DNA of 63,635 nt, counting the filler, from Octopus bimaculoides (Eukaryota): the NCBI RefSeq assembly GCF_001194135.2. It is 8 parts of 8 records of this genome, joined end to end, with 100 filler letters (N's around TTAATTAATTAA, not from the genome) between each part and the next. Parts side by side here need not be neighbours in the genome. Positions count along the whole stretch, not along the records: positions 1 to 14,499 come from NC_068982.1; 7 more parts are not named here. One strand, 5' to 3'. Shown here piece after piece: positions 1 through 63,635 of this stretch. A program made the position numbers and the translations under genes. How positions within the stretch are numbered: position 1 is the first letter of the stretch; each line of letters starts with the position of its first letter. Below the pieces are notes generated by a model. That model was not told the origin of the DNA and did not search any database. It saw only the letters and a list, made by a program, of their open reading frames with translations.

Positions 1-47
<47 letters not shown>

Positions 48-61
48 TCATGCAAATAGCA

Positions 62-250
62 TTCTTGCCGGTGACATGTAAAAGCACTCATTACACTATC
101 AGAATGTTTGACATGAGGAAGGGCATCCAGCCGTAGAAACCATGTCAAATCAGACTGGAGTCTGGTACAGCCTTCCAGCTTGCCAGCCCTGGTTAAACCC
201 CAACCCACACCAGCATGGACAAAGGACGTTAAATGATGATGATGATGACA
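62..250 (+). mobile_element. Short decayed copy of the RTE-LINE 3' tail (5'-truncated LINE or tail-sharing SINE)
   Basis: Contains GGAAGGGCATCCAGCCGTAGAAAC and ends in GGACGTTAAAT(GAT)n, matching the tail of the RTE copy at 10680-10832. Confidence 0.7.
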
Positions 251-317
251 TATATATACATGTAGATGAAGGTATGTACATACATGTACATATATATGCA
301 TATACTCATATATTATT

Positions 318-392
<75 letters not shown>

Positions 393-494
393 TCTGATCA
401 ATAAATATCCAGACTGTTGCCATAGTAATGAAGCTAAAGCGTGCAAAGTGAAGCTGCTTGACAAAGATTGACCTTATATATATATACCTATACA

Positions 495-533
<39 letters not shown>

Positions 534-899
534 TTTAAACAAAGCCTGAAACCCATAAAGCACTTTCTCCTTAGCATAAGTCAACATACACTTGGAATGT
601 TCGATGTTCCAAATATCACAGAAATTACTAAAAATGTCAAACATGTTTCACACAAACAATGTATTTGTGTGATTCACATTAGTTAAATTAATTAAAACAA
701 TAACAAGGAAGCATGCTATTTTGTATGAAATATAAACCGCATATTTTGTGATGCTAGTGTTATTTAGAACTACCAGTGGACTTGAAGGAAATTATTCTAA
801 GCATGGAACATTCCAAATGTCTGCATTCCTGCCTATAACTCTGAACTTTAAAATGTTTTACACAATGATGCCTCACCTGCTGATTAGAATCCGACATCA

Positions 900-1200
900 T
901 TATTTTTACATCCATTTTTTCCATACTTGCTCCAACACAATATTCTGCCACTTGTTAATGTTCCTTTGTCACCTATTTTTTGAGGTTCAGCTTTCTGAGA
1001 TAATTAATGACTTAACAGCAGCTGTTTCTAAGCACTCACTCACACCTACATAGCTGATACCACATCACAAAGACTTGCACTGATTCCATGAATCAAGACC
1101 TTGAAACCCTTATTCAGTCTAGAATGACAACATAGTCACCTTCAACAGTATCAAAGACACTAACATTGTACATATCAAGAAACAGTTTTGCAGTACACTC
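900..1200 (+). mobile_element. Degenerate CR1/L2-like reverse transcriptase remnant
   Basis: Broken frames read ILAPT..., IINDL..., SMNQDLE...NDNIVTFN, matching the non-LTR RT pattern (GSILxP, FINDL, DLxxIxxWxxxNxVxFN). Stops and frameshifts present. Confidence 0.45.
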
Positions 1201-1357
1201 TTACATGTACAACTCACAACTAAAATCTAAGACATTGCTATGAATACCAGATACCTCAATTTCTGAGTAACTTTCATGGTGACAACTTTAGATTTGTTTC
1301 AATTCTTACTAGATCTCTTCAGTGAAAATTTGTCTTAACTAGTACTGGCAAACAAAG

Positions 1358-1392
<35 letters not shown>

Positions 1393-1706
1393 TCTCTTTC
1401 ACTCTAAGGGACATGACTATGAAGCTTTCCCCTGTGTATTTTTTACTAGTATTGTTAATAAGGGTTTAAGTCAGCATGAATCAGTTGGGCAAAAATACAT
1501 GTACATCTGTATGTTGATGTGCCATAGGATTAAATAAACTAACTTCACAGTACACCAACATCTTGTAATTTCCTTGACTACAGTTTGAACCTGTTTTGAT
1601 CTAAAATGATTCTGGTATTTTTTAAATATCTCATTCTTTGAATGATTTAGGTTATTTTTATTGCTTGTAAAAAGTAAATACTAAATTTGAGTCAAATGTA
1701 ACGACT

Positions 1707-1921
1707 CTTTCTAATTTTGGCATAAGGCCAGCAATTTTGAGAGAAGGAGGGCAAGTCAATTACATTGACGGCCAAGTATTTGGCTGGTACTTTATTTTAT
1801 TGACTGCAAAAGAATGAAAGGCTAAGTTGACCTCAGTAGGGTTTAAACTCAGAATGTAGTGCTGGAAGGAATTTCTCTAATTATTTAGTCCAGCATGCTA
1901 ATGATTCTGCCAGCTCACTGC
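1707..1921 (-). mobile_element. tRNA-derived SINE, family B, decayed
   Basis: Reverse complement matches the family B copies at 34049-34281 and 62115-62347 (GAGCTGGCAGAATC head, CTGAGTTTAAA B-box region, AAGTACCAG core). Confidence 0.6.
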
Positions 1922-1958
1922 TTTTGAGTTAAATATAACAATAAAATAACATCTTTAG

Positions 1959-2173
1959 CCCTTTACCAGTTAAACAGACCATATCCACCCAAAATATTCT
2001 ACTTGTTTAATGCTCAAACAGGCCATATCTGGTCTCTTACACCTGCCTTACAATGTCATACTAAAAGTAACCAGTCACATCATTGAAATCTCAAAACTAT
2101 AAGATAATGCATGATTATTTCAAGAGAATGTTAATAAATGAGCATTTAAAAGAATAATCTGAATGCTAAAGGG
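1959..2173. mobile_element. piggyBac-like non-autonomous element (MITE)
   Basis: Ends TTAG|CCCTTTA ... TAAAGGG|TTAA; about 215 bp; a homologous copy lies at 9625-9844. CCC/GGG termini in a TTAA site are the piggyBac signature. Confidence 0.6.
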
Positions 2174-2270
2174 TTAAAATATCTAAATATATGAAATAAC
2201 TCCTCTTTTCAAAAATATTCCTTAATGTCTCTCAACTAATGTCATTTTTTGGTTTTTACTTTCTTCACAG

Positions 2271-3238
2271 ATGTCGACTGGAAGAGTATTTTATGTGCCC
2301 TGAAGGACTGTTTATCAATATATCATTCCATCACCCGAAAGCAAGTGATTGAAAGAATTCGGAATATCTGGACAAAACCTCAAAATCAGAACTTTGTACT
2401 ACCATGTCTGTCTGTACGGAGTGGGCTAGATTTGTATCTTCAAGTTCAAAACTTCCCTCCTGGATCCGAGATAATTGTTTCAGCTGTGAATATCCCTGAT
2501 ATCCCTTACATCATCCATCATCATGGACTTCAGATTGTCTCCCTTGATATTGATGTTGAAACAACTGCACCAAAGATTGATTTCTTTGAACATCTGATCA
2601 GCAAAAAGACTGTTGCTCTTTTAGTTGCTCACATTTATGGAAAGATTTTTGATCTCACACCTTTCATTGAAATAACTAAAAGACACAACCTTGTCGTGAT
2701 AGAGGACTCTGCAGAAGGTTTCTGTGGTTTTAATTACTTAGGACATCCAGAAGCAGATATCACTTTATTTAGTTTTGGAACCATTAAATATTGTACATGC
2801 TTAGGTGGTGCCATTGCCAAAATCCGTGACAAAGCTATTTATGAAAAGATGGACCATATACAAGATAACTATTCCTGCCAAAGTTCAAACAATTATTTAA
2901 AGAAAATAATGAAATGTTGTTTACTTTATCTTCTTCTTGACTGTCCTAATCTGATTAAACCAATTTTATGCATCCTCCAGATTTTATATTTAGATTATCG
3001 ACAGAGTGTCACAAAGCTGGTCCGGGGTTTCCCAGGTGATTTAATGTATCTAATTCGGTTCCAGCCATCATTAGCATTACTGTTGGTCATGTTGCATAGG
3101 TTTGAGACATTCTCTCCTGATGAAATAAACATATGTTGTTTCAAAGGGGAATATGTCAGTCATCAACTGGCAAACATTGTAACTGTTGTTGGTCATAAAT
3201 CTCCTATCAACACCTACTGGCTCTTCCCCATCATAGTG
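2271..3238 (+). CDS. Internal coding exon (968 bp) of a DegT/DnrJ/EryC1/StrS-family PLP-dependent aminotransferase-like protein
   Basis: Acceptor tttcttcacag|AT (phase 1) and donor GTG|gtatgt (phase 0); open throughout. Family motifs occur in order: LSVRSGLDLYL, PGSEIIV, IVSLDID, LLVAHIYG, VVIEDSAE (Asp at 2705-2707), FSFGTIK (Lys at 2786-2788), GGA, YWLFPI. Confidence 0.88.
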
Positions 3239-3659
3239 GTATGTACTTTATCTTTATGATTTTCTACTTGCTTGACCACAGCTTCTGTTAGTTTTCTGTT
3301 TGTCTTCCTTTAAATGTATTTTCATTTGTTTGCATTTGCACTCCCCTGAGAAACACTGAACTACAAGTAGTGACATTGTTGACATTACCCCTGTTGACAA
3401 ATCGTCTGCTGGCTTTGTACCTTCAAACATGTGGCAAAGAGATCCTTTACTTGAAAAATAGTGAAGGGTCAGTCACAGGAAGGTTTCTAGTTGTAAAACA
3501 ATGCCTTTACAGTTTATTTGTCTAATTTATACTTGCATAGAAAAACAAACATAAAAAGGAAAGAAATGAAAATGAATGATGTTGTTATTAATATTTTTAA
3601 CACACTTTCATACATGTATAATTTACTCTTGATACAACACTCAATACTATTACACTTGC

Positions 3660-4020
3660 ATGCCTATGTGGTTAAGATGGTTACTTTACAACCACATGGT
3701 TTCAAGGTCAGTCCTACTGTGTGTCACCTCCTTGAGTAAGTGTCTTCTACTCTAGCCTTAGACCAACCAATGCTTTGAATTTGGCAAAAGGAAACTATGA
3801 GGAAACCCATTATATGTGTGTGTGTGTTTGTCCCCCAAACCACAACTGGTGCTGGTTTATTTACTTCCCTGTAACTTAGCGGTCCAGCAAAAGAGACTGA
3901 GAAAATGAAATTCAGACTTAAAGTAAGTATTTCGGTTGATTTATTCAACTAATTTCTTCAGGACAGTGCCCCAGCATGGCCACCATCCTGAGACTGAAAC
4001 AAATAAAAGATAGAAGATAA
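3660..4020 (+). mobile_element. tRNA-derived SINE, family A, old decayed copy
   Basis: Colinear with the 4649-5042 copy (head, AAGTGTCTTCTACT, internal (GT)n, GTAACTTAGCGGT, GACTGAAACAA tail) with many CpG-type substitutions. Confidence 0.6.
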
Positions 4021-4648
4021 CTGGAAATCATTGATCTTAAAAGATGGTCAGAAAAACCAGTACAAACGGTTCATGCCAGGAGTTTACCACAAATCTACAT
4101 ATAGTTTTACAAAAGAGAGCTTTGTGTTTATTTGGTTGATTCTCTGCCATAATTTAGGTGTTTCATTAAAACCAAGTTAAAAATGAAATTAAGGGACTTG
4201 ATAAACTTACTTTTTTTGGTGACATTTAAGATGCACTTTTTTTTTTTTACCAAAAACATGCCTCAGGAAATCTTGTGGGCAAAGTTGCTTTAAATATTGG
4301 TTTCAAATTTTGGCACAAGGCCAGAAATTCTGGGAGAGAGGATAAGTTGTTTACATCGACCCCAGATGTTCACCTGGTACTTCTTTTATCAACCCTAAAA
4401 GGATGAAAAGCAAAGTTGACCTCAGCAGAATTTGAATACAGGAGAAATACTGCAAAGCTAATGATTCTGCCACCTTAAAAAAGTTGCTTTAAACATTACA
4501 TGCTGTAATGCAGTAAAATCTTTTCCTGAATAAGCACTACTAAAAATTGGCATGCTTATACATCTTTTATTCCATCAACTACATTACTTACTTAAATTAA
4601 CAAATTACACTGGAAAAGAGCTAAAGGAAATATAAAATACTTATGATA

Positions 4649-5042
4649 GGCGCAGGAGTGGCTGTGTGGTAAGTAGCTTGCTTACCAACCACATGGTTCC
4701 GGGTTCATTCCCACTGCGTGGCATCTTGGGCAAGTGTCTTCTACTATAGCCTCGGGCAGACCAAAACCTTGTGAGTGGATTTGGTAGACGGAAACTGAAA
4801 GAAGCCCGTCGTATATATGTATATGTGTGTTTGTGTGTCTGTGTTTGTCCCCCTAGCATTGCTTGACAACTGATGCTGCTGTGTTTACGTCCCCGTAACT
4901 TAGCAGTTTAGCAAAAAGAGACCGATAGAATAAGTACTAGGCTTACAAAGAATAAGTCCTGGGGTCGATTTTCTCGACTAAAGGCGGTGCTCCAGCGTGG
5001 CCGCAGTCAAATTACTGCAACAAGTAAAAGAGAGTAAAAGAG
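4649..5042 (+). mobile_element. tRNA-derived SINE, family A (octopus OK/OR-type), near full length
   Basis: Pol III-like head GGCGCAGGAGTGGCTGTGTGGTAAG...GGGTTCATTCCC, CORE-like CTTGGGCAAGTGTCTT, internal (AT)/(GT) microsatellite, tail AAGTAAAAGAGAGTAAAAGAG. More than 15 related copies in the window. Confidence 0.85.
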
Positions 5043-5849
5043 ATCATTTTTGATATGATATCATAAATACTCAGAGGAAATAGATCTAGAAATTTTGAGG
5101 TCTCCATGCTTTTCTTCTGAAGTTAACAGATGTCTGAGAATGCCTGCTTTAGACAGTGGTCTACAACAGACTTTCTCAATTTTGTGTGTCACTCATCACA
5201 AAGCAGGCTTAAATCAACAAGGTATTCCTTTGTTGCAATGCTACCATTTATTTTTAGCCATCTAAGTTAGTAATCCTGTAAAATGCATGTATATAAAAGC
5301 AGCACCATTTTCACATCACAATGTCATTTCCTTTGCTAATCAGAGTTCTTGTGTGATTACCACATTCCACAGTCTACATACCATTACTGCCAGTAAAATC
5401 TGTTAATGAGTTTGTTAACATTTATCTATTCATTCAGTGTTTTGTTTACTTTTTTTTACTTCCTCATGTGCCAGTTTGACTAAATCACTGCCTTCAAAAT
5501 TACAACAGCTCTGATGTAGTAACATGCCTCACACCACCACTGATATCACATACTCCTTACCATTGACATTACACACTCCCTATCATTGATTCATATACAT
5601 ACATGCCATGTTGCTGACACCATACACACACACACACTCCTTACCACTGACATTACACATTACATACCATTAATGTTGTACACACTCTCTATTCCACTGA
5701 CATCATACACATACTCCTTACCACTGACTTCACATACACACACACTTCATATTATTAACATCAGCACACATATGCTACATAACCCATACCACTAATATCA
5801 CACACTGCCATTTTACACACTCCTTCTCAACATAGGTGTCGTCCAGTCA

Positions 5850-6400
5850 TTCTTTGAACATATGTATAGCCAATGGATCTTTCAGCTTCCATACCTTCCT
5901 TTTTCATGTAGTCTTATGTCTCTGAATCCATCTAGCTCTTACTCCGATGTCGCTAGTAATGTTGAGTGGTATAATCACTAGCCCGTGTTGAGTGATGGAT
6001 TATTTACCAGGGTAACACTTAGTATTCACAACTCATTGTCTATCCCATTTCCTTGTGAGTATGAAGTCTATCTGGCTTGCTTGTTCACCTGAGTGGCATG
6101 TGATTAGCTGACTGGTTTATTTTCTAAAGTAAATATTGCAAATCGTTAGGTCATTTGCATAATAGAACTCGAAGAGTCTTGATCCCTCCTCATTCCATGT
6201 ACCATAACCATTACTTCCATGTACATCAGAATACCCATAATGGTATTGTACAACATGTTCAATAAACTCACCAGCTACAATAATGAAGTTGTTATCTGTT
6301 ATCAAGTTTGTCTTCAAGAGAGCCTCATCAAAACAATTCTTTTGTCTCCCAGTCCTGATTGCATGAGCAGAGATTGCTATTGGCTATGACTAATCAAAGC
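5850..6400 (-). mobile_element. Degenerate RTE-clade LINE APE endonuclease remnant
   Basis: Minus frame reads FIIVAGEFIEHV...GYSDVHGSNGYGTWNEEGSRLFEFYYANDLTICNIYFRK, then ...QIDFIL...TQHGLV, the APE motifs typical of RTE elements. Disrupted. Confidence 0.78.
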
Positions 6401-6748
6401 ATGATTTTTTTTTATCACATACCTAGACTGATATTTTTATCTATTTTTCTACCAATAATACGCCTACTCTACCAGCTTCAGCATTTTACCCAGCCAGGAG
6501 AATTTGTACCTGTTCTTTACTCCTCCACTTTAACTCATGTACATTTTATATTCACAATTAATTCTAGTTACTATTTATTGTTCTGTTTAAGTTAACATTT
6601 GTTTTTCATATCTAACTTTGTCTTAAATTTGAGTCATGAAAGAAGAATTATTGTAGAAATAATACTGTTGTCATTTAAATATACCTTTTCATTTAGCACT
6701 TCCACTTTTTCTTTCATCAACTGTTTTTCTTCATTTTTATATTTTCAG

Positions 6749-7036
6749 AAAAATCCATTTGAGGTGATGAATGGGCTAAACTCTCTTGGAGTTGAGGCAC
6801 ACCGTTCATCTACACAGCTGACTTTTATTGAATCCGACCAGAAACCTGAAGACACTTCTGTTGACTTAGTGCCTTACTACCCTCATGAAGCTAAACATTT
6901 GATGAAAAACATTATCTACTTACCTGTTACAAAAGCTGTACCATTCCATGTTCTTGACCAAATGACCATTGCAGTTAAATATATTGTAACAAAGAATAAA
7001 TATGAATATTCTCATAAAATTCTATCTAAACTATAA
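6749..7036 (+). CDS. Terminal coding exon of the DegT-family aminotransferase-like gene (95 aa + TAA)
   Basis: Acceptor ttttcag|AAA in phase 0. Reads KNPFEVMNGLNSLGVEAHRSSTQLTFIE...PHEAKHLMKNIIYLPV...DQMTIAV, fitting the family C-terminus (LxxxGV...AxxLxxxILxLP). Stop TAA at 7034-7036. Confidence 0.82.
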   Translation, partial: KNPFEVMNGLNSLGVEAHRSSTQLTFIESDQKPEDTSVDLVPYYPHEAKHLMKNIIYLPVTKAVPFHVLDQMTIAVKYIVTKNKYEYSHKILSKL

Positions 7037-9039
7037 AATCAAATGTTTATCATGGAAACAGATGCCATTTTTTTATTATTCAAAAGAACTTCAGCTATTT
7101 TCTGCTCAAAGACAATTTTTTAAACTTAAAAGTTTTATTTATTTTATATAAGTGTCCATTTTAAATATTTTCTGTAATTTGGCACTTTTGAATTTGTATT
7201 AATTATCTAATTTTATTCCAAAATCTACAAGTTATTTTTCTTTCCACATTCTTAAAACCCTTCCAAGGTGAAAAATGTGAATTAAAGGGGAAAAATTTTT
7301 TAAAGCATGAATGCTATTAGAAATAATACAATTACATTATGATTTGGGTGTTTATAATATATACTGGAAGTCAAAACAAAAATTCTTATATAATTAATAT
7401 TCATTCTTTTGCTGATTCAGTCATTTGACTATGACCATACTGGGGCATCTCCTGTAATTATATTGATTATAAAACATCACAACTTCACTGGTATTTATTT
7501 TAATGACTTCCAAAAGATAACGAGACAGGAGTGACTTAGGCAGGATTTGAACTCTGAATGTAAAAGAATGTAACCAAATAACACAGAGTATTCTGTTTGG
7601 TGCTTCACTAATTCTTCTTTCCTCTGCCCATCCCATGTCAACGGAATTTCTTTTTTTTCTTTTCTTGTGAGCAATGAAGGGATACTTTCTTGTAATATTT
7701 AGGAATTTATCATCCCCTCATCAGTAAGTTTCTAAAATAATATATCTGTTATTTGTCAATTATCAATGAAGACAACTTTAAAATAATTTCTTAGAATACA
7801 TTATGTTTAGTTCTCTAACCCATACCAGCATGGAAAACAGACGTTAAATGATGGTGTGTGGTGTGTGACATTACATTTTCATATATAATTGTTTATCACA
7901 ATCTTTATTTCATAGTTCTGACCATGTTTAGAGTAGCATACCAATAACTTCTTTGTTTTTTACTCCCTGAAATAGTATCTGTTGAGTATATATCTCCCTT
8001 ACCTTAAAATCATTCAACCTTGAACAGATATACTGGAGTATTAGACCACCAACTCATGAATCATGAGTTCAAATTAACTGCTGACTTCTCATTGAATTTC
8101 TGAATAGATCACTTTATTCTGTATTGCCTCACTTCATCTTGCTGTTGGAACAGATACCAGGTCATCTGGGAAAGTTACCTAAAATATTCCAACATCCTGT
8201 CCAAGAGTGGATTTATGTTTCATATATTTCACACCATAAAACTAGTATTAAGCATCAGTTCCTATGAAGCTCTTCAGACTTCCAGATATTATTATTGTTA
8301 TTATTATTTATAATAGAAGGAAAGACTACAAAGATGAACAAGGAAGGGGTTCTTATGGAAAACAGTTCTAGGAAGATTCGATTAAGTATTATTGTTTATC
8401 ATGAGGTACAGCAATTAACACATCTTAAGTATTAATGAGACAATGAAAATTCTCACAATATTTTTCAAGACTTGAGGCAAGTGGAAATATATTACTTCTA
8501 AGATAATACTCCCAATTTAATGTCCTAACAAATGTTATAAATAATCTCAATGAGGATGTATACTATTTTGTTACTACTAAAACTGCTTGACAATTATCAC
8601 TATTTTATATTTTTCTAATCATGAAGTTGATGGTTGATAATTTTATTTTTATTGATAAATAAATGCATATATATTAATTTATATATATATATATATATAC
8701 ATTATATATATATATATATGTATATATANNNNNNNNNNNNNNNNNNNNNNNNNNNNNNNNNNNNNNNNNNNNNNNNNNNNNNNNNNNNNNNNNNNNNNNN
8801 NNNNNNNNNNNNNNNNNNNNNNNNNNNNNNNNNNNNNNTATATATACACAATGCAGTGATCTATTGTATCATTGAGCAATATTTGTATAAATTTCAATTT
8901 GTAAAATTTTTTTGCTTCTGGGTGAAATGTGATAAAGTATATATTTTATATTCTGAAACTTGTTTGTGTGTTCTTTGTTTTTTCTATTATAAACATCAAA
9001 AATAATGTATCATCATTATCATCATCAACCTCATCATCA

Positions 9040-9225
9040 TCTTCTTCTTTTGACATGTTTCCCATGCTGGCACGAGATGAATGGTTTGACAGGGTCCAGC
9101 AGGGACTGAATCTTGCTTCAATGTCTGCTTTGGCATGGTTTTTATGGCTGGATGCCCTTCTTAATGACACTCAGTTTACAGGATGTACTGGGAGCTTTTT
9201 CCTTGGCAACCAGTACCAGTGAGGT
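9040..9225 (-). mobile_element. Decayed RTE-tail repeat
   Basis: Plus strand has TTTCCCATGCTGGCACG...TTTTATGGCTGGATGCCCTTC, the reverse complement of the RTE tail core. Confidence 0.55.
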
Positions 9226-9624
9226 CATCATATAGCTGGCAAGCAAGAGTAAAATCTCCTTCCACTGAGTGGAGCTACAGTAGGTAGTGGGATGGCTTTA
9301 TGCTAGGAGATGAGAAATTAAAGTATATGTGAAGGGGACAGATTTCTAGCTGTAGAAGGGTTTACTTGGCTACTCACATTAGGGAAGATAGGGTAGGAGT
9401 AAGTAGGATGCTGCTGAAAATAGAGATAAAATAGTGATCATGGGGTATCAAAGTGAACCCTCAAGAAACAAAGTGAGCAGCAGTCAGTGGGAACAGAAAA
9501 ACAGGAAATGAAAGTGTGTTGCAGTTGCAAGAGTATGGGGACAGTGAAGGAAATGGGGAGGGGGTGGAATGAATATAATGGACAAAGAACAAGTATTGAA
9601 GAATGATTAATATACAACATTTAA

Positions 9625-9844
9625 CCCTTTAGCATTTAAAGCAGCTATATCCAGCCCAAATATTCTACCAGTTTTATCATCAGATCAGCCAGACCTGGCC
9701 TCTTGCACCTACCCTATAATATCATTTTAAAAATAAACAATCGCATCATCAAAATCTCAAAGCTATGAGACAGTGCAAGATCAATTCAAAACAATGCAAA
9801 TAAATAAGTATTACATTTGACCAAGTAATCTGAATGCTAAAGTG
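9625..9844. mobile_element. piggyBac-like MITE, second copy
   Basis: TTAA|CCCTTTAGCATT ... AATCTGAATGCTAAAG; colinear with 1959-2173; right end mutated. Confidence 0.55.
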
Positions 9845-9889
9845 TGAAAATCAATATTTCAAGATTAGTCTAGAATTGAGGGAAGAATA

Positions 9890-10832
9890 TATGTTTATGA
9901 CGCATGCGTACGAACAACCATGCTACATGGCAGTGAAACATGGGCTGTAACTGCTGAGGACATACGTAAGCTCGCAAGGAATGAAGCCAGTATGCTCCGT
10001 TGGATGTGTAATGTCAATGTGAATACCCGTCAGAGTGTAAGTATCTTGAGAGAAAAGCTGAACATTAGAAGCATCAGTTGTGGCGTGCAAGAGAGACGAT
10101 TGCGCTGGTATGGACATGTGGTGAGAATGGAGGAGGATAGCTGCGTGAAAAAGTGCCACACCCTAACAGTTGAGGGAACCCGTGGAAGAGGTAGGCCCAG
10201 GAAGACCTGGGCTGAGGTGGTGAGGCAAGACCTTCGTACATTGGGCCTCACCGAGGCGATGACTACGGACCNNNNNNNNNNNNNNNNNNNNNNNNNNNNN
10301 NNNNNNNNNNNNNNNNNNNNNNNNNNNNNNNNNNNNNNNNNNNNNNNNNNNNNNNNNNNNNNNNNNNNNNNNNNNNNNNNNNNNNNNNNNNNNNNNNNNN
10401 NNNNNNNNNNNNNNNNNNNNNNNNNNNNNNNNNNNNNNNNNNNNNNNNNNNNNNNNNNNNNNNNNNNNNNNNNNNNNNNNNNNNNNNNNNNNNNNNNNNN
10501 NNNNNNNNNNNNNNNNNNNNNNNNNNNNNNNNNNNNNNNNNNNNNNNNNNNTTTCGAGCGAGATCGTTGCCAGTGCCCCTGGACTGGCTTGTGCGGGTGG
10601 CACATAAAAGACACCATTTCGAGCGTGGCCGTTTTCGTGCGGGTGACACGTAAAAGCACCCACTACACTCTCTGAGTGGTTGGCGTTAGGAAGGGCATCC
10701 AGCTGTAGAAACTCTGCCAAATCAGACTGGAGCCTGGTGTTGCCATCCGGTTTCACCAGTCCTCAGTCAAATCGTCCAACCCATGCTAGCATGGAAAGCG
10801 GACGTTAAACGATGATGATGATGATGATGATG
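9890..10832 (+). mobile_element. Young 5'-truncated RTE-clade LINE (ORF C-terminus, 3' UTR, (GAT)n tail), interrupted by an assembly gap
   Basis: Reads YDACVRTTMLHGSETWAVTAED...RRLRWYGHVVRM...RGRGRPRKTWAEVV, the RTE ORF C-terminus, open up to the gap at 10272. CpG-rich UTR and microsatellite tail follow. Confidence 0.92.
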
Positions 10833-11805
10833 TAACCAAAGTGTTAGGGTAGGCGTAAAGGCTTATACACTAACTGACCCTGTGCCATCAAAAATGATGG
10901 CTAATTGTAGTATTTTATATATGAAGAAGGTACGTAATAATCACAGATACAAACATTCACATACTTCCCTTGTACATGCAGACACATACACACATGTACT
11001 CAGAGTTGAAATGCTGTTCGATTTTTCTTTTCAGCATTGAACGTTCACCATCCCATTTCCACTGCACACACACCACACACACAAACATTCACATACTTCC
11101 CTTTTGTATACTCACACAGAGTTGAAACACTGATTTTTTTTCACCCCTTCCTTTTTCCATAGCTATTACTTTCTCTCACTCTCTCTTAGTCAGGGCTGTT
11201 ACTCTCACTACTTCTCCTTCACTGAATTACTGTTTTCTCTCCTCTCCCTTCATTTATACTACTTTTTCTCCTACTCCATCCTACTCCTACTCTGTGATCT
11301 TGGACAAATATATATATATATATACAAATATATAAAAACACTACGCTCATTATTATATTAAGAGATGTATTGTTCATTAAATTGTAGATACATTCCCAAA
11401 ACTTTAATGAGGTGTAGTTATGTAGGTGACAAATTCATAACATTATCTAATTGCAGGGAAATATATTTAGTAGGTTGGCTAGTTATATTCTAGTAACACA
11501 AGTATTTGTTTATTTATTTAGTTAGGTTCATCAAAGTATACAGCACAATAATTAATAACAATAACAAATTAGCTTGAAAATTTGAGTACATATTTAAATC
11601 ATGCTTTGAATCTAGTGTTCTGGAACTTCCATCTATAATAGACACAGGCAGCATGGTTGTGCGGTTAAGAAGCTTTCTTAACTGTGTGATCTTGGATTCA
11701 GTCTCACTACGCAGCACCTTGGACAAGTGTCTTCTACTATAGCCCTGGGTTGACCAAAGCCTTGTCAGAAGATTTGGTAGATGAAAATGAAGGAAGCCCT
11801 TCATA

Positions 11806-12431
11806 CACGAGGAGGTGCTGAAAAGTTCCTGGCTTTAAAGGTACTGTAGTGGAGGCGCAATGGCCCAGTGGTTAGGGCAGCGGACTCAAGGTCATAGGAT
11901 CGTGGTTTCGATTCCCAGACTGGGTGTTGTGAGTGTTTATTGAGCGAAAGCACCTAAAGCTCCACGAGGCTTTGGCAGGAGATGGTGGCGAACCTGCTGT
12001 ACTCTTTCATCACAACTTTCTCTCACTATTTTTTCCTGTTTCTGTTGTGCCTGTAATTCAAAGGGTCAGCCTTGTCACACTCTGTGTCACGCTGAATATC
12101 CCCGAGAATTACGTTAAGGATACACGGGTCTGTGGAGTGCTCAGCCACTTGCATGTAAATTTCACGAGCAAGCTGTTCTGTTGATCGGATCAACTGGAAC
12201 CCTCGTCGTTGTAAGCGATGGAGTGCCAACAACAACAACAACAACAAAGGTACTGCAAAAGGCCTGGCTGGAGGCCTAACTTCTGAGATCTTTTACAGGG
12301 CTTAGAAAAACTGAAGGACCACTGCAATAAGTGAGTGAATCTAAGAGGGGATGTTGAATAAAATCATAATTAACTGATCCGTCAGTATTTTCTTTTGCCC
12401 AAAGCCTGGAACTTTTCAGCATCCCCTCGTA
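11806..12431. mobile_element. Tc1/mariner-like non-autonomous element
   Basis: Terminal inverted repeats CACGAGGAGGTGCTGAAAAGTTCCTGGCTTT / AAAGCCTGGAACTTTTCAGCATCCCCTCGTA, sitting in a TA context. Confidence 0.7.
11847..12245 (+). mobile_element. tRNA-derived SINE, family C (tRNA-Arg-like head), full length with TSD
   Basis: Head GGAGGCGCAATGGCCCAGTGGTTAGG...GGTTTCGATTCCC, (CAA)n tail, perfect 10-bp TSD AAAGGTACTG at 11837-11846 and 12246-12255. Confidence 0.9.
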
Positions 12432-13119
12432 TATATGAATATGTGTCTTTGTGTTTGTCCCAGACATGTGCTGGTTTGTTTACATCTCCATAACTTAGCT
12501 GTTTAGCGAAAGGCCAATAGAGTAAGTAGCAGGCTTAAAAAATAAGTACTGGTGTTGATTTGTTCAACTAAACCCTTGGAGGCAGTACCCCAGCATGACT
12601 ACAGTTCAATGACTGAAACAAGTCAAAGATAAACAGTTAACCTTCTCCTGCCTATATATATATATTAGCTGTTGAGGTAGCATGACACCTATGTAGTTGC
12701 TTGACTTAATAGAAATAACAGCTAAATCTCTCTCACCCATACTGTACCAACACATTGGATTATGTAATCCTAGATAGGCTATGTCTGGAAAGACTGGAAA
12801 AATATGAAGACTAGAAAATCCCAGCTGGAATGTCTTTTATAGGTCTGCCGACTTGCTGCCTACCCTGGGCTAAATAATAACATATTATCTATGTTTCATG
12901 TGATTCATTGATTGATCTATAATTTTATATGCAAACCTTTTCAGTGAAAATTTATATACCAAGGGAGGTGTAGATATCTAGATAACATTAATAACACTGT
13001 TACTGGGGAATAAGTTATTTTAATTAATTATACACTAATAACACTTTCAACATATAAGCTTGTACTCTTTATTCAAAAAGATAATTAACAGGAACATATA
13101 TGGCAAACCATTAATTTTT

Positions 13120-13462
13120 GATGCCATGGCTCAGTGATTAGAGTGTCAGGCTCACAATCATGAGGTAATGAGTTCAATTCTTGGACCAACACGTGTGTTG
13201 TGTTCTTAAGCAAGACACATCATTTTCACGTTGCTCCAGTTCACTCAGCTGTAAAAATGAGTTGCAACGTCACTGATGCCAAATTGTATCGGCCTTTGCT
13301 TTTCCCTTGGATAACATCAGTGGCGTGGAGAGAGGAGGTTGGTATGCATGGGCAACTGCTGGTCTCCCACTAACAAGCTTGTCTGGACTTGTACCTCAGT
13401 GGGTAAATTTCTAGATGCAATTCCATGGTAATTCATGACTGAAAGGGATCTTTACCCTCTTC
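13120..13462 (+). mobile_element. tRNA-derived SINE, family D, decayed
   Basis: A-box-like TGGCTCAGTGATTAG, B-box-like GAGTTCAATTC, then GTGTTCTTAAGCAAGACAC...CAGTTCACTCAGCTGTAAAAATGAGT. Only one clear copy in the window. Confidence 0.55.
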
Positions 13463-14149
13463 TAAATAAGAATAAGAAGTTATAAACTTTGAGAGAGCAT
13501 GGAATAATTATTTTAGGGAGGGCAGTAAAACTCAAAGCAGATAAAGTTACATATAATAAGCATGTAAATATTGGGTTGAAAAGCTCTTTTTATCATTGTT
13601 TGGCACCAATAAACTAAAGATGCCATGAAGCACTTAACTTCATGACTAAGAATATCTGACAAAGTCATTGAGATAACAGCCAGAGGTAATCATTAATTAT
13701 TTATGTATTTATATGTTTAGTTATCTTTTATCTGTCATTTGCTTCAGTCATTGCACTGTGGTCATGCTGGGGCACTGCATTAAAGGGGTTAAGTTGAATA
13801 GATTAACCCCTGTATGTATGTATTTCTTAAACTCCGGTACTTAATCTATCAGTCTCTTTTGTTGAACCACTAAGTTATGTTTGCGTAAACAAACTAAAAC
13901 CACTTGTCACATGGTAGGAGTGGGGAACGAACAGAGACACAAAGACACACACAGCACAAGAACCCCTCCCCCAGTACACACTGTAAAGTGGTTGGCATTA
14001 GGAAGGGTGTCTAGCCATAGAAGCCATGCCAAAACAGACAATGGAGTATGATACAGTCCTTTGACCCATCAGAACCTGTCAGACTATCCCCTCTATACCA
14101 GCATAGAACATAAATGTTAAATGATGATGATGATGATATATATATGTAT

Positions 14150-14499
14150 GTATCATCATCATCATCATCATCATCGTTTAACGTCCGCTTTCCATGCTAG
14201 CATGGGTTGGACGATTTGACTGACGACTGGTGAAACCGGATGGCAACACCAGGCTCCAATCTAAATTTGGCAGAGTTTCTACAGCTGGATGCCCTTCCTA
14301 ACGCCAACCACTCAGAGAGTGTAGTAGGTGCTTTTACGTGTCACCCGCACGAAGGCCAGTCAGGCGATACTGGCAACGACCACGCTCGAAATGGTGTCTT
14401 TTATGTGCCACCCGCACAAGAGCCAGTCCAGGGGCACTGGCAACGATCTCGCTCGAAAATCCTACGAAGGCCAGTCAGGCGATACTGGCAACGGCTACG
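14150..14499 (-). mobile_element. Young RTE-LINE 3' UTR and tail, cut by the scaffold spacer
   Basis: Near-identical reverse complement of 10552-10832, with extra internal repeat units. Confidence 0.88.
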
Positions 14500-14599
14500 N
14501 NNNNNNNNNNNNNNNNNNNNNNNNNNNNNNNNNNNNNNNNNNNTTAATTAATTAANNNNNNNNNNNNNNNNNNNNNNNNNNNNNNNNNNNNNNNNNNNN
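14500..14599. other. Artificial scaffold spacer (44 N + TTAATTAATTAA + 44 N)
   Basis: Exactly 100 bp with a six-frame stop 12-mer at 14544-14555; identical structure seven times in the window. Confidence 0.95.
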
Positions 14600-14702
14600 A
14601 TATATATAGTAATAATATTAGTGAATAAAAATTTATTCCAACCTTACAGGCAAAAATCAGTATAATATTACACTGGGTTTCCTAATATATAATATATATG
14701 TG

Positions 14703-15368
14703 TATATAACTAATTTAGAGACGAACCACCACTCTACAACTCACCCACTAACACATTTTTTTACTATTATCTACTTATTCCATAATCTTTTAACCTTCTT
14801 TACTATAATACTCTTTTTCAATATTTTTAGATTGTAACTCTTAATAATTATATTAATACCGTTAATGTAGGGATTAATTTACACATTTTGTCTCTTTATA
14901 TATATTTTTATTTCTCATGTTTATGTTTATTCCTTGAATGATTTTAGGTATTTTCTTAGAGATTTGACCTGAAGAGTGACTGATTTTGGGAGTAAAATCA
15001 TTTCCCCATTCTAATGAACTCGGATAGAATTCGCTTATGATTTTATATAGTCCTATTTCAGCCACGAAACGCGCATAGTCTATGTACTAGCACTAACTTT
15101 TTACATTTATACTTCCATACTGTATATTACCGTATTAATTTTTACTGTCCAATTTATAAATTTGACTTTTAAATCTTTTTAAATTAATATTTCTATGATT
15201 TATTTATGTGATTTATATGATTTATTTATGTAATATATTATTTAATTTAAATTCTAGATTAAAATCTTAGATATATCAAGATGGAATATGTCTCACAGCA
15301 AGGATTTGGACAGGTTCTGAGTTGACTGAGTTGTAGAGTGGTGGTTCACCTCTAAATTAGTTATATAT
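14703..15368. mobile_element. Candidate TIR element or two opposed short repeats, flanked by (TA)n
   Basis: About 41-bp inverted repeats: TATATAACTAATTTAGAGACGAACCACCACTCTACAACTCA (14703-14743) versus 15327-15368, with 2 mismatches. Confidence 0.45.
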
Positions 15369-15449
15369 ATATATATATATATATATATAACATTTTTATA
15401 ATATATATATATAATATATTTTTATAATATATACAATATATATATAGTA

Positions 15450-15822
15450 GGCACAGGAGTGGCTGTGTGGTAAGTAGCTTGCTTACCAATCACATGGTTC
15501 CGGGTTCAGTCCCACTTCTACTATAGCCTCGGGTTGACCAATGCCTTGTGAGTGGATTTGGTAGATGGAAACTGAAAGAAGCCCATCTTATATATTTATA
15601 TATATATGTCTGTGTGTTTGTGTGTCTGTGTTTGTCCCCCCACCATCGCTTGACAACCGATGCTGGTGTGTTTACGTCCCCGTAACTTAGCGGTTCGGCA
15701 AAAAGAGACCGATAGAATAAGTACTAGGCTTACAAAGAATAAGTCCTGGGGTCGATTTGCTCGACTAAAGGCAGTGCTCCAGCAGTCAAGTGACTGAAAC
15801 AAGTAAAAGAGTAAGAGTAAAG
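15450..15822 (+). mobile_element. Family A SINE with a small internal deletion
   Basis: Colinear with 4649-5042; lacks the GCGTGGCACCTTGGGCAAGTGT segment. Confidence 0.85.
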
Positions 15823-16195
15823 AGTGTATATATAATAAATATATAATACATATATAGTATTTATATAATATCCTCATTATTTAACGTCCGCTTTCCATGC
15901 TAGCATGGGTTATATAATTTATATATAATATATATATCATATATATATATAATATATATATATATATATGTAATATATATAAATATATTATGCGGTGAAG
16001 CAACTGTTGCTGATCCCTTAATTATGTATATATATATATGTGTGTGTGTATGTGTGTGTGTAAGTATATATATNNNNNNNNNNNNNNNNNNNNNNNNNNN
16101 NNNNNNNNNNNNNNNNNNNNNNNNNNNNNNNNNNNNNNNNNNNNNNNNNNNNNNNNNNNNNNNNNNNNNNNNNNNNNNNNNNNNNNNNNNNNNNN

Positions 16196-16227
<32 letters not shown>

Positions 16228-17729
16228 TTATATGCACACTCACACATTGTGGTGGCTGATTAGCATAGTCTGGTTTAAAGACCACTAAACTCAACTTAGG
16301 GAACATATGAGAGATGGTGATGTAAAGGATAAACCTTTCTAGAAATTTTAAATATCTGTATACAAGGGTGCTAGATTTGTATACTGTTGCTTCATTTCAA
16401 TTTTGTATGGTCTTATTCGTGTTATAATTTTGCTCAGCTTATACAATGTGGAAATTTGACAATATTTGTATAGGAAGTTGCAGATAATGATAAGTGAAAT
16501 GATTCTTCCCAGTTAGGCATGACTTTGTGATTAAGAATTTCACTTCCTAACCATGTGATGTCCTATTATATTTAGTATTAGTTTATCCTGGTTTTAAGAT
16601 CAGACATCACAAGTGGAATATTCTATGCAATACATGAATGGCTTTCCAACTGAAGTAGTTTGTTCAATTTTTCCCCATAGATAAAAACTTTATTTCTGAT
16701 GTCCTTATGTCCTAATAAAGGGCATGAGTGCAATAACTAGCAAAATAATTTTTATGTACACCATTCTGTTCCACCCAGAAAAGAATTTCTATTAATATCA
16801 ATAAATTTTTAATTCATTACAAGTTTAATTTGAAGTAAGAAAAAAATTATTTTTTACTCACTATATTAAGTATATTAAGTATATTCATGCAGAAGAGATT
16901 TTGAGGAAATTTTCTAATGTCATTATTTTAAATTACCTAATCACTGAAAAGTTCCACACCAAAATCATAAACCTAAGAGTCATTCTGTAATTTGGTTAAA
17001 TGTTTCTAATTAAACTGAAATATGCCTACAATGGTCGAACGTTATCTGAGTCACTCTTCCCATATCTCTACTTTATATTTCATCAATTTAAATTTCAAAG
17101 TTATTTCGTTTTCATCTCTTGAAAAGAATTGTCATTAATACTAATGAATTTCAAATAGAAATTATATTTTGGCTTACAGCATTACATGTTATGTGTTTAT
17201 ACAGAAGTGAATTTTTCAGTATGTTAACACTCTTTGTCAAAGAGTGGTTCTAAGCTCATGGCTAGTTGAGCCTGAAACAGATTTGAATGCTACTTAAATA
17301 ATTTAACTTCACATCTCAACCTTGCAATTTCTGTCCTTAGTCAATATCTTGAATACTTGTACTTGACATACTATTTTAAGACAAAATATTTGGTGGTTTC
17401 TCAATTACTCAATTAGAGTTAAACTTTCATTTTATATATATACTGTATGTTTGATAAAAATCATACACAATGAACTATCTATCCATCTTCTCCACCCACC
17501 ATTTCTAGAAGGATGATGGAAGTAGAGTCCTCAGGTACCTCCTTAGTTGAATCCAATCAGAACCAAATATCATTACATTTTCTGGCTGGATTCCCAAGTG
17601 TGACCAACTGAGACTATGGATACTACCCAACCTTCTCGTTCTTGGTCTACTCCTTGGTCTACTGTCAATTGGCTGAATTTGAAGAATCTCTCTTGTAATT
17701 TTTTCCTGCAGCATTCTAATCATATGTCC

Positions 17730-18050
17730 ATTCAAATGTGGCAAGGCCACTGGGATGAATGAAATTCAGCCTGATATGTTAAAAGCCTTAAAAAGAGAAT
17801 GTATTTTCTGGCTGATTCATATACACCAAGGGACCTGGACTTCTAGAAAGTCACCAAAGCAATGGCAATCCAAGCTGTTAATCCCAACTTTTAAAAAAGG
17901 AGACAAGAAAGAGTATTCTAATTATCACAGAATCTCCTTGTTGAGCTTCCAAGATGTCTGGAAAAAAGATGTAGGGAAATCGTCAAGCCCAAGCTAGCCA
18001 AATAACAGTGTAGCTTCCATCCTGGACACAGCATATTCACTCTACAGTAG
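17730..18050 (+). mobile_element. Degenerate non-LTR (RTE-like) reverse transcriptase N-terminal fragment
   Basis: Reads GMNEIQPDMLKAL...WQSKLLIPTFKKGDKKEYSNYHRISLLS, matching GxDxIxxEMLK...W..IPIFKKGD...NYRxISLLS. Confidence 0.78.
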
Positions 18051-18754
18051 GTCTATGATGAACCCATTTCTATCATCATTTCTTTGAATTTACTTTTACT
18101 AACCATCTTTCTAAATTACCACAGAAAAAAAAAAAAGAAAACAATTTTGCTACATAGTGATTAGTCCAATTTTGAAAAGCATTACTGGCACAGCAGTTAT
18201 CAGTTTAGGTATTAGCCCACTGATCACATAGTACAGAGTTCCAACTTTACCAGAGCCAGTATACAAAGTGCAGCTTATTCTTCATGTGCTAACATGCCTG
18301 TTGTTTAACAACAAACATCTCTTCCATTACTTAATTGAGTGGTTCATTTAAGGAAAAGTTCACTGCTTTAAAAACACAGACCCAACAGTACTATGGCAAC
18401 CAGAAAAATCAGCATAATTATTGATAACAATTACTGATCTAGATAATTTCTTGTAACACAGAAGGAGGCAATCGAAGTACAAGTGAGAATGGCAGTAGCA
18501 GTTAATATGCCAGTCTCTTTCTGTCATTTTCCCTCTCTATTTGTATTACTTAACCAACAACTTTCTTTCTCTCTTTCTTTCTCTACCTTTCTCTTGTTTA
18601 TTACACTCCTTATAATCCGATCAGTCACTTTACACATTATTCTCTTCACACACAAACACACACACACATTTATTTGCACATACATGCCCACCCAATGTTA
18701 TATACAGGGTGATTCAAAAAACTCTTTAGCATGCTTCTTTTTTTATGTACCCAG

Positions 18755-19040
18755 CCTTCACACTGATGGGGAGGGCTGATCTATACTGAAAGAAAAGATC
18801 TCTGCAGGTGGCTTTCTTGTAAAATTTGGTTTTGATGTTATCTCTTTTTATGATTTGATTTTGAGTTGAAAGTCAAGTAGCGGGATGGATCCAGATGGCC
18901 GTATGTTACTCTGATGGTTTGGGCTTCCATACCTAGACAGGTCTTCAAATGAACAAGTAGCTTTAAATCATTTAAAAGATTCATGAATATTGGCAAGGCT
19001 TGGAGAATCTCAATTCAAAATGTGTTTCCACACACTTTGA
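18755..19040 (-). mobile_element. Possible Penelope-like RT remnant
   Basis: Broken minus frames give SIPLLDFQLKI and FYKKATCRDLFFQYRSALPISVK, resembling the Penelope RT C-terminal LPFLD...FYxKP..HxxSA pattern. Confidence 0.45.
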
Positions 19041-19308
19041 ACTTTGGACAATTGACTTGTTAGACTTTGCCATTTTTAGCACAATGACTATGCTCTCTTT
19101 TGATGATGACATTTTTCTACAATATATAAAACAATATATCATCATCATCATTTTAATATCCACACCTCCATGTGTTCATGGATCAGACAACACTTATTGA
19201 GATAGATTTTCTATGGCCAAATGGTCTTCTTGTCACTACCCTAACATTTTCCCAATATATATATACATATATCTGTTTCCAGTGTGTGTGTGCATGTGTG
19301 TGTGTGCA

Positions 19309-19367
<59 letters not shown>

Positions 19368-19380
19368 ATACGTATGTAAG

Positions 19381-19640
19381 TGATATGAAAAGACATTTAC
19401 AACAAAATATCTAAGATTGTATTAAAGATTGTAAATAGAATGAAAAATTACAATTATATATATAATGTTAATGCTAAAAAACTTCTGAATCAGCTTGTGT
19501 CTGTGTATGATATGAAAAGATATTTACAACAAAATATCTAAGATAGTATTAAAGATTATTAAAAAAAAATGGAAAAAAATAATTATTTATATAATGTTAA
19601 TGCTAAAGAAACTTTTGAATCATCTTGTGTGTGTGTGTGT
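19381..19640. repeat. Diverged tandem duplication, period about 127 bp
   Basis: TGATATGAAAAGA[C/T]ATTTACAACAAAATATCTAAGAT...TAATGTTAATGCTAAA...GAATCA begins at both 19381 and 19508. Confidence 0.85.
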
Positions 19641-20200
19641 GGTGGGAGATAGAATAGTTGTAGCAGGTAAGAGAATAGATGGTAGGGGAATGTGACGATA
19701 TAGAATAGTCATGTTACTACCTTTTATGATTTTCACTCAGGAATCAAGTAAAGGGAGGGATCTAGATGGCTGTGTTTCAATTGCGCACACACTCCCTCTC
19801 CCTGCATAGAATATAGGAGGAAGGGTAGGTAGGACATGGAGATGCATACACCATACAATAGGCAAGGGATGGTGTGTGCACTGTCCCACTATTTTAATTG
19901 AGTATTTCACCAAGCTTGCAAGGGATATTGCATTTTCTGCTTGTACCATGTATTGCCAGTCGACCCAGTCAACTATTAGCTCCTGCATCTGATGTAATAT
20001 CTGAAGATCATTTTTATGCTATCTCATCCCAAGTCTTCTTCAGTCTCCCTCTCTCGCAGGTACCATTTATTGCCACCCTCTATCTAGGTCATATGCCTAT
20101 ACTGTCACAATCTCCTCTCTTGCATGTAACATCTGATTCCTCTTATACCCAGTTTTACACTCAGTTCAGTTATATTTCATCATTTATATACATTAACATG

Positions 20201-20475
20201 TGGAGGCGCAATGGCCCAGTGGTTAGGGCAGGCTCCACGTGGCTCTGGCAGGGGATGGTGGCGAACCCTGCTGTACTCTTTCACCACAACTTTCTTCCTG
20301 TTTCTGTTGTACCTGTATTTCAAAGGGCCAGCCTTGTCACACTGTGTCACGCTGAATATCCCCGAGAACTCTGTGGAGTGCTCAGCCACTTGCACGTTAA
20401 TTTCACGAGCAGGCTGTTCCATTGATCGGATCAACTGGAACCCTCGACGTCGTAAACGACGGAGTGCCAACAACA
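20201..20475 (+). mobile_element. Family C SINE, internally deleted, with TSD
   Basis: Head and (CAA)n tail as at 11847. The 11-bp TSD ACATTAA[C/G]ATG lies at 20190-20200 and 20476-20486. Confidence 0.88.
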
Positions 20476-20793
20476 ACATTAAGATGCATGACACACCCAG
20501 TGAAGTACACTCACTTTATTTCTTTCAAGTTATTCCAAGTCTTCTGCATCTAAGGTTGATGTCTTACTACCATGCAGCATGTGTATTTCATACATGAGCA
20601 TCATACAATCTACACTTGACCTTCAGAGAGAAAACGCTCTTTATTACTGACAGAGATAATAGCTCCCTGAACCTTCTCCAGACTGATCTTACACTAACTA
20701 GTACATTTCTGGAACACTTGCATTCACTGATAATTTAGTCACCTTAATCACAAAAGCTATCAACTTCTAGTATACCATCTGAGTATTCTAGAT

Positions 20794-21068
20794 CAGGGGT
20801 TTTCAAACTTTTTGACTTGCAGACCCCTTTATATTTCAGGCTTTACCTTAGGGACCCCCTTATAAACACTTATGAAATTTATACATAAATATTTGCTTAA
20901 AATAACATATATTTTTACATTTATTTATTTAACAGTACTTAACAAATAGGTTTATTGTCAATTAAAAGATTTCGATTAAAAAACATATATAAAATCAAAT
21001 TGCCCATAAAAAGTATTTGCTGTCCATGGACCCCCTGTGGTCCGCGGACCACAGTTTGAAAACCCCTA
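20794..21068. mobile_element. hAT (Charlie-type) MITE, 275 bp
   Basis: TIR CAGGGGTTTTCAAACT / AGTTTGAAAACCCCTA; perfect 8-bp TSD TTCTAGAT (20786-20793, 21069-21076), fitting the NTCTAGAN preference of hAT-Charlie elements. Confidence 0.92.
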
Positions 21069-21542
21069 TTCTAGATAATCGATTTCACAAACATCCCTAA
21101 TGCTCATTGCCCCGGTTCACCTGCTGCATCTGAAATCTACCTTCTCTGTTAGTCAACATGTATATACATACATGGTTCTTTGGTTAAGAATTTTGCTTCC
21201 CAGCCGAATGGTGTCTAGTTCATCCTCACTAAATGGTACATTGGACAAGCTTTGTGAGTGGATTTGGTAGAGAGAAACTGAAAAAGGTCTGTCTCTGTGC
21301 ATGTGTATGTGTGCGTACGTGTTCAATTATGTGTCTTGACATCAAGCACTATCATTCAAGCAATACCCCTCCTTTCCATTCATCTGTGAAAACATGTCCA
21401 GTCATAAGGAAATATTATCTTTACTTGGAAACAATTGAGAGTTGGAAACAGGAGGATTATCTGGTCATTTAAAATCTGCCTCAATGGATTTCACCTGACT
21501 AATGCAAGCGTGGAAAGTGAACATTAAAACAATGATAATGAG

Positions 21543-21590
<48 letters not shown>

Positions 21591-21690
21591 NNNNNNNNNN
21601 NNNNNNNNNNNNNNNNNNNNNNNNNNNNNNNNNNTTAATTAATTAANNNNNNNNNNNNNNNNNNNNNNNNNNNNNNNNNNNNNNNNNNNN
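21591..21690. other. Artificial scaffold spacer
   Basis: 44 N + TTAATTAATTAA (21635-21646) + 44 N. Confidence 0.95.
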
Positions 21691-21694
21691 GCGC

Positions 21695-21725
21695 CACCAC
21701 CACCACTACCACCACTACCACCACC

Positions 21726-21786
<61 letters not shown>

Positions 21787-21808
21787 TTGCTACTACTACT
21801 ACTACTAC
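21695..21808. repeat. (ACC)n/(ACT)n microsatellite
   Basis: Read directly from the sequence. Confidence 0.95.
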
Positions 21809-22279
21809 TTGTTCTTTCATTCTTCATTTATTCTCGTTCCCCCGCCCCCGTCATTCCTCTTCTCTATTTCTAATAAAGGTGAGAACGCATTGACTCATTC
21901 ATTCACTTACCCCACCCCGCTCCTGCTACTCCACTGTCATTCACTCCCTCATTCACAGAACATTACTGTTCCATTCTCGTTCGTTTTCACTTTTTTCTGT
22001 TTTTGTTCTTTTTTTTTTCTTTTTTTTCTTCTCCGCAAGAACACCTGGTCAGTCAAATATCCAGCGCTTATAAACTAACAGTTTCAGGCTACTGTCCATC
22101 CATCCATCCGATAAAAATACATTCTGGACTTTGGTCGTATTTGGACGAAGGTCAATTTTGCTATTATTTTGATCTTTTTTTTACATTCAGTTGTGTTTGA
22201 CCACAATCTGCCTGTGTTTCTTGACCAACAACTCAAAATGATATACGTCGAAGACTTCAACTCTTCTCACGTTAACCTC

Positions 22280-22338
<59 letters not shown>

Positions 22339-22648
22339 AGAATCATAACTAATCGTTTCTACTAAAAGCAGAAACCCTTGAAATTTGGTGGGGAGTAAGG
22401 TTAATCAATTACATCAAATTCCCCAGTACTTAACTGGTACTTATTTTTATCGACCCGGAAATCTGAAAAACAAAGTCAACCTCGGCGGAATTTGAACTCA
22501 GATGGTAAAGACGCGCTGAAATGCCACTAAATGCCACCTAGCTGCCTTCATAATAATAATAATAATAATGTTGTTGTTGTTCTTGTTCTTGTTGTCGTCG
22601 ATGTTATTTTATTTGGCCGTGATGATCGAACAGACGTATGGCCAAAAG

Positions 22649-23394
22649 CAGGGGTTTTCAAACTTTTTGACTTGCGGACCCCTTTATATTTCAGGCTTTA
22701 CCTTAGGGACCCCCTTATAAACACTTATGAAATTTATACATAAATATTTGCTTAAAATAACATATTTTTACATTTATTTATTTAACAGTATTTAACAAAA
22801 TAGGTTTATTGTCAATTAAAAGATTTCGATTAAAAAACATATAAGCGTAGGAGTGGCTGTGTGNNNNNNNNNNNNNNNNNNNNNNNNNNNNNNNNNNNNN
22901 NNNNNNNNNNNNNNNNNNNNNNNNNNNNNNNNNNNNNNNNNNNNNNNNNNNNNNNNNNNNNNNNNNNNNNNNNNNNNNNNNNNNNNNNNNNNNNNNNNNN
23001 NNNNNNNNNNNNNNNNNNNNNNNNNNNNNNNNNNNNNNNNNNNNNNNNNNNNNATGTATATATATATATATATGTATGTGTGTATGTGTTTGCGTGTCTG
23101 TGTTTGTCCCCCCCCCACCAACATCGCTTGACAACCGATGCTGGTGTGTTTATGTCTTAGCGGTTCGGCAATAGAAACCGATAGAATAAGTACTAGGCTT
23201 CTAAAGAATAAGTCCTGGGGTCGACTTGCTCGACTAAAGACGGTGCTCCAGCATGGCCACAGTCAAAAGACTGAAACAAGTAAAAGAGATATATAAAATC
23301 AAATTGCCCATAAAAAGTATTTGCTGTTCACGGACCCCCTGCCTTGTCCTTGCGGACCTCCTGTGGTCCGCGGACCACAGTTTGAAAACCCCTG
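22649..23394. mobile_element. hAT MITE, second copy, carrying a SINE insertion
   Basis: Same TIRs and body as 20794-21068; TSD G[C/T]CAAAAG (22641-22648, 23395-23402). Confidence 0.9.
22845..23288 (+). mobile_element. Family A SINE inserted in the hAT MITE (partly in an N gap)
   Basis: GCGTAGGAGTGGCTGTGTG head and right arm ending GACTGAAACAAGTAAAAGAG. It interrupts the MITE sequence AAAACATATATAAAATC. Confidence 0.88.
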
Positions 23395-25400
23395 GTCAAA
23401 AGCATTCCAGCTGCAACTGCCAAATCTTGTTTTGAAGTATGTGCCAAATGTGTCCTTTCTTTCAGAAAGTAATGTGCAACTTAAAGGAAATTTGACTGGC
23501 CTTTCTAGCAAAACTGACTGCTCACACAGTCTCGCGCTAACACCGTCACTGTTGTTACAGCTATTGTTGTTGTTGTTGTTGTTGTTTTTTGTTCCTTTTT
23601 TTTTTTGTTGCTGACAATGGTGTTCCTGTCGTTGCTGGAGTCACCATTGTTGCCGTAGTTGTAATTGTTGTTATTGTTATTGTTGCTGTTGTTCTCATAC
23701 GAGTTGTCGCCACCGCGTTTTTCCTTTCCTTTTTTTTTATTTTTTCTTTGGTAGCTGTTATTGTTGCTGTCGTCATTGAATTCTCAGTATAAGCTCCACT
23801 TCCTTTTCTTTTTCTTTCGTTTTCAATACACCCCTCAACAACACATACAAATATGCACGCACGCACACACACACACACGCACACACACACAAACTCACGC
23901 GGTGGACCACTTTTTAGCCACTCCCTGTAATGTCTTCGTCATCTGTCACCCGTCTGACAAAAGAAACCATTATTATCATTATTAGGGCAGCGGATTGGCA
24001 GAATTGATAGAGCGTCTGACAAGATTAGTTCCGGCTCATTACGTTCTGAGTTCAAATCTTGTTGAGGTCAAATTTGCCTGTCATCCTCTCCTCGTCGATA
24101 AAACAATGTGCTACTCAAACGGAAGGGTTAATGCAACTGACTAACCCTACAACCCTCGAAACTGTTAGCCTTGTGTTAAAACAATAATCAATAATGTTAA
24201 TACGCTAACTTTTCGTTTTTGTACGTACCTGTTGTGTGCGTCACACTTCAAAGAAGTGGCAAAGCGAGAGAGAGGAGGACAGAGAAGAAGTAAGACAGAG
24301 AGAGAGAGAGAGAGAGAAAGGGAGAGTGAGAGAGAAAGGGCGAGTGAGAGAGAAAGGGAGAGTGAGAGAGAAAGGGAGAGTGAGAGAGAAAGTAAATGAT
24401 TTAGAGAGAAAGAGAGAGAGTAAGTGAAAGAGACAGTGAGTGGTGACAGCGTTCGTTTTGTGTTTTTAACTGTTTCAGAGAGGACGTAAGAGAGAAAGAA
24501 AGAGAGTGAGAAAGAGAAAGTGAGAGAGAAAGAGAGAGAGTGAAAGAGACAGTGAGTGGTGAGGGTGTTCGTTTTGTGCTTTTAAATGTTTATCACATCG
24601 CAAGAAAAGTCGATACATAGATACATATACACATTGTTAAATCAAAAGCGGGAGAGAAGAGGGACGCAAAGGAAGTGAAAGAGAAAGTGAGAGAGATAGT
24701 AGATACATAAATATAAAGAAAAGCCATCCATAGATACACACAGCAAATATTGGATGTCAATTTAACTTTTCATTACTACACGAGGATAAAATTAACTCAC
24801 AAATGGCTGAGTACTCAACAGACATGCATAACATTAATGTAGTTCTCAGGGAGATTCAGCCTCACACAGAATATATGTACATGCGACAGGCTTCTTTCAG
24901 TTACCATCAACCAAATTCACTCACAAGGATTTGATTGGGTCGTGGTTATAGTAGAAGACTCTTGCTCAAAGTGTCACGCAGTGGGACTGAACTCAGGACC
25001 ATGTAGTTGGGAAGCAAGCTTTTTACCACACAGTCAATTAATTTTCATTTCTTTACGTAACGTTTATACAGAAAAGTGAGTGGTAGCCAAGAAGAGGCGG
25101 TCGAGCAACACAGAACAAAATTTCTTAAAGGATATTTGATTATGAGTCCTTTTTGTTTCTAAATTTATTATTATAATTTCCAGTGATTACACCAGCTACA
25201 CCATTGGAAACCGAGATTCAAAGATACTGCATTAAGAAATAGGAAGTGGAACAAATCACACATTTACAGAAAAAAAGCAAATATTCTTACGTCCATTCGG
25301 ATGAATATATTTTTAAAGGAAATCATATCACAAGATGGTCAAGATAGAACCGACAACGCAAGAGCATGCGTGCGTGTTTGGTAACAAGACACATATATAC

Positions 25401-25511
25401 CTCAAAAGTTGCATCATAATCAGTTTCGTCGACGTATTTTTCATGTAAAATGCTAAACAAGTATTCATGTATATTAAGAAATATTTGGGGCGATGACATT
25501 TGTTATCTGCA
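25401..25511 (-). CDS. Candidate exon of an unidentified gene
   Basis: Minus-strand acceptor tttattctttcag| and donor GAG|gtatat, 111 bp. One frame is fully open; another gives MSSPQIFLNIHEYLFSILHEKYVDETDYDATFE. No family recognised. Confidence 0.28.
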
Positions 25512-27915
25512 CTGAAAGAATAAACGGAGAGAAAATTTATCATGTACGATAGGAAGAAAATATGCGTGATTTTTGCCTAGTAAGCTATAGAACGTTTAGT
25601 TTGGAGAATACACATACATTCGCACACATTTACACACAGGTATTATATATATATGCTGTCCCCTACCCATCTCTCCTCCTTCCACGTGACCGGTGTCCGG
25701 CCAGCAATGATCTTTCTTTCTTGACCTGACTGCCGACCACCAGCACCTCTTATGTCCATCTCCTATGTTCCTGCCTCTAGGCTTTCACTTCATAGACGCC
25801 AGCTCAATTTGATTCGTTCTCAGTCGAAAGACACCTGTTGTTAGTTTTTGTTGCGTACCATGTTCTCCGCTTTTTTATTTTTTCTGCCTTTGTTGCTGTA
25901 CACATTCGCTAGCTTCCTTACAAAGGAGTCTAATGCTCTTAGCTTAGACTTTTTGGGGGGCAGCCAGATCGATCCATCTCAAGTGTAACTGCCCGAAATG
26001 GTCGTGACTTCTGGAACTTGACTGAGGAAAGAAAGCTACGAATGACCCGTCTTTTTTGCCTGTCTGTCCGTCTTTGTATCGTCTATCTGTCCGAATGTTT
26101 TAATGTCGTCTATTGCGTTATTGTTCCATTTATATATATATATATATACATATATATANNNNNNNNNNNNNNNNNNNNNNNNNNNNNNNNNNNNNNNNNN
26201 NNNNNNNNNNNNNNNNNNNNNNNNNNNNNNNNNNNNNNNNNNNNNNNNNNNNATATATATACACGACGGTCTTCTTTCAGTTTCCATCTACCAAATCCAC
26301 TCACAAGGCTTTGGTTGGCCCGAGGTTATAGCAGGAGACACTTGCCCAAGGTGTCACGCAGTGGGACATATATAAACATATAGAAGCATGCATTCATTCA
26401 CATACGAACCTATATTCATTACATCTAGTCGTAGATGCACACATAGACACGCATACATACACACACTACATACACACATATATATCCATAATAACAAATA
26501 TACATTCTTATATATATATGAATACGTGTTGATTCTTACAGGTATAAATATATGACTAATGCACATACATGCGTAAACGTATATATAGTGCAAACATGAA
26601 TAAACTGATACATAAATTCATACAAAAGTATATACATTCGTAAATGCGTACATACCCCCATACATACATACATACTTACTGATTCACACTAGGCATTGCC
26701 ACTGTAAAGCGCATACACTTAGAGTTTCATTATTGAATTTTTGTGTACTGATTATGGATTAACAAAGATTCTGGTTCCAACAACAACTCTAAAAACGGAA
26801 CTTTACGCGCTAAACTTAGCAAATAAATACATACATGAATAAGCGCACTGAAATACAGTCACACATACATACACATTCATATATTTTCTGTGTGTTGGGG
26901 GTGTATGTATATATGTATGCATATGCATAAATGTATATGTATATATATATATATNNNNNNNNNNNNNNNNNNNNNNNNNNNNNNNNNNNNNNNNNNNNNN
27001 NNNNNNNNNNNNNNNNNNNNNNNNNNNNNNNNNNNNNNNNNNNNNNNNNNNNNNNNNNNNNNNNNNNNNNNNNNNNNNNNNNNNNNNNNNNNNNNNNNNN
27101 NNNNNNNNNNNNNNNNNNNNNNNNNNNNNNNNNNNNNNNNNNNNNNNNNNNNNNNNNNNNNNNNNNNNNNNNNNNNNNNNNNNNNNNNNNNNNNNNNNNN
27201 NNNNNNNNNNNNNNNNNNNNNNNNNNNNNNNNNNNNNNNNNNNNNNNNNNNNNNNNNNNNNNNNNNNNNNNNNNNNNNNNNNNNNNNNNNNNNNNNNNNN
27301 NNNNNNNNNNNNNNNNNNNNNNNNNNNNNNNNNNNNNNNNNNNNNNNNNNNNNNNNNNNNNNNNNNNNNNNNNNNNNNNNNNNNNNNNNNNNNNNNNNNN
27401 NNNNNNNNNNNNNNNNNNNNNNNNNNNNNNNNNNNNNNNNNNNNNNNNNNNNNNNNNNNNNNNNNNNNNNNNNNNNNNNNNNNNNNNNNNNNNNNNNNNN
27501 NNNNNNNNNNNNNNNNNNNNNNNNNNNNNNNNNNNNNNNNNNNNNNNNNNNNNNNNNNNNNNNNNNNNNNNNNNNNNNNNNNNNNNNNNNNNNNNNNNNN
27601 NNNNNNNNNNNNNNNNNNNNNNNNNNNNNNNNNNNNNNNNNNNNNNNNNNNNNNNNNNNNNNNNNNNNNNNNNNNNNNNNNNNNNNNNNNNNNNNNNNNN
27701 NNNNNNNNNNNNNNNNNNNATATGTATGTATGTACGTATGTATGTATGTATGTATGTATATGTATATAATGTTAACACTTATCTCATGTGTACGCATTTG
27801 CACACATATATATCTATATCTATCTATCTATCTATATACATATATATTATATACATAATAAAAGATATGTATATATACATATATATTATGCACGTATATG
27901 CATATATATATATAC

Positions 27916-28009
<94 letters not shown>

Positions 28010-28103
28010 GTGTGTATACATACACGTGTATACACGTATATGCATATATATATATGCACATACACACACGCACACGTATATATGTATACACACCCACACA
28101 CAC

Positions 28104-28149
<46 letters not shown>

Positions 28150-29048
28150 AGGGAGATAAAGGAAATCATTGAAATATGCAGATTATTTTGTGAGAACGAA
28201 TGTTATTGTAAAAAGTCGAGCCTTCCTACTCCAAATACACACCCGTCTAGGAACACAACAGTAGTCACATATACAACACGAATCACTACCCATGCGTGTA
28301 CGCATGCGCACACTCACACACACGCACATACATACATACATACATACATACATACATTTTTGTATGTTATACATTGGTATTTGTAACTGTTACGTATATG
28401 AAATTTCCATTTAACGAGACACGCTTGCAATATATAGAAATCTTGTGGTAAGTACGATGAAATTCATTAGAATGTTTAGTTGTCGATATGGATGAAATAG
28501 CTAGTCTGTTTCGTGGGGGNNNNNNNNNNNNNNNNNNNNNNNNNNNNNNNNNNNNNNNNNNNNNNNNNNNNNNNNNNNNNNNNNNNNNNNNNNNNNNNNN
28601 NNNNNNNNNNNNNNNNNNNNNNNNNNNNNNNNNNNNNNNNNNNNNNNNNNNNNNNNNNNNNNNNNNNNNNNNNNNNNNNNNNNNNNNNNNNNNNNNNNNN
28701 NNNNNNNNNNNNNNNNNNNNNNNNNNNNNNNNNNNNNNNNNNNNNNNNNNNNNNNNNNNNNNNNNNNNNNNNNNNNNNNNNNNNNNNNNNNNNNNNNNNN
28801 NNNNNNNNNNNNNNNNNNNNNNNNNNNNNNNNNNNNNNNNNNNNNNNNNNNNNNNNNNNNNNNNNNNNNNNNNNNNNNNNNNNNNNNNNNNNNNNNNNNN
28901 NNNNNNNNNNNNNNNNNNNNNNNNNNNNNNNNNNNNNNNNNNNNNNNNNNNNNNNNNNNNNNNNNNNNNNNNNNNNNNNNNNNNNNNNNNNNNNNNNNNN
29001 NNNNNNNNNNNNNNNNNNNNNNNNNNNNNNNNNNNNNNNATAAAAGAA

Positions 29049-29100
<52 letters not shown>

Positions 29101-29101
<1 letters not shown>

Positions 29102-29492
29102 TCTCTTTACTCTTTTTTACTCGTTTCAGTCATTTGACTGCGGCCATACTGGAGCACCGCTTTTAGTCGAGAAAATCGACCCCAGGTCTTATTCTTTGGA
29201 AGCCTAGTACTTATTCTATCCGTCCCTTTTTGCCGAATCGCTAAGTTAGGGGACGTAAACACACCAGCATCGTTTGTCAAGCGATGGTGGGGGGACAAAC
29301 ACACACATACATATATATATACATATATACGACGGGCTTCTTTCAGTTTCTGTCTACCAAATCCACTCACAAGGCTTTGGTCGGCCCGAGGCTATAGTAG
29401 AAGACACTTGTCCAAGGTGCCACGCAGTGGGACTGAACCCGAAACCATGGGGTTGGTAGGCAAGCTGCTTACCGCACAGCCACTCCTGCGCC
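29101..29492 (-). mobile_element. Family A SINE, full length, between (ATT)n tracts
   Basis: Reverse complement of the family A consensus from tail to ...CACTCCTGCGCC. Confidence 0.9.
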
Positions 29493-29546
<54 letters not shown>

Positions 29547-29558
29547 CATTATTATTAA

Positions 29559-29775
29559 GGCCGCGAACTGGCAGAATCGTTAAGCACGCCGAACAAAATG
29601 TTTACTGGCATTTCGTCCATCCCTATCTTGTCACTTCCAATTCCGCCGAGGTCGACTTTTACCTTTCATCCTTTCGGGGTCGATAAAGCAAGTAGCAGTT
29701 GAACACTGGGGGTCAATGTGTAATTGACTTACTCCCTTTCCCGAAATTGCTGGCCTTGTGCCAAAATTTAATATC
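29559..29775 (+). mobile_element. Family B SINE
   Basis: GGCCGCGAACTGGCAGAATCGTTAAGCACGCC...AATTCCGCCGAGGTCGACTTT...CTTTCGGGGTCGATAA. A second decayed copy follows at about 29790-29975. Confidence 0.8.
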
Positions 29776-30063
29776 ATTATTATTACTATTAAAGCGGTAA
29801 GCTAAGCAGAATCGCTAGTGCGTCGTACAAAATGCTTTGCGGTATTTCCTCCTGCTCTTTACGTACTGAATTCAAACCCTTTGCCTAGCATCCTTCTGGA
29901 TTCGATAAAATACGATGCCAGTCAAGAACTAATTAGGTCGATATAGTCGACTAATTTACTGCCCCTAAAATTGAAACATATCATCATCACCATCATCATC
30001 CTCATCCTCATCATCATCATCAGCGGCAGCAGTAGTAGTAGCAGCAGCAGCAGCAGCAGTAGC

Positions 30064-30124
<61 letters not shown>

Positions 30125-30604
30125 ATAGCAGCAGCAGTAGTAGTAGTAGTAGTAACAATGAGAAACGTATTTTTTTGTTTGTTTTTTACTTTTTCTTTTA
30201 TTGGAAACCATGAAATAGAAACAAAGCAAAGTTTTCTTTTGTATGACTATAACAATTTCTTTGAAGGTGGAATTCTGGGTCCTGAAGCCGAGCCAGCTTT
30301 TCACCTATTTATTTATTCATTTATTTATTTATTTATTTATTTATTTTTCAGAGTCGGCTCAAATATCGTTAAAGCATCAGATACTTTCTTACCAATTTTT
30401 GTTGTTGTTGGTACCGTGTTACTGTCATAATAAGTATTACTAACGATTCCGTATTGGTGAAGGTGCGGTCGTGTTTGTCTTGGTGACAGAGATGTTGTTT
30501 TGTTTTTCTTGGGTTTGTTTTCTGTATTTCTGTTTGTTTTTCGTTTTATTTCTATTTCTATTATTTTCTATTCTATAACCACCGCCGCCCCTCCCTCCTC
30601 TCTC

Positions 30605-30681
<77 letters not shown>

Positions 30682-32129
30682 CTTATTACTATTATTATTA
30701 CTATTATTGTTATTATTATTTTACTTTACCCCCGAATTTACAGCCAAATCATCTGAAGCGACAAAAATCCAATGATATCAATTACTTCCCCTGCAGTAGA
30801 ACTCTTCATTAGAAGGTTATGAAAAAGATTTTAAGGCCTTAACGACGAAAATGTTCTTTTTCCTTTGCCTCTAATGGTCTGAGCAGCTGGGCTTCACTTT
30901 ATTTGCGTGTAAAACGATCGCCGTAAAACATACTCACAGAATAAAGAAGTGAACGAGTTCAAACACAAACACATGGACACATCTATATATATACGTACAC
31001 ACAAATACCATAAACGCAACACGTCCACTCTCTATATATATATGCATGCAAACATGTGTGTGTATGTATGCGGGTAAGAACAGAAAGAAAACCACCCGAG
31101 ATGAAGATAAAAACCTATCTAAGACACCGCCTCATATACCCGTTACATACAGCCACTTTAAACAAACACATCATACGTATTATATATACGAGTAAAGAAA
31201 AAAAAGGGAGCAAATGTTTTAACGTGAACGGCAGGCCACCGGTCGAGATGCTTTCCACCGTATAGTTCGGTGCGTCTTTATTCTTGTTTGAAATTCCGTC
31301 AATGTGGAATTTTTTCCTTTTCATCATACACCGAGAAGTCGATGAATTAAATATTCAGCAGTGCATTTAATGAGATGTTCACAGCTGGCTGAGAGTATTT
31401 GACTACCAACGAGAAGGGCGATGGTTCGAATCTAATTGGTAACAGTGTCCTTCAAGAAGGATTTTTCATTTACATTTATTTATCTACTTGTTTCAGTCAT
31501 TAGACTGCGGTCATGCTGGGGCACCACCTTGAAGGATTTTAGTCGAACGAATTGACCCCAATGCTTATTTTTTTTTAAAGCCTGGTACTTATTTTATCGT
31601 TATCTTTTGCCGAACTGCAAGATTACGGAGGATTTAAAGACACCAACTTCATTTGTCAAGCGGTGGTGGGAAACTCACACACACACACAACTGGATTCTT
31701 TCAGTTTCTGTCTACCAGATCCACTCACATGGCTTTGGTCGGCCTGAGACTATAGCGGATGACACTTGCCCAAGGTGCCAGAAAAAAGTGTAAAAAAGTG
31801 TGAAAAAGCTATAAGGGCAAAACACGTCTATATGCGCACATTCTCGCATGCACGCACGCACACACGTCTATATACGTACGTAACCGCACACACGCACACA
31901 TCCACAAGCGCGCACAAAAGGTTCCATGTACACGTCTATAGACGCACAGGAAAAAAAGCAGGGTGGAAGGGAGAATACAGAAAAAATATGTGTAAAAAAT
32001 ATACAAAACAATATCTCTATAAATATGTAAAAAAATATATAAAAAATATATAAGAAATCTAAGTAAAAAGTATAGAGATAACTCGGAGTTTTATCATGGC
32101 TATCGAATAATTGTCATATATTACATATA

Positions 32130-32168
<39 letters not shown>

Positions 32169-32965
32169 TTTATTTTTGTTGCTGAGAATAATATTAATAA
32201 ATTTTAATTAATTAAAATTTCTAACACTGACATTTACGTACCTAGGGTATTTTCTCTGTAAGACATAGCTAATAGCTGAGGAATAAGTACTAGAAATTAT
32301 TGTTGCTCGCTACATGCGAAAGCTCGTTTAGCAAACCTCTTTCGATTCTGGTGTGTAATTAAGTTTAATTTAATTTACATAGTTAATGTCCAGGAGTGTG
32401 TGCGACGAACCAGTCGTGCATGAACGTCATATAATCATACGGACACGTCACTTCCTAAGAATCTGAAGACTTGTGACTATGTCAGAATTAAACTCTGTTG
32501 ACAATAATAGCAATAATTATACTCTCTAACATTTAAGAAAAGGACGCACTGTATTTTATCGGCTCCGGAACGATAACATGCAAAGTCGATTTCGGCGGGA
32601 TTTGAGCTAGTAATGTAAAGAACCAGAACGAATACCACAAGACACTTTAACAGACAGTTTAATAATCTTGTTAACCCAATAATTTTTTTATACTGTAATC
32701 AAAGGCGTACTAGGAGGTGAGTTTATCGATTTTATCCCCCCTCCCACTACTTAATTGGTATATTATTTTATCAATCATAGAATGATGAAAAACAATGTTA
32801 ACATTGGTGCCAATTTAAAGCCACACATGATGGAATGTAAATAAATACCGCAAAGTACAATGTCTGCAGTCCATTCCGGTCGAAACATTGAACTTAGGCT
32901 TTTTTGCCTCATAAAAAGCTTTCGAGCAAAATTGTAAAAGTAATGTCATATCTTTTTGTAAACTT

Positions 32966-33354
32966 TTTCTTTTTCCGCTGTTTCAGTCATTAGACAACAT
33001 CCATCCGTCCATGCTGGTGCACAGCCTTGAATAATATTTTAGTCGAATGAATCGATCCCAGTACTTAGTTTTTTTAAGTCCTGTACTTATTCTATAGGTC
33101 TCTTATGCCGAACCGCTAAGTTACAGGGACGTAAACACACCAATACTTGTTGCTAAGCAGTTGTGGGAGACAAGCACAAACACACACACACACACGTGCG
33201 CGCACGTTTATATATACGACAGGCTTATTTCAGTTTCCGTCTACCAAATCCACTCACAAGGCTTTGGTTGACCTGAGGCTATAGTAGAAAGCACCTGCCC
33301 AAGATGCTACGCAGTGGCAATGAACCCTGAACCATGTGATTTGGAAACAAGCTC
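32966..33354 (-). mobile_element. Family A SINE
   Basis: TTTCAGTCATTAG...GCCGAACCGCTAAGTTAC...(CA)n...CAGTTTCCGTCTACCAAATCCACTCAC. Another copy lies at about 31485-31780. Confidence 0.8.
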
Positions 33355-34048
33355 AACAACTTTGAGGGGAATACGAAGTCGATTAGATCGATCTCGGTCC
33401 TCCATAGGTGCTTATTTTATCGACCCCCAAGAGGATAAAAGGTAAAGTCAACGTCGGCAGAATTGGTACTGAGAATATAAAGAATCATAAGAAATGTCGA
33501 TTAACCTTTTTTTCCGATGGGTTAAAGATTCCGCCAACTCATCTTGATGTAGTTGATGAAACATTCCAATTGATTAAAATACCTTAGTAATGAGATGAAT
33601 TAGTTACTAAAAACTAGGTTTGGGTTAAAAAGAAAACGTTATATTTAATTAGAATTAAATATAAACTGCAGTCTGAAGTGAGTCTGATCATTCATTAGCA
33701 GTATGCTGACAATTCCAGACTAGTTTCGTAGTGTTTAAACCTCATTAGCATAGGCACCAAGTCTGACAAGGATTAATCGAGGAGTGAAGAGCAAAAATTG
33801 ACTTCGACGAAGATTTCAATTTACAAAATGTCAGATGATATACTGCATTTTGGAAGGCATTTTTGATCGTCTCTCGAACGATTCTTCCAATCCAAGCTTT
33901 TTATCATCACCCATTTCTATGAGTGAAAGGTGATGGTGCGAAACTCAAATAAACAAAGAACTTCGTTAAAGAAAAATGAGAGGGAAAGAAAAAAAAAGCA
34001 TGTATGTAGGATTATATGATTTGTATGTCAATATTTATAAAGATGTTA

Positions 34049-34480
34049 AGGTAGCGAGCTGGCAGAAACGTTAGCACGCCGGGCGAAATGCTTAACGGTA
34101 TTCCGTCTGTCTTTATGTTCTGAGTTCAAATTCCGCCGAGGTCGACTTTGTCTTTCATCCTTTCAAGGTCGATAAATTAAGTACCAGTTACGCACTGGAG
34201 TCGTTATAATCGACTTAATCCTTTTGTCTGACCTTGTTTGTCCCCTCTGTGTGTAGCCCCTTGTGGGCAATAAAGAAATAAGAAACGTTAGCACGCCGGG
34301 CGAAATGCTTAGCGGTATTTCATGTTTTTACATTCTGAGTTCAAATTCCACCGAGGTCGACTTTGCCTTTCATTCTTTCGGGGTCGATAAATTAAGTACC
34401 AATTGCGTTCTTGGGTCGATCTAATCGACTGGCTCCCTTCCCCCAAAATTTCAGGCCTTGTGCCTAGAATAGAAAAGAAT
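34049..34480 (+). mobile_element. Head-to-tail dimer of family B SINEs with two different tails
   Basis: Unit 1 (34049-34281) ends GCCCCTTGTGGGCAATAAAGAAATA. Unit 2 restarts at AGAAACGTTAGCACGCCGGG and ends GGCCTTGTGCCTAGAATAGAAAAGAAT. Confidence 0.85.
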
Positions 34481-35778
34481 ATTTATAAAGAAAGTGTTCT
34501 AGCGTCCAAAACTAACAAAATATTATGCATCTTTAAAAGCAAGAAACAAAACACATTTGTTTATGATTACATAACGTTACGAAGTTTAAGACACCAATAA
34601 TCTATCAGTCTAAACACGATTTCTTGTTTTATGACCTTAAAGAGGCCAATACATGCCAAACCAAGCTAAACCAAGCAATGTCTGGCATTGTTGAGAAAGA
34701 AGTTAAATTTCTTCTCCACGAAAAAAATAATAAAAAAGAAGATAGATTAACAGGAGGTTGGGTGAGGAAAATGAATACATGGAACACCACACGTCCACCT
34801 TAAACAAAAAGATGGGAATGGTTTAGGGTGGGATGGAGTTGACTTTTATTTTTATTATTTTCTTTTTTTAAGGGGTTAACAAAAAGGAAGCAAAACTAAA
34901 AACGAGAGGAAGATTAGCATTACATTAGTTTTAAATGTTTATTTATTTTTTTGTTTTAAGGGGTTAACAAAAGGAAGCTTAGAAAAAAAAAAGGGAGCGG
35001 AAGATTAGCATTATTTTATACGTTATATTTTCCGTTTGGTTATTTTTTGATTGATTTATTTATTTGTGTGTTTTAAGGGGTAATATAATATAAAAGAAGG
35101 GCTAGAGAGATACATGTTTGTATTTTTTTTTATTTGTTCATTTATTTTGTTCTTTTTTTTGGGGGGGGGAGTAAACAAAAGCTTCCTCGATTTTTTTTTC
35201 TTTTGCTGATGATGATATTGTATTTACCATTATTGTGCCTTACCAGAAGAAAAGCAAAAACAGATAAAGGCATCTGGAGAGAATGTGAGGTTGTTCTTGG
35301 ACTGTTGTTATTGTTTTATATATTGTATTTTGTTGCTGTTATTCCTGTTTCTTTTTTTTTTGTTGTTATTGTTGCTGCTGTCGCTGCTGCTGTTATCATA
35401 GCTTTTTGTTGTAGTTGTTGTTGTTGTCTTTTCCGCCACCGATGACGAGATCGAGTGAGAGTCTATAATTTTCGGGACTGATACCCAGAAAAATAAGAAA
35501 GAAAGAAAGAATTCAAAAACAAACAAATAAATAAATAAATAAATAAAATGTAAAGGAAAACAAAACAAAACAAAAAAAATATAAATGAAATGAAATAAAA
35601 TAAAATAAAATAGAACTGGAGCGATGAAAGATATTTTCTTCTGCATCAGAGACAAATTCTTCAGTGAAGGGTAAAGTGAAATTACTCACTTTACCCTGGA
35701 TCACAACTAAAGTAGGAGGTTTTTCTGATCGCTGGTTTCTGTGTGTATGTGAATGGTATACGTACATACATAGATACA

Positions 35779-35816
<38 letters not shown>

Positions 35817-35834
35817 TTTGGGTCTATCCGACAA

Positions 35835-35881
<47 letters not shown>

Positions 35882-36237
35882 ATTTGCATCTAGTCACGTA
35901 TACACATACATGTATACACGTTCACACACACGTATACACATTCACACACACATGCATATATACGCAACATATTTCTGCAAGCATATGTGTGTGCGTGTTT
36001 ATGCGCGAATACAAACGCGTTTATGCGTGAATACATTTGTGAATACGTACATGTGTGTGATTATAAGTGTGGATATATGTCTCTCCCTCCCTCTCTCCCC
36101 CCTCTCTCTCTATATGTATATACATATACATATTTATGTATATATACATATATAAACATACATTTTATATGTATGAACATAAAGGCATATATATATATGC
36201 ACATATTTATACGTACTTATATGTGCATATATATATA

Positions 36238-36278
<41 letters not shown>

Positions 36279-37360
36279 TTGTGTGTGTGTGTTTGTGTGC
36301 GTGTGTGTGTTTGCGAGCGTGCGTTCGAGCGCATATATATGTATGTCATGTGTACGTTTTACTGTACGAGTTATCTTTCCATTGGTCTGTCATTTCTGTA
36401 AAAAAAGGGACCAATCTATCTGCTATTCACCATCGTATGTCGTTCTCACTCACAACACGCCCGGAGACGAAATTTGCAAATCAAGCTGTTTTTTAAAAAA
36501 GAAAAAAACAACTTTATTTTTCTTTTCAAATATATTGACTTAATATTTGTTTTTTTGCTTATATATATTTTTTTTTCTTTTTTTTTTATATATATATGGG
36601 GCGGCATTCTGAAAGAACAAATAGTGTTCTCTTAAGTTTTCCTGTAACCAATCCAGTTGTGGCAGAATTTGTACGACGTCTGCTAAGGTATTTATGCTAT
36701 TATGCATTATTTTTTGTTGCTGCTGCTGTTGCTACTACTGCTGCTACTGCTGCTTCTGCTGTTTAGTCCAAGTTTAGTGTTGATCGAAAACACCTATGAG
36801 CAAAAACTGGTGTTCAATCCGTTCCAGCTATTCCTATTCTGTCTTCTACACAGATACGAGTGAACCTAGAACTACATTACGTAACATGCCCATTCAGTAG
36901 GATGTGACTCGAGAGGGATTATGCTGTTATTTCTAACCAGTCAAGCAAACTGAGTACAGGCTCTTCTGCTGGTTCATTTTTGTATTCGCTATTGTTGTTG
37001 TTCTTGTAGATTAATTCTAAATCGGCTTTAGTCAAGCACAAGTATGGTTGATTGTATTCCAGTTCTGATCATCCCGCCTTATTTCCCGCCGTAGTGTAGC
37101 CATGACTCTACGTCCTTATTTCGTTCAAGATGTTAAGGTGTTATTTGAGCGAGATATAGCTTTGCTGCTATTTCTAGTAAGTTGAATAACTATTTAGAAA
37201 TGGCACTTCTCAAACGCGGCTCCCAGGACCGCGTGTATATGTCTTCCCTCTATATATATATACAGCCCCTAAAGAAAAATCCAGGGTATAGATCTGAACA
37301 GACCCAAATCCTGGATATCAAAAAAGGTTGAGGAACACTGGTTTAGAGAGTTTTAGTTTT

Positions 37361-37526
37361 AGGAGTGGGAGTGTGGTAAGTAGCTTGCTTACTAAGCACA
37401 TGGTTTCGGGTCCAGTCCCACTGCGTGGCACCTTGAGCAAGTGTCTTCTACTATAGCCTCGGGCCGACCAAAGCCTTGTGAGTGGATTTGGTAGACGGAA
37501 ACTGAACGAAGCCCGTCGTATATATG

Positions 37527-37580
<54 letters not shown>

Positions 37581-37807
37581 CGTGTGTATATGTTTGTGTG
37601 TCTGTGTTTGTTCCCCCAACATCGCTTGACAACCGATACTGGTGTGTTTACGCCCCCGTAAACTAGCGGTTCGGCAAAAGAGACCGATAGAATAAGTACT
37701 AGGCTTACAAAGAATAAGTCCTGGTATCGATTTGCTCGACTAAAGGCGGTGCTCCAGCATAACCACAGTCAAAAGACTGAAAGAAGTAAAAGAGTAAAAC
37801 AGTAAAG
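37361..37807 (+). mobile_element. Family A SINE with an expanded internal (GT)n
   Basis: Colinear with 4649-5042; internal (GT) tract about 37533-37576. Confidence 0.9.
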
Positions 37808-38169
37808 CGGTTACTATGTTTGGAAAAAACACGGAATTATTACGGTTGAAATATTTTTCATCATAGATCTGCTTTATTAGGACTGTCGAACCAAGAAATA
37901 AAGGTCAGGCTTGGCGGAACACCGGCCACGTGGAAGGAGAGGAGCGGGAAAGAGGTCAGAGGGATTGGAGAATTAGGGAGGGACGAGAAAGAGAAAAAGA
38001 AAAGAAAGGGACAGAGTGAGGTACAAGGGAAGTAAAAGGGGAGTGGAAGTGATGAGAATGAAGAGAAGGCCAAGAAATGTGAGAGAGGTGGAGCGAGAAA
38101 AGCGAAAAGAACGAAGAAAATGTGAAGGGGACTAAAAGAAAGAGTAAAAGAGTCGTACAGAATATATAT

Positions 38170-38587
38170 GTATATATATATATATACTTGCATACAGGAG
38201 ACCAATGTCGGATGTTTTGTTGTTGCTTGTCACGTTCTTGTTCCGTTTTTTGTTTTTTTTCTTTATATATATTTATATATATTGGCGTAGGAGTGGCTGT
38301 GTGGGAAGTAGCTTGCTTACCAACCACATGGTCCCGGGTTCAGTCCCACTGCGTGGCATCTTGGGCAAGTGTCTTCTACTATAGCCTCGGGCCGACCAAA
38401 GCCTTGTGAGTGGATTTGGTAGACGGAAACTGAAAGAAGCCTGTCGTATATATGTATATATATATATATACTTGCATACAGGAGACCAATGTCGGATGTT
38501 TTGTTGTTGCTTGTCACGTTCTTGTTCCGTTTTTTGTTTTTTTTCTTTATATATATTTATATATATTGGCGTAGGAGTGGCTGTGTG
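38170..38587. repeat. Exact tandem duplication, period 284 bp (flank plus left arm of a family A SINE)
   Basis: CTTGCATACAGGAGACC...GGCGTAGGAGTGGCTGTGTG starts at both 38187 and 38471; runs into the scaffold spacer. Confidence 0.9.
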
Positions 38588-38687
38588 NNNNNNNNNNNNN
38601 NNNNNNNNNNNNNNNNNNNNNNNNNNNNNNNTTAATTAATTAANNNNNNNNNNNNNNNNNNNNNNNNNNNNNNNNNNNNNNNNNNNN
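38588..38687. other. Artificial scaffold spacer
   Basis: 44 N + TTAATTAATTAA (38632-38643) + 44 N. Confidence 0.95.
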
Positions 38688-38730
<43 letters not shown>

Positions 38731-39039
38731 CGACGGCCTTCTTTCAGTTTCTGTCTACCAAATCCATTCCAGTTGAATTTAAACTCAGAATGTTGAAGAC
38801 AGACAAAATGCTACTAAGCATTTTGCCTGGCATCTTAATAATTCTGCCACCTCACTGCCTTGCAACATGTAATAATAAGCTATTGGTTACTTTATAGTGA
38901 TGAAGTGCACAGAGCCAGAAACAGCCTATTTATAGATATGGATATATGAAGGCAGCATTTTAGTTAGAGTCTAGCTGAATGGTGCTTATATTTAATGGGG
39001 ATGTTATGTGGTGATGTTTCCTTGATATGAGCATCACTT

Positions 39040-39320
39040 GAGAGTTTTTTTTCTTTTAAAAGAGACAAGGTTGGCAAGGATTCCTTTGGAGGATTTCTCA
39101 ACCTTTCCATTTATGCAATCAATGCAGGTTTGACATGTGGCGATTGGGTTGTATGTAGATGATGCATGATTAAGGAACCATGGGGCAAAATGAAGAGTCA
39201 TATCATCTAAATATGATGTGTATCATTGATACGGATGTAAGTAAGTCATTTCTATAATAAAAGCAATGGCATTAGAGGGTCTTAATTCACAGCTGCTCCT
39301 GTTGCTAATTACTGAAATTA
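39040..39320 (-). mobile_element. Degenerate CR1/L2-like RT remnant
   Basis: Minus frame gives SYLDDMTLH (YADD-type motif) and GILANLVSFKRKKT; same type as 900-1200. Confidence 0.55.
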
Positions 39321-39441
39321 ATTATTTAATTTTAATATGAAATTTTTTTTTTGAAAATTTTAATCTATGTCCTTCTGTCCATCCGTCCGTCTGTCCGTCC
39401 GTCTGTCCGTCCGTCTGTCCGTCCGTCTGTCCGTCCGTCCA

Positions 39442-39502
<61 letters not shown>

Positions 39503-40102
39503 CTCTCTCTCTCNNNNNNNNNNNNNNNNNNNNNNNNNNNNNNNNNNNNNNNNNNNNNNNNNNNNNNNNNNNNNNNNNNNNNNNNNNNNNNNNNNNNNNN
39601 NNNNNNNNNNNNNNNNNNNNNNNNNNNNNNNNNNNNNNNNNNNNNNNNNNNNNNNNNNNNNNNNNNNNNNNNNNNNNNNNNNNNNNNNNNNNNNNNNNNN
39701 NNNNNNNNNNNNNNNNNNNNNNNNNNNNNNNNNNNNNNNNNNNNNNNNNNNNNNNNNNNNNNNNNNNNNNNNNNNNNNNNNNNNNNNNNNNNNNNNNNNN
39801 NNNNNNNNNNNNNNNNNNNNNNNNNNNNNNNNNNNNNNNNNNNNNNNNNNNNNNNNNNNNNNNNNNNNNNNNNNNNNNNNNNNNNNNNNNNNNNNNNNNN
39901 NNNNNNNNNNNNNNNNNNNNNNNNNNNNNNNNNNNNNNNNNNNNNNNNNNNNNNNNNNNNNNNNNNNNNNNNNNNNNNNNNNNNNNNNNNNNNNNNNNNN
40001 NNNNNNNNNNNNNNNNNNNNNNNNNNNNNNNNNNNNNNNNNNNNNNNNNNNNNNNNNNNNNNNNNNNNNNNNNNNNNNNNNNNNNGATCCCTTAATTATG
40101 TT

Positions 40103-40158
<56 letters not shown>

Positions 40159-40314
40159 AATATATAAAAATATATATAAAGGAGGTCACTAGGTGGACTG
40201 CTAATGTGCTAGAAGATCACATGTGACATTGGGATAGTTTTATCCAAGATACTCTGGTTTAATACATTATATTTTGGAGAGATATTTCTTCAAAAAGTAT
40301 ACTCTAAAACACCA

Positions 40315-40756
40315 AATAAGTTTGAAAATGGAGGGATTCTATGAATATAAATTAATTTATTAATTAATTAACATTGCCTACAAATGTTTCACTTCACACC
40401 TAATTTAAATTACAAAACATATATAATAATATAAGTTTGCATTTTGAGTACCCTGAGCAGAAGATCTTCAGAGCAAAATGGACATTACAGAGTTTACATT
40501 TTGATCAGTTGAAATACACCAATAGACTCTGTTAGAGAATTTCAGCAGTCTGTTGGAGTATTTCATCTGATCAAAATCTAAACTCTGTAGTGTCCATTTT
40601 GCTCTGAAGCTCTTCCACTCAGAGTACACAAAATGCAAACTTATATTATTATATATGCTTTGTAATTTAAATTGAGTGTGAAGTGAAACAATTCTTGGCA
40701 ACGTTAATTAATAAATTAATTTATATCCATTGAATCCTTCCATTTTCAAACTTATT
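40315..40756. repeat. Foldback palindrome, 442 bp (arms about 214 bp, loop about 18 nt)
   Basis: Hand alignment of 40315-40528 against the reverse complement of 40547-40756 gave about 20 mismatches and one 4-bp indel (about 90% identity). Confidence 0.93.
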
Positions 40757-41366
40757 AATAATATTATATATATAGTTTTGAATGGAAAGAGGTTACTCTT
40801 TCACAGGGATGTATTTTATCCAAGTGTACATTGGTTAGCTCCATATTGATTAATATACTTGGAATTCATTGATTTGTGTTATTGGATATTATATAAATGA
40901 ATTGAGTTTTCTGTGTTCAAATTCTCCAATTTTCTTATATTATATTATATATATATATATATAGATTTCACTTAGGCATAGCAAAATTAATAACCTGGTG
41001 TTAGAATCCAGTTTACATATGCTTCAGAATAAAGTGACAATCAAGTTGAGTGTAATATGAAACTACATGACAAAAGAACAGAAAATTATGCAATAAACTG
41101 GATTTTTACAGTCAGTTATTTATATGTACAATATTTTTTTAAATATGCTATTCTGTCTATTTTTTTCTGTATGCATATGAATAGTTATCTATATATGGGT
41201 CACCTTTGTACATACATGTGTATATGCAAAATTATCTAAATCTACATATTTCTGGGAGTGACTTTTATCCTTCAAACTTTATGCTCAATTTCTTATGTTT
41301 CAAATTATTTTATGGTTATCTTTGCATTATATGTAAATGCTTTCCAAAATAAACTTGCATTATATG

Positions 41367-41790
41367 TGTAAAAGTTTGATAGTTGTCATAGAGACTTTAG
41401 TCTCTCTCTATCACCTTTCAACAGCATTATATATGAAGAGACACTGGAACAATTTTACAACATAATAAAAATAAGTTTTATTTTTTTATGATGCTTGGTT
41501 TCATAATTTCTGTCATTCAGCTTAGCAGCCGCTGATTACGTTGTAATTTGGTATTGGAAGGTTAAGGGCTTCCTTGATGCTTGCCAGAGAAGCAAGTAGC
41601 TATCACCATCGAAGGCATCGAGGTGAAGAGTGCTTCGTTGAGGAGCGAGGAGTTGTCACGTAGAAGGTCTGTCGCGCAACTAAGAACCAATCAGGATGAT
41701 GGACAGAAGGGTCCAAGGCAACCGAAGGCTAGATGTTAGCAGCTTCGTTATCATTTATGATTGAATGCCCGAGAGAGAGGTTTCACTACA
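41367..41790 (-). mobile_element. Solo LTR (Gypsy-like), 424 bp
   Basis: Termini TGTA...TACA with a 4-bp TSD TATG (41363-41366, 41791-41794). The adjacent 33-bp unit at 41322-41354 shows the empty-site sequence. Orientation is tentative, from AATAAA position on the minus strand. Confidence 0.78.
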
Positions 41791-41827
41791 TATGTAAATG
41801 CTTTCCCAAATAACCTTTAATTGTGCT

Positions 41828-41866
<39 letters not shown>

Positions 41867-42057
41867 TGTGAACTACAAATCAAATTATGCCAAATGACAT
41901 AATGTAATGGTTACGTACAATAAGCACTCAGGTTTGTTTATCACAAAAACTACAACTTGAATAACTAAAACAAAAGTGGTATTATAACTGCCTAGCAATA
42001 AATGGTTATAAGTTGTTAATTATTGAGTGGGAAAATATATAATAGAAAGAAAAGAAG

Positions 42058-42480
42058 GTAGTTTTTGCATGTGGCAGATGCCCAGTAGCAATAAACACTG
42101 AAAATGTGCAGAGAACAACTTCCACCACATTCCAGGGAGAAAAACTAGAAGTAGTTGATAGCTTCCGTTACCTAGGTGACCAAGTTATTAGAGGTGGTGG
42201 GTGCTCTGAAAGTGTAGCTGCTAGAATAAGAATTGCCTGGGCAAAGTTCAGAGAAAACCTACCTCTGCTGGTGACAAACGGCCTCTCACTCAGAGTAAAA
42301 GGCAGACTGTATGATGCTTGTGTACAAACAGCCATGCTACATGGTAGTGGAAAATGGGCCATGACTGCTGAGCACATGCGTAAACTCACAAGGAATGCAG
42401 CCATCTGGCTCACTTGTCCCCAGTCAAACCGTCCAACCCATGCCAGCATGGAAAATGGACGTTAAACGATGATGATAATG
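42058..42480 (+). mobile_element. RTE LINE fragment with an internal deletion joined to its 3' tail
   Basis: Reads FQGEKLEVVDSFRYLGDQV...WAKFRE...LSLRVKGRLYDACVQTAMLHGS, then jumps to CCAACCCATGCCAGCATGGAAAATGGACGTTAAACGATGATGAT. Confidence 0.9.
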
Positions 42481-42550
42481 AAGAAAAAAAGAATGAAAAG
42501 GCAAGACATATGGTCACACTTGTTTTCTAATGTGTGTGTGTTTTTTTTGT

Positions 42551-42762
42551 TCTTTTGTTTGTCTCAGTCATTTGACTGTGGCCATGCTGGAGCACTGCCT
42601 TTAGTTGATCAAATCGACCCCAGGACTTATTCTTTGTAAGCCTAGTATTTATTCTATCAGTCTCTTTTGCTAAACCGCTAAGTTACAGAAATGTGGACAC
42701 ACCAACATCAGTTGTCAAGCGATGGTGGGGAGACAAACACAGACATATAAACATACACACAT

Positions 42763-42812
<50 letters not shown>

Positions 42813-42956
42813 ACACGTACAACAGGCTTCTTTCAGTTTCCGTCTACCAAATCCACTCACAAGACTTTGGTCAGCCCGAGGCTATAGTAGAAGACACTTG
42901 CCCAAGGTGCCACACAGTGGGACTGAACCCAGAACCATGTGGTTGGTAATCAAGCT
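42551..42956 (-). mobile_element. Family A SINE with internal (CA)n, cut by the spacer
   Basis: Reverse complement of the family A consensus. Confidence 0.88.
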
Positions 42957-43056
42957 NNNNNNNNNNNNNNNNNNNNNNNNNNNNNNNNNNNNNNNNNNNN
43001 TTAATTAATTAANNNNNNNNNNNNNNNNNNNNNNNNNNNNNNNNNNNNNNNNNNNN
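42957..43056. other. Artificial scaffold spacer
   Basis: 44 N + TTAATTAATTAA (43001-43012) + 44 N. Confidence 0.95.
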
Positions 43057-43307
43057 ATAGATAGATAGATAGATAGATAGATATTAAGTTATATCGGTAT
43101 AAAACTGGCGGTTTTTAACTTGGATACACGCTGGTATCGTAGAGCGTGTAGAGAGCAAGCCGGTATGCATGGCAACGTCAACCTTACTCAAAATAGAATC
43201 ATGGTTTTCTGAGGCCTTTGCATAAATTTGCAGATTCATGCACAAATTCTGCTACTGGAGGTTCTCTATCTATCAATCTCTCTCTCTCCCTCTCTCTCCC
43301 TCTCTCT

Positions 43308-43357
<50 letters not shown>

Positions 43358-43883
43358 GCATGTATACATGTATGTATATAGTTCACGTTGCTAATGATAG
43401 TTGTCAGTTCAACTTTTACATTAAGTAATGAACAAAGGAAGAAACTAAACTGCGGTGGAATGAATAGATAGTACCAACCCGCCCCGTCACCTACACGACA
43501 AGAACAACAACGGCAAGAAAACAAAGACAACACAACACCGTATTTGATAAAAAATTATATATTTGATTATTTAGAAAATGCATTGAAGGTAATCATGCGA
43601 TAGGTGTTATTGAGATACTTGGATGGTAATATATTATATTAACGTACAATGTAACAGATTTTCTACGATATTTTCATTATTAATAAGTCATATTAGGTTT
43701 TCTTATGGTAAAAAAGGAAAATAATAAATAGAAGGAAAAAAATCCATCCACGTTTTGCAATCTTGTTCATTTTAAAAAATCTTATTTTGGATACTTGTGT
43801 TAGATATATGTGTTAATAGCCTGAAATCTTGAGATGATATCGTGCGCTAAGCTGATATGTATCAACTGAGATTAGTAATATAA

Positions 43884-43922
<39 letters not shown>

Positions 43923-45311
43923 GACATTTCTCTTTTTGATACAAATGGAACATGATATGTACGGGAGGGCGTAATACTAGTAATAGTAATGATGATGTAA
44001 TATTATGCATTGATAAATTTCTTTGATTGCTAACATCTTAATAAACTAAATAAGTAATATATGCTTGGATTACCCACCCACCCAACATCGTCTTTATCGT
44101 CATCACAAACAACAAAAACAATATCATCATCATTATAAACAGCAACAAAATCAACTTCATAACCCCACCACTACTATCAGTAACATCACTGTAACCAAAT
44201 TTGTGTTCTGTCACTTTTATACACTGTATCTTGGGAGTTCGACGGACCTAATCCAAAGACTGTAATGAATTTAGATGGAATGAATACTGGAGAATATATA
44301 TATACTTGCTTTAAAACTCTTGAGGACGATGCCTAAGCTAGGCTATAGTGCAATCAATTAAACCAATACAAAAAGTTGAAACTATTTCAATTAAAAAGAT
44401 GTGTGCTAATGGTGCATGTGTAGAAAGTATAAAATTTCTTTTGTCCTATTTGACTGTTAAAAATGTAATTACCGGATACGCAGAGCTGTTTCTATGTCCT
44501 TGATTTGAGGAGAAGAGTCAGTTTTTGTGGCGCTTCGCAAAACATTCTTTTCGGAGGTCGATGAAATAAATATCATAAACGACAGCAATATTTAATGATT
44601 AATTAAAGTGCTTATTTGCACTCTGCTATATACATTCTTCTAATGAGGTGCTTCTTCGTGGTCGCTCTATCTGCAAGTAGTGGAAACCAAATTTCCTTCA
44701 AATTTACACATTGAAAAATGTCATCTTACATAAGCTGCATCTAAAAAAAGAAAAGGAAAGAAAAGAGGGGATTATCACAGCTGTAAGGGGATGTTGGCCA
44801 TAGGTTTTCTGAATCATATTCCGAGTCATGTTCTGGGGTCGATGTAATCAATTATCCCCTTTATCTTAAAAGAGTTGGACTTGTACTTAAATTACAAACA
44901 ACTTTATATGTCCCTGTTTAAAAATTAGATATGCAACAGCATAGTCTACGAACTTCAGGGAATACCAGAATTTGTTGATCTTTATTCTCCCGAGCGGCCC
45001 TGTTCCAGCAGATTAAAGCCATTCTCATCATGTCGATCAGCGGTTTTCTCTAATTATTCATCCAATGTATCCATTTTAAAAATACTAGAATGAGTTTAAC
45101 GCATATATATGCGTGTTATTTAGCGATAGCCTGAAACTTGATTCATCAGAAAAGAATTCAGTTCCAGAAAAGAATTCAGTTTGAGCAGGTACTCAGTTCT
45201 CCTTTTAAATCGCCTTTGAGGAAAGTTAACGTTTGAACACACTGTATGTGTGTGTATGTGCGTAGGTGTGTATGAGTGTGTGTGTATGCGTATGTGTGTG
45301 TACATACATTC

Positions 45312-45364
<53 letters not shown>

Positions 45365-45384
45365 GAGAGNNNNNNNNNNTAGAT

Positions 45385-45417
<33 letters not shown>

Positions 45418-45673
45418 GAGAGAGAGAGAGTGAGAGAGAGAGAGAGAGAGAGATAGAGAGTGAGAGAGAGAGATATCATTTGATCTGTGTAAACATAATG
45501 CAATAAAGATTTCCCCTGCTGAAGTGTAGTGGTTCAGCATCAACACGCATTTGGTATACTCACTGAACAGGATACAGATACCCACATCGGGTGAAACGTA
45601 CGTTAGAAACAAATAAAAGCTACATTTTGTTTCTTATCATTTATCGTAATTTCTGATGCATACATACATACTC

Positions 45674-45704
<31 letters not shown>

Positions 45705-45951
45705 AAATATACACACACAAACAGACACACACACACACATATATTGTTACAAATCTTGCATACAAATTTCTATTTAAATCATATCTAGGTCTAAAATACG
45801 TGATCGTTTTTCGATTTATGATAATGCTTATTATGCGAGTTCGATTTTGCCCGTTATTTTCTTTAAAAAACCCAGATAACAATAACAAAGCACATCTTTT
45901 CTTCTCACAGAAATCCTTCCATTATGATATCATTGTGATATTAAGAAATTC

Positions 45952-46067
45952 TTTCTTCTTCTTCTTCTTCTTCTTCTTCTTCTTCTTCTTCTTCTTCTTC
46001 TTCTTCTTCTTCTTCTTCTTCTTCTTCTTCTTCTTCTTCTTCTTCTTCTTCTTCTCTTGCTACTGCT

Positions 46068-46111
<44 letters not shown>

Positions 46112-46146
46112 TAATAATAATAATAATAATAATTATTATTATTATT
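45952..46146. repeat. (CTT)n followed by (ATA)n microsatellites
   Basis: Read directly: (CTT)n about 45952-46055, (ATA)n about 46068-46146. Confidence 0.95.
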
Positions 46147-46156
46147 NNNNNNNNNN

Positions 46157-46222
<66 letters not shown>

Positions 46223-47702
46223 TCTTTCTCTTTTCGTATGTATATATATTTATATATATATATTGCATATATTATTTTTATCTAGTCATCCACAGTATGT
46301 TTGTATGTTCGTGTTGTAGCATACGATTACCTCACGTAAATACACATTTACTCAACCACACATACTCAAAACATATCCTTCTTTATTATTGACAATGAAC
46401 ATGATTCAAACATGCTTGGATATTTTAGTAAAAGCATGTTTTTAATGCAATGCACCATTACAACTTACCATTCTGTTGCAGTAGACTGCAATGCAAGCAT
46501 TAATTTCTGCTTTCAAATATTGTAATATGTTAATGTACATATATACACAATATGTGTACATAACTTTTAAACAGTTGTTGAATTGCTATATTCTTCAGTG
46601 CGCCTCATCCTTTCGGGGTCTATAAATTAAGTACCAGGAACGTACTGGAGTCGATCTAATCGACTATACTCTTCCCCCAAAATGTTGGGCTTTGTGCCTA
46701 GAGTAGAAAAGATTCTTCAGTGCGTCCTGGATGAAAAATAATAGAAAATCGCTGCCGTTTATTTTCACTTACATTTTTGGCCCGATAAATATCCGTCTGA
46801 TACCCCTTTCGCCCAGTTCAGTGACACTCCACTCCGAATTCATATGCACGCGTGCATTTGTTTTAAACAACTGAGATAACTATTTGTTGTATTTATATAG
46901 ATGAAATGAATATAGTCAATTATCAAATAGCTGGGACAGGCCGTCCATAACATGATCTACCAATGAATACTTTGCCCTCCTTTTAAACCAGATAGTTTAG
47001 AACAGCAGCAACAGAAAGGGAGAATTTCATTGGTGGGAATCGAAATAACAGTTGAAATTTTTATGCATTGTTCTACAAATGTGTATGGACGCCTCTAAAT
47101 TCTCTTTTACTCTAATGGACTTTATGGCCATTTGATGTTTAAAAAAACTTCTACTATAGTTTTATAATTAAATATTATAAGGAATCATAAAAACGATTTG
47201 TTAAAATATTTTGTGTATTGTAGACGTATAACCGATTTATGGCACATAAATCTTAAACAATAAAACCTTATATGGATCCCAGGGGATCATTTGAACCCCT
47301 GTTGAAAACCGCTGATCTAATATCTGCTTTTAGCATGTTGAGCCATCGATCAACGTCTTGGTAGTTTCCAACTGTTGTTATTACACTCATCACATTTTAA
47401 TCTTGTTTAAATTTTTGGTATCATCCACCGTCATAATTGTTACTGTTCCTCTTCCTCTTCCTCTTTTTCATTCATTTTTGCCTTCCGTTAACCGAGTGTA
47501 AGGCATTTTCTTTAAAGAATGTTCAAATTATACACTTCGATAATCTTTAGACACATTTTCTTTGTTTTGTTTACCCCATTCATTGTAAGTAATTACTTGT
47601 TTTATGTTCTGTCCATGATATTCTCATAATCTCATGTTCTTTCTCATAATCTTACAAATGCTAAGGTATCAAGTGAAAAACATTATTATTGAATTGATAT
47701 AT

Positions 47703-48106
47703 TCTTTTATTCTTTTACATGTTTCAGTCATTTGACTGTAGTCATGTTGGAGTAGCGCCTTTAGTCGAACAAATCGACCCCCTGGATATATTCTTTGTAA
47801 TCGCAGTACTTATTCTATCGGTCTCTTTTGCCGAGCCGCTAAGTTACAGGTACACAAAACACATCAGCATCAGTTGTCAAGCAATGGTGGGAATAGAAAC
47901 ACAGACACACACACAAATATATATATAAAATATATACGACGGACTTCTTCCAGTTTCCGCGTACGAAGTCCACTCACAAGGCTTTACTCGGCCCGAGGCC
48001 CGAGGCTATAGTAGAAAATAATTGCCTAATGTGCCACGCAGTGGGACTGAACCCAGAACCATGTGGTTGGGAACCAAGCTTCTTACCACGCGGCCACGCC
48101 TGCGCC
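47703..48106 (-). mobile_element. Family A SINE, full length, diverged
   Basis: TTTCAGTCATTTGACTG ... CTTACCACGCGGCCACGCCTGCGCC. Confidence 0.85.
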
Positions 48107-48410
48107 TTGTATGTATATATATACGTATGTAAATATATATATATATGTGTGTGTGTGTGTGTTCATTATGCACGTGTATGAAGAAGTGTGTGTACATGTG
48201 CGTTTATTTTAGCTAAATGTTAGCTTACTCTAATATCTGCAAAATTAATACATGGGTATTTTTAAAAAATGGCTTTGTTTTATCTCTAGGTGCATTCATT
48301 CTTAATGCGTCTCACTTTTTTTCCTCCATATCATTGTTATATGGTACTATCTGATAATAATTACAAAACTACTAAAGAAACATATTTAAACTGCAAATCA
48401 TAATGAAGTA

Positions 48411-48445
<35 letters not shown>

Positions 48446-48690
48446 CGATGATGTTATGTTTCAGAAACGAAATTACATATTGGTCGAGCTATATATTTTT
48501 CTTAACCGCGCTAGATTTTTGGGTTTTTTTTTTTTGGTTTTTCATATTTTCTGCTATGCTTATAAGATATATTCTATTCAACAATGGGTCAACAGTATTT
48601 CCATATTCATTTTTATTTCCAATAATTTTTGGGGAATTCATTTAGTATATCTGTAATAGGAAACAATATTTCAGCGGTGACATATCACGA

Positions 48691-48763
<73 letters not shown>

Positions 48764-48990
48764 TTGTGCGTGTGAGTGTGTGTGTCTGTGTGTCTGTGTA
48801 TGTGTGTGTATGTATCTATATATAGGCGCATACACACACACACATGTAGCTGTATATCACGTTGGCTTCCATTTTTGTTGGCTGCTTAAGTAACACATGA
48901 TTTTTCTTCCTAATTTATCATATGCTTTCACCTATCTTTTTCACATACCTACAAAAGTAGCATTTATATATATATATATATATATACATT

Positions 48991-49039
<49 letters not shown>

Positions 49040-49246
49040 CTCCGTTCGTTCATTTTCTCTTACTCTTACTTTCTTGTCAGCAGCATTATCTCCATTTTCA
49101 TAATAGCTGGAACTTATTTTCTACTGAATATCCATTTCATCACTCTTCCTTTCTCCTATTGTTCGGTTGTTTTTCTATAATGTGAGTTTGTTTCATCAGT
49201 TTATCATTCTATCTTTTTATCTGACGGTCAATGAATTTATTCACCC

Positions 49247-49301
<55 letters not shown>

Positions 49302-49427
49302 ATCTAACCTACCTGTCTTTCTATCTGTCTGCTTGTGTCTGTCTGTCTGTCTGTCTGTCTCTGTCTCTCTCTCTCTCTCTCTCTGTTGCTATATATGTGT
49401 GTGTATGTAGTTATATATGTGACATAG

Positions 49428-49743
49428 CAAACTGTGTCCGTTACGACGACGTGGGTTCCAGTTGGTCTGATCAACAGAACAGCCTGCTCGTGAAATTAAT
49501 GTTACACAGAGTGTGACAAGGCTGGCTATTTGAAATACAGGTACAACAGAGACAGCAAGAAAGAGTGAGAGACAGTTGTAGTGAAAGAGTACAGCTGGAT
49601 TCGCTACCACTCCCTGTCGGAACCTTGTGGTGCTTTAGGTGTTTTCGTTCAATAAACACTCACAACGCCCGGTCTGGGAATCGACACGGCGATCCTACGA
49701 CCGCGTGTCAGCTGCCCTAACTACTGGGCCATTGCGCCTCCAT
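49428..49743 (-). mobile_element. Family C SINE, internally deleted
   Basis: Reverse complement of the family C head (...CTGGGCCATTGCGCCTCCA) and body; lacks the central segment present at 12090-12155. Confidence 0.85.
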
Positions 49744-50047
49744 AGTTATATATGTAAGGCTGATTTCTACTATGTGTTATTTCCTTAGCTTAGGTAGAAA
49801 GTATAGTGTTCGGTTTGTTGGAGATACAGTGACAATTTATAATCTAATTGTAGTAAAGTCAGTGATCAACTGGAGGATCACTTAATTTGAAGGATTCCAA
49901 TGCAGTTGCTGCAGGTTCCAGCGGTGTTTTTAATAGTGACAAGGGAGATGAAAATATTTAGTAGTGTTTCTTCATATAGCGTTTGCAAATAAACTGATAA
50001 TTGAGATATATATATATATATATATATATATANNNNNNNNNNNNNNN

Positions 50048-50085
<38 letters not shown>

Positions 50086-50624
50086 AATATATGTGTGTGT
50101 GTGTGTGTGTCTGTAAATATATATATACATGGACAGAGAGAATAAGAGAGACGGATAGATGGATAGACTGACAGACAGACATACGTACACATGTACAATG
50201 TGCAAATCTTGCAGAGGAATTTTTCCTCGCATGCTATTCGTATTCACCAAATCATGAGGTTCGAATGTTTATGAATTGAGTAAAAGGTTTATTGATAAAT
50301 CAATATTAGAAATCGGGCGACTTGTTAACTTAGAACTTAGACCATGCTTGTATATAATCAATGAACAGTTCTGTGCAAAACGCTGATTTCCACCTAAATC
50401 AATGAGAAATATTCTTCTACGTCTGACACATACGTACGTGAATAGAATGGAATAGAATAGATTTTTGAAAACATTTTACTTAAATCTTCACCTACTCAAT
50501 ATTAAAAAAAAAATAATAATGTAGAAAAACCCGAAAATGTATGATTCAATGAAGTACATGTTCTGTCTGGCTTCTGTATATGAATGAATATGTACATATG
50601 TATGTGTTTACACCTCTCTCTCTC

Positions 50625-50676
<52 letters not shown>

Positions 50677-51417
50677 NNNNNNNNNNNNNNNNNNNNNNNN
50701 NNNNNNNNNNNNNNNNNNNNNNNNNNNNNNNNNNNNNNNNNNNNNNNNNNNNNNNNNNNNNNNNNNNNNNNNNNNNNNNNNNNNNNNNNNNNNNNNNNNN
50801 NNNNNNNNNNNNNNNNNNNNNNNNNNNNNNNNNNNNNNNNNNNNNNNNNNNNNNNNNNNNNNNNNNNNNNNNNNNNNNNNNNNNNNNNNNNNNNNNNNNN
50901 NNNNNNNNNNNNNNNNNNNNNNNNNNNNNNNNNNNNNNNNNNNNNNNNNNNNNNNNNNNNNNNNNNNNNNNNNNNNNNNNNNNNNNNNNNNNNNNNNNNN
51001 NNNNNNNNNNNNNNNNNNNNNNNNNNNNNNNNNNNNNNNNNNNNNNNNNNNNNNNNNNNNNNNNNNNNNNNNNNNNNNNNNNNNNNNNNNNNNNNNNNNN
51101 NNNNNNNNNNNNNNNNNNNNNNNNNNNNNNNNNNNNNNNNNNNNNNNNNNNNNNNNNNNNNNNNNNNNNNNNNNNNNNNNNNNNNNNNNNNNNNNNNNNN
51201 NNNNNNNNNNNNNNNNNNNNNNNNNNNNNNNNNNNNNNNNNNNNNNNNNNNNNNNNNNNNNNNNNNNNNNNNNNNNNNNNNNNNNNNNNNNNNNNNNNNN
51301 NNNNNNNNNNNNNNNNNNNNNNNNNNNNNNNNNNNNNNNNNNNNNNNNNNNNNNNNNNNNNNNNNNNNNNNNNNNNNNNNNNNNNNNNNNNNNNNNNNNN
51401 NNNNNNNNNNNNNNNNN

Positions 51418-51478
<61 letters not shown>

Positions 51479-52817
51479 TGCGCATATATGTATGTCTGAA
51501 GGTAACCTTTTACTTTTTTTGCATACAAACACACAAGAGTGAAATGATCTGAATTAAATACATGTGAAAATACTCAATGGATAAATATATATTATAATTT
51601 TCTAGTTAAGAAATAAAACGGGAGGAATTAAATACATTATACACTACATGAAAGGAAATTACATAGATTACGTATATTAATTTAACAATATACATTATAT
51701 ACATACATATACTTTCATACATATATATATATAAATTCATATACACATGCACGCACACACCTATGTAAATATTTATATACAAGTACACACACTTTTGTGT
51801 GCGTACGTGTGTGATCCAGTGCATATACACACTGTATAGGAGTCAAGAATTTAATTATAAAATATCATTATCATTGCCATGCATTTGTCATGCATTATGA
51901 TATACAGATTGTTATCGGAGTTCTCCATGCATTTTTGAAACTGCTACAAAACACACGTGGAAACCGTGTGTGATGCAAATGATAAAGTTGATGGTGATGT
52001 TGATGAACGAAGTGCTTGTAGTAGTGGTGGTGGTGCAGTTGTGTTTGTTGTTGGTGATGATTTGTAGGTAAAATATGTTATGTATGTATATTGATAGTTA
52101 TATATCAATATACACAGAAATATGTGATACACATCTTATTATCTAAAGTGATAATTTTCTTCAACTCATGAATTTGTTCAGAAAAATTATATTTGAAAGG
52201 CGTAATATATCTCATCCAAGTAATATTTATCTACATACATACATATATACATACATAATTTCACGCACGCATACACACATTCATATACGTTTATATATNN
52301 NNNNNNNNNNNNNNNNNNNNNNNNNNNNNNATATATATATATATATATATATGTATACTGAGCAGCAATTTCAGTGGAGCTTGCACAAATTGATTTCGTG
52401 TTAACATTCTACTGTAGTATATAAATGATAAGATGAATAAAAACAGTAATAAATATAAATATATTTTTTTAAAATGTTTGTGATTCTAACGACAGTTTCA
52501 TTAACTTTCAGAAATTACAACCAGTGTTATACAATCTCTATTATACTATTCATAGAGATGATGGTTATTTATTGTTAACTTTGTGGTATTTTATCTGAAT
52601 TTCATAATTGTATATTCACTCATGAAAAGCATGTTCATATATGAAACGTGAAATCTTATGTCAAGATTTGTTGGTTGTTTCTCTGGCTTCTTTCTCTCTT
52701 CATGTGTTGGAAGGAGAAACCAGTGTCTCTCCTGGAAAAGGAAAAAAATGAGACTAAAAGCTTATTGTAAAGGGAAGTATGTTAGAGAAACAAATAGAAC
52801 GGATATTGCTTGAGTAT

Positions 52818-52878
<61 letters not shown>

Positions 52879-53607
52879 AGAGAGAGAGAGAAAGAGAAGA
52901 GAGAGAGAGAGAGAGAGAAGAGAGAGAGTGTAATAGAGGAAGAGAGAGAGTGTAATAGAGGAAGAGAGACTTTCTGTATAAGAAAAGAGCACATGTATGT
53001 GAAGAAGTATGTAAAGAATGAAGGATGAAGGAGAGAACAGAGACTTGTGGTTTGTACGTACGTTTAAAGAGAAAGGAAAAAATGACGTATTGAAGTTTAT
53101 CAGGGAGAATATTGATTTGGTGGAGCTGAACCTGTGAACTGTAGGGAGGTTTGCTTGCTATTTCCAACAACTGAGTTCACCATATAGAAACCCTCTTATT
53201 AAGTCTACGGGAGTTTTATGGAGGAGTAATTAGCACTGTTTTATGACATGAAAAGGCTGAAACTAAACGTTCCTGGCATCGGTCGTCAGTCTAAGGCAAA
53301 ATAACATTTACTCATGATCGGCGTCAGATGACATTTGAAGTGAAAAATCATGTATTTGGCCTATAATACCCACAAACCCAATAAACACGAATGGCTGACT
53401 TCGGTTTCAAGGCGTTAACATACTTTTGACAAGACACCATCAAAAGCATAATTCGTGTAAGATCTGTTCTCACTTAAAAAAAAGCTTCCAAATAGTGTAA
53501 ATAATTCTCAAAAACCACAAGACCTATGCACACCTATGGCTAGACGACATTTCATAGCCTTAAATTCTGGGTATATTGAAGCTAACATTACCTGATGATC
53601 TGTTAGA

Positions 53608-53699
53608 TGTTATTGATACATTGTTATTGATACATGTTATTGATACATGTTATTGATACATGTTATTGATACATGTTATTGATACATGTTATTGATACA
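53608..53699. repeat. Minisatellite, 7 x 13 bp (TGTTATTGATACA)
   Basis: Seven identical units, with one extra T after the first. Confidence 0.95.
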
Positions 53700-54026
53700 T
53701 TTGCGTCTTAAGTAAGTGTACAATATAGGGCGTTGCTCAGACTGCCAGGTCCCTATAGAGTTCTGTCGGTGTTGTGCACCGTCTCGTAGGAGTGGGTTCT
53801 CCCCTCAGCTAATATGTACCACGAGCTTCCAATTATTTTAAAAACTATTCAATGCAAATGTATGTATTTATATGTAACTTGATATATATATATGTGTGTG
53901 TGTGTATGTATGTGTGTGTGTGTTTTGCAATTTAAATTGGGTGCGAAGTGAGACAATTGTAGGCAATGTTAAATAATTAATAGATTAATTCATATCCAAT
54001 AAATGTCTCCATTTCCAAACATATTA

Positions 54027-54111
<85 letters not shown>

Positions 54112-55039
54112 TGCGTGCGTGTGTGTGTGTGTGTGTCCGTGTGTCTGTGTATTGATAGAATTATTAGAATTTCAAACTTATGTTGGTCTACATCAGTAAG
54201 TTGCCGACAGTGTACCTGCGTGTGTAAATTTGGAAATCTCTAATGTGGCTGGAGTGACAGAAAATAGCAACGAAACTTCACTCAATTGAAAGCTTAATAT
54301 TTCAGATGTTGTCTGACATAGCTCTAAAATTTCAGAGAGAGCCACCACTCTATTATCTTTGGATCATAGGTCAGCTCGACCAGAACTGACCTGGAGGGAA
54401 ACAACGCCAGCAATAATTGATGACATGTGTACAACAGCTTTTATGAGAGCAGGGTAGATATACTAAAGTCCGAAATACGTATACAAAGGAAATATACTGT
54501 AGCTGTATATATCACAAATCAGATATAAATGTGGTAGCGGGGGATTATACTTATATTCGTTAATAAATCTTTTAAATTGAATCAAAATTATTCGTGAAAT
54601 TAAATTTTAGAAAAAACGAATAATTTTCCCACATTATCTTTCAGCACACACACACACACACACACACACACTCTCTCCACACACACGCATAGACCCCCAC
54701 ACAGACACACGCACACATATGTACAAACACACGCATGCACTCACAATTACGTTTATGGATGTATGTAGATCTGTCGAATACAATCGTTGTTGTTTTTTTT
54801 ATGTTCTGATCCTTATCTCAGTAACCTAGCAGCTCGACTCTTAGAGATTAATACCAAGAGTTGAAATATATATATTTGGATGGATATGTGTGATGAAAAA
54901 TTTTAAAGTCAGGCCGCAGGAATACCGCAAAACGATGATTAAAACTGAAATATGTATATATACAGATATAAGCGTGTGTGTGTGTGTATGTGCGTGCGTG
55001 TGTGTGTGTGTATGTATGTGCGTTTGTGTTTGCGTGTGT

Positions 55040-55082
<43 letters not shown>

Positions 55083-55918
55083 TGTGTGCATATGTGAAAA
55101 TAAAATCTTTGACGTCGAAGAATATTTAAGTGTATAATTTACATATGTTCGTGTATACCTTTCTATATCTCTCAAATCTTGTATTTTTTTTTTCATTTTA
55201 ATTCTTTTTTGTTGCATCTATTTAAGATCAGCCATTGTGCCAATCAGGCTGTTTTAAATTTGATAGTATATAAATAAACAAAATAAGCAAAAAAAAAAAA
55301 ATGGAATAAAATTTAGATATATAAGCGAAATTTTAGAGAGAAAATTAAAGAGGAAAATTCGCCATAATATCATTGACAGTGAAGATCTTATGGAATCGAA
55401 TTGATTTGTAAATTAAATGCAACATTGGAACGTGCTTTTCGCAGTGTATTTCAACGATGTTTGCGTGCTTATTGTGTTGTTTACTGGCTGGTTTATATTA
55501 GTATTCCTCAGTTTTTTTGTTTATCCACTCAGTTGTTTGTTTGTTGCGATTGTAGTTGTTGTTATATTTGAGCACGACGATGCTATAAAGTAGTTGTAGC
55601 ATATGTTTGAACCATTGTATATGTGTGTGTCTGAGTACATATATGTGTTTTAATCTTAGTGTTATTCTTATTCTATCTGTGTGTGTGTGTAGGTGTGTGT
55701 AGGTGCATATGTGTGCCTGTGTGTATCATTAATAAATAGCAAACTTCCACACATACGAATACCGTTGAGCTGTGTTCTGCTATGCTGTCGTTGCAAATGC
55801 AGATAGCACGTTACGCCATGTTTCTTCACTATTCCAATTGCGTTTCCACTTCTCTCTTACTGATTAAGTGCCTTTTGTTTTTTTTTTAAATAATAATAAT
55901 AACAATAATAATAATTAA

Positions 55919-55962
<44 letters not shown>

Positions 55963-57417
55963 GTGTACGTTTTTTTTTTGTAATTTATAATTTATAATTC
56001 CATTTCACTAGCATGATAAGAGGATTTCTTAAGCAATTCTCTTCAATTGAACGAACACTGAAAATCATCTCAAAATCATCTCAAAAATATCTTTAAATTA
56101 TCTTGAATTGTAATTTCGTCCACTAAAGTATGTTTTTAAAAAAACACCATGCGGGGGGAGGAGGATGGAGGCGTGGATGTGATGTTGTGTTGGTGAAACG
56201 AAATGTTTTTACTCGTCACTGGAATAATAAATTAAATGTACTTGAAATCTATTATTATATATTGTTGCTGTTCATCTTTAGTATAAAGTCAGCCATGAGA
56301 AATGGTGGCATTCCGGCCGTGACAATTCCGACTTTTATTTTATTTTTTTTTTTGCTTTCGATAGAGTGCATCTAGCAAAACATTATGCAACATGGTTTCC
56401 AGTTCGATTCCTGTTCAAAGATCTAATAAGTTCTCGCCTAAACAAACATACAGGAAGACATCCATGTATGTATGTATGTATGTATGTATGTATGTATGTA
56501 TGTATGTGTGTGTGTATATGTATATGTGTACACACATACATACACACACTCACACACGTATATATGCATCCATATGTACACACATATATAAATATATATA
56601 CTCACACACACGCACATGCACACACATATATATGTATATATATAAATATTTGTGTATATATGCATATATGTTGTACGCATTGATGTAAGTGTGAATACAA
56701 AGCATGCTTGTATGTTTTCGCCAACAAAATATACACAAGTCATCAGGTACATCTCAATTATTCATACCGGGTTACTTTTCCTCTAAAGTGCCCAAAAATC
56801 CTTCATATATGATTATGAATTATTTGGTGCTATGACATTAAACTTATACAGGTAAAAGAATCTTCTGATATACGATAAAAAAGAGTTGCGTGAGACATTA
56901 CACAGTAACAAATCTAAACCTGTATAACGTTCAGTGGTGTGAACCATAGCCTTGCTAAGTTGTTGACGAACACAGGGTAGAAATTCTGAACCAACTCCCA
57001 TTCAGTTCATTTAATCATTGAAGTGTGTGAAAAATGCTAGTGCATTCCAAATTGCAGCATTCCGAATGTATCTATTGTATTATTGTTACTTCTAACAAGA
57101 TCAGCGACAGCTTACATATACTTTCGTTGGCTCAATTTGTATTTGGTACTATACTTTGAATAAGATTTAGAACTGTTGAACATTGCACTGATATCCTTGA
57201 CTTATCTATTTCTGCAACCTTCAGTATAAAATGATATACATACCCCAGAGTTCAAAAAGATGTAAATGGTATATGATATTGTGTGACGTATCAGTCTATG
57301 ATGTACTGTTTCGTTATGATTTTTGCCAACTTAATTGTGAAATGGAGGTGTACACTTATGTTTGCCAAAATAAATTGACAGCAACTACAACAATGACACA
57401 AAAAAATTGTGTGTGTA

Positions 57418-57468
<51 letters not shown>

Positions 57469-57568
57469 NNNNNNNNNNNNNNNNNNNNNNNNNNNNNNNN
57501 NNNNNNNNNNNNTTAATTAATTAANNNNNNNNNNNNNNNNNNNNNNNNNNNNNNNNNNNNNNNNNNNN
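57469..57568. other. Artificial scaffold spacer
   Basis: 44 N + TTAATTAATTAA (57513-57524) + 44 N. Confidence 0.95.
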
Positions 57569-57582
57569 TGTGTGTGTGTATT

Positions 57583-57641
<59 letters not shown>

Positions 57642-58149
57642 GCATGTGCATATATACTTATGTAGGGGTATATGCATATGGTGAAGAACAAAAAGCAAAA
57701 CACAAAATAACCACAAAAACAAATTTCTAATCAAGACTATTAGCTTGATGCTCGGATGATCGGAGAAGGAAAAAAGTTAATGGGTATAACGTTTCAGATA
57801 TTTGTCCTTTTTCGGATACTGGAAAAAGAGAAGAGAGACAATCCGGAGAAACTGAGGCAAAAATAAAGAAAAATGGGAAGAAATTTTAGAAAGTAACATG
57901 TCTAAGGTATTCACCAACTCCCCCTTCAATAGACATGCAAGGTTATCGATCATTTGCATGACGGGGAAAAGTGTATATTTCTGAAGTGTCGACATTGATT
58001 GTTGTATTTACAGCAGGACACTGGTAAGGTAAAATGCATGATCCCATAATGTTTTTGCAACTGTTGTCTAATTATTTCAGCATTTTGGGGAAATGTGTGT
58101 ATTTACCATAAGGCTTTTATTACCACATGTTTTCTACTTATTATTAGTT

Positions 58150-58254
<105 letters not shown>

Positions 58255-58294
58255 TTTTATATATATACATAGATACACACATACACACACACAC

Positions 58295-58332
<38 letters not shown>

Positions 58333-58769
58333 CTACATTTGTATTTAATAGCTTATTTTTATTCTTATAAACCATTTTACAAAGACAAGCACTCAATCAT
58401 AAATACATACATATATATATCATACACTTGAGTGTGTCATGTTTCTGCGCGCGTGCGTGTGTGTGTACGTCTGTGTGTGTGACTGTGTGAGTGTCTGTGT
58501 TAATGTATGTGTGCAATGGTAAAGTGGTTAACTTGAAACGAATTGTTTAGTTTCATGGAAGAAAAATTGGAAAGTCATGTCATCTATGTATTTCTTAAGG
58601 ATTTCTGCACAATTGCCGAAACTGTTTCGATCGATAGAATTGTTATGATAACTCGTGAGAACAATATCCAAAAAACAGCAACAAATAATTATAATACAAA
58701 CACAAACCATCTCAGAAAAACTCTATAGTAAACAAAGCAAAAATAAATACCAAGCTGCGTTTCAGCTAA

Positions 58770-59300
58770 AACTTAGCGACAAATGTGAGGAAAAAACTGC
58801 CTAGTATTAATCATCGAAAACCTCCAAATGGGCTACAGATACCACCATCAATTCGGTAGGAGCACAGAAAAAATTAGCTGCACAAGAAGCCAATAAAATG
58901 CTATCTAAGTTATAAACAGCCATATATTTAAAAGCCTACAGTTCACAGTCGAAAATAAATGTATCTACGACAGATCGAAGTTAAACTTGTGAAGAAGGAA
59001 TTACGTAGACAAAGAAGTAATCTACAAGAGAGGCATGCCACCTGTATTGTAGCAACAGGTGGAACGTTCAAAGTCGGATTCACACAACAAATACATTCAT
59101 TCTGCAATATTTATGGGAAAATGGAATTCCCCTATCAAAGTACATTTGGGTCTTAAAGGAGAATAATATAAATATAAAATGAATAATTACTTACAGTATC
59201 ATACCTTATATAAATGGCACCAGTATATGCATTATAGAATATATAAACCACAATTACTTTACAAGTATGATGGTTCTAGATGAGAAATAAGATGCATTTA
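58770..59300 (+). mobile_element. Degenerate Penelope-like element, linker and GIY-YIG endonuclease region
   Basis: Broken frames give ATNVRKKL, EVIYK, CIVATGGTFKVGFTQQIHSF, LSKYIWVLKENNINIK* and PYINGTSIC. These match the PLE pattern VIYKA..YIGxTxxxFKxRxxxHxxSF..LSKYIWxLK..PYxxxxxxC. Confidence 0.68.
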
Positions 59301-59842
59301 CGTTACAGAAACCAAAATAAATTTATTTACAAAACTGAATCAAACTGCAACTAGGATAGACATTCAATGATACAGCAGAAGCGAAAATAACAACCGAGGC
59401 ACAAGAAAGGCAATATCAACGAAACGAAATGTAACACTCCCTCTTAACGAGATTAGATATAAAATTACAATTTATGAAGACAGAACAATAATTTCAGAAT
59501 AAACAAGATACCAAAGATAAAGTGATAAACAAGTAAAGAACCCTAGCAAATCACGACCCAGCTTAGCAAAACAAAATGCAGTTACAAAATAGGCTGGCCA
59601 CAGAAAAACTTGCGTCAATTAGAAATAGATTGACTAATAATAAGTGCCAGAGAAGCTGACTTGTGAAAATAGGTAGAACAACAATAGCGTGCAAAATGAA
59701 ACAGCAACAACAGTATATAATACCCTAATAAAAAAAATACATAAGAAACCACCTAATTCATACGATAGCCATAAACTAGAGAATCAACTTACAATATATT
59801 GTTCATGTCATAAGAATTATGAACTTTCGAGAGAACGTGAAA

Positions 59843-60243
59843 TAGTTCTTTTTCAAACTGGATTTAGAAGCACATATAAAATATGTAAATAACGGTTTGA
59901 TAAGCCCTTTTCAATAGGAAAAAAATTGAAGGCTGCCTGTAGGACTCGAATTCACCTCTCCTGCAAACACGATAGGCGTTCCATCATTGAACAAATAACA
60001 ATCCTCCAAATTTCTTTATCTATTTGACGGACTAATTCTTACCAGCGAGGTTTTATGTTCTCATAAGAATTTATAAACTTTGCAGACAACGTGAAATAAT
60101 TCTGTCATGTCTACAGATGTGCGTTCGAATCCTACGGGCAGCTCTTGAATTTTTCTATGCAAAAGGGTTTTACGACCACATATTTACATGCTATTAGCCA
60201 CAGCTTTATATGTGCTTCTAGATCCAGTCCCAAAAAAGAACTA
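59843..60243. repeat. Diverged inverted repeat with tRNA-like T-arm sequences at the inner ends
   Basis: 59843-59950 pairs with 60124-60243 (ACTGGAT[T/C]TAGAAGCACATATAAA; GCTGCC[T/C]GTAGGA[C/T]TCGAA). A direct repeat also links 59808-59850 and 60061-60104. Confidence 0.7.
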
Positions 60244-60370
60244 GATATCTGGCGAGATAGGTCCGTCCTACATGCCTACGAAACATTGAGCTACACGGAG
60301 TCAAACTGTTATTAAATTATACGTACATACATGGATACATGCATACATGTACACATACACGCACATATAT

Positions 60371-60651
60371 CTTTTATCTTTTCTTTTACTTGTTTCAGTC
60401 ATTAGACTGTGGCCATGCTGGACTACCGTCTTGAAACATTTTTAGTTGAATGACTCGACCCCAGTTCTTATATTTTGTTAAGCCTGGTACTTATTGCATA
60501 GGTTTCTTTTGCCGAGCCGCTAATTTACGAGAACGTAAACACACCGACAGCGCATGTCAAGCGGTAGTGGGTGACAAACACAGACACGAAGACACACACA
60601 CACACATACATATATAGGAAGCAAGCTCTTACCACATAGTCACGCCTACGC
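60371..60651 (-). mobile_element. Family A SINE with most of the left arm deleted
   Basis: Right arm 60371-60605 joined to the head remnant GGAAGCAAGCTCTTACCACATAGTCACGCCTACGC. Confidence 0.75.
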
Positions 60652-60772
60652 ATTATATATATATTCTTTTATACTTTTGTTCTTTTATATGTTTCAGCCC
60701 TAATGTGGCCATGCTGGAGCATCATATACATGTGTATGTATATATATATATAATAATAATAATATTAGAGAC

Positions 60773-60860
<88 letters not shown>

Positions 60861-60960
60861 NNNNNNNNNNNNNNNNNNNNNNNNNNNNNNNNNNNNNNNN
60901 NNNNTTAATTAATTAANNNNNNNNNNNNNNNNNNNNNNNNNNNNNNNNNNNNNNNNNNNN
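60861..60960. other. Artificial scaffold spacer
   Basis: 44 N + TTAATTAATTAA (60905-60916) + 44 N. Confidence 0.95.
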
Positions 60961-60992
<32 letters not shown>

Positions 60993-61521
60993 CGCACACA
61001 CGCACGCACAGCTATTCACTATGCACACACATGCGCACATTCACACACATATACATAATACATGATACACTCACATACAGATTTTTTGCAAAGCGAAAGG
61101 ATCTTCATTGGTTGCGACGATGACTCCTCCAGTCGTTGTATCAAATGAACTGACAACCCATTGTGAGTCAGTGTATAAAGTGAATGAAATTTCCAGACAC
61201 GGGCACCTTTCACGTATTGCTTTAGTAGAACTACCACATATGTGTGTATGTGTGTGTGCGTGTGTATTCATGTATGTATTTATATACGTGAGTGGATGTA
61301 TATGTATATAAATATATGTGTGCACATATATATATATGTATGTGTGTGTGTGTATGCATATATAAACTCTATGATCTTCAACAATGCATCATTTCGTGTT
61401 TAATATAATCGTTGATTCGAGTAAATGTTATTTCGATGAATTGTCTTTTCGTTCAATTATTTCCGATTATTTGTATTTCGACTAGCTGTTTTCAATGTAC
61501 TGACCGCGAGCCTATAAATCT

Positions 61522-61552
<31 letters not shown>

Positions 61553-61603
61553 TCATCCTCATATGTAGCATATTTCACAGGTTAGCATTAACATTTTTCA
61601 AAG

Positions 61604-61825
61604 AAGTGACGAGAATTTGTTTCATTCCACTTCTGCCCATGCTGTTTCGATGAATGCTTGCAGACATAAACGCCACTACGCGTGTCAAACATTCAGAACA
61701 ATGAGGACCATTGCTGAGCGGCTAGTAAATGGCGAAGTCCGCGAGCAAATGTTTGATGCACAAGGACATCGAGTCCTACATGATGAGAAGAGGGCTGTTT
61801 GTCTGGCAAGAACCGAGAGAGCTAC
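61604..61825 (+). CDS. Candidate 222-bp symmetric exon, product unknown
   Basis: Acceptor atttttcaaag| (or tttcacag| at 61580, same frame) and donor AC|gtatgt. Open frame SDENLFHSTSAHAVSMNACRHKRHYACQTF...VCLARTERA; GC-richer than the flanks. No motif recognised. Confidence 0.28.
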
Positions 61826-62114
61826 GTATGTAATAATGTGATCCCAACATTATGTTACCTCCAAGATTCATGGATCTGAATCTACGCGGACGTTATGGCT
61901 GGCATACGTTATGTTCATACAATATTGTCAGAAGGCCACTTCCGTAGCTCTGATGCAGCCACGGAAGTGAATATATGGTAGGATCAGGTGGGTCTGGGAC
62001 AGTGGCGAACTGGGTCTAAAAATATTGGTTGCCAGGAGACTAAGGGGACCTACCTGCAACTACAAGGGGGCCCACCCGCAACTACAATGCTATCATTTAT
62101 TACTATTATTATTA

Positions 62115-62347
62115 AGGCGGCGAGCTGGCAGAATCATTAGAGCGCCGGGTGAAATGCTTAGCGGTATTTCGTCTGCCGTTACGGTCTAAGTTCAAATTCC
62201 GCCGAGGCCGACTTTGCCTTTCACCCTTTCGGGGTCGATAAATTAAGTACCAGTTACGCACTGGGGTCGATGTAATCGACTTAATCTCTTTGTCTGTCCT
62301 TGTTTGTCCCCTTTATGTTTAGCCCCTTGTGGGCAATAAAGAAATAA
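62115..62347 (+). mobile_element. Family B SINE, young full-length monomer
   Basis: GGCGGCGAGCTGGCAGAATC (A box), AAGTTCAAATTCC (B box), CTTTGCCTTTCACCCTTTCGGGGTCGATAAATTAAGTACCAG core, tail GTGGGCAATAAAGAAATAA. Confidence 0.9.
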
Positions 62348-62522
62348 TTTATTATTTTTATTTATTTTGTTAAACGTATTCTTTTCAACTGTCTACAATC
62401 AGGCTGAAATAATTAATACATTCTTCCAGGAGTGAATAAGAAAAAAATCTCAAACTTGAGGAGATGGGCTCTTTAGATACTAACATGGGCCCCCATATAC
62501 GAATTCTAATGGCGCAGGGGCC

Positions 62523-62622
62523 NNNNNNNNNNNNNNNNNNNNNNNNNNNNNNNNNNNNNNNNNNNNTTAATTAATTAANNNNNNNNNNNNNNNNNNNNNN
62601 NNNNNNNNNNNNNNNNNNNNNN
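62523..62622. other. Artificial scaffold spacer
   Basis: 44 N + TTAATTAATTAA (62567-62578) + 44 N. Confidence 0.95.
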
Positions 62623-62665
<43 letters not shown>

Positions 62666-63635
62666 GAGGGAAGTGCGGAGAGGGGAGCAGGAAGGAAGGG
62701 AAAATGGAGGAGAGAATAGGAAATGGCAGAAGAAAAGGAAGGGGACATTAAAAATACAGGGGATGAAAATAAGAATAGAATTTTGAAAGGAACAAAAAAA
62801 GGAGGATGAAAGAAAAGCTGAAAGAGGGGAAGAAAAACATGGAAGAAAAAAGAAAGAAACAAAATGGAGGGAAAGCGTAAGTAGTGAAAGGAAGATGCGA
62901 AATCATAATGTTTCATTTCATTCAAAAAATCCGGTGAATGAATATATTGAAGCGTGTAACAGAAGGACGGAAAGATAGAGAGGGAGAGAGAGAGGGTGAG
63001 AGAGAGGGAGGGAGAGGTAGGTAAGTAAGTAAGTAGGTAGACGCAAATACATGTATCACATATACATATACAAAATATTTTTCGAAATATTTTCCAAAAT
63101 ATGTACATTTAAGCATCTAAATATACCGGAAACCAAATTAGCTCACTGTGAAAATATTGAAATAAATACCTCATAAAATATTCCAGATTTTGATAACTCA
63201 AAGTATCATGTGTTACATACGCAATCGTCAGTTTTTAATAGCTCTACCTCAAAATATTGATCACTATTTAGATATAATCATTTACTTATCAATGTTACAA
63301 AACTGTATATTTTGCAAGATTCCATTTAATATTCTTCCTTCATAATTGGGATAAAACAATTTTAATGCTAATTTATTTGAATTTAACTCCTAACAGACGT
63401 CCTAGGTGTGCATGTATTGCATGTATCTTTAATTGCTCTGCATGTTCTGTTGGACTTCGACTGCTTAAATAAAAAGGCATAACATCGCGCTACTATAACC
63501 TACAGATATTTGATTATAAGAGCCCTTTTAACGTTCACCCACTGATGATTGGATATATACCGCATGAAACCTTAATATAAATTATGACGTTTGCAGTATA
63601 TGTAGACTTTTTACAGTACACCACATATCGAACGC

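What the first reader, a model, noticed from the sequence alone, without database searches (positions are those of the whole stretch)
2271..7036. A bacterial-type nucleotide-sugar aminotransferase (DegT/DnrJ/EryC1/StrS family) as a spliced, intact animal gene
Seen: two phase-compatible exons give at least 418 aa with no stop or frameshift, separated by a 3510-bp GT-AG intron full of host SINE and LINE debris. The PLP-binding Asp (IEDSAE) and Schiff-base Lys (FSFGTIK) are retained. Established: characterised family members (ArnB, WecE, PseC, PglE, perosamine synthase, DesI/DesV, AHBA synthase) make amino or deoxy sugars for bacterial glycans and antibiotics, and I know of no such pathway characterised in animals. 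Inference: this is a domesticated gene, not contamination, and it points to an undescribed amino-sugar or related PLP-dependent pathway in cephalopods. It needs an upstream keto-substrate producer encoded elsewhere. Uncharacterised homologues probably exist in other invertebrates and protists, so the novelty is the function rather than the mere presence of the gene.
Basis: partly seen in the sequence, partly recalled or inferred. Interest (0 to 1): 0.78.

Follow-up and report, generated by a model that had tools for sequence, protein, structure and literature searches.

The report
Peroxisome-tagged bacterial-type aminotransferase gene in octopus
The octopus window holds two exons of an intact, conserved gene for a vitamin-B6 enzyme of a family otherwise known from bacterial sugar pathways; the gene is old and widespread in invertebrate animals, carries a peroxisome address tag, and has never been studied.

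Summary
Exons 2271-3238 and 6749-7036, joined across a 3510-bp GT-AG intron, match Octopus bimaculoides LOC106869918 (433 aa) exactly. A 16-codon first exon lies 19.3 kb upstream, outside the window.

- **Not cephalopod-specific.** Orthologues occur from sponges and cnidarians to amphioxus. Both octopus introns are shared in position and phase with scallop, starfish and Ciona. The tree tracks animal phylogeny, and dN/dS against Argonauta is 0.12.
The protein ends in -SKL, a canonical peroxisomal signal. It is kept in 72 of 96 eukaryote-type homologues, plus 6 close variants, and in 0 of 45 bacterial ones.
- **No sugar-cluster context in bacteria.** The bacterial orthologues, mostly Planctomycetota, do not sit in nucleotide-sugar clusters.
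- **A recurring partner.** The repeated partner, by operon and by gene fusion, is a DprE1/aldonolactone-oxidase-like flavin oxidase.

Best reading: a peroxisomal PLP aminotransferase that aminates a carbonyl made by an oxidase. The substrate is unknown, and a nucleotide sugar is doubtful. No literature on it was found.

The parts
2249..2270 (+). 3' end of intron 1: polypyrimidine tract and AG acceptor. The intron is 19.3 kb and its 5' end and coding exon 1 lie outside the window.
   Evidence: Sequence ...tttttggtttttactttcttcacag|AT. Exon 1 was found at L001:10001-10046, and the window starts at L001:27082.
2271..3238 (+). Coding exon 2 (968 nt; second and third base of the Asp16 codon through Val338). 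It encodes the PLP-binding large domain and the subfamily-specific helical insert.
   Evidence: 100% match to P0001. Exact threading on L001. PF01041 hit on residues 45-208 of the 417-aa query.
2705..2707 (+). Codon of Asp161 (IEDSAE), the aspartate that pairs with the PLP pyridine nitrogen in this fold.
   Evidence: Aligned with IEDAAE of perosamine synthase. Invariant in 66 sequences.
2786..2788 (+). Codon of Lys188 (FSFGTIK), the Schiff-base lysine.
   Evidence: Aligned with K186 of GDP-perosamine synthase (the K186A entry is named). Invariant in 66 sequences.
2900..2983 (+). Residues 226-253: a hydrophobic helix-Pro-helix hairpin with basic ends (KKIMKCCLLYLLLDCPNLIKPILCILQI). It lies in the region that the Pfam DegT profile does not match.
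   Evidence: AF2 helices 221-239 and 241-253. Kyte-Doolittle 19-residue maximum 1.76 at residues 233-251. Similar hydrophobicity in animal and bacterial members. Role not tested.
3239..6748 (+). Intron 2 (3510 nt, GT...AG, phase 0) holding interspersed repeats.
   Evidence: Repeat copies at 4381-4441 and 4701-4794 have relatives elsewhere in the window. The same intron position and phase occur in Argonauta, Pecten, Acanthaster and Ciona.
6749..7036 (+). Coding exon 3 (residues 339-433 plus the stop codon), encoding the C-terminal small domain and tail.
7025..7033 (+). Codons TCT AAA CTA = Ser-Lys-Leu, a C-terminal type-1 peroxisomal targeting signal, followed by TAA at 7034-7036.
   Evidence: Sequence. 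The tail is disordered in the model, with pLDDT 52-57. 72 of 96 eukaryote-type homologues end in [SA]KL and 0 of 45 bacterial ones do.

Best explanation
Window 2271-7036 carries coding exons 2 and 3 of an ancient animal gene kept under purifying selection (O. bimaculoides LOC106869918). [quoted passage not shown]

Shown:
- intact exons and splice sites;
- family and fold membership, with the catalytic Lys and Asp kept;
- orthologues across most non-vertebrate animal phyla, with shared intron positions;
- strong purifying selection;
- a conserved C-terminal -SKL.

Inferred:
1. The -SKL is a working PTS1, so the folded enzyme is imported into the peroxisomal matrix.
2. There it acts as an aminotransferase, passing the amino group of glutamate or glutamine through PMP to a carbonyl substrate.
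3. That carbonyl is made from an alcohol (a polyol, sugar or head-group-like compound) by a flavin oxidase. This is because the bacterial orthologues are repeatedly fused to, or translationally coupled with, a DprE1/aldonolactone-oxidase-like FAD oxidase. An H2O2-forming oxidase partner would also explain the peroxisomal address.

The substrate is unknown. A cytosolic nucleotide sugar is the less likely option.
For: Gene structure and identity.

Family:
- Pfam PF01041, E = 6e-22.
- Only DegT-family chains are hit in the PDB, by sequence and by profile.
- AF2 model has pLDDT 92.7 and pTM 0.92.
- The Foldseek top 50 are all DegT enzymes, with target-normalised TM-score 0.62-0.76.
- D161 and K188 are invariant in 66 sequences.

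Age and function:
- Both octopus introns are shared in position and phase with Argonauta, Pecten, Acanthaster and Ciona.
- The NJ tree follows animal phylogeny, with the bacteria separate.
- Taxa include Porifera, Cnidaria, Rotifera, Myriapoda, Mollusca, Annelida, Nemertea, Brachiopoda, Echinodermata, Hemichordata, Cephalochordata and Tunicata.
- dN/dS is 0.12.
- An intron-less transcript contig exists for a relative.

PTS1: -SKL at 7025-7033. 72 of 96 eukaryote-type sequences end in [SA]KL, 6 more in close variants, and 0 of 45 bacterial ones do. The tail is disordered.

Oxidase link:
- An FAD_binding_4/ALO-like oxidase lies directly upstream, co-directional and overlapping, in 5 Planctomycetales loci.
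- DegT-like::oxidase fusions exist: P0342 (139 member sequences; Chloroflexota and Acidobacteriota), P0380 (61 members), P0466, P0469 and P0484.
- The fused and operon oxidases are homologous over their full length (E = 9e-68).
- The nearest solved oxidases are L-galactonolactone dehydrogenase, DprE1 and xylitol oxidase.
Against: - There is no experimental evidence for import, PLP binding or activity.
- Tunicate orthologues and one jellyfish model lack a PTS1.
- The oxidase link is seen in only 5 of 80 bacterial loci plus the fusions, and it rests on bacteria, not animals.
- No animal orthologue of that oxidase was found. None appeared among the 120 best word-index hits or the 150 best representatives, and none lies next to the gene in Adineta vaga.
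- Some bacterial loci (about 15%) do sit beside a GT4 glycosyltransferase, a Wzx-like flippase or a PIG-L deacetylase, so a sugar substrate stays possible.
- A DegT member can be a racemase rather than a transaminase (CuyC, PMC12814064).
- No RNA-seq evidence was available for the octopus junctions themselves.
Confidence: 0.6

Rival explanations
1. One reading: a cytosolic nucleotide-sugar (UDP-, GDP-, dTDP- or CDP-4-keto sugar) aminotransferase that makes an amino or deoxy sugar for a glycan, as ArnB, WecE, PseC or Per do.
For: The best sequence and fold matches are nucleotide-sugar aminotransferases: perosamine synthase, ArnB, WecE and PseC. About 15% of bacterial loci lie next to a GT4 glycosyltransferase, a Wzx-like flippase or a PIG-L deacetylase.
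Against: - Every NCBIfam equivalog score is far below its cut-off, for example ArnB 53 bits against 631.
- The Pfam match covers only profile positions 45-211 of 360.
- No NDP-sugar dehydratase or nucleotidyltransferase recurs next to the 80 bacterial orthologues; no neighbour family reaches more than 7 of 80 loci.
- The fusion gene stands alone among housekeeping genes.
- The conserved PTS1 places the animal enzyme away from cytosolic nucleotide-sugar pools.
Confidence: 0.15
2. A PLP enzyme of the DegT fold that does chemistry other than transamination, such as racemisation, epimerisation or elimination, on a small amino alcohol or osmolyte of marine animals. The model is the cysteinolate racemase CuyC.
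For: CuyC, a PF01041 member, racemises D-cysteinolate, a C3 amino-alcohol sulfonate that is an osmolyte of marine organisms (PMC12814064). The gene is found mostly in marine invertebrates.
Against: Coupling to an alcohol-oxidising flavoenzyme by fusion and operon fits carbonyl-to-amine chemistry better than racemisation. The catalytic Lys is kept, so a ColD/E1-type dehydratase, which has His at this position (entry titles), is unlikely. Similarity to CuyC itself could not be measured because no sequence was at hand.
Confidence: 0.12
3. Recent horizontal transfer into cephalopods, or bacterial contamination of the assembly.
For: The family is overwhelmingly bacterial. The 2024 aminotransferase survey calls PF01041 'sugar ATs ... 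enriched in eubacteria and archaea' (PMC11214133). The nearest non-eukaryotic relatives are Planctomycetota, at 32-35% identity.
Against: - The gene has two spliceosomal introns of 19.3 and 3.5 kb that hold host repeats, on a 192-Mb chromosome scaffold.
- The same introns occur in scallop, starfish and Ciona.
- Orthologues occur in more than 10 animal phyla, with a tree that follows the species tree.
- G+C is 33%, like the flanks.
Confidence: 0.01
4. A decaying pseudogene or untranslated relic.
Against: - The full-length frame is open.
- Both splice sites are consensus.
- dN/dS is 0.12 against Argonauta, at dS about 1.0.
- Every residue that is invariant across 66 animal and bacterial sequences is kept.
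- Spliced full-length transcripts exist in relatives.
Confidence: 0.02

Closest known systems
GDP-perosamine synthase (Per, Caulobacter; PDB 3BN1, 3DR4, 3DR7), together with ArnB, WecE and PseC: classic DegT-family nucleotide-sugar aminotransferases
   Same: Same Pfam family and fold. The catalytic Lys (K186 in Per) and the Asp align. These are the best PDB matches by sequence (E = 4e-14) and among the best by fold.
   Different: - Only 14-19% identity over the structural alignment.
- The octopus subfamily has about 50 extra residues forming a hydrophobic helical hairpin.
- It has an Arg (R65) where these enzymes have the G-T-T/S phosphate-binding turn.
- Its prokaryotic orthologues have no sugar-cluster context.
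- It carries a PTS1 in eukaryotes.
- All equivalog scores are far below their cut-offs.
DegT-family enzymes with non-nucleotide substrates: L-glutamine:(2-deoxy-)scyllo-inosose aminotransferases (PDB 2C81, 5W71, 7B0D) and NtdA/KabA (3-oxo-glucose-6-phosphate)
   Same: Same family. They score about as well as the nucleotide-sugar enzymes. They show that the fold accepts cyclitol and sugar-phosphate ketones.
   Different: No specific closeness, and those enzymes sit in antibiotic gene clusters.
CuyC, cysteinolate racemase (PF01041; PMC12814064)
   Same: A DegT-family member acting on a small C3 amino alcohol of marine origin. It shows that family membership does not fix the substrate as a sugar nucleotide.
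   Different: It is a racemase, not a transaminase, and it is found in sulfonate-degradation clusters. Sequence relatedness to the octopus protein was not measured.
Alanine-glyoxylate aminotransferase (AGXT), the textbook peroxisomal PLP aminotransferase of animals (from general knowledge)
   Same: A fold-type-I PLP aminotransferase delivered to the peroxisomal matrix by a C-terminal PTS1-type signal.
   Different: A different class: Aminotran_5 (PF00266) scores only E = 0.035 here. It has a different substrate and is present in vertebrates.
'Novel aminotransferase' of the DegT family predicted to be mitochondrial in Andalucia godoyi, apusomonads and an amoebozoan (PMC7050145)
   Same: Another case of a DegT-family gene of bacterial type in eukaryotes with an organelle address.
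   Different: It has an N-terminal mitochondrial signal and a very patchy protist distribution. It was not reported from animals.
Two-step oxidase/dehydrogenase plus aminotransferase modules that turn C-OH into C-NH2, such as GnnA/GnnB for UDP-GlcNAc3N or the FAD-dehydrogenase plus aminotransferase pairs of aminoglycoside pathways (from memory, not checked here)
   Same: The same logic as suggested by the oxidase::DegT-like fusions and operons.
   Different: The oxidase here is a VAO/PCMH-type enzyme (DprE1/aldonolactone-oxidase-like). The module stands alone rather than inside a biosynthetic cluster.

Membership tests
DegT/DnrJ/EryC1/StrS aminotransferase family (Pfam PF01041) | Profile match above the curated gathering score | tested here: met
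   78.8 bits against a cut-off of 19.8, E = 6e-22. Only profile positions 45-211 of 360 are matched.
DegT/DnrJ/EryC1/StrS aminotransferase family (Pfam PF01041) | Two-domain fold-type-I architecture shared with solved members, including the C-terminal domain | tested here: met
   AF2 pLDDT 92.7, pTM 0.92. The Foldseek top 50 are all DegT-family chains, with target-normalised TM-score 0.62-0.76. The profile also aligns weakly to the C-terminal domain of 7N63 and 3BN1.
DegT/DnrJ/EryC1/StrS aminotransferase family (Pfam PF01041) | Schiff-base Lys and PLP-N1 Asp at the family positions | tested here: met
   K188 aligns with K186 of perosamine synthase, and D161 aligns with the IED motif. Both are invariant in 66 sequences.
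DegT/DnrJ/EryC1/StrS aminotransferase family (Pfam PF01041) | PLP/PMP binding and transaminase turnover; dimeric active site | not testable with these tools
   Needs recombinant protein.
Nucleotide-sugar aminotransferases (ArnB, WecE, PseC, RfbH, DesI equivalogs) | Score above the NCBIfam equivalog cut-off | tested here: not met
   ArnB 53 bits against 631, RfbH 44 against 423, PseC 44 against 424, WecE-type 43 against 375, DesI 26 against 650.
Nucleotide-sugar aminotransferases (ArnB, WecE, PseC, RfbH, DesI equivalogs) | Prokaryotic orthologues embedded in NDP-sugar or polysaccharide gene clusters | tested here: not met
   80 GTDB loci were examined and no neighbour family occurs in more than 7 of 80. 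No dehydratase or nucleotidyltransferase recurs. A minority lie beside GT4, Wzx-like or PIG-L genes. The fusion gene stands alone.
Nucleotide-sugar aminotransferases (ArnB, WecE, PseC, RfbH, DesI equivalogs) | Conserved nucleotide-binding residues | not tested
   No residue-level structural superposition was possible with the tools.
PTS1-targeted peroxisomal matrix proteins | C-terminal tripeptide of the [SAC][KRH][LM] type | tested here: met
   -SKL, window 7025-7033, immediately before TAA.
PTS1-targeted peroxisomal matrix proteins | Signal conserved in orthologues although the preceding tail varies, and absent from non-eukaryotic homologues | tested here: met
   72 [SA]KL plus 6 close variants among 96 eukaryote-type sequences; 0 of 45 bacterial. 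Exceptions are tunicates, Sanderia, a sea-urchin paralogue and broken gene models.
PTS1-targeted peroxisomal matrix proteins | Exposed, flexible C-terminus | tested here: met
   The last 13 or so residues have pLDDT 52-57 and no secondary structure.
PTS1-targeted peroxisomal matrix proteins | PEX5 binding and import into peroxisomes | not testable with these tools
   Needs localisation or binding experiments.
Oxidase plus aminotransferase amination module | Genomic linkage (operon or fusion) of the aminotransferase to an alcohol-oxidising enzyme | tested here: met
   Met for bacterial orthologues only. There are 5 overlapping operons and at least 5 fusion clusters, and the oxidase domains are homologous.
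Oxidase plus aminotransferase amination module | Partner oxidase present, and peroxisomal, in octopus and other animals | tested here: inconclusive
   No animal sequence appeared among the best 120 or best 150 representatives. The only -SKL hit is a Rhizobium protein. None lies next to the gene in Adineta vaga. More distant homologues were not examined.

The most novel reading that the evidence does not exclude
The animal enzyme is the surviving half of an undescribed oxidase-aminotransferase pathway that works on glycerol-phosphate-type or lipid head-group substrates. In peroxisomes it would turn a ketone such as dihydroxyacetone phosphate, or acyl- or alkyl-DHAP, into a serinol-phosphate-like amino polyol or amino lipid. 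The pathway would be ancestral to animals and lost in vertebrates, insects and nematodes.

Hints only:
- The partner oxidase family is fused not only to the DegT-like domain (4 of the 150 best representatives). It is also fused to glycerophosphodiester phosphodiesterase (13 of 150) and to a phospholipase-C-type phosphoesterase.
- One DegT-like protein is fused to a PlsC/GNPAT-type acyltransferase (P0341).
- The operon oxidase has an N-terminal membrane anchor.
- The subfamily carries a hydrophobic helical hairpin.
- Another PF01041 enzyme, CuyC, handles a C3 amino alcohol (PMC12814064).
- Peroxisomes are where DHAP-based ether-lipid synthesis starts (general knowledge).
Probability: 0.15. Interest if true: 0.85.

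Novelty: new variant of a known kind. Interest (0 to 1): 0.6.

Why it matters
DegT-family enzymes are treated as bacterial and archaeal sugar-modifying enzymes. A 2024 tree-of-life survey of aminotransferases says as much (PMC11214133). This gene instead shows the following:
- A distinct subfamily has been kept under purifying selection in most non-vertebrate animal phyla since before bilaterians diverged.
- It carries a canonical peroxisomal import signal.

If the signal works, invertebrate peroxisomes hold a PLP-dependent amination step that has no counterpart in the vertebrate, fly or worm models from which peroxisome biochemistry is known.

The bacterial fusions offer a practical route to the chemistry. 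The fused oxidase-aminotransferase can be expressed and its substrate sought by metabolite screening. The animal enzyme can then be tested on that compound.

This also corrects the framing of the finding. It is not a cephalopod curiosity and probably not an amino-sugar glycan pathway.

Tried and rejected
1. First exon. I looked for it in the window by exact and fuzzy peptide search and found nothing. It lies 19.3 kb upstream.

2. Bacterial gene neighbourhoods as a guide to function. Four single look-ups and clustering of neighbours in 80 GTDB loci gave no conserved operon apart from the oxidase pair in 5 loci. The hopanoid genes near one locus (L005) were not repeated elsewhere.

3. Animal orthologue of the partner oxidase:
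   - The word-index search returned only Planctomycetota-type proteins among the 120 listed.
   - The profile search of 1.84 billion representatives gave 150 bacterial-looking hits. The two with PTS1-like ends are bacterial: P0474 is from Rhizobium and has a TAT-like leader, and P0501 has a signal peptide.
   - The Adineta vaga neighbours include no oxidase.
   - The result is inconclusive, not negative.

4. Neighbours of the fusion gene are all housekeeping genes.

5. Repeat class of the intron debris. There are no tRNA-like heads, no Rfam family and no Pfam domain in the two LINE-like ORF fragments. The LINE/SINE labels therefore remain unverified.

6. Alternative Ciona last exon ending in -SKL: none seen.

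7. Bacterial promoter and terminator scan after the stop codon: at chance level, and irrelevant for an animal gene.

8. Literature. Ten searches found no paper on an animal or peroxisomal DegT enzyme. One query was badly framed and was wasted. PDB 7N63, the best profile hit, could not be identified from the papers held.

9. Contamination, recent transfer and pseudogene readings were rejected, as set out under the rival explanations.

Full report
**What is in the window.** The + strand is open from 2249 to 3259 and from 6599 to 7036. The DNA is 30-39% G+C throughout, like its flanks.
- A polypyrimidine tract and AG end at 2270.
- The donor is GTG|GTATGT at 3238|3239.
- The acceptor is TTTTCAG|AAA at 6748|6749.
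- The stop TAA is at 7034-7036.

Joining 2271-3238 to 6749-7036 gives 417 whole codons after one split codon. The intron is exactly 3510 bp.

The product is 100% identical to residues 17-433 of 'uncharacterized protein LOC106869918 [Octopus bimaculoides]' (P0001). The first coding exon (MSNLCNTLPYSCIYL plus one base) is not in the window. On the chromosome locus L001 it lies 19.3 kb upstream of 2271, and the window starts 17 kb downstream of it. An exact threading of the protein on L001 reproduces three coding exons, with a phase-1 and a phase-0 intron.

**Family.**
- Pfam gives DegT_DnrJ_EryC1 (PF01041) at E = 6e-22, but only for the N-terminal half of the profile.
- NCBIfam equivalogs (ArnB, RfbH, PseC, WecE, DesI) all score far below their cut-offs.
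- Sequence and profile searches of the PDB hit DegT-family chains only. The best are 7N63, perosamine synthase and the inosose aminotransferases. The C-terminal domain is also weakly aligned.
- An AlphaFold model built on 66 homologues is confident: pLDDT 92.7, pTM 0.92.
- Its 50 best Foldseek matches in the PDB are all DegT-family enzymes.
- Lys188 aligns with the Schiff-base Lys186 of GDP-perosamine synthase, and Asp161 aligns with the IED motif. Both are invariant across animals and bacteria.
- Lys rather than His at this position argues against a ColD/E1-type dehydratase (entry titles).

What sets the subfamily apart:
- an inserted helix-Pro-helix hairpin of about 50 residues, hydrophobic with basic ends (residues about 221-266);
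- an invariant Arg65 and Asp69 where classic members have the G-T-T/S-A-L-H turn;
- an invariant RGFP motif.

**The gene is old in animals, not a cephalopod acquisition.** Homologues at 40-80% identity occur in:
- other cephalopods (Argonauta, Sepia), bivalves and gastropods;
- a brachiopod, nemerteans and annelids;
- starfish, brittle stars, crinoids and sea urchins;
- hemichordates, three amphioxus species and tunicates;
- a centipede and bdelloid rotifers;
- an octocoral, a jellyfish and the sponge Oscarella;
- the rhizarian amoeba Leptophrys.

No vertebrate, insect or nematode name appears among the listed hits.

Both octopus introns are found at the same codon and in the same phase in Argonauta, Pecten, Acanthaster and Ciona. 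The two deuterostomes share a third intron. Dozens of metagenomic and Logan fragments end in 'WLFPI[IV]V-VS...', which is read-through of that same GT donor.

A neighbour-joining tree groups the animal sequences roughly by phylum and keeps them apart from the bacterial ones. Between Octopus and Argonauta, dN/dS is 0.12, with dS about 1.0, which is near saturation. A 2.1-kb Logan contig encodes a bivalve-type orthologue without interruption, so it is a spliced transcript.

Contamination, recent transfer and pseudogene status can therefore be set aside.

**The peroxisomal signal.** The octopus protein ends ...HKILSKL (codons at 7025-7033). I noticed that nearly every complete animal orthologue ends the same way.

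In a tally of 96 eukaryote-type sequences with a complete C-terminal domain:

| C-terminus | Count |
|---|---|
| [SA]KL | 72 |
| Close variants (AKI, ARL, SRL ×2, SKI, SKM) | 6 |
| Weak variants | 4 |
| None | 14 |

The 14 without a signal include at least four bacterial sequences, the four tunicates, three truncated or fused gene models, the Sanderia model and a sea-urchin paralogue. None of 45 bacterial-type sequences has such an end.

The residues before the tripeptide are not conserved, and the last 13 or so residues are disordered in the model. That is what one expects of a PTS1 and not of a structural motif. The signal survives even in sea urchins, where a loop has grown by about 370 disordered residues. 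In a Saccostrea gene model the SKL sits at the seam of an erroneous fusion to an innexin.

Import itself is an inference. The conservation pattern is strong evidence for it.

**What the bacterial relatives say.** Full-length relatives at 32-35% identity share the insert and the N-terminal motif. They occur in 223 GTDB species, mostly Planctomycetota, with some Acidobacteriota, Chloroflexota, Cyanobacteria and others.

Clustering the neighbours of 80 loci found no family in more than 7 loci. There is no dehydratase or nucleotidyltransferase. Minorities lie beside a GT4 glycosyltransferase, a Wzx-like flippase or a PIG-L deacetylase.

The one tight association is with an FAD_binding_4/ALO-like oxidase. 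It lies directly upstream, co-directional and overlapping the start of the gene, in five Planctomycetales loci, where nothing else is conserved.

The same pairing exists as a gene fusion, DegT-like at the N-terminus and oxidase at the C-terminus:
- P0342, with 139 member sequences, from Candidatus Limnocylindria and Candidatus Acidoferrum;
- P0380, with 61 members, from Acidobacteriota;
- P0466, P0469 and P0484.

The fused oxidase domain and the operon oxidase are homologous end to end (32% identity, E = 9e-68). Their nearest solved relatives are L-galactono-1,4-lactone dehydrogenase, DprE1 and xylitol oxidase. All of these oxidise a C-OH of a sugar or polyol to a carbonyl. The fusion gene stands alone among housekeeping genes.

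**Mechanism proposed.** The scheme is: alcohol → (flavin oxidase) → carbonyl → (DegT-like enzyme, PMP form charged by Glu or Gln) → amine.
- Shown: the family, the catalytic residues and the genomic linkage in bacteria.
- Inferred: that the animal enzyme still works this way, and that its partner in animals is a peroxisomal oxidase. Peroxisomes are the compartment that houses H2O2-forming flavin oxidases, which would make sense of the PTS1.

I could not find the animal partner.

A nucleotide-sugar substrate is not excluded, but four things speak against it: the lack of sugar-cluster context, the sub-threshold equivalog scores, the diverged half of the protein, and the peroxisomal address. Family membership alone does not fix the substrate. 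Solved DegT enzymes act on inososes and sugar phosphates. CuyC, a PF01041 member, is a racemase for the C3 amino alcohol cysteinolate (PMC12814064).

**A more speculative thread.** Several hints point to glycerol-phosphate or lipid head-group chemistry:
- Among the 150 best representatives of the oxidase family, 13 are fused to a glycerophosphodiester phosphodiesterase domain and one to a phospholipase-C-type phosphoesterase.
- One DegT-like protein is fused to a PlsC-type acyltransferase.
- The operon oxidase has a membrane anchor.
- The subfamily has a hydrophobic hairpin.

This would fit the lipid role of peroxisomes. It is two inferential steps from the octopus gene, so I give it as the novel case only.

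**Known or new.** Public databases already list these proteins as 'uncharacterized' or 'DegT family', so the presence of the gene is on record. Ten full-text searches found no study of it.
- The nearest item is a different, mitochondrial DegT of a few protists (PMC7050145).
- A 2024 survey describes PF01041 simply as sugar aminotransferases enriched in bacteria and archaea (PMC11214133).

As far as I can tell, none of the following has been described: the subfamily, its PTS1, its age in animals, and its oxidase partner. I class it as a new variant of a known kind.

**Verdict.** It needs three corrections:
- it is pan-metazoan, not cephalopod-specific;
- it is probably peroxisomal;
- it is probably not a nucleotide-sugar enzyme.

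Interest is moderate to high, because the finding opens a directly testable question about invertebrate peroxisome metabolism.

Noticed in passing
window 1-70, 304-390, 475-540, 1360-1390, 8640-8728, 11309-11330: Long (TA)n/(AT)n microsatellites. One of them abuts the assembly gap at 8729-8838.
   Followed up: no
window 190-249, 7805-7864, 10766-10825, 14078-14137 (+) and 14161-14220 (-): An interspersed repeat ending in ...CCAGCATGGAAA..GACGTTAAA(T/C)GATGATGATGAT, that is, a (GAT)n tail. There are four direct copies and one inverted copy.
   Followed up: no
window 10634-10832 and 14154-14353: Two copies of about 200 nt in inverted orientation, 96-99% complementary, 3.3 kb apart. They look like young copies of one mobile element. 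A more diverged copy (80-81%) lies at 59-181.
   Followed up: no
window 9920-10271 (+), running into the N gap at 10272-10551: An ORF fragment (...LRWYGHVVRMEEDS...GRGRPRKTWAEVVRQDL...) that from memory resembles the C-terminal region of LINE ORF2 proteins. Pfam gave no significant hit, so the class is unverified. The same holds for the fragment at 6117-6317 (-) inside the intron.
   Followed up: partly
P0268, P0270, P0272, P0276, P0286 (sea urchins): Sea-urchin orthologues are 680-813 aa. A loop between 'RGATQL..E.D' and 'YP.EARYL' has expanded into a disordered stretch of about 250-370 residues, rich in Ser, Pro and Gln. The -SKL end is kept. Pecten shows a smaller expansion at the same place.
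   Followed up: partly
P0263 (Saccostrea cucullata, 840 aa): The gene model fuses the DegT-like protein to an innexin. The DegT part ends ...VRPQSKL exactly at the seam, so this is probably an annotation read-through of two neighbouring genes.
   Followed up: no
P0047, P0051, P0052, P0266 (tunicates); locus L088: All four tunicate orthologues lack a PTS1. Ciona has 10 introns, against 2 in octopus. No alternative last exon ending in -SKL was seen downstream. This may reflect relocation of the enzyme in tunicates.
   Followed up: partly
L087 (Acanthaster) and L088 (Ciona): A phase-2 intron after 'ALLK..(L/T)(K/F)' is shared by starfish and Ciona but absent from the molluscs.
   Followed up: no
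P0393, P0404, P0408, P0414, P0425, P0435, P0440, P0443, P0447, P0453, P0471, P0494, P0498; P0464: The DprE1/ALO-like oxidase family that partners the DegT-like enzyme is itself often fused to other domains. 13 of the 150 best representatives carry an N-terminal glycerophosphodiester phosphodiesterase domain (PF03009), and one carries a C-terminal phosphoesterase/phospholipase-C-type domain (PF04185).
   Followed up: partly
P0341/P0363 (JGI metagenome, 592-602 aa): A PlsC-type acyltransferase (PF01553) fused to the N-terminus of a DegT-like protein of this subfamily.
   Followed up: no
L005:9367-17278: In one bacterial contig the DegT-like gene lies next to a class-III aminotransferase and within 6 kb of squalene-hopene cyclase and an HpnH-like radical SAM gene. 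This was not seen in the other loci.
   Followed up: partly
P0083 (683 aa, -ARL), P0327 (-SRL), P0333 (-SAL), P0335 (-SSL), P0287 (Leptophrys vorax, -SRL): Non-animal, eukaryote-looking homologues with low-complexity inserts also end in PTS1-like tripeptides. The peroxisomal address may therefore predate animals.
   Followed up: partly
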